A stretch of 30,131 nt of DNA from a virus (taxonomy: Duplodnaviria > Caudoviricetes). This document shows positions 1 through 30,131 of this stretch, piece after piece (position 1 is the stretch's first letter; each line of letters begins with the position of its first letter). The stretch spans positions 1-30,131 of the IMG/VR virus record IMGVR_UViG_3300037423_000274. The stretch is one strand, 5' to 3'. The notes beneath the pieces were generated by a model. The model made no database searches and was not told where the DNA came from. It saw only the letters and a program-made list of their open reading frames with translations. Position numbers and translations under genes: made by a program.

Positions 1-92
1 GCAGCGCCAAAGATCGCCGCGGCGATGTTGAATTTGACCGACCACGCCTTGCGCAAGATGGTCTGCCAATCCTCGACCAGAGAAATGCTCAT
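1..92 (-). CDS. Putative holin or lysis-module membrane protein, N-terminal part (runs off the window)
   Basis: Not in the ORF track. Manual translation from ATG at 92 gives MSISLVEDWQTILRKAWSVKFNIAAAIFGA, which resembles the 'L(I/V)xxW...AWSV(R/K)' N-terminus of small phage holin-like proteins. Starts 2 nt after the stop of 95..355. Confidence 0.6.
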   Translation of the reverse strand, partial: MSISLVEDWQTILRKAWSVKFNIAAAIFGA

Positions 93-94
93 GC

Positions 95-355
95 CTACCC
101 CTTGAATAAATGCTGCATCACCCAGGTGATCAGCCCGCCCACCGCCGAAGCGGCGCCGCCGACGACCATCAACGTCTTCCAGCCGCCACGGGCCTCGGAA
201 AGAGTAAGCAGCACCTGATCCAGTTTTTCGGTCAGTTGCTGGTTGCTCCCTTCGAGCCTCGCTGTGCTTGCCGTGAGATGGGCGACTTGAACTTCGAGCC
301 GGGCGATGTCGAGACGAGCCTTGGTCAGCTCCTCGGATTGTTTGGTGTCGGTCAC
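95..355 (-). CDS. Holin-like or XhlA-like protein (coiled coil plus C-terminal transmembrane helix)
   Basis: 86 aa; heptad-rich N-terminus and hydrophobic C-terminus (LMVVGGAASAVGGLITWVM); first gene after the tail-fibre block. Confidence 0.65.
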   Translation of the reverse strand: MTDTKQSEELTKARLDIARLEVQVAHLTASTARLEGSNQQLTEKLDQVLLTLSEARGGWKTLMVVGGAASAVGGLITWVMQHLFKG

Positions 356-366
356 GGTGAGCCCGT

Positions 367-388
367 AAAAAAGCCCGCGAGCGCGGGC
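367..388 (-). terminator. Rho-independent terminator after the tail-fibre/LamG block
   Basis: Minus strand GCCCGC-GCTC-GCGGGC followed by TTTTTT. Confidence 0.7.
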
Positions 389-446
389 GGGTTAATGGGA
401 GGCGTTTGCCGGTCAGCGCCGGCTCGGTGAAATTCAGGTTGAATTT

Positions 447-1280
447 TCACATCACCATCACAACCGGCCTGCGCAATATCGTTGCGCCCGCCGATGCTCT
501 GAAATATACGTTGCGGCGTCGCCCATAGAAAAGCTGAAAGCGGTTATCGTGCAGCGATTTGATTTCTTGCGGCGTCAACACCCGATTCCAGAACAGACAC
601 ATTTCGATCTGCCCTCCCCACGAACCAGCACCGCCGAAACGGGGGTCGCCGATAAGCAAGTTCTGCGCTGCATCGGTTGTGTTTGAGCCAGAGCCGCCAT
701 TTGCATTTCCACCAGCATCAATTCCGCCGACGTAAAGGTTTACACCTCCGCTCAGCGGAGGGGCACCGATCTTGACAGTCGCGGCCACAGAAGTCCACAC
801 ACGCTGCGGGAAGTCAGCGGTAGATGTGATACCACCGTTAGTGCCAGAATTCACCCGAGTTAGGGCGAGTTTCCCTCCAGAAACGTAAAACAGCCAACCC
901 GCACTCCCGTTATTGTCGTTGCGCGCTGCCAACCCGCCTACGTTGTTGGTAATGTAGTCGCCCCTGACCCACATAAAAAGGCTACCGGGGTTGTTGTTTG
1001 ACGCGAAATCAACTACGTTGGGGTCTTGGCCGAAGTCCGTGTATGAGGCACCAGTACTGCCTCCGGCATGACGTATGGCTGCGCCGCCTTCACCTACGCT
1101 CGCCATTGGAGGCGCTGATCCCGATGGTTTTCCGAACGCCCCAGTTATCAGGTTGCGAAGCCCTACACCATTTGGCACGGCGGCGAAGGTGATCCCCTTT
1201 GCGAGTGGATTGGCCCAATCGATACCAAGGATATTGTGTGTTTGCGACGGGTAGCGCCGCAGTGGAGAAGTGGCCGGCAT
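447..1280 (-). CDS. LamG/concanavalin A-like jelly-roll protein, putative receptor-binding or tail accessory protein
   Basis: LamG-type pattern WTSVAATV...NLYVGG...LLIG...WGGQIEMCLFWNRVLTPQEIKSL; lies downstream of the tail fibre gene. Confidence 0.75.
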   Translation of the reverse strand: MPATSPLRRYPSQTHNILGIDWANPLAKGITFAAVPNGVGLRNLITGAFGKPSGSAPPMASVGEGGAAIRHAGGSTGASYTDFGQDPNVVDFASNNNPGSLFMWVRGDYITNNVGGLAARNDNNGSAGWLFYVSGGKLALTRVNSGTNGGITSTADFPQRVWTSVAATVKIGAPPLSGGVNLYVGGIDAGGNANGGSGSNTTDAAQNLLIGDPRFGGAGSWGGQIEMCLFWNRVLTPQEIKSLHDNRFQLFYGRRRNVYFRASAGATILRRPVVMVM

Positions 1281-1281
1281 G

Positions 1282-1926
1282 TTAAGTGGAGACTACCGAG
1301 TCAAGCGAAACATACCAGCCGATCACGTCCACGGTTTGCCCTGATGCGGCTGTGGTCCCCTGGTTGCCAGATGCGCTGTCCACAACGAGTCGAATGCGCT
1401 CGATAGTTTGGACATCAAGGTCGAACACCCATGATTCGCCAAGGTCAGTCACGGCGATACTGTTGGTGTGGGCACGCGTGAGGTTATCTACTGGCGTGAC
1501 GGTGGTCCCGCTGACGGTGGCCACGCGGGACCATTCCGAGTTCGCCGGGGTGCCAGTTTCACGCAGATAGAGGAAGTCACCAGCAGTAATGCCTGTGGCC
1601 GATGTCACGGTGATGGAGGATGCGCCGGCACTCGTTGCGCCGTTCAGAGTTGTGCTATTCGCTGCGGTCGTGCCGCTTTGCGAAGTCCATGAAACAAGAG
1701 GCACCCATTCATCATTGCCGCTGGTTGTTGGTGATGCCTCAATGCGAAAACCAACCTGATTGGTCAATGCCGTAGCAACGGTGCGCCCCATCTTGACAAA
1801 GACACGCAGGCCCAGTTTCGTACTAACATCAATAGCGCTGCCGACTGTTACCGCAGCGGATGCCTGCTGTGTCAACCCAAGCAAAACGCCGCTGCCGGTC
1901 TTTGACGCGGTTGTAGTTGATGACAT
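1282..1926 (-). CDS. Putative virion structural (tail-associated) protein
   Basis: 214 aa, Thr/Ser/Gly-rich and beta-rich; SD AAGGA upstream; sits between the tail fibre and LamG genes. Confidence 0.6.
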   Translation of the reverse strand: MSSTTTASKTGSGVLLGLTQQASAAVTVGSAIDVSTKLGLRVFVKMGRTVATALTNQVGFRIEASPTTSGNDEWVPLVSWTSQSGTTAANSTTLNGATSAGASSITVTSATGITAGDFLYLRETGTPANSEWSRVATVSGTTVTPVDNLTRAHTNSIAVTDLGESWVFDLDVQTIERIRLVVDSASGNQGTTAASGQTVDVIGWYVSLDSVVST

Positions 1927-1944
1927 AATTTTTCCTTCTTACGT

Positions 1945-3960
1945 TTAACGGTTTGCCAGCAATGAGAAGCCAATATCGGACAGTGTCGCGTCAGGGGTAG
2001 CAGGGCTGACAATGGAAAGTACGTCGCCCGCAGCAAACGAAACGGCTGCGCCGCCCGTTGTGCTAAACGTCGCGGCGCTTCCACTGGCGGCAAAGGTAAT
2101 GGTCCCTACGCTACTTCCGTTCTTTTGCACATCAAAAGCTGTTGAGGCGGTTGCAGCCGTTTTCGCTTTCACATAACTGCCCGCGAGGTTGGCAGGCAAA
2201 GTGACTGCGACAGCAAATGGCAAATAGAGAATCAATGCGCTTGCGGTTGGCGTGCCAGGATAAAACGCGGCGGGCACGACAGGGACCGTTGCAATTTGGC
2301 TCGCCACATACGTCTTGATCGCCTTCTCAGTTGGCGCCTTGGCGTCAGAGTTTGCTGCGAACGTGCCGTCCGTCGAAATGGCAACGGCACTGTCCTTGAT
2401 GAGCTTACCGGACGAGCCGTCGAACAGTGTAATATGGCCATCCGTCGCGGAAGATGGACCTGTCACGGCGCCGTCGATGTTCTCCTGGACGATATTCCAA
2501 CTGGACCCGGCGGTGGCCTGATTGCCGCTCGCCGCCGTCGACGTGCAATACATTGTGTCGCCGACTTCGACGTTCACACCCGAGGCGCCGCCGATTTTAC
2601 CGGCAACACTGACCTTATAGACAGCACCCGCGTTCGCTGCCGGGTAGTTCGGGCTAGCAGAGCAGTCGATCGTGCCCGCGAAGACCATCACGCCAGCAGC
2701 GCCGCCGGTGACGGTGTTATCGATGTACGCCTTGATAGCCTTCTGCGTGGCGACGCGGGTATCGCTGTTCGCGGCGAGCGTCGTGTCAGTATCGCGCGTG
2801 AGAAGCCCTGCGGTGCCGGATCCCGTGAAGTATGGGATCTGGTCTGCGGCCGACGTCAGCCCGGCAATGGCCGCCAGTTCTGCGTCGTACGCTTGCACGT
2901 CGGTGCCGATTGCCAGCCCGAGTGCCGTGCGTGCCGCGCCGGCACTGGTGCCGCCGGTGCCGCCGTTGGCGATCGGCAGAGCCGTGCCGGAATAGGACAG
3001 CGCGAGCGTGCCGGAGCCGGTAACGGGGCCACCGGAAACCGATAGGAAGCTTGGCGCCGACAGGTCCACGCTTGTGACGGTGCCAGCACCGAGACCGCCA
3101 GCTGTGACGGCAGCGAAGACGTTCGTACCATCTTGGCTGAGAAGCGCTTCTCCGGCCTGCGGCACCACGACGCCGGTCCCGGTGGCACCCTTGACCGTCA
3201 CCGTGTACGAACCGGTCGTGTTGTTCGTGACGATCCACAGACGTGGCGCCGTTCCGAGCGGGACGATGACGTTGATGTTTCCGGTCAGCGCGCCAGTCAG
3301 GTTCAGCAGCGTGTTGTTCGCCTCGGTGCTGGTCAGCGTCACATCGGCACCGCCGGCCACGCTCTTGCTCAGGCGGCCGGTCTGCCATGTGCGCGCCAGA
3401 CTGCCGGCGACCGCCGCTGTTTCGCCCGCCTCCAGCCGATCATCGAGCTTCGTGTAACTGGCGCCGAGCGCGGTACTGTCCTGTGCGGCAAAATCGTCGG
3501 CTGCGCCCCACACGATCGGCGCAATGCGAGTGATCGCACCAAAGGCCGAGCCGGTCCATACCACGGAATACAGGTCTTCGGCGCCGGACGTAGTGCTGCG
3601 CACCGGGGCGCCGGTATTGTCCGCGTAGATGTAGTACGTGGCCGCCGACAGTCCAGTAAAGGACAGTGTTGCAGGCGCGAGATTTCGCACGACGGATGGG
3701 ATCGACGGCTTCCAGTTGAAGCCTGGATCGACGGTCAGCGTATCGCCGCTGCCGCTCATGGCGTAGCTCTCCACGCCGATGATGGCAACGGTCGGGCCGA
3801 ACAGGGCAACGAAGGCCGCTCCGGGTCCGGCTGCGGCAGCAACCTGGCCCGCCAAGTTCTGCTGCAACGCGTCGATCGCCGCCTTGATGTTGGCATAGTT
3901 CGAGTTGTGCTTCGAGATGTAGTTGGTGTCGCCGTTGCTGAATGTCTGAAGGTCGTTCAT
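1945..3960 (-). CDS. Tail fibre protein
   Basis: 671 aa, Gly/Ala/Thr-rich; fibre-type motifs ([31 protein letters not shown]); duplicated AANSD...T(Q/E)KAIK(A/T)Y motif; ATGA overlap with the upstream gene. Confidence 0.8.
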
Positions 3961-4469
3961 GCAGTTACCTTAATCAAAGTCGTGCCCTGATAAATCGCAG
4001 TTGCCCCGTACGCCGCCGTACCGTAGCCGCCGTAGTTCACGAGGTCTCCGTAGGCAATCGGGAGTGAAGTTATCGAAAGATCCTCGATCGGGCCGAAGGT
4101 GAAATCGTCCAAGTCGACCGGAATACGAACGTAAGTGCCGGGCATCTGCTTCGAGAAGCCGATGATTTCGTAGCGACCTGACGCGGAGCGGCGCAGCCGC
4201 ACGGCCGCGCCGACGTCGGCATACACGACATCCATGTTGCCGCGCGCGATCGGCACGTTGTGCAGCACCGATCCCAGCGTGCCGACGTTGAGTAGGTTCG
4301 CGCTCTGGTCGTTCCCTTGGTTGTTTACAAGGCCAATATCGCAATCGCATGCATAAGTCGTGGATAGCCCGTCCGTCACGCTCAGGGTCGGGCGGGTGAG
4401 GACCTTGCCGTCCAATTCTTGCTGCGCGTCCCGTTGTTGGGCGTCGATGAGGTAGGTAAGTAGAGCCAT
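3957..4469 (-). CDS. Putative tail tip or spike protein
   Basis: 170 aa between the hub-like gene and the fibre; C-terminal YG-rich segment ([16 protein letters not shown]). Function is inferred from position. Confidence 0.5.
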
Positions 4470-4472
4470 GGC

Positions 4473-5930
4473 TTAGCACCTGAATCCCGTGATATCAAGA
4501 GTGGCCGGCGCACCGAATGAAAGGTCGCGCGTGTAGTCCGTGACGTAGACACGGCTCCCATCCTTGAGTGCGATGATGTCGCCACGCTCGATGCGTGGGT
4601 CGTCCACGATCGACACGTTGTACGAACTCGCGGAGCGGTACGAGTAGATCAGTTCACGGACGGCGAAGCCTTCGGACTGCTGCTGGTTCATCACGAAGTC
4701 GTTCTCGATTTCCGCGACGTTGATCTCCCAGTCCTGCACGGCCTTCCCGTATGCGGTCGTTGTGTTCCGGGCGTGCACCATGTCGTAGGGCGTGCCCCAA
4801 ATCTCGTAGACTCCGGTCCCGATCGACATCATCGTGAGGAACAGGACGACATCTGCCGCGCCTTCGATTGGACGACCGACTGGGACCGTATAGCCGCCAC
4901 CAAACGAAACCACAGCATCCCCAATATATGATGCGACTACTTTGTTGGCGATGCAGGCTGTGGCTAGCGTCGGAACCCATGCGGAAGTCGTGAGCACGAT
5001 CTGACCCGACGTGATGCTTTTCTGGCTGTAATCCTCGCTGCACACCGGCAGCAAGCCGGCGTTTGCCGACTGCCGCACGACCATGTGCGTGTTGCGCGCC
5101 CGCTGCGTCCCGTCCTGACTGAAGGTCACATCGCGTTCCAGCTTCAGCTTGAAGAAGCCGGCTGTCATCGTGGCTTTGTCAAGGATGCGATCCTGTTGCG
5201 ACACTTCGGTCAAGTTCGGATCGAGCCACCTGATTTTCACTTCCGTCACTGGCGATCTGGATTTCGAGCCGTTCACGTTCAGCAAGCGGGTGTTGTCGGT
5301 CAGTTCGATATCCGCGGCGCGCGTCGTGTCGCGAGAGATCGCTTTCAGGCGCCCGCGAGCGTCGACATACGGCTCCAGACCCGACGGCTGCATCAGCACC
5401 GTGAACATCTGCCACGGCGGCAGGTCGGCCAATTGCGTATTCGAGTGCACCGTATAGCCGGGGATGTTTAGCGCGTCGATCTCGACATCCGTGATCCCGA
5501 TCCCGTAGCAGATCTGGCGCGCGATGTAATCCAACGGCGTCGACACCGGGTAGATGTCCGTGAGGCGCCGCGTTTCGCGCCAAAGCGGCGTGGCGTCACG
5601 CGAGCGCGCCACGATGGTCATCGACTTCTGACCTGACGAGAGCCGGTAGTCGTTGACGGACTGGATTATGCCAATCCAAAAGCTGCGCCCTTCGAGCCTG
5701 ATTTCGAGAATCTGCCCGTACTTCGGCTGGTTCGCGCCATACAGTTCGTCGTGCCATGCGAGGCCGACCGAGACCTCGCCCGGTGACTGCTTGACCGACG
5801 CGCAGAATTGCGTGATCTCGATTGGGTCCAGTGATGCGCCCTGCAGAACGTCCAACGGGCTGGCCGAGTGGACGAATACCGTCGTCGCCCGCACGCTGTC
5901 GAGCGGATACGGTGCCCATGTCACATCCAT
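4473..5930 (-). CDS. Tail tip hub (Tal/gp27-like) protein
   Basis: Start moved to ATG 5930 (MDVTWAPY; GGAAGG upstream) because the track's longer N-terminus reads through a terminator. C-terminal DDPRIERGDII...VYVTDYTR is typical of hub proteins. Confidence 0.65.
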   Translation of the reverse strand: MDVTWAPYPLDSVRATTVFVHSASPLDVLQGASLDPIEITQFCASVKQSPGEVSVGLAWHDELYGANQPKYGQILEIRLEGRSFWIGIIQSVNDYRLSSGQKSMTIVARSRDATPLWRETRRLTDIYPVSTPLDYIARQICYGIGITDVEIDALNIPGYTVHSNTQLADLPPWQMFTVLMQPSGLEPYVDARGRLKAISRDTTRAADIELTDNTRLLNVNGSKSRSPVTEVKIRWLDPNLTEVSQQDRILDKATMTAGFFKLKLERDVTFSQDGTQRARNTHMVVRQSANAGLLPVCSEDYSQKSITSGQIVLTTSAWVPTLATACIANKVVASYIGDAVVSFGGGYTVPVGRPIEGAADVVLFLTMMSIGTGVYEIWGTPYDMVHARNTTTAYGKAVQDWEINVAEIENDFVMNQQQSEGFAVRELIYSYRSASSYNVSIVDDPRIERGDIIALKDGSRVYVTDYTRDLSFGAPATLDITGFRC

Positions 5931-5942
5931 ATTTCGCCTTCC

Positions 5943-5968
5943 AAAAAAAAGGCCGCCCGAAGGCGGCC
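5943..5968 (-). terminator. Rho-independent terminator
   Basis: Minus strand GGCCGCC-TTCG-GGCGGCC followed by T8. Confidence 0.85.
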
Positions 5969-6009
5969 TGTGTGGCATTTGTCGATCTTGGTCGACTACG
6001 AGATTGCGA

Positions 6010-8307
6010 TCATGCGCCAATGAATTTGTAGGCCCCAAGATCGAACGGGGAAGTGCGAGTAACGCCGCTGAAGTCTATCGCCGGCGCATAGGTCGCCAGG
6101 CCAGTACCGATTGCAGGCGATCCGGCATGCAGGTGATAGTCGCCAGAGCCATCGGCCTGGTAATTGACGAATCCCGGCGAACCCGTCACGTCGTTGACGT
6201 GGGAAGACGTGTTCAGGGACCAATCGGTGCCGTTGCCGTTGGCCAGGTTGTTGCTCCAGATGTTGTGCGCGCCGTTATCGCCCTGCTCCGAGAAGCCGTA
6301 GCCCGTGTTCCCGTAGGCGATATTGTTCGTGACCACCATGTAGTCGCATGGCGCGCTCTGGTTGACGTAGTCGCCGCCACCAACCACGAAGCCGCCCTCG
6401 CCGTTGTGGAAGGCCGTATTGTTCGTCACCCGCGTGTTGCGCACGTCGTGCCAGCCGTGAATACCGTACCCAGTGACGTTGTTGACGACGTTGTTCTCGA
6501 TCCGCGCCTGCGCCGTGGTGAAGTAGATACCCTGGACGAAGCTGCCGCCAACACCACTGCTCGGGCCGATGTGATGCACGAGGTTGCAAGTGGCACTGCC
6601 GCCATTCTGGCCGTAATAGCTGTCGCACAGGATACCGGCGCCGCCGTTGCTGTTGGCGTCGTGGTTGCGGTGAATGTGATGCACATGGCAGCGCGTGACA
6701 AGTGAGTTCGTGCCGGTGACGTTGATGCCGACGCGCCAGAACTGGCCGCTCACCGGGTCGACCGTGCCGTCGATCTCGAATCCATCGATCGTGACGTAGT
6801 CGCCGCGGTGATCCCATGCGGTGTCGCGGCTGGAATTGGCTGTCGGCGGGACGATCTTCGCGCCCCACTTGGTAGCAGAGACAAACTTGATCGGCTGGCT
6901 TACGGTGCCGTCGTTGGTTCCATAGATGGTCTCGGCATATGTTCCGGAGGCGACGGACACGATATCTCCCGCAGTCGCCACCGTAACCGCCTTCTGGATT
7001 GTCAGGAATGGGCTGGCAGCGCTGGTGCCGCTATTGGAGTCGCTGCCTGTAGTGGATACGTAAAGTGTCGGGACGATAGTGCCCGCGCCGGGGTCGCCGC
7101 CGGTACTTCCGCCGGTACTTCCACCCGTGCCGCCTCCTGTGCCGCTGCTACTCACCACGCCCAAATAGACGTCGCCCACATTTGCGGTTACGGTCACGTC
7201 GCTTGATCCAGCGTCGGTGCCAACCAGATTGATCGTTGCGTATCCGTAGGCATCCGTGATCAGCGATCCCGGCCCGATAGAGCCCGGCAACGTCGCGGTA
7301 GCGGCAATCGGTAGGCTTGGAATGGCCTCGCCGGAATCGCCGACAGTGCGAACCAGCATGGGAACCGTGCGACCTTTGCGCGGCGGCTTGATCGGAATCG
7401 GGCGCGTGACGTTCGTTGCGATCGGAACCGGGTAATAGCCGGTGATGTAGTCCGGCGAGCTTCCATCGCTATTGACCGGCGGCCCGCCGTGAAAAGCGCG
7501 GCCAGCGTCGATAAAATTGAAAGCCAACAGCCTGCGCAGAGACGGCGCCCACGCATACACCGCCTGCCCATCGACCGAATGCACTGCCGGGCTGCTCGTG
7601 GTCGAGATTACGGCGCCGGTCGTGAAGTCGACGACGTTGAGGATGCCGTTGGTGCAAACGACGAAGCAGCGCCGGTCATCCTCCTGGATGATTTGCGCAA
7701 TCGGGCCGGAGACCCAGATCTTGCGCAGCAGAGCACCAGTTGAAAGCCGATTGACAAGAATGTACCGTCCGTCGACCGAGACCGGCGTTGCGGACATGAT
7801 GATGATGTCTCGCGCTCTGTCGACCATTGGCCGATGAATTTCGTGAAACTCCTGATCGCTCGGGATCTCAAAGAACGTTGCCGGGATCCAGGCTGAACTG
7901 TCTGGCGCCGCGCGCGTTTCCGGGTCGAGTGGAATCAGATAGCCGACCGTCGTTGCCCACAGGCTGCCGTCGATGCTTTGCACGACCTCCGAATAGAGGT
8001 ACCCGGGCGGAGAATAGAACGGGTCTTCGTATCCCAGAAATGCCCCGGTTGTGCCGTCAAACTTGAGAATCCTCTGGGTGAAAACATGATGAATATCGCG
8101 CGTGTTTACCGCGAGGATAATCGTAAATAAGCTAGATGCTGTCGCCTCAGCATTAACGAAGAATGCGTAGACCGAGTGGATCACCTCGCCGTATGCGAGC
8201 ACCAAATCAGGGTAGGCGATGTACACATTAATCAGAATCCCGTCTCCAAGCGACGGGTCATCAATTCGCCGATATGGTACCGGAGCAAAAAAAATCTGCT
8301 TGTACAT
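6010..8307 (-). CDS. Multidomain tail protein: beta-rich N-terminus, Big_1-like Ig domain, Gly linker, right-handed beta-helix (DUF1565/Pel9A-like); putative depolymerase or adhesin
   Basis: Start moved to ATG 8307 (MYKQIFF; TGATG overlap with the upstream stop). Motifs: TDAYGYATI (Ig), GTGGGTGGSTGGSTGG (linker), LYVSTTGSDSNSGT...PFLTIQKAV, Asn-ladder repeats (NNVVNN, NNTAFHN, NNIAYGN), DYHLHAGSPAIGTG...DLGAY. Confidence 0.8.
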   Translation of the reverse strand: MYKQIFFAPVPYRRIDDPSLGDGILINVYIAYPDLVLAYGEVIHSVYAFFVNAEATASSLFTIILAVNTRDIHHVFTQRILKFDGTTGAFLGYEDPFYSPPGYLYSEVVQSIDGSLWATTVGYLIPLDPETRAAPDSSAWIPATFFEIPSDQEFHEIHRPMVDRARDIIIMSATPVSVDGRYILVNRLSTGALLRKIWVSGPIAQIIQEDDRRCFVVCTNGILNVVDFTTGAVISTTSSPAVHSVDGQAVYAWAPSLRRLLAFNFIDAGRAFHGGPPVNSDGSSPDYITGYYPVPIATNVTRPIPIKPPRKGRTVPMLVRTVGDSGEAIPSLPIAATATLPGSIGPGSLITDAYGYATINLVGTDAGSSDVTVTANVGDVYLGVVSSSGTGGGTGGSTGGSTGGDPGAGTIVPTLYVSTTGSDSNSGTSAASPFLTIQKAVTVATAGDIVSVASGTYAETIYGTNDGTVSQPIKFVSATKWGAKIVPPTANSSRDTAWDHRGDYVTIDGFEIDGTVDPVSGQFWRVGINVTGTNSLVTRCHVHHIHRNHDANSNGGAGILCDSYYGQNGGSATCNLVHHIGPSSGVGGSFVQGIYFTTAQARIENNVVNNVTGYGIHGWHDVRNTRVTNNTAFHNGEGGFVVGGGDYVNQSAPCDYMVVTNNIAYGNTGYGFSEQGDNGAHNIWSNNLANGNGTDWSLNTSSHVNDVTGSPGFVNYQADGSGDYHLHAGSPAIGTGLATYAPAIDFSGVTRTSPFDLGAYKFIGA
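7097..7120. repeat. 12-bp tandem direct repeat (CCGCCGGTACTT x2) encoding part of the Gly/Ser/Thr linker
   Basis: Seen directly at 7097-7108 and 7109-7120. Confidence 0.85.
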
Positions 8308-9326
8308 CAGAACTCCGCTGTTGCCTGAATGGTCGGCGCCGAGACTGCGACGATCGGCGCGACATAGCCGATGTACGCGTACCCATCGGCGTCGGTCGTG
8401 GATTGCGTCGCCGTCAGCGATCCATCGCCGGCCGTGATGGTCCACGCGATCAACTCGCCCTCGCACGGTTCGCCATGGTCGCCCAGTAATCGCGCGCGCA
8501 CCTGCGTAACCCTCCCGCTCACGAGTGGCGTGACCGCCGCCGGACTGCCCAGCGAATATGGCCTCACGGAGTTCGCCCATACGCTCACGTGCCAGTCCGT
8601 GTCATCGACCGTGTAGCTGATGTAGATGTCGTATTTGGCGCTGTACCACGCGCCATTGTTCGCGCCGATGCGGGCAATCCATGGCTTGACGACCTGCTGT
8701 TTCGCGACGACGTCATAGAACAGGATTCCGCCACTCGGGTAGACCAGGCACAGCACGTTCGCATCCTTGGTACGCGATACAGACGGCACGGCATAGGAGG
8801 CATAGATCGAGTCGCCTATCCCGGGCGTCAGTTCGCATTCCTCGACCCACGCCGAATCACTTCCGTCGATGGCCCGCTTTCTCACGCTCGTACCCTGAAT
8901 GGCAATCAAGCGGTCAGCGGTGCGGATCTGCGGGAAGCTTGTGGCCTCCGCATGAATTCCAAAACTCTTGGCGATCATCTTGTCAGCATAGACGCCGGAC
9001 TGTTTGTCGAAGCCGTACAGGAAGCCCGCGGGCCCAATATCAGGATCCAAGTCCGTGTAGTAAAGGCACCACTCGTACTGGTTCGTCATGTCGACCAGTA
9101 TCGTGCCCGGAATGGCCTTGGCGCGCGCGCCACATGTACCATCAAGTTGGGCGACGAAGTAGTTCGAGCCGTGACCGAATATATCCGTAATTGATGTATA
9201 GGCCGACAGCGACCCGATGCCAAGCTCATCATCCCAGAATGCGCGGTTGATGCCATCTGGACCCGTGTAGCGGTTATCGAGGCCCGCATGCGCCACCGTG
9301 TACGGCCCCGCAAGTAGCTCCATCAT
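8307..9326 (-). CDS. Tail-associated protein with beta-rich N-terminus and C-terminal Big_1-like Ig domain
   Basis: Start moved to ATG 9326 or 9323 (MMELLAG; overlaps the upstream TGA). C-terminal VRARLLGDHGEP...GSLTATQSTTDADGYAYIGY. Confidence 0.7.
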   Translation of the reverse strand: MMELLAGPYTVAHAGLDNRYTGPDGINRAFWDDELGIGSLSAYTSITDIFGHGSNYFVAQLDGTCGARAKAIPGTILVDMTNQYEWCLYYTDLDPDIGPAGFLYGFDKQSGVYADKMIAKSFGIHAEATSFPQIRTADRLIAIQGTSVRKRAIDGSDSAWVEECELTPGIGDSIYASYAVPSVSRTKDANVLCLVYPSGGILFYDVVAKQQVVKPWIARIGANNGAWYSAKYDIYISYTVDDTDWHVSVWANSVRPYSLGSPAAVTPLVSGRVTQVRARLLGDHGEPCEGELIAWTITAGDGSLTATQSTTDADGYAYIGYVAPIVAVSAPTIQATAEF

Positions 9327-9856
9327 TCGACGCGCCCCGCGATCTTCATCTTCAGCACGATCGGACCACGCACCCAGCCCTGATGAGCGAGTGACGACAA
9401 TGTGATTTCCTTGCCGCCAACGGTCAGCGACAGAATGATCACCTTGAAGCCAAGGTTGCTGGTGTAGGTCGGGTACCACTCGACGTAGGCGAGCGACGGA
9501 TCGACCGGATTCATCCAGAAGGCGAGCAGCGTGCGTACAAGATCGATTTCGCCTGCCACGGATTGCGTCCAGCGCTCCTCTACCGTGACGTCACGCAAAT
9601 TGCCGACGAAAAGCGTGTTCGCGGAGCCGAGCAGCGTCTTCGTGCTCGCCCAAATCGGCGGTACGATCACGTCGCCGTCGATGTTGGTCCATTCGTCAGG
9701 CCCGCGCACGTAGTCGTACGTGCCGAGCGACGGATGAATCAGGCGCCCGCGGCCACTGGATGAACTCACGGCCGGCAGCACTGTCAACTGCACCGAATCG
9801 ACGGCCGTAGCTCCATCGCCGACCGCGATAGTCGCCGAACTGGTCAAAATCGTCAT
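9323..9856 (-). CDS. Putative distal tail (Dit-like) protein
   Basis: 177 aa, close downstream of the tape measure gene; assignment rests on size and synteny. Confidence 0.5.
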   Translation of the reverse strand: MTILTSSATIAVGDGATAVDSVQLTVLPAVSSSSGRGRLIHPSLGTYDYVRGPDEWTNIDGDVIVPPIWASTKTLLGSANTLFVGNLRDVTVEERWTQSVAGEIDLVRTLLAFWMNPVDPSLAYVEWYPTYTSNLGFKVIILSLTVGGKEITLSSLAHQGWVRGPIVLKMKIAGRVE

Positions 9857-9865
9857 TGAAAATCC

Positions 9866-10084
9866 CTAAGTGCCGTGCGTTACTTCGATGGTCACAACGT
9901 CGCCCACGTCGCCCGGCGTGTATTTGGCGTGCGCTCGCCCGCTGGCGTCTGTATATGCCTCTACCGGCTCCAGCAGGCCGCTTCCGGTCAACGTCCATTG
10001 GACGCTGACGTTCGGCGGCCCGGAGAAGATCAGCAGCGACGTCGCGTCGACGGCGACGTTTTGTGGGTAGGCTGAAATTGTCAT
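9866..10084 (-). CDS. Small stand-alone Big_1/invasin-like Ig domain protein
   Basis: 72 aa; PNVSVQWTLTGSGLL...TDASGRAHAKY; ATGA overlap with the tape measure stop. Confidence 0.65.
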   Translation of the reverse strand: MTISAYPQNVAVDATSLLIFSGPPNVSVQWTLTGSGLLEPVEAYTDASGRAHAKYTPGDVGDVVTIEVTHGT

Positions 10085-13000
10085 CGGTGTGCCAGTTGTC
10101 GAGCCATCTCGCCCTCAAGCCACCCGGAAAGCGTCATGTGCATGACGTCGGGATGGATTTGCAGCGTGACCGGAGGAGGAGCGGCGTTTGCCTGCCCGGT
10201 TTTGAGCGAACGAAGCCGCTCCGCGTCGTAGGCCGGCACGATCATTTCGCCCTTGTGGATCTGCGCGATCATGTCGCGCGGCACACGGTCTGTGCCGACG
10301 TCGAAGCTGAACATGTTGGAGAAAAACCCACCGATCGAGTCCAGGAAACCACCGCCCGATCCTCCGTTCACCATCGAGATATCGGCATTCGCATTCGGAC
10401 CTGACGACCCGCCGCCAAACAGACCCCCGAACAGGCCGCCAGAGCCGAACAATGAGCCGCCAAAGCTTGTACCGCCCTTGCCGAACAGCGACTCGAACAG
10501 ACTGCGCCCCAGTTGCTCGGAAATCAGCTTCGTGAACGTGGATCTAAGGCTTTCGCCGAAGTTCTTGATGGCTTCGCCCGCCGACTTGGACCGGCTGATG
10601 ACGCTGTCGAAGAAATTCGTGAAGCCGCCCTTAATGTTTTCGTCCAGCGTCTGCTTAACGCGAGCATCCTCCGGGTTCATTTCGGACAGGATCGCATCAT
10701 TCCGAGCTTTAGCCAGGTCGAGCGCCTTCAGGCGTCGGTCCTTCTCGGCTTGAGGCGCATCCGATGCCTCAATCAGCGCACGTTCCCTCTTGATCAGATC
10801 ATCAAGTTGGCGAGCCTCCTCCTTCCGCAGGTCGAAAATCTTCTGTTCGGCCTGGTACTTGGAGAGGCTGCCGGATTTAACGTCAGCATCGACTGCGGAT
10901 TCTTTGGTCTGCGTGTCCTCTTGCACCTTCTTGACCGCATCGCCGTACTCATCCCATGCGGCGGTCAGTTTCGCGGTATCGATGGCCTGCTGCGCGCGGA
11001 CCGCATGCTCGTAGTCGCCATTACGCAGGTATTCTTCCTGGTCCTTCTTGAGCCTCTGGATTTCGCGCGCTAGAACGGACTGGCTTTTCTTGCCTTCGGC
11101 CTCCAGTTGCTGGGCGTCCAGCTGCAAGCCCTTCTCTTTCAGGGCATTGAGGTCTTTCTGGCGCTGCACCTCGACCGATTTCTCGTTGTCAGACAGGTCG
11201 CGCTTGCGCAGCGTGATTTCGGTCTCGGTGCGGTTCACGCCGGCCTTGTCGCCCTGCTTCTGGTAGGCGGCCTTTTCGCGCTCGAGCTCTTTGATCTGCG
11301 CATCGACGCTCTTGCGCATCGTCGCGAGCTTGTCGTCGTAATACTCGTCGATGGAGAGCTTGCCGGCCTTGTAGAGCTCGTCCTCTGCCTTCATGTGGCG
11401 CGCGAGTTCATCCTCCTCGAGGCGCAGATCGTTCTTGGCGTCGTCGAGGTTGGCGTCGTAGTTGGCGAAGCGTCCGCGCTTCTTGCCGCTACCGAGCAGG
11501 CCAGCGGAATCGGCTTTGTTCGCGGCCAATTTCGCATTGATCTCCTTCTGCCGCTTGATCTCATCCTCTACAGCCTGCGCAGCCGGAGATACCTCTTCGC
11601 CACGATCCCAATCGCCCGACGCGCCGCCGCGCACGCCACGTGTCGCCGGCTTGGCTCCAGGAGTTCCAAGTTGGACTATCTTGTGGAGATGCGCGCGATT
11701 GTTCGCTTCGACTTGGGCATCGGCCGCGTCATTGGACACGAATCCGAAGAACTCCTTCGTCCTGACCCACATATTTTTGAAATCATTGACCACGCGATCC
11801 GAAAGAATTGTGGCCCAATCGCCGACCGAACGCCCAAACACGTTGAGCTTCGAGATCCAGTCGCCGAGGCCGAGCTCCCAGGCGGCAATGATCGCTGTGA
11901 TAATCAAACCAAGCGGCGTGAAGCCGCCTAGGATCGTGCGCACAGCAACGGCGATGAGGCGCCCTGCCGCCACGATGCCGCCAGCGAAGTTCATGAATAT
12001 GGACCCGGCCTCCATTACGGCCTTGCCGATCAGGCCCGCCAGCCCGCCGAAGGTAACGCCGAACAACGTCTTGAGTCCAGCAAGGGCGAGACTCACGCCA
12101 GCCGCCGCACCAACAAGACCGAGCAGGAAGCCGAATACAGGGTGATCAGACGAGAACCGACCCAGCACCTGGATGATCTTGGTGAAACCCTCCAGCAACG
12201 GATTCAGGACCGGTAGCAGCGTCGTGCCGATAGCAATCGCGAGATCGTTGATCGCCTTGTGAAAGCGCTCCCAGGCGGCTACAGATAGTTTCTGGCCGTT
12301 CGCGACCTGCTCGTCCTTGCCTGCAGTCCCGGTGATATTGGCCGAGTCCTTCTCGATCAAATCCCTCTTCGACAGCAATTGGAATGCCGCCTCTGCCGCG
12401 TTCCGGTTCGGGAATAGGACATCGGTCTTGGCCTTAACCGCCGTCAGGTCATCCATATTGACGCCGGCGGCGACCAGCGCCGGGCGCAGGTATTCGTCGA
12501 CCCAGCGCTTGAAGTTCTTGCCGACGATCTCGGTGCCTGCGATGGCACCAGCCTGGATGCTGGTGACGCGGTTCGTGTTCTCGTTAATGTTGACCTTGCC
12601 CGGGTCGACGAGACCGAGTTTTAGCCATTCGTCGCGGTTCTTGGTCGTGATCGCGTTCGACTTCGTGATGCTGTTGACGAACGACGTCAGCATCGTACCA
12701 ACAGTGCCACCGGTGCCGCCGCCGCGCGTGTCCTGCTCGATCATCGCGGCGAACGTTACTAGCGCCTCGTCATCCATCGTGCGGCCGAGACCGCCCTTGG
12801 CGTAGGTCAGGTTGCCGAACAGGTTGTTCGGGTTCACGCGACCCTGCGTCGCGGCAACGATCTTCGTGACGAGATCCTGTTGCGCAGCCATGGCGACCGG
12901 GTCCATCGTCACGCCGCGGCCTTCCAGGAACTTGGCGAAATTCAGAGTGCCCTGTTCGTCGAGCTTCTTCCCGCTCGGCATCGACAGGTTGATGGCGAAA

Positions 13001-13851
13001 ACGGACTGTGCAAAGCCTTTGAGGCCTTCCGCCGCTTCGTGCGCGCTGCCGGTGGCATTGCGCAGGTCGATTGCCATCTCCAGCAGTTCGTTTTGGTCGA
13101 ATTGCTGAAAGTCGCGCCCCGTCTGGCGCACCGATTTATGGATCGCATCGGACTCTTCCGGCTTGAGCTTCATGTTGCGCAGACGGTTATCCGTGCGCTC
13201 GTATTCCGCCGCTTCGCTTACCGAATCTTTCAGGCCGTCCGCAATCTTGTGCGCGGCCCACAACTGCATCGTCCCCTTGAGCGTGTCGGCAAGCGTTGTC
13301 ACATGGCGGTTCGCGTTCTGCGCGCCGTTGCCGATGTTATTCATGGCGTTAGCCGTGCCGGTGCCAGCAGTCTGCGCGGCAGTGTGCAGTGCGTTCATGC
13401 CGCTAACCGCGCTGGTGACGTGCGTCATCAGGTTCTGCAGCGCGGTATTGAGCTGGGTGATCGTATTGTTGAGCTGCGTCGTGCCGCCCACAGCGGCATT
13501 CGCGCGCGTGCCGATGTTACCAACAGACGTGGCGACGCCGGATGCGTTGCTTTTCACGATCCCCATCGATGCGCCAAGCGCATTCATTGCCGCCGCAAAC
13601 GACGATACGGAGCCGGAGTTGGATGCGGCTGCGGTGATGCTGGCGATACCCTGCGCTGCGCTGTCCATCCGTGCCTTTGACAGCGACAGGGAGGATTGGA
13701 CCTCCTTCATGGCAGTTGCAAACGCAGTCATCTTGGACGACGCATTCGAAACCGCCGTTTCCAATGTGCCGAGCGTCGCAATGAACGCCTTGACGGGCGC
13801 GCTGGCCGTATCGACCAGATCCAGGCGCATCTCAATGTTCATCGATGCCAT
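10081..13851 (-). CDS. Tail tape measure protein
   Basis: 1256 aa, Ala-rich helical with a central hydrophobic stretch, coiled-coil region and C-terminal FDVGTDRVPRDMIAQIHKGEMIVPA motif; follows the tail chaperones. Confidence 0.95.
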   Translation of the reverse strand: MASMNIEMRLDLVDTASAPVKAFIATLGTLETAVSNASSKMTAFATAMKEVQSSLSLSKARMDSAAQGIASITAAASNSGSVSSFAAAMNALGASMGIVKSNASGVATSVGNIGTRANAAVGGTTQLNNTITQLNTALQNLMTHVTSAVSGMNALHTAAQTAGTGTANAMNNIGNGAQNANRHVTTLADTLKGTMQLWAAHKIADGLKDSVSEAAEYERTDNRLRNMKLKPEESDAIHKSVRQTGRDFQQFDQNELLEMAIDLRNATGSAHEAAEGLKGFAQSVFAINLSMPSGKKLDEQGTLNFAKFLEGRGVTMDPVAMAAQQDLVTKIVAATQGRVNPNNLFGNLTYAKGGLGRTMDDEALVTFAAMIEQDTRGGGTGGTVGTMLTSFVNSITKSNAITTKNRDEWLKLGLVDPGKVNINENTNRVTSIQAGAIAGTEIVGKNFKRWVDEYLRPALVAAGVNMDDLTAVKAKTDVLFPNRNAAEAAFQLLSKRDLIEKDSANITGTAGKDEQVANGQKLSVAAWERFHKAINDLAIAIGTTLLPVLNPLLEGFTKIIQVLGRFSSDHPVFGFLLGLVGAAAGVSLALAGLKTLFGVTFGGLAGLIGKAVMEAGSIFMNFAGGIVAAGRLIAVAVRTILGGFTPLGLIITAIIAAWELGLGDWISKLNVFGRSVGDWATILSDRVVNDFKNMWVRTKEFFGFVSNDAADAQVEANNRAHLHKIVQLGTPGAKPATRGVRGGASGDWDRGEEVSPAAQAVEDEIKRQKEINAKLAANKADSAGLLGSGKKRGRFANYDANLDDAKNDLRLEEDELARHMKAEDELYKAGKLSIDEYYDDKLATMRKSVDAQIKELEREKAAYQKQGDKAGVNRTETEITLRKRDLSDNEKSVEVQRQKDLNALKEKGLQLDAQQLEAEGKKSQSVLAREIQRLKKDQEEYLRNGDYEHAVRAQQAIDTAKLTAAWDEYGDAVKKVQEDTQTKESAVDADVKSGSLSKYQAEQKIFDLRKEEARQLDDLIKRERALIEASDAPQAEKDRRLKALDLAKARNDAILSEMNPEDARVKQTLDENIKGGFTNFFDSVISRSKSAGEAIKNFGESLRSTFTKLISEQLGRSLFESLFGKGGTSFGGSLFGSGGLFGGLFGGGSSGPNANADISMVNGGSGGGFLDSIGGFFSNMFSFDVGTDRVPRDMIAQIHKGEMIVPAYDAERLRSLKTGQANAAPPPVTLQIHPDVMHMTLSGWLEGEMARQLAHR

Positions 13852-13868
13852 AGAGCGTCTATCCGAAT

Positions 13869-13886
13869 TGTGTTACATTTTGAATA
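13869..13886 (+). promoter_or_regulatory. Putative extended -10 promoter giving a leaderless transcript
   Basis: TGTG-T-TACATT (-10 at 13874-13879), then 7 nt to ATG 13887; no SD sequence. Confidence 0.5.
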
Positions 13887-14429
13887 ATGCAAGAACGTCT
13901 CGCCGACCTGCTCAAGCTGTTTTTGCTCGCCCTACTGCTTTATGCGTTCGGGTGGTATCTGTCGCGCCTACCGTTTTGGTATGCGGTGTTCATGGCTTTC
14001 TTTTGCCCGGCCGTCGTTATCGTCGGAGTCCGGAAATACCGGGAGGCCGAGCAACAATTACGCATCTCCGATGTATCGCACCTATCACCGTTGGCATACG
14101 AGGCCTATTGCGCGCTACTGCTGCGCGACGCCGGCTGGCAGGCGCATACGACAGCGAGGCAAGATCAGGGCGTCGATGTGATAGCGGTCCTGCGCGGCAC
14201 GAAGGTCGCCATCCAGTGCAAGATGTACGCGCACCCGGTCGGCAATCGCGCCGTGCAGCAGGTTGTCGCCGGCCGGCTGCACTACGGCGCTCACATGGCT
14301 GTCGTGGTCAGCACGGCGCCCTATACGCGGTCAGCGCAGGCGCTCGCGGCCAGTACGCAAGTGCTGCTGCTACATCACGACCAACTACCGCACCTTGAAC
14401 GGTTGGCGCAGATACCGAGGAAGCGTTAG
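13887..14429 (+). CDS. Membrane-anchored Mrr-like restriction endonuclease (Mrr_cat, PD-(D/E)xK type); antisense insert
   Basis: Two N-terminal hydrophobic helices, then LSPLAYEAYCALLL..GW...DQGVDVIA...AIQCKMY..PVGNRAVQQV..G...Y...AVVVS...YT.SA..LA, matching the Mrr_cat pattern. Confidence 0.88.
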   Translation: MQERLADLLKLFLLALLLYAFGWYLSRLPFWYAVFMAFFCPAVVIVGVRKYREAEQQLRISDVSHLSPLAYEAYCALLLRDAGWQAHTTARQDQGVDVIAVLRGTKVAIQCKMYAHPVGNRAVQQVVAGRLHYGAHMAVVVSTAPYTRSAQALAASTQVLLLHHDQLPHLERLAQIPRKR

Positions 14430-14695
14430 CGCTCCGTCAGCGTCTTGACCGCATCGTTGATCTTGTCGCCCTCGGCATTCGCCGCCATCCAGCCATGCGC
14501 GAGCCGTTGCGCCGCTTCTTCCCGCTCGAGCACACTCCCCTCGCGCAGAAACAGCTTGATCTGGCTCAGGGTGTAGCCGGGGATGTCGCCCCATCGGTGG
14601 CCGGCGCGGATGAGGCGGGCGACGACGGCGCCCCAGTCCCACTCACGGCTTGCGTGAGGCGTTGCAGAACGGGAGACATCCGCTGGACGAAAAAA
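14426..14695 (-). CDS. Tail assembly chaperone, gpT-like part expressed as a G-T fusion by -1 frameshift
   Basis: The -1 frame is open from the slippery site: FFRPADV...WDWGAVVARLIRAGHRWGDIPGYTLSQIKLFL. Confidence 0.8.
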   Translation of the reverse strand, partial: FFRPADVSRSATPHASREWDWGAVVARLIRAGHRWGDIPGYTLSQIKLFLREGSVLEREEAAQRLAHGWMAANAEGDKINDAVKTLTER

Positions 14696-14985
14696 TCCCG
14701 GTTCACCTGGATGACCGTCGCCATCAGGTTCAGGCCCTCGTCGGACGGCAGCGTGTCGAACCAGGCGCGCGGCTTGCTTACCGCCAGGCACAGCAACGCC
14801 AGCAGATCCTCACCGCCGGCCGACGCGATCTCGATCAGGTCGCCACCTTCGATGACGTCCTTGATCTTCGCGAAGCACGCAGCGACTTTAGGCAATTGGC
14901 CGAACGGAAACGGGGAAACCTTGATGGTCTCCCCGCCGGCGTCGACCTCCTGCCCCGGGAACAGGGCTTTCAGGTCTTCGCTCAT
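14566..14985 (-). CDS. Tail assembly chaperone (gpG-like)
   Basis: 139 aa between tail tube and tape measure; contains the slippery site at NRDFF. Confidence 0.85.
   Translation of the reverse strand: MSEDLKALFPGQEVDAGGETIKVSPFPFGQLPKVAACFAKIKDVIEGGDLIEIASAGGEDLLALLCLAVSKPRAWFDTLPSDEGLNLMATVIQVNRDFFVQRMSPVLQRLTQAVSGTGAPSSPASSAPATDGATSPATP
14689..14695 (-). other. Programmed -1 ribosomal frameshift heptamer T TTT TTC
   Basis: In-frame GAT TTT TTC; a -1 slip enters the frame of the 14426-ending ORF (frames checked by hand). Confidence 0.85.
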
Positions 14986-14988
14986 ACG

Positions 14989-15756
14989 TTATGCCTTGAC
15001 GATCGTGAAGAATTGGGACAGATCGGTCGCCAACTGCGGCAGCGGCTTGGTCGTGTCCTGCAGCAGCATTCCATCGAGTTCAAACGTCTGGTGCTTGCGC
15101 TCAATGAGAGAGAACGCCTTGGCCATGTCGAGCGCAGCCTGGTGGCAGGTCACGATTACCGGCTGATTGCCTTGCGCCGTGTTGCGACCCTGCAGGCGCA
15201 GCGTATAGTAACGCTGGCCGGTGGTGAACGCTTCGACCTTGCCGTTGTAGGCGGCGTGGTCGTAGGTGACGGTCGTGGTCAGCGGCGTGCCTTCAGGGAT
15301 GGCGGACGAGGCGGCCAAGACCGTAATGGAGCCGTTCACCGCGTCGAGCGTGTAGTCGGTGCCCAGCACGGCGCCGGACACGACGACGTTCGACACGCCG
15401 GGGTGTGCCAGCGGCGTCATCAGGCCGTTGTACAGCACGACGGTTTCGGTGACCGACGTCGCGCTATCCACCGCGCCGGCACTGCCGCCCCAGGTTGCGC
15501 GTATCCAGTTGGCGATCTTGATGTCGAGCGTGCGCAACTTGACCGAGACATCCGTTTCGGTCGGGATGTGCGCCGCCGTCAGGCCGAGGCCAGACTGGGA
15601 CTCCTTGATGTCCTCGAACTTCTGCTTCGGGTCGATGCTGAACATATCGGTGTCGCCGATGAATTCGAAGCCACCGAGCGGCGCGCCGTTGAATGCACGC
15701 TCCTGGATGAACAACTGGCCCTGAAATAGACCGTACGAGCTATCGCTAAATGCCAT
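14989..15756 (-). CDS. Major tail (tube) protein
   Basis: 255 aa; YGLFQGQLFI...FIGD N-terminus; immediately upstream of the chaperone; SD AAGG. Confidence 0.85.
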   Translation of the reverse strand: MAFSDSSYGLFQGQLFIQERAFNGAPLGGFEFIGDTDMFSIDPKQKFEDIKESQSGLGLTAAHIPTETDVSVKLRTLDIKIANWIRATWGGSAGAVDSATSVTETVVLYNGLMTPLAHPGVSNVVVSGAVLGTDYTLDAVNGSITVLAASSAIPEGTPLTTTVTYDHAAYNGKVEAFTTGQRYYTLRLQGRNTAQGNQPVIVTCHQAALDMAKAFSLIERKHQTFELDGMLLQDTTKPLPQLATDLSQFFTIVKA

Positions 15757-15782
15757 GGTGATTTACCTTTCGAGGGAGTTGG

Positions 15783-16571
15783 TTAGGCGGCCGAGATATC
15801 GCGGTCCGTTTTGGCGACGATCTTGATCACGTTGCCCGAGGTGCCGCCCGAGGTGACGGTGATGCCGGTCACATCGACGAAGACCTTCGTGGTGTCGGAC
15901 AGGTTCGTCTCGTGCTCATCGGTCAGCGTCGAGATCGATACGGTCAGCGTGGCAGTCGTGCCGTCGAATTTCTTGCCGGTGATCGACAGCGCGGTCGTTC
16001 CGGTCAGGGCACCGACGTTCTTGGCGACCAGCTTGGCGCCGCTATATTTGGTTTTGTCGATCGCGGCCAGGTGCGTGTACGTGCCAGTTGTGGCGCCGGT
16101 AACGTTCACGCGGGCGATATCGAGGTCGGCGCCGATGAACACGTTCTTGGCCGACAGCGCCTTGAGGTGATCGGTGAACGCGGCATGGAAGCGCAGCGTC
16201 GGCGCGGATGCGTTCAGCGTCGACAGGTAGGCGTCCAGGTTCGTCGCGCCAGCGTAGCGCTTCACGTGCGTGTCGAGCGCCTTGATCATCGCGCTGATGC
16301 CCGGGATGCCCAGCAGGAAGCCAGTGGGCACGACGGGGTGCGATTCATCGAGGTCGCGCGCGGCTGGCAGCAGGTCGGCCGTCACTGCTTCGTCGTTGGA
16401 GTCGAGCAGGTACTGCGCGATGCTGCCCGAGCCGGACAGCACTGCGTTGCTTGCGGCATCCAAGCCGGCGGTGAACGAACTGTCGAAGGCCGGATCGCCG
16501 ACCGACATGGCGGCGAAGCGCGCGAGCTTGTCGCCGATGGCCTGAAGGTCGCTATTGCTGATGAGGGGCAT
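15783..16571 (-). CDS. Hypothetical virion-associated protein
   Basis: 262 aa; SD AAGGA; codon usage like the neighbouring structural genes; no family recognised. Confidence 0.7.
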   Translation of the reverse strand: MPLISNSDLQAIGDKLARFAAMSVGDPAFDSSFTAGLDAASNAVLSGSGSIAQYLLDSNDEAVTADLLPAARDLDESHPVVPTGFLLGIPGISAMIKALDTHVKRYAGATNLDAYLSTLNASAPTLRFHAAFTDHLKALSAKNVFIGADLDIARVNVTGATTGTYTHLAAIDKTKYSGAKLVAKNVGALTGTTALSITGKKFDGTTATLTVSISTLTDEHETNLSDTTKVFVDVTGITVTSGGTSGNVIKIVAKTDRDISAA

Positions 16572-16618
16572 AATATTTCCTTGTTGAGAGAATCCCGCTC
16601 ACCGCGGGCGGGTTACTG

Positions 16619-17068
16619 CTACATGAAAGCGTCGAGCGTGTAGTGCTGTTCGTATGCGAGGCGGTCTGGATAGACCATCGCGAGCTTCTGGCCGATGTAT
16701 CGCCAACGGTTGCCGGAAGGCGCTTCGCGGCCGTTGTCACGGACTGCAGCGATCACGGCTTCGAGCAGCGGGAACTGGGTCGAGATCAGGTCGTCCTGGC
16801 TCAGGTACGGCACGTAGATCACCACGCTGAAGACCTGCTGCACGTTCTCGCCGTTCGGGATCAGGCCGCCGCGCCCGCCGGACTGCGACGAACCGTACGG
16901 GCTCTCGTCAACCTGGTCCTTGCCGAACATGATCCAGGCGGCCGGCAGTGGAATCTTGGTCATCGCCGGGTCGGCGCCGCGACCACCAATCGCGAGACCA
17001 GCGCGCCCTTCGAAACCCTCGACGGACGACACGCGCGCGACGAGGTCGGCGGCGTTTTCAGAGATCAT
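16619..17068 (-). CDS. Tail terminator or completion protein
   Basis: 149 aa; LPAAWIMF motif; position between neck genes and tail tube. Confidence 0.65.
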   Translation of the reverse strand: MISENAADLVARVSSVEGFEGRAGLAIGGRGADPAMTKIPLPAAWIMFGKDQVDESPYGSSQSGGRGGLIPNGENVQQVFSVVIYVPYLSQDDLISTQFPLLEAVIAAVRDNGREAPSGNRWRYIGQKLAMVYPDRLAYEQHYTLDAFM

Positions 17069-17095
17069 TCTTGGAATTCCTTTCCAGCGCCGTCT

Positions 17096-17551
17096 TCACA
17101 GAAGCGCCTCGATGAACCGGACGGCCGAGAACTCCAGTTCCGCCGCTTCGGCATCGGACCACCCGATGAACGGGCGCGCGGCCATACGCTCGGTGCCGTC
17201 CTGCAGGTAGCCGGCATAGGCGACATCGGTCCCGATCACAACCCCGCCCTTTGCTCCGAACAGATCCCCTTGCGCACCATCATCGACCGCAAAACTGATG
17301 GAGTTGAGCAAGGTTCCCTCGTCCCACAGCAGTCCTTGGCCGGAATTTCCCTTGTGCTCGCGGTACTGTCGCGTCCTCGGCATCCATGGCGCCCACGCTT
17401 CGCCGCCCGGTGACTCTTTCGCCTTACGGATTCTGTTCTGCACTTCCTTTTGCATGCCGCTGCCGACGGATTCCAGCCAGGGCGACATGTTCAGCGCGGC
17501 GAGGCGGTTCAGCCCAGCAAGCGCTGATGCCAGATCGATGGTCATTGTCAT
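17096..17551 (-). CDS. Virion morphogenesis protein (Mu gpG / P2 gpS-like)
   Basis: Start moved to ATG 17551. Motifs SPGGEAWAPW, LLWDEGTLLNSI, IGTDVAYAGYLQDGTERMAARPFIG. Confidence 0.85.
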   Translation of the reverse strand: MTMTIDLASALAGLNRLAALNMSPWLESVGSGMQKEVQNRIRKAKESPGGEAWAPWMPRTRQYREHKGNSGQGLLWDEGTLLNSISFAVDDGAQGDLFGAKGGVVIGTDVAYAGYLQDGTERMAARPFIGWSDAEAAELEFSAVRFIEALL

Positions 17552-18165
17552 ATCGTGATCAACCTCAAGTGCGCGACGTAGCCGATGCTGGTGAAATCTG
17601 GCGCGTCGACGATGTATCGGATGCCGTTCTCGTCCTGCACGACGTCGTCCTGCTTCAGCGTGCCCTCGGGCAGCGGAATGAACGTGGTCCAGTGCGTGAT
17701 CGCCTGCCCCATCGTGGTCGCATACTGCGACTGCTTGATGTCCTCGCGCTTGAACTGCATGAAGCACGGGATGCCCGTGGCGTAGAACTCGATGGACTGG
17801 TCGCCGCCGTCATACGAGCCGCGGCCAATGGCAATCACGTGGTTCGTCTCGACCGCCTGGATCGGCAGGTTCGGTTGCATGTCGCCGATGTAGAACGTGC
17901 CGGCCGGCCCGATCAGGATGTCGCGCGGCTGGAGCAGGCGGCCGTCGGCGTAGCAGTACCACGTCGGGGTTTGGTACTTGTTCGGGATCGCGAACTTCTT
18001 CTCGGCGGCCAGCGCGACCGGGATGCGTTCGATCTTGTTGATGTCGTCCGTGACGGCGATCGGCTCGTCGAAGCGGTAGACGTCGTACATGAAGCCCACT
18101 TTCGCAGCCAGCTTTGCATAGCCAGCGTATTGCAGGGCCTGCAGTCGGGCACCGGTCATGCTCAT
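17548..18165 (-). CDS. Putative head-closure (head-tail joining) protein
   Basis: Start moved to ATG 18165 (overlaps the upstream TGA); C-terminal LKQDDVVQDENGIRYIV; synteny. Confidence 0.6.
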   Translation of the reverse strand: MSMTGARLQALQYAGYAKLAAKVGFMYDVYRFDEPIAVTDDINKIERIPVALAAEKKFAIPNKYQTPTWYCYADGRLLQPRDILIGPAGTFYIGDMQPNLPIQAVETNHVIAIGRGSYDGGDQSIEFYATGIPCFMQFKREDIKQSQYATTMGQAITHWTTFIPLPEGTLKQDDVVQDENGIRYIVDAPDFTSIGYVAHLRLITI

Positions 18166-18569
18166 GCGCGCACCAGATTCAAGCCACCGGCACCCAGCCC
18201 CGGCCCGGGTGGCACACCGAGAAACGCGCACATGCGCCGGCAGACCGACTTGAACAACCGCTCGCGGTCGCTTTGCTCGTTGGCATTGCGCTCCCAGACG
18301 GCTGCCTTGTTCGTATCGAGGTTGTCACCGACCGTGAGGATGGCAGACTCAAGCGCGGCGATCGGCGTCAGGTATGTGTCGACCAGGACGGTTTCTTCGC
18401 TCTCGGTCAGGTGGTCAAGGCGACCATCCAGCGTCAACGCGTTCAAGCCATCACGCGGGCCGGCATGGAAATACACCGGGTCGGAGTAGACAACCACGCT
18501 GGCATCACCGGACACCGGATATCCGGCCCAGCGACGCACGTCCACCTTCTGAGCATCGGTGAGTGCCAT
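18162..18569 (-). CDS. Putative head-tail adaptor protein
   Basis: 135 aa, helical, MALTDAQKVDVRRWAGYP; first neck gene after the capsid genes. Confidence 0.6.
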   Translation of the reverse strand: MALTDAQKVDVRRWAGYPVSGDASVVVYSDPVYFHAGPRDGLNALTLDGRLDHLTESEETVLVDTYLTPIAALESAILTVGDNLDTNKAAVWERNANEQSDRERLFKSVCRRMCAFLGVPPGPGLGAGGLNLVRA

Positions 18570-18571
18570 GA

Positions 18572-18763
18572 TTACTTCTGGCCGCTCTTGCCGGCTTTGG
18601 TCCCTGGCGCCGCCGTAGCTTCCGGCGCATCTTGCGCAGAACCAGCGTCAACAGGTTGAGGCGGCGTCATCGTGAAACCGCAGTGCTTCACGCATTCGCG
18701 CGCGTCGACCGGCTCCTTCTGGTGTTCGACGCCTTGCGGGTCGTAACAGGTAACAAGTGCCAT
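18572..18763 (-). CDS. Small hypothetical protein
   Basis: 63 aa; SD AGGAG; low-complexity C-terminus as often seen downstream of capsid genes. Confidence 0.7.
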   Translation of the reverse strand: MALVTCYDPQGVEHQKEPVDARECVKHCGFTMTPPQPVDAGSAQDAPEATAAPGTKAGKSGQK

Positions 18764-18801
18764 GAGACACTCCTAAAAATTAGCAATCAAGGATATATCC
18801 A

Positions 18802-18819
18802 TGTGCCATAATCACTCAC
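18802..18819 (+). promoter_or_regulatory. Putative extended -10 promoter giving a leaderless transcript
   Basis: TGTG-C-CATAAT (-10 at 18807-18812), then 7 nt to ATG 18820; no SD at normal spacing. Confidence 0.55.
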
Positions 18820-19350
18820 ATGGAAAACGAAAATTGGCTCCCATTAGTCGGATGGGAGGGCGTTTATGAAATATCCGACCTTGGCCGAATCAAGCGCATA
18901 AAAAAGCACAGTCGCTGCAAGACTGGTTTGCTGGCTTGCACGGTGAAGACTAATGGCTACCCCATCGCACACTTGCGAGATGGACCCGAACGGCACGCCC
19001 AGGTATTGCTACATCGCCTCGTGGCTTTGACATTCCTCGGTCCGCCGCCAGATGGTCGCGACCAAGTCAATCACAAGAATGGTGATCGAAGTGACCCGAG
19101 AGCGATCAACCTTGAATGGGTTAGTTGCTCAGAAAATCATGCCCATGCTTACGACGTGCTCAGACGCGCTAAGGTCTCAAACAAAGGAGAGTTGGCTGGT
19201 AGGGCTATACTTTCTGAGTCTGATGTACTGGAAATTAGGCGTCGATATGCTATCGGCGGAGTTTCTCAAAAAACACTCAGCGAAGAATTTGGCGTCAGCC
19301 AAGTTAATATAAGTTGCATTCTTCGCAGAGCCAGTTGGACCCACATCTAA
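18820..19350 (+). CDS. NUMOD4-HNH homing endonuclease with C-terminal helix-turn-helix; antisense insert
   Basis: ENWLPLVGWEGVYEISDLGRIK (NUMOD4), LHRLVALTF...VNHKNGDRSD...NLEWVS.SEN.AH (HNH), SQKTLSEEFGVSQVNIS (HTH); visibly lower GC. Confidence 0.93.
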   Translation: MENENWLPLVGWEGVYEISDLGRIKRIKKHSRCKTGLLACTVKTNGYPIAHLRDGPERHAQVLLHRLVALTFLGPPPDGRDQVNHKNGDRSDPRAINLEWVSCSENHAHAYDVLRRAKVSNKGELAGRAILSESDVLEIRRRYAIGGVSQKTLSEEFGVSQVNISCILRRASWTHI

Positions 19351-19351
19351 G

Positions 19352-19996
19352 TCAGTAGTCCCCGCAATTGATCCAGACCAGCGTGATCACACCCGTGGCT
19401 GTCAGCGTGCCATCCGCATCGATATCGGTATTGGTCTCGAATCCGACGTTGAGCAGCGCATCTTTTGCGGTCGCCGTGCCATCGAATTGCGCAGAGGCGG
19501 CCAACGCGGCGTTTGATGCCGTGTTGAGCGCCGTCGTCGCTGCGGAAAGCGTGACCGCTGTCTTCGGCAGCAAATCGACCATCGTCCCCGACAGGGTGAT
19601 GTTCGATGCGGCGGCCGTGCCCAACGCCCACTTCAGGGCGGCGCTGTCATTGATCGTGGTCGATCGGTCGGTCGTCACGGCCCATTGCAGCGATCCGGTG
19701 ACACCCAGGACAAGAATCCTGCCCTCCGGGAAATCGTAGAGCTGCTTTGAGGCGTAGGCCAGCGCGTCAGTGACCGGCACGGACAACGCGTTGAGCGTGA
19801 AGACGGTCTTGTGAATCACACCGTTTCCATACTCGACGACGGTCAGGCTGGCATCGTTGTTGAATGCTGCCGGCAGCGCGCCGACCCCGGCGGAAGTGGT
19901 CGTCGGAACATCTCCGGAGTCGGCGAGCAGAACCCGCTTACGCTGAGTGATGTTCGCGTTGACGAGCACTTCCGCCTCAACGTAACGGTCAGTCAT
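19352..19996 (-). CDS. Putative second capsid decoration or head-associated protein
   Basis: 214 aa, beta-rich, directly after the cement protein; function inferred from position. Confidence 0.5.
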   Translation of the reverse strand: MTDRYVEAEVLVNANITQRKRVLLADSGDVPTTTSAGVGALPAAFNNDASLTVVEYGNGVIHKTVFTLNALSVPVTDALAYASKQLYDFPEGRILVLGVTGSLQWAVTTDRSTTINDSAALKWALGTAAASNITLSGTMVDLLPKTAVTLSAATTALNTASNAALAASAQFDGTATAKDALLNVGFETNTDIDADGTLTATGVITLVWINCGDY

Positions 19997-19999
19997 GGT

Positions 20000-20422
20000 T
20001 TAGTCCTCGTCTTTCGCGATGAAGGCCATGAAGTTGATACCGGTTGCCACCGTGCCCGCCACCAACGTGTAGATGCGCACGTAGCGGTAGGTGGCGCCGT
20101 TCTGCTCATTGCGGAACGGGACGATGAACCGGCCCGTGCCGGTGGCGGCGTCGGCCGGATCCGTCTTGTTGCCCATCGGGATATTGGCCAGCGTGACCGA
20201 ACCGGAGCTCATTGCCGCCACATTCGAGCCTTCGAGGTGGATGGTGTACTTCTCGTCGCCGGTCGCCACTTCGATCGCCGAGACGTCGATCACCAGATCG
20301 GCATCGACCAGGCCGGCGCCCAGGTCGAGAATCACCGATTCGGTCGTGGTGGATGCGACCAGACCTGCCGCCTTCAGCAGCAGGGCGTTATCGTAAGTGC
20401 GTTGGGAGTAAATGTTTGCCAT
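20000..20422 (-). CDS. Capsid cement/decoration protein (Bbp16-like)
   Basis: 140 aa; D..LL...ILDLG...LEGS...YRYVRIY pattern; directly after the major capsid gene. Confidence 0.7.
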   Translation of the reverse strand: MANIYSQRTYDNALLLKAAGLVASTTTESVILDLGAGLVDADLVIDVSAIEVATGDEKYTIHLEGSNVAAMSSGSVTLANIPMGNKTDPADAATGTGRFIVPFRNEQNGATYRYVRIYTLVAGTVATGINFMAFIAKDED

Positions 20423-20450
20423 GATGTCGAGTCCTTATCGTTGGCGGAAA

Positions 20451-21377
20451 TTAAGCGACGACAGCGGCGTCAGCGATGGACCACAGGCGCGTCACGGCAC
20501 GGCCGTTGAAAACGCCGAAGCCGTTGTACCACTCAACACGGGTGCGGAACACCGGCGCGGTTTGCAGTTCGCCCAGGTCGCGCACGTCGACGCCACCGTT
20601 TTGCAGGCCCAGCACGCCGTCATTGCCGAAGCTCAGGACGTAGATCGAGGTGCCGGTGGCGGTGCCCGAGGTGCAGGCTTCGGTGAACGGCAGGATGGCG
20701 GCGCCGGCGTTGTCGAGGTCGACGGTCAGGATCGGCAGGCCGTTGTACATCTCGACCGGCTTGCCGAAGCCGTCGATGCCCATGGTGATGAAACCGCCGA
20801 CCGTGGTCGAACGCGAGGCCTGGGTGAGGCGCCGCTTCATGGCCTTGCTCATCAGCAGATGCGTCGGATTGAGCGTCTGGTCGATCGCCTCGTCCAGTTT
20901 CGACAGCGACAGCGCGGACCCGTTTGCGGTCGAGCCGGCCGCGATCAGCTGGTTGCCGGTCACGCGCACTTGCAGGCCGTCGAACTCGCGCGGGTCGCTC
21001 TGGTTGTCGCCCTTGATGAACTTCTTCGTCCAGGCCAGCGACAGCGCGCGGATCTTCATCGCCTCGTGCACCGAGCGCTGATTTGCGCCCATGGTGTCGA
21101 TGATGAACTTGTCCACGTCCAGGTCGCCGCCGGCGATCACCAGCGACTCGGTCAGCGGATTCAGGACGCCGGTCGACGCCGTGTACGCTTCATTCACGCC
21201 GCGGAAGCCGATGCCGGGCAGCGAGTCTTCGCGGTTGTACTTGAGTGCATTGCCGGCGATCGTTTCGAACGGCAGCGTTTGCAGGATCGAGGACGAGCCG
21301 GCATACAGTTCGATGATTGCCTGGCGCAGCACGTCGCCAGTTTCCAGTTTCGCTGCTTCGACAAGAGTCAGTGCCAT
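20451..21377 (-). CDS. Major capsid protein (HK97 fold, BPP-1-like group)
   Basis: 308 aa; MALTLVEAAK, LPGIGFRGVNE, GGDLDVDK, PREFDGL, TSIY; SD TAAAGGT. Confidence 0.92.
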   Translation of the reverse strand: MALTLVEAAKLETGDVLRQAIIELYAGSSSILQTLPFETIAGNALKYNREDSLPGIGFRGVNEAYTASTGVLNPLTESLVIAGGDLDVDKFIIDTMGANQRSVHEAMKIRALSLAWTKKFIKGDNQSDPREFDGLQVRVTGNQLIAAGSTANGSALSLSKLDEAIDQTLNPTHLLMSKAMKRRLTQASRSTTVGGFITMGIDGFGKPVEMYNGLPILTVDLDNAGAAILPFTEACTSGTATGTSIYVLSFGNDGVLGLQNGGVDVRDLGELQTAPVFRTRVEWYNGFGVFNGRAVTRLWSIADAAVVA

Positions 21378-21389
21378 GATGTGTTACCT

Positions 21390-22112
21390 TTATTTTTTCG
21401 CCGCCCTTGCTGCTGTCATGCGCTCGGTTGGCGGTAGATGGGATAGATCTTTTGTTTGCTGCCGTGCGGACGAGGTTTGCGCGCCGCTGCCGCTAGCTCC
21501 CGACCCGTCGAAAGCGCGACCGAATACTTCGGACTGGCGCATCTCGCTGACCAGATCCTTGATTGAGAGGAATTCGCCCTTGCCGTTCACGCGCGGGCTG
21601 CCAGTGCTGTCGACGACACGCACGGCGTACTCGCCGTTTTCCTCGATAACCTTCACGGCGCTTCGGATATGCGGCAGCAGCAACTCAGGCACCCCCTTGG
21701 CTGCTGCAATGGCGTTCACGGCGGCGGAATCGACCAGGTGCTTGGCCAATGCCTTGTCCTTGATTTCCAGCGTCGATTTCAGGGCGTTGAGTTCCTGAGC
21801 GTGGGCGTCGTTCATCTGCTTGGCGAGCTTGTCCCACTCACCAGCTTTGGTCAGTCGCTCTTGCTCAGCCCGCGTTTGGGCGTCGACGAGCGCCTGAATT
21901 TCTTCCGGCGTCTTGCCCAGCGCTTTCCATGCTGCGGCCTGCTTGCTGGCCTCGCGGGCGGCGCGGCGCTCAGCCTCCAGCGCGCTTTTCAAGCCCGACG
22001 TGTCTTCGACGCCCGAAACATCGAGCTTGTATTTGTCGCCGTTCTGCACGTACAGCGAACGAAACGATTCGGGTACGTTGTCCAGCGCGTCAACAATCAG
22101 ATCAAGTGCCAT
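21390..22112 (-). CDS. Capsid scaffolding protein
   Basis: 240 aa coiled coil; SLY...YKLDVSG.ED.SGLKSALEAER; C-terminal GSGASGSGA; between portal and capsid. Confidence 0.85.
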   Translation of the reverse strand: MALDLIVDALDNVPESFRSLYVQNGDKYKLDVSGVEDTSGLKSALEAERRAAREASKQAAAWKALGKTPEEIQALVDAQTRAEQERLTKAGEWDKLAKQMNDAHAQELNALKSTLEIKDKALAKHLVDSAAVNAIAAAKGVPELLLPHIRSAVKVIEENGEYAVRVVDSTGSPRVNGKGEFLSIKDLVSEMRQSEVFGRAFDGSGASGSGAQTSSARQQTKDLSHLPPTERMTAARAAKK

Positions 22113-22117
22113 TGCGT

Positions 22118-22186
22118 TATCCCTCTCGGATATGGTGTTGCGGGCATCTCGCCCAAGAAAAAAACCGCCGGCATCACGCGGGCGGC
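22118..22186 (-). promoter_or_regulatory. Three hairpins upstream of the scaffold gene; the first is terminator-like and the last covers the SD
   Basis: GCCGCC-C-GC-GTGAT-GC-C-GGCGG+T7 (22158-22186); GGGC-GAGAT-GCCC (22142-22154); TATCC-GAGAG-GGATA (22118-22132). Confidence 0.65.
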
Positions 22187-22207
22187 TTCAAAAACGAAAG
22201 CGGTAAA

Positions 22208-23605
22208 TCACATGCCAGGAGTCGGCGCTTCAAAGCTGCCGGCGACACCGGCCGGCGGCCCTTCTTTCTTCAGTCGATCAGCTTCTTTGAGCCACTGCAG
22301 TTCTTCCGAGATCACCTTGCGGCGCTGCAGTTCGTTGAACACGGTCTCTGCACTCAGGATGCCGAGCTCGCGGCAACGCAGGAGCGTCGTCTCGTCGAGC
22401 GTATCCATCCAGCCGCCGAAATCGTCGTTGATCTCGATGGAGCCGCCCCCTTCCAGGCCTTCCCACTTCGCCATGAAGTCGAGCGCCTGCTCGATCGCGT
22501 CTTCAGCGTTCAGTACGACGGCAGACAGTGCGCAGTCCGATTCGGCGGTATCGATCGCCTTCTCGGTCGCGGTGCGGCTGCCGGGCTTGTGCATCAGCAT
22601 CTGCGCGCCCATGATGGACATGCGATCTTCCAGATCCTTAAGCGATTGACGACCCGCATCGATGGCGGCGCCCGTGTGCTCGACGTACTGCAGCTTCGCG
22701 TCTGGATTGGATGCGACTACAGCCGTGTTCGCACCTATGGTCAGCGCACCGTCCTCAAAGCCGGCGGCAAACAGGATCGGCACGCGCGCAACGTGCAAAA
22801 TGTTGTTCTGGTCCGACGACGACTGCCAGTGCTCGATGTTCAGGTAAGCCAGGTCGAGCAGCGGCGGGCGTGCGGTCATGAAGCCCGTGCGGTCGCCGTA
22901 GATCGTCGCGAGCGGGATTTCGCCGAGAGATACCGTGCCCTCAGCGTACAGAACCCATTCTTCCTTCTCGTTCTGACGATAGATGCGGAAGTTGTCGCGT
23001 TCCAGCACGCGAATCTGCGGGATGATCTTGACGCCCCACTCGCCATCTTCCTCGCGCGCGGACTCCATGATGCGGATCTGCGTGAGCGTCTCGACGCCGT
23101 TGATGCGCTCCGACTTCCAGCCAAGCATGTTTTTCGGGTGGATCGCCACGAAATACGGGCGCGCGCCGGACTTGCGTTGATCTTCCAGCGTGCCAGCAGG
23201 CGTAGGCGGGTAATCGACGAGAATGTGCATCAGGCCGTACGAAAGCGCCGTCTGGATAGCGCTGTGCGCAAACGCCTGCAGGTTGCGGCCTTCCAGGTCG
23301 ATGTCCTTCGTGTACTCGACGATTGCCGGCGGCACGTCGTCGTTCAGCTGCAGCGGCTCGGAGAACGGCTTGCCGGCCAGCGTCTCGACCGTGCGGCGAA
23401 AGCCATTGAACAGCGTCGACGTCTGCAGCCGGTACTTGTAGGCCGCGTCCGATTCGGCCGGCGCCTGCGGCAGATATTCCTTGCCCGCGGCGCGCATGGC
23501 CGAAGTCCCGCCCAGCAGCGCGGTGATCAGGGGCCATTCCTGGTCCATTGCCTCGACTTCGGGCGATGGCGTAGCCGGCGTGGCCTGCTGTGCTGGGTTG
23601 GTCAT
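22208..23605 (-). CDS. Portal protein (DUF4055 type)
   Basis: 465 aa after terL; LLGGTSAMRAAG..YLP...ES...Y..RL, PPLLDLAYLNIEHWQSSSDQ..ILH.ARVP. Confidence 0.92.
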   Translation of the reverse strand: MTNPAQQATPATPSPEVEAMDQEWPLITALLGGTSAMRAAGKEYLPQAPAESDAAYKYRLQTSTLFNGFRRTVETLAGKPFSEPLQLNDDVPPAIVEYTKDIDLEGRNLQAFAHSAIQTALSYGLMHILVDYPPTPAGTLEDQRKSGARPYFVAIHPKNMLGWKSERINGVETLTQIRIMESAREEDGEWGVKIIPQIRVLERDNFRIYRQNEKEEWVLYAEGTVSLGEIPLATIYGDRTGFMTARPPLLDLAYLNIEHWQSSSDQNNILHVARVPILFAAGFEDGALTIGANTAVVASNPDAKLQYVEHTGAAIDAGRQSLKDLEDRMSIMGAQMLMHKPGSRTATEKAIDTAESDCALSAVVLNAEDAIEQALDFMAKWEGLEGGGSIEINDDFGGWMDTLDETTLLRCRELGILSAETVFNELQRRKVISEELQWLKEADRLKKEGPPAGVAGSFEAPTPGM

Positions 23606-23623
23606 GTGACGTGCTTCCTTCGT

Positions 23624-24877
23624 TTAGATGCGCAGCTCGGTAATGCCTGCGCTGCGCTTCAAAATCGGGTACTTGTAGACGATGAAATATCCGGATGCGT
23701 CTAGCACGTGGTCCAGGCCGCCAGATTTATCCGGCTCGCCATTCTTGTCGTAAGCCTGCTTTTCGAGCGATTCGACCAAGTGCGGGCACGCATCGACGTT
23801 CACTCGGAAACGGCGCATGCCTTCGCTGTGGATCATCCTGTTGTAACTCAGCACACGATCCTTCACAGCTGGATTACGACTGTTCACGCAGACTTGGAAC
23901 CCTGCTTGCCTCAAGATTGCGAGGTCAGATTCGCTCGCATTGTTCGACTTGCGTGAATTCCCGGAAGCGTCCGGGTAGACCAAAATGCTATGACCGCGCT
24001 CCTTGTACCGCTCGCGGATCAACGCAGACATCGCCGGCGTGTCCAGCACCCCTACATGCTCCATCACCGCATGAGGATCACCGTCGCGAAGCACAAACAA
24101 CACCGCAGCCATCTTCCCGACGTTGAAGTCGAGGCCTACATGTAGCGTCTCACCAGCGTGGATCGTTTCGGTCGTTGCGTTTCGCGCGCGATCGAACTCT
24201 GGATAGACGCTCCCTGAAGTCAGGTTGACGAACTCGCCATCAAGGTACGCAGCCAGAAGATTGCTCGGATAGCTCGCGCGCAAGCTGTCGATGTAACCGG
24301 CCGGAAGATTGCGCTGATTGCTGTATGTGCTTGCGCGAATCAGTCGATACCCGGTCGCCGGATTCTTCCTCCAGCGCTCGTAGACGAAGCGAAAGCCCTC
24401 AGGCGTCGTCGCTACACCCACCGTGTTCAGAGCACCATCCGGTTTTTTCTGCCGGTTTCGGCTAATGATCTTGTTCCAAACCTCGCGCGCCTGCTCCTGC
24501 TTGAGCGTGTCAAGCTCGTCGACCAGGCTATCAGCCACCTCATAGCCGACAATGCGCTCCGGCGTGTCCATCGTGCGAAAGATGATTTCGCCGGCATTCT
24601 CCAGTTCGATCACCGCATTTGACTTATTTAGTCGATACGGCACGCGATGCTCTTCCAGCATCTCGGAGAAACGAGGGAACCCGATGTTTCGCACCAAGTC
24701 GAACGTCGGCAGGTAATACGCGATGTTCTGGCCAGGGTAGGCAAGTTTCTTCGTCAGCGCACGCGCAACTGCCGCATGAGTCTTGCCACTACCGAATCCA
24801 GCAACGAACGCTGGGAACTGGTCAAGGCAGGTGACGAACTCAAACTGCGGCTCACTCAGTCGGATCTGCGTCGCCAT
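23624..24877 (-). CDS. terL: Terminase large subunit
   Basis: Walker A GFGSGKT, Walker B LVDE, coupling motif TTPEG, nuclease motifs GLDFN and DHVLDA. Confidence 0.96.
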   Translation of the reverse strand: MATQIRLSEPQFEFVTCLDQFPAFVAGFGSGKTHAAVARALTKKLAYPGQNIAYYLPTFDLVRNIGFPRFSEMLEEHRVPYRLNKSNAVIELENAGEIIFRTMDTPERIVGYEVADSLVDELDTLKQEQAREVWNKIISRNRQKKPDGALNTVGVATTPEGFRFVYERWRKNPATGYRLIRASTYSNQRNLPAGYIDSLRASYPSNLLAAYLDGEFVNLTSGSVYPEFDRARNATTETIHAGETLHVGLDFNVGKMAAVLFVLRDGDPHAVMEHVGVLDTPAMSALIRERYKERGHSILVYPDASGNSRKSNNASESDLAILRQAGFQVCVNSRNPAVKDRVLSYNRMIHSEGMRRFRVNVDACPHLVESLEKQAYDKNGEPDKSGGLDHVLDASGYFIVYKYPILKRSAGITELRI

Positions 24878-25553
24878 ACTTCATGATTTGAATGACCGGC
24901 GGACCTAGCTGCAAAGGCGCTCCGTCCTTGCCGGTCAGCTCGGTACGGTCCTTGAACATGCCCAGGTGGCGCGCAACCTTTTCCAGCGCCGCCATCTGGT
25001 CGTGCATCTTGACCTCAAGGCCGTCTTTGCCGAGCTTCACGCCGGCGTACATCAGCCTGGCGCCGCCCTTCAGGTTGCGCGTGTCCTGCACGTGCATCGA
25101 GCCCTTGCCCTCGCCCTTACATTCAGGGCATTCAGGGTTGGCCGCCTTCAGCCTGTCGAAGCCGAAACCACCTTCGCAGGTCGGCTCCGCGTTGTTCTTC
25201 TTTGCTGCCTCGATCTTGGCGGCCTCGAATTCTGCTTCGGTCCACTGGTAGAAGTGATCGATGCCCCAGCAGTGACGGCAACAGTTGCGGCGGTACTGGA
25301 CGAGATCGTTCGCGTCAGCGGTAGCGATCTGCCACAGGCGCTGTAGCACCATGTCCTGCGTGATCTCGGTGCGCGCTTCACGTGCCTGCATTGCACCTTC
25401 GATCGCGGCCGTTATCCTAGTTTTACCTAGTAGCTCCGGCCCAATCTTCCCGGCATTGCGCTCGCTATACCCGGCGCGGATCGCTGCCTGGGTTGCGTTC
25501 AAGTCGATCAGATACTCATCGACGAAGCGCTGCTGTTTGGGGGTGAGGGCCAT
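24852..25553 (-). CDS. terS: Terminase small subunit with an inserted Cys-rich (zinc-binding) segment
   Basis: LTPKQQRFVDEYLIDLNATQAAIRAGYS; CCRHC and CPECKGEG; ALEKVARHLGMF. Confidence 0.95.
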   Translation of the reverse strand: MALTPKQQRFVDEYLIDLNATQAAIRAGYSERNAGKIGPELLGKTRITAAIEGAMQAREARTEITQDMVLQRLWQIATADANDLVQYRRNCCRHCWGIDHFYQWTEAEFEAAKIEAAKKNNAEPTCEGGFGFDRLKAANPECPECKGEGKGSMHVQDTRNLKGGARLMYAGVKLGKDGLEVKMHDQMAALEKVARHLGMFKDRTELTGKDGAPLQLGPPVIQIMKYGDADPTE

Positions 25554-25617
25554 GGTGTCGGGTTAGCGACTCCTTGTATGAGAGAACCAAAAAACATTCA
25601 ACATACTTGAAGATTTC

Positions 25618-25647
25618 GCTTGAATTTATTAAAGCAAGGTGTATTAT
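25618..25647 (+). promoter_or_regulatory. Putative sigma70 promoter with an overlapping palindromic operator
   Basis: TTGAAT (25620-25625), 16 nt, TATTAT (25642-25647); palindrome GCTTnAATnnATTnAAGC at 25618-25635. Confidence 0.55.
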
Positions 25648-25688
25648 GAACTTATCGAAGCAGCATTCACTCACTCAAGGAGAACGCC

Positions 25689-25997
25689 ATGATCACCAAG
25701 TCCAAGCAAGCATGGGAAGTCGGCCAAACTGTCAAAGTCGGCTTCCTGTCGGGTCTCGTCGTCATGGCGAAGATCGCAACCCCGGGCGACTACGCTCCCG
25801 ATGCGTACATCCTGCGTCGCAACGAGCAGCTGTATAAGTTCGTGCCGCACAACGGCTTGGAGAAGGTCTCCATCAACGAGGCGCGCGATCTGATGGCTAA
25901 GGCCAAGGCATATGCCGAGCGCTGCGCCTCTGCTGCTTTGGCCAAGGCATCTGACAGCGCCCGCAAAAGCTCCGAAATCAACAACCTGTTCGCTTGA
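25689..25997 (+). CDS. Hypothetical protein (antisense insert)
   Basis: 102 aa; SD AAGGAG at 25677-25682; has its own promoter candidate. Confidence 0.8.
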   Translation: MITKSKQAWEVGQTVKVGFLSGLVVMAKIATPGDYAPDAYILRRNEQLYKFVPHNGLEKVSINEARDLMAKAKAYAERCASAALAKASDSARKSSEINNLFA

Positions 25998-26018
25998 ACA
26001 ACTCAACGCAATCGACCT

Positions 26019-26222
26019 ATGAAACCGACCGAATTGATTTCCGCGATCAAGGCGCTGCACTGGACTCAGGCGGAGCTTGCGCGCCGCACCGGGATCAGTG
26101 CCCAATCCGTGAATGCCTGGGCTACCGGTAGCACACCCGTTCCGCCCTGGCTTCCCGCTTATCTCGGGGCGCTCCTCGCACTGCGCGATGCGGCGATTTC
26201 GTGCGGCGCCTGCAAAGGTTGA
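26019..26222 (+). CDS. XRE/Cro-family helix-turn-helix protein
   Basis: WTQAELARRTGISAQSVNAWATG...VP. Confidence 0.88.
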   Translation: MKPTELISAIKALHWTQAELARRTGISAQSVNAWATGSTPVPPWLPAYLGALLALRDAAISCGACKG

Positions 26223-26393
26223 ATGCCAGCCCGAGCTGACATTAAAGTTTCTTGTAAATCAGCCCCGCCTGCGACGGTCAGACCTGCGATCCAGCTGCAG
26301 GGGAGAACCATTCCGCCCTTTGCTCATCGGAGCTTGCACCCGTTATTCGAATCACCGCCACTGGGAGTGCGCTGGCGGTCCCGCATGTGTTCG

Positions 26394-26669
26394 TTACTGC
26401 GCGAGCTCTCGCTCAAGCGCCCGCATCAAGCGACGTATCTGGCCGCGCTTCACTCTGCGCGCCAGTTGCACGTTCCCTACTTCGAAGATGCCGCTCTTGT
26501 CGATGCGCTCCAGGCGCAGGCGGTCGTCGCCCGTGCCGCGGTGCTCGTCGAGGATGTTCACCCCCCACACGTCGAGCCATTGCTTGAACGTCAGCGTGTA
26601 GCCGATGCCGCGCCTATCCGCGTTCGCCTTGTTCCTCTCGTAGAGGGCGAACAGGTTATCGAAGTCCAT
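26394..26669 (-). CDS. Hypothetical protein, possibly a degenerate HNH-like nuclease
   Basis: NADRRGI..TLTF.QWL..W...LERIDKSG.FEVGNV resembles the 'DRID..GY..GNV' beta-beta-alpha nuclease pattern; no clear catalytic His. Confidence 0.55.
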   Translation of the reverse strand: MDFDNLFALYERNKANADRRGIGYTLTFKQWLDVWGVNILDEHRGTGDDRLRLERIDKSGIFEVGNVQLARRVKRGQIRRLMRALERELAQ

Positions 26670-26674
26670 GTCGA

Positions 26675-27007
26675 CTACTTCTTCTGGCGAATCAGCATGG
26701 CGGTCGAATGCGGGACCAGCTGCGCGAGTTCAGGCAGGCTGTCCCACCTCTTGCCGTAGCCGAGTGCGAGCAGGAACGCGTGCGCCTGTTCGGCCTCGAC
26801 TAGCCGCTCACAGATGCGATCCAGAGCCACCGGATATTCGACGGCGGCACGGCTCTTTCCGGTAACGGAATATGTGATATGGCAGCGGTAAGCGTCAGCG
26901 GAACCGCCTGTGAAGTGCGGCTTCGATATGCGAAGCGCGATGCGGTCCCGCTCCAGTTGGATGAGAACCATCAGCCACGCACGCTCCGCTTCCACGGTGA
27001 TGTGCAT
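26675..27007 (-). CDS. Hypothetical protein
   Basis: 110 aa; SD GAGG; co-oriented with the late operon. Confidence 0.6.
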   Translation of the reverse strand: MHITVEAERAWLMVLIQLERDRIALRISKPHFTGGSADAYRCHITYSVTGKSRAAVEYPVALDRICERLVEAEQAHAFLLALGYGKRWDSLPELAQLVPHSTAMLIRQKK

Positions 27008-27023
27008 GGCGTGCCTCGCGAGT

Positions 27024-27060
27024 AAAAAAATGCCGCCGTCGCATTGCTGCGGCAGGCGGC
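27024..27060 (-). terminator. Rho-independent terminator
   Basis: Minus strand GCCGCC...CGCA-GCAA-TGCG...GGCGGC-A followed by T7. Confidence 0.7.
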
Positions 27061-27096
27061 GAATCCAGAACCAGGGAGGTTTTGGAGGAGACTCAG

Positions 27097-27588
27097 TTAT
27101 GCAAGTGGCAGAAAGTTTCTCCGCCCATACTCGCCGTGATGCTCAAGACTGGCACAGTCATATGCAAATGCGGCTGCGACTTCATCATCGAATTTACCGA
27201 GGTAAAGCGGGCCGAAATCAGTTCGTATCCTGGCTCGCCAACCATTCCCCTCGGCCGACACGCCTTTAAATCGTGACGCAGAGGACTGGCTTCTCTTGCC
27301 TTGATTTCTAGCGTTTTGCCTTGAATCGGCGATTCTCAGGTTTGCCTTCCGGTTATCGAGAGAATTGCCGTTGATGTGGTCAACGAGCTGATCATCCTTG
27401 GCGCCGCACACAAGGCGATGCAGAAAGACGATTACCTTCTTCCCATCGCTGTTGGTCTGCCACCGGACATATCGCTTCGTACCAAAACTAATTCTCCATG
27501 CCCTTCCGTCCGTCAGCAGATGTGCGTCTTCTTCGTCAAGAAGAACATCATGGCCGTCAATTATCACCTTCATGATAGTACTCGGCAT
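27097..27588 (-). CDS. HNH-AP2 homing endonuclease (start may be ATG 27573)
   Basis: FLHRLV...VDHINGNSLDNRKANLR...QN.RN (HNH); SRFKGVS...WRARI...YLGKF.DE..AA.AYD (AP2); lower GC. Confidence 0.93.
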   Translation of the reverse strand: MPSTIMKVIIDGHDVLLDEEDAHLLTDGRAWRISFGTKRYVRWQTNSDGKKVIVFLHRLVCGAKDDQLVDHINGNSLDNRKANLRIADSRQNARNQGKRSQSSASRFKGVSAEGNGWRARIRTDFGPLYLGKFDDEVAAAFAYDCASLEHHGEYGRRNFLPLA

Positions 27589-27610
27589 TCGCGATGTGGT
27601 ATGAATTGTT

Positions 27611-27737
27611 TGTGGCGGCCGGTGCTGTTAGTTCCGGCGTGCGGGCCTTCCGAGGAGCGTCCTCTGTGCTAATGCTGCAGCGCTCGACCACTATCCCGCC
27701 TGCTGTTTCGTGCGAGTCAGCCCTCGCATTCGCCACA
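27611..27737 (-). ncRNA. Candidate tRNA-shaped structured RNA (element A)
   Basis: Closing stem TGTGGCG/CGCCACA; AA linker; TGCGAG-GGCTGA-CTCGCA; long arm GCGGG..GAGCG/CGCTC..CCCGC; GCCGG-AACTAACAGCA-CCGGC stacked on the closing stem. Folded by eye. Confidence 0.6.
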
Positions 27738-27812
27738 CGGCTGCTGACCGAAAACGGGAGCTACCCGCCATGTCCAGGCACTGACGGAGCCTGTCGATCA
27801 GCATGCGTGTGG
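27733..27812 (-). ncRNA. Candidate multi-stem structured RNA (element B)
   Basis: CCACACG/CGTGTGG; 2x2 internal loop; TGCTGATCGA/TCGGTCAGCA; hairpins CAGGC/GCCTG and GCGGG/CCCGT. Folded by eye. Confidence 0.55.
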
Positions 27813-27912
27813 TGACTGGTTGCGCACCAGTCAGGCGCCGACGCTCCGCATCAGGCAGCGTTTTGCAATTCAACAGGAAAGATTCAGCGGGGCCGGGCCG
27901 CTGTGCGTCGGA

Positions 27913-28065
27913 TTACCAGCCGCGAAACGTCATTCTCGCCAATGCCTCGCGCGCCATATCGTACGTCACGTCGAGCATTATCGCGACGAACCATGCAGCT
28001 ATCATCAGCAGGCAGACCACGACGAATACCGCGTCGGTGCCGCTTGGCTCTGGCTCTCGCTGCAT
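27913..28065 (-). CDS. Small putative membrane protein
   Basis: 50 aa from ATG 28065; one hydrophobic helix (AVFVVVCLLMIAAWFVAIML); weak SD. Confidence 0.45.
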   Translation of the reverse strand: MQREPEPSGTDAVFVVVCLLMIAAWFVAIMLDVTYDMAREALARMTFRGW

Positions 28066-28088
28066 GTCTGGCTCGCTGATGGGGCTGT

Positions 28089-28126
28089 AAACGACAGAAA
28101 CCCGCTGACCTTTCGGGGCGGGTTTC
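28089..28126 (-). terminator. tR'-like late leader terminator
   Basis: GAAACCCGC...GCGGGTTTC followed by TGTCGTTT, starting about 30 nt after the predicted late transcription start. Confidence 0.7.
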
Positions 28127-28163
28127 GATGAACTAGCGCGCAATATCGACATCTAGCTCAGCC

Positions 28164-28192
28164 ATACTAATATATCTTTTTACGAAAAGCAA
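28164..28192 (-). promoter_or_regulatory. pR'-like late promoter
   Basis: TTGCTT (28192-28187), 17 nt, TAGTAT (28169-28164); AT-rich, directly after the Q-like gene. Confidence 0.7.
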
Positions 28193-28208
28193 CACCAATC
28201 TACGCCGA

Positions 28209-28565
28209 TCAACGAGAATCTATGAAATACCGCTTCACATCCACATTTCGCAGCATTCTAGGTGTTAGGAGCTGCTCGGCCTCGATCAGCACATCAGCCA
28301 GCGGCAGCGAAGGAAACCGCCATACAGTAGCGATGCCATATGCACGGTAGATTGCCCACCGATGTGAGCTTGGCAAATCGCCAACCATCGTATCGACCGC
28401 TTCCCCAGCGCGCATGAATTCCTTGACGTCCTGCGGATGCGCCCAGCCGCCAGCTTCGCGCCTGTCGGTTAGTGTCATCCAGCGCGCCCAAAGCTTCATG
28501 ACGACGACGAAAGGGGAATCGGCTTGCGGAGCTTCTTCCAGTATGGTGTGCTCGATTGCGTTCAT
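28209..28565 (-). CDS. Putative late-gene antiterminator (Q-like)
   Basis: LWARW N-terminal motif and VD.MV.DLP...RWAI...Y pattern; last gene before the promoter-terminator pair. Confidence 0.55.
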   Translation of the reverse strand: MNAIEHTILEEAPQADSPFVVVMKLWARWMTLTDRREAGGWAHPQDVKEFMRAGEAVDTMVGDLPSSHRWAIYRAYGIATVWRFPSLPLADVLIEAEQLLTPRMLRNVDVKRYFIDSR

Positions 28566-29410
28566 GCGTTCTCCGTCGTCGTGGCAGCTGCCGATGTGGC
28601 GGCACCAAGGAAAGTCACACGATAAGTGCCAAACTTGTCGCGGTGCTCCTTCGCGCAGTAGCGACGCATCGCGGATTCGTGCAATTCGCCGGGCAGCATC
28701 TCGATGCTAGTTCCGACGATGCCGCCCTTCCACGAGCCCTTTTCCAGGCCCACCTCGGCACTGAAGCTGATGGACAGCAATCGAGTAACCTGCGGTCGGC
28801 AGAACATGCTCAGCCACCGAAAATACCCCTCTCCACGCCGCCATTCACGCTCCTTAATGCGGGTGCACGCGGTGATTTCCTCGCCATCATGATCGCGGAT
28901 CAGAAATGAAGCGGTCGAGCACAACCTCTTCGCAGCACCTTGGGCGCCATAAGCCTCCATCCCCCTGATGTCCCTGCGCTGACGTTGTTCCCAGAACAAA
29001 TCACCATTGCGGTCATACAGAGAGTAGCGAACATTGCGCCATTGCTTCCACGGCAGGAACCAGAGTTTCGTTTTCGTCGTCACGCTGTCGTGTGTCTGCG
29101 GCCCGTAGTTGATCGAAATATGGCCATCGCTGAAACAGAAGCCGAATTCACGCGGCGAGATTTCGTAGTACCAGTCGCGCCCCATGCGCGCAATCGTCTC
29201 GGCATTCCACATGGCGGTGCACTTGACCTTGTGCGGCTGGATGATGGTCGGCAGCCAGATGCGTACCACCCACCCGAACGCGTTCACGGTCAGCTTGTTG
29301 CGAGGTTCCTCGTCATCGCCGCTACTGAACATCACGCGCAGCGCAGCCCAATCGGAGCGTCCGTAGGTGATGGGGCCGAAACGACGGTCTTGGTCAGTCA
29401 ATCTACTCAC
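28562..29410 (-). CDS. Hypothetical phage protein
   Basis: 282 aa, Trp/Arg-rich; SD AAGGAGG; overlaps both neighbours by 4 nt. Confidence 0.75.
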   Translation of the reverse strand: MSRLTDQDRRFGPITYGRSDWAALRVMFSSGDDEEPRNKLTVNAFGWVVRIWLPTIIQPHKVKCTAMWNAETIARMGRDWYYEISPREFGFCFSDGHISINYGPQTHDSVTTKTKLWFLPWKQWRNVRYSLYDRNGDLFWEQRQRRDIRGMEAYGAQGAAKRLCSTASFLIRDHDGEEITACTRIKEREWRRGEGYFRWLSMFCRPQVTRLLSISFSAEVGLEKGSWKGGIVGTSIEMLPGELHESAMRRYCAKEHRDKFGTYRVTFLGAATSAAATTTENA

Positions 29411-29991
29411 ATTGCCTCCTTGGTATTATTCGATACGCGTTTCCAGAAATCGGCGAGACAGGCCACCTCTTCCACGAACAGCACTGCAGATGTCTTGCCG
29501 TCACGCTGAACCTCGACTGAGCCATCCGACCACAGGCCGCAGCGGATGACAGGCGCCGGCATGGCGGTTGGTGCGCTATCCTCAACCTGGCTGTTCACCA
29601 TGTCGGCGAAGCCTGCGAAGTCGATCTTGTCGACCGGCTTGACGCGCGCGGTGCGCTGCGGTTCCAGCGAGACTACGTTGTCGGCTGGCGGCGGGGCGAA
29701 GACGGGGATGCGATATCCGGGCGCCTCAACCAGCGGCGCGATAGCCGGACCGATCCCAGGCGTCCAATGCTTGCCGAACTTGGTCAGCAGGCCAGCGGCC
29801 ACCGCGCCATCTAGATAATCCGACGGCAATTGATCCTGCTCCAGTTCCATCACCATGTGCAGCTCGGATGATGTCGCCATGCCGCGCGTGCGCACGAATG
29901 CGATTGCGCGCTCGACGCGTGGCAAGCCGGGCGTGATGTCTCTCTCGACCTCGGCCAGCATGGCAAGCCGGGTTGCGTTCTCTTCGTTCAT
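29407..29991 (-). CDS. Hypothetical phage protein (possible N-terminal winged helix)
   Basis: Start moved to ATG 29991 (SD AAGGAG; ATGA overlap with the upstream gene). Confidence 0.7.
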   Translation of the reverse strand: MNEENATRLAMLAEVERDITPGLPRVERAIAFVRTRGMATSSELHMVMELEQDQLPSDYLDGAVAAGLLTKFGKHWTPGIGPAIAPLVEAPGYRIPVFAPPPADNVVSLEPQRTARVKPVDKIDFAGFADMVNSQVEDSAPTAMPAPVIRCGLWSDGSVEVQRDGKTSAVLFVEEVACLADFWKRVSNNTKEAM

Positions 29992-30131
29992 GTTGTCTCC
30001 TTCAGTGTGCGCATCCTGTACATTTCGGCGACGAGAAGCGCGCCAGCCACCGAATTTACGATGTGAACCTGTGCGCCCCAGCTCGCGTGCCATGTTTTCT
30101 GGTCCGGCGTGAGCGCCTGTTTGTTGGGCGG
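29988..30131 (-). CDS. VRR-NUC-like nuclease or Holliday junction resolvase, C-terminal part
   Basis: Not in the ORF track. Manual translation PPNKQALTPDQKTWHASWGAQVHIVNSVAGALLV...; LTPDQ..WH..W...V.S...AL matches the VRR-NUC C-terminus. Confidence 0.75.
   Translation of the reverse strand, partial: PPNKQALTPDQKTWHASWGAQVHIVNSVAGALLVAEMYRMRTLKETT

Follow-up and report, generated by a model that had tools for sequence, protein, structure and literature searches.

A tRNA-shaped RNA domain with a loop-loop pair in phage leaders: member of a widespread family without an Rfam model and sister to STnc100

Lambdoid phages often carry tRNAs in their late leader, and the C4 RNA of P1 and the CI RNA of P4 are tRNA-like and processed by RNase P. 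Several prophage sRNAs have been described separately. The prophage-encoded sRNA-17 of Escherichia coli K1 RS218, 193 nt long by RACE and detected by northern blotting, is presented in the accessible part of its paper as an ArcA-regulated sRNA without a family, with no mention of a tRNA shape or a loop-loop pair; its authors regarded its 5' end as promoter-made and reported ArcA binding upstream (Sun et al. 2020, PMC7719688). PasD, an Hfq-dependent RNA detected by northern blotting (PMC8550237), has been tied to the Rfam family STnc100 in a preprint (10.64898/2026.05.13.724894). In the dicBF operon of Qin, a prophage in E. coli K-12, the prophage leader is cut by RNase III into small RNAs (bioRxiv 2023.04.14.536235; PMC5069750), including the 72-nt DicF, an RNase III product (PMC5069750), and an RNase III-dependent 190-nt DicF; the accessible text reports loss of cleavage in an rnc mutant for dicBF alone (bioRxiv 2023.04.14.536235). 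Lambda makes a late sRNA of about 63 nt, LPR2, near the late slot (10.1101/2024.10.31.621285). StxS, the short pR' transcript, is a different object from the element described below (PMC7547250).

The stretch of DNA analyzed here, "the window", comprises all 30,131 nt of the IMG/VR virus record IMGVR_UViG_3300037423_000274 (Duplodnaviria; Caudoviricetes), and its minus strand carries a member of a widespread family of tRNA-shaped phage RNAs without an Rfam model, called here the kissing-loop family (Table 1). The closing stem pairs 27737-27731 with 27617-27611, an AA linker precedes the D-position hairpin, and the T-position hairpin is stacked directly on the closing stem (7+5 bp). The minimum-free-energy and centroid structures of the 127-nt segment agree on this fold at -50.9 kcal/mol, and all of the minus-strand elements claimed in the first-pass annotation are present where it had placed them, by fold prediction and covariation. 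Taken by itself the stability is modest (z -1.97, with 6 of 200 shuffles equally stable), and chance complementarity of 4 nt between two such loops is seen in 9% of shuffles; it is the homologues that settle the reality of the fold and of the loop-loop pair. ARAGORN finds 0 tRNA genes and makes no tmRNA call in the window. The Rfam scan gives no match over the element, neither the tRNA model nor C4 (RF01695, no hit at E up to 10) recognizing it. Protein coding was considered and rejected: the lengths of the element are spread over the frames (32, 29 and 40 of 101 representatives), and no anchored frame is open in more than 47 of the 101.

Table 1. Positions of the element, its parts and neighboring features (window coordinates unless a locus is named)
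Feature	Position	Strand	Basis and remarks
tRNA-shaped RNA domain (whole)	27611..27737	minus	Fold; covariation in 72 homologues; 69 bits with family model R1 (window element in its training set)
Closing stem, 5' strand, 7 bp	27731..27737	minus	Fold; doubles as the lower end of the upstream helix (alternative pairing)
D-position hairpin UGCGAG/CUCGCA, loop GGCUGA	27711..27728	minus	GCUG at 27721-27718 pairs with the other loop
Variable middle arm, 72 nt in the window	27639..27710	minus	Family range 6-178 nt
T-position hairpin GCCGG/CCGGC, 11-nt loop with CAGC at 27627-27624	27618..27638	minus	Fold, covariation
Closing stem, 3' strand, then AACA (no CCA)	27611..27617	minus	Sequence
Upstream 17-bp helix with 2x2 internal loop	27733..27812 (arms 27812-27794, 27751-27733)	minus	Fold; overlaps closing stem; putative RNase III site
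HNH endonuclease gene	27097..27588	minus	Pfam HNH_3; phrog_99, E 1e-30
Anti-Shine-Dalgarno (anti-SD) sRNA with terminator	27025..27093	minus	Rfam RF02278 at 33.9 bits, below the cut-off of 50
Hairpin then U-rich run, possible first leader terminator	28097..28126	minus	Fold
118-aa ORF at the Q position	28209..28565	minus	Atlas rank-30 match to a Q cluster at 0.89
tmRNA-like tag frames	L602:1750-1890, L601:1680-1843, L600:1260-1430; also upstream in L029, L421, L422, L523		

Alignment A2 holds 72 of the 80 candidate core variants, 8 having been left out. Its rows were picked for variation; selection involved the three stems but left the loop-loop pair aside. In four scans the T-position loop was required to hold a non-consensus letter, with no demand on the other loop. 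In the 72 sequences 97.7% of the cells pair, and changes on both sides are seen for 15 of the 21 pairs overall and for 4 of the 4 loop-loop pairs, so that all four helices, the loop-loop pair included, show compensatory changes; in the D-position stem every one of the 5 scored pairs changes on both sides. None of 500 shuffles reaches the values of the alignment, and slid registers pair at 25-55%; in three of the compensated rows (L172, L209 and L229) the alignment is partly wrong, and these rows tell against the structure. Covariation among homologues thus extends over the element and its loop-loop pair: the tRNA-like geometry proposed earlier, with its 7-bp closing stem and 5-bp T-position stem, is borne out by fold and covariation together, and the pairing of the complementary flanking loops GCUG and CAGC gains support from the compensatory changes. 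Counted by cluster, with two elements of uncertain register dropped, 54 non-consensus letters in the T-position loop comprise 41 that keep a G-U pair, 7 that are compensated and 6 that break the pair; the G-U-keeping changes are mostly transitions, common in any case, and weigh less than the compensated ones. The natural variants of the loop-loop pair include GGUG/CACC, GCCG/CGGC, ACUG/CAGU, GCCA/UGGC and GCAG/CUGC, and the closing stem of the window has C-G where the family consensus is U-A.

The layout common to the family is that of two fixed ends of about 26 nt around a middle of very variable length. A structural descriptor run over the collected loci recovered 176 distinct elements, which fall into 103 clusters by middle sequence and whose middles measure 6-178 nt (median 67), copies with only 6-12 nt being among them. 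An exact scan for the 3' half listed 120 loci, from an estimated total of 600 IMG/VR stretches, with a matching 5' half upstream in 83 of 95 distinct loci; the exact scan for the 5' half points to about 920 stretches, and 68 of 90 distinct loci have a strict 3' half no more than 300 nt away. Of 120 loci from a looser-pattern scan of genome contigs, only L242 was retained. Named carriers are phage P1, with two copies, Klebsiella phage Magnus, Bas80 and Pseudomonas phages. Of 5426 complete E. coli genomes, 1249 cover a 261-nt query, flanks included, to 80%, a count which perhaps includes sister modules, with identities down to about 74%. Scores of intact members with model R1 are mostly 57-86 bits, several of these members being in its training set, and among 151 genomes of one betaproteobacterial family, with 24 candidates scored in each, at least two have a match. 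Weak Rfam overlaps far below the cut-off were seen for RF02278 on L042 (24.1 bits) and for sX4 on L505 (27.4 bits).

The closest described family is STnc100 (RF02076), which has the same scaffold: a 7-bp closing stem with UGGUG, an AAU linker, a first hairpin, a variable middle and a stacked 5-bp hairpin whose loop begins with AG and ends with GCA, the scaffold being followed by a 3' hairpin. Its first hairpin differs from that of the kissing-loop family, and its T-position loop has 5 nt (AGGCA), against 8-13 nt across the kissing-loop family and 11 nt in the window; the 4-bp GCUG/CAGC pair cannot form as such in a 5-nt loop. At the scaffold ends R1 scores 14 of 14 STnc100-type loci (17-29 bits), and of 3 control loci from 16S it scores none; the STnc100 model (gathering cut-off 47 bits) recognizes the element neither in the window nor in any homologous locus scanned. 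The kissing-loop family and STnc100/PasD (PasD1 and PasD2) are sister families, the former not being a member of STnc100 by the cut-off; the orphan status suggested by the first-pass annotation holds as far as Rfam matches go, and the shared scaffold makes the element less of an orphan. Two unannotated STnc100-type modules were also noticed in E. coli K-12, one between dicF and dicB (L604:3457-3580) and the other under the annotated ORF ymfH of e14 (L605:764-882).

The relationship to sRNA-17 is closer still. The primers and supplementary alignment of that study contain both conserved halves of the family (PMC7719688); the two halves of about 26 nt come with the same helices, and the window shares alignment A2 with L002 and L004, which are sRNA-17-type sequences. 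Judged by its sequence, sRNA-17 is a published member of the kissing-loop family, though it differs from the window in having another middle arm, an early-left position, a DicF-like 3' terminator and no anti-SD sRNA. With tRNA the family shares the acceptor-like and T-like coaxial helix, of 7 bp on 5 bp in the window as well; a cloverleaf with an anticodon arm and T-loop consensus (RF00005) is missing, and the 3' end is AACA in the window, an encoded NCCA being present in 10 of 101 representatives. In tmRNA a large insert likewise replaces the anticodon arm (PMC4131195, in the part available); the G3-U70 pair of tmRNA is not found in the family, where 174 of 174 elements have U-A as pair 3 of the closing stem, and the insert of the window has no tmRNA tag frame. 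Unlike tRNA, tmRNA, C4 and CI, the kissing-loop family has an elbow made by a Watson-Crick loop-loop pair, with neither a T-loop consensus nor a constant CCA. Lambda has a related closing stem in the same late slot, without a D or T arm. The published literature, in a search that also missed sRNA-17 and was not exhaustive, yielded no account of the tRNA shape, of the loop-loop pair or of a folding switch; the motif strings of the family occur in none of the main texts searched, the largest supplements of two structured-RNA screens lying outside that search. What is known of the family, then, is one expressed member, sRNA-17, and a sister Rfam family, STnc100.

That homologue also provides what is known of the product. 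The RNA product expected by the first-pass annotation has a counterpart in sRNA-17, as seen by northern blot and RACE (PMC7719688, accessible part). The full-length primer for sRNA-17 starts 3 nt before the closing stem, its 5' end thus resting on a primer, and in the near-identical locus L480 the span from there to the terminator is 194 nt, ending 60 nt past the element. The detected homologous RNA is therefore the domain plus a 60-nt terminator module, and not a free mimic of about 127 nt; the free product of about 125 nt that had been predicted does not agree with it. Terminators are found within 150 nt downstream in 38 of 101 representatives, as against 7 on the opposite strand and 2-4 in shuffles, a near terminator being absent from the other 63. 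In Bas80 the element lies behind a sigma-70 promoter matching at 10 of 12 positions and before tRNA-Met, opposite to the flanking genes, and a promoter-led unit so oriented argues for an RNA product.

Upstream of the domain, a long helix competes for the 5' strand of the closing stem. In the uncut transcript of the window, the UGUGG strand is predicted to lie in this helix with a probability of about 0.9, while a predicted fold starting 3 nt before the closing stem has the tRNA shape restored; with its strand captured upstream, the domain is predicted to take the tRNA shape only once the transcript has been cut. In 59 of 101 representatives the upstream helix outscores every one of 40 dinucleotide shuffles, and in 56 it captures at least 4 nt of the closing strand; a significant upstream helix is absent in 42. 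Some early-left copies (11 of 101) have instead a long helix which continues under the closing stem, and their flanks are the same as those of the lambda N leader, whose stem we take to be an RNase III site. The lambda late cuts at +209 and +270 would, we assume, fall in the homologous helix. In the window the predicted 17 bp offer the long helix over a cut site that an RNase III substrate has. By arithmetic, the end of the 72-nt DicF lies at 3454 of L604 (K-12), 2 nt before the STnc100-type module that begins at 3457, and the start of the 190-nt DicF lies 3-8 nt before another UGUGG with a similar helix; the dicBF cuts would thus fall a few nt before a UGUGG-led stem, as is proposed for the family of the window, though the dicBF module is STnc100-type and DicF, an Hfq base-pairing sRNA, has no relation to the kissing-loop fold. 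These published ends, which come from a sister module, from arithmetic or from primer positions, agree with a cut just before the closing stem. As separate observations, the upstream helix (in L481, L496, L497 and L600, for example) has a variable top, which in 14 of 101 representatives contains a T-arm-like hairpin motif; just 5' of it in the window is a small hairpin (27814-27834, minus strand), nearly unchanged in L019, L532 and L536, which is probably another conserved module. In phage P1 (L600:1920-2811), upstream-helix modules alternate with the two family copies and one STnc100-type module.

The reading we prefer, with a probability of roughly one half, is that the element is the RNase III-released, end-protecting 5' domain of a processed leader RNA and carries an exchangeable middle arm. 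It builds on the observed fold, loop-loop pair, variable middle, competing helix and neighbors, to which it would add cleavage, refolding and protection. The leader would be transcribed with the UGUGG strand first pairing into the long upstream helix; RNase III would cut this helix 2-4 nt before UGUGG; the freed strand would then re-pair with its 3' strand, the loop-loop pair locking a compact L-like shape; and with only 2-3 free nucleotides at the 5' end, the product might resist 5'-end-dependent decay. This stable product would carry the middle arm and a downstream part, usually a terminator-ended sRNA or tRNAs, although in the window the inserted HNH gene would come before the anti-SD sRNA. 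Several things count against this reading: the near-invariant loop and linker letters are not needed for end protection and hint at a specific binding partner, the arm is dispensable in the copies with a middle of 6-12 nt, and some relatives of the window phage lack the block entirely; so do the 42 representatives without a significant upstream helix, the 63 without a near terminator, and the view of the sRNA-17 authors that its 5' end is promoter-made.

The invariance of the core exceeds what end protection requires, and this keeps in play, as a rather unlikely alternative, a free tRNA mimic, cut by RNase P at +1, trimmed at its 3' end and given CCA, which would titrate a tRNA-binding host or defense protein through its stem and elbow. 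The 7+5 bp coaxial geometry is kept with covariation, and the core stays near-invariant while the middle can shrink to 6 nt. tRNA genes occur within 2.5 kb in 9 of 55 loci, all 27 of them on the strand of the element and some within 3-10 nt, and in P1 the chain of modules stands behind tRNA-Asn and tRNA-Thr. The RNase P-type maturation that the first-pass annotation had considered nevertheless finds no support, NCCA being rare after the stem (the 10 in 101 given above), and the mimic has neither the T-loop consensus nor the anticodon arm; the mapped homologue, sRNA-17, with its 193 nt, starts at -3, which is not the RNase P position, and the invariant UGUG/CACA is found as well in lambda leader stems that lack a D or T arm, and may thus be a feature connected with RNase III. 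The idea of a decoy for anticodon nucleases, also raised earlier, is unlikely, as nothing is conserved at the anticodon position, in sequence or in length (6-178 nt).

The middle arms are only mildly more structured than their shuffles (mean z -0.59 over 97 arms). That of the window shares words of 11-12 nt with the arms of L047 and L051; a search within the window for an antisense target gave a single 12-nt match, and its sub-motif was found in none of the viral contigs searched. The window arm was considered as a mimic of 16S helix 6 and rejected, the match not being significant: 31 of 200 shuffles score equally against the best of three 16S genes. In one arm of 99, that of L407, 36 of 40 nt reproduce a 16S rRNA helix (about 240-280), with a score of 60 against a shuffle maximum of 24, and the same 16S-helix insert is found in L120, L128, L144 and L195, where it replaces most of the first hairpin. 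The L407 copy suggests an extension that we regard as speculative, with odds well short of even: a natural tRNA-scaffold display in phages of Proteobacteria, in which an RNase III switch would lock a frame that presents swappable RNA decoys against host RNA-targeting defenses or RNA-binding proteins, homing endonucleases riding on the stabilized transcript. In L010, a separate observation, a reading frame stops immediately ahead of the T-position hairpin and looks as though it had been inserted into the middle arm; the repeat in this frame presumably resembles those of homing endonucleases, and no 5' half was found in the 4.2-kb fragment.

Flanks were annotated for 102 of 219 ORFs, from 47 of 55 loci. 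Late leaders account for 19 of the 47, 14 with Q upstream and 5 more with lysis genes downstream, and 9 are early-left, recognized by an upstream repressor gene or else by a downstream gene that is N-like or typical of the early-left region; the others comprise 3 among packaging or head genes, 1 P1-like locus and 15 that were left unclassified. The late-leader placement given by the first-pass annotation thus recurs in lambdoid phages, and the element is found in early-left leaders and tRNA clusters as well. Of the 47 annotated loci, 28 belong to one or other leader of the antiterminated operons, and the closing strand has two alternative partners; the element might therefore be considered a put-like antiterminator or a leader switch, acting in cis either on RNA polymerase during elongation or on how the next gene is translated. 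We find this improbable: the element coexists with Q or N genes, is located elsewhere too, with terminase and portal genes on either side or inside tRNA clusters, has in Bas80 no same-strand protein gene downstream to control, and often stands just before the terminator where the homologous RNA ends. Very improbable is that the fixed ends, found around unrelated middles (103 clusters, 176 sequences) in a block present or absent among close relatives, are DNA-level boundaries promoting cassette exchange between phages with an incidental RNA fold, given that loop-loop compensation and G-U tolerance fit the transcribed strand and that the homologue is a detected RNA, though shuffling may still profit from the ends as a by-product; a ribozyme or small-molecule sensor, which the compact pseudoknotted junction and near-invariant unpaired letters (linker AA in 153 of 174 elements) might suggest, is equally hard to credit, with no match to any Rfam ribozyme or riboswitch and no constant class of downstream gene.

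On the minus strand of the window the order is Acb3, the 118-aa ORF, the leader, the element, the HNH gene, the anti-SD sRNA with its terminator, small ORFs and terminase. The 118-aa ORF has no match in Pfam, PHROG or NCBIfam, and a Q-like identity is a lead only; the hairpin listed in Table 1 as a possible first leader terminator is absent from the terminator scan of the window. The anti-SD sRNA resembles the Betaproteobacteria toxic sRNA, a family whose function is given as unknown in the accessible part of its description (PMC4603805), and to judge from this sRNA type alone the host is probably betaproteobacterial. In 8 other phage loci an anti-SD sRNA begins 3-4 nt after the closing stem. 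The HNH gene appears to have been inserted between the domain and the sRNA, judging from relatives without it: contigs of relatives with 80% likeness in two other runs (X2 and X4) join 27610 to 27065 with no HNH gene, and relatives' contigs in two runs, also at 80% likeness, skip the whole block. The window therefore adds to the family a GC-rich variant with compensatory changes in two stems, coupling to an anti-SD sRNA and what seems to be an HNH insertion between the two.

Several further features were noted around these loci. The gene for the CBASS inhibitor Acb3 (28562-29410, minus strand; Pfam PF25187, E 9e-65) lies directly before the Q-position ORF, and two small genes on the opposite strand at 25689-26222 (plus), one encoding a helix-turn-helix, interrupt the run from leader to terminase and look like a moron or a toxin-antitoxin pair. 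Upstream of some family members, in the non-coding unit, is a tmRNA-like tag frame (ANDD..LMAA and a stop in L601 and L602) with no visible tRNA-like domain and with scores below the cut-off for the Rfam tmRNA models; a tmRNA review, in its accessible part, lists no such phage RNA with a tag frame (PMC4131195). In L608, a full two-piece betaproteobacterial tmRNA gene (1814-2182, minus strand; 129-131 bits) shares its strand with a family member and lies about 500 nt upstream of it.

The family is common, with some 600-920 IMG/VR stretches by exact motif, two copies in P1 and many in E. coli prophages, yet it has no Rfam model. It links sRNAs that had been described separately from prophages, namely sRNA-17, STnc100, PasD and the neighborhood of DicF, as outcomes of a single modular leader design, probably punctuated by RNase III, and it offers a concrete structure with compensatory mutants available for testing in P1 and E. 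coli. If the arm is a decoy, this would be a general platform for RNA-based counter-defense; if the frame only protects ends, it would be a new stability element, the natural counterpart of engineered tRNA scaffolds.
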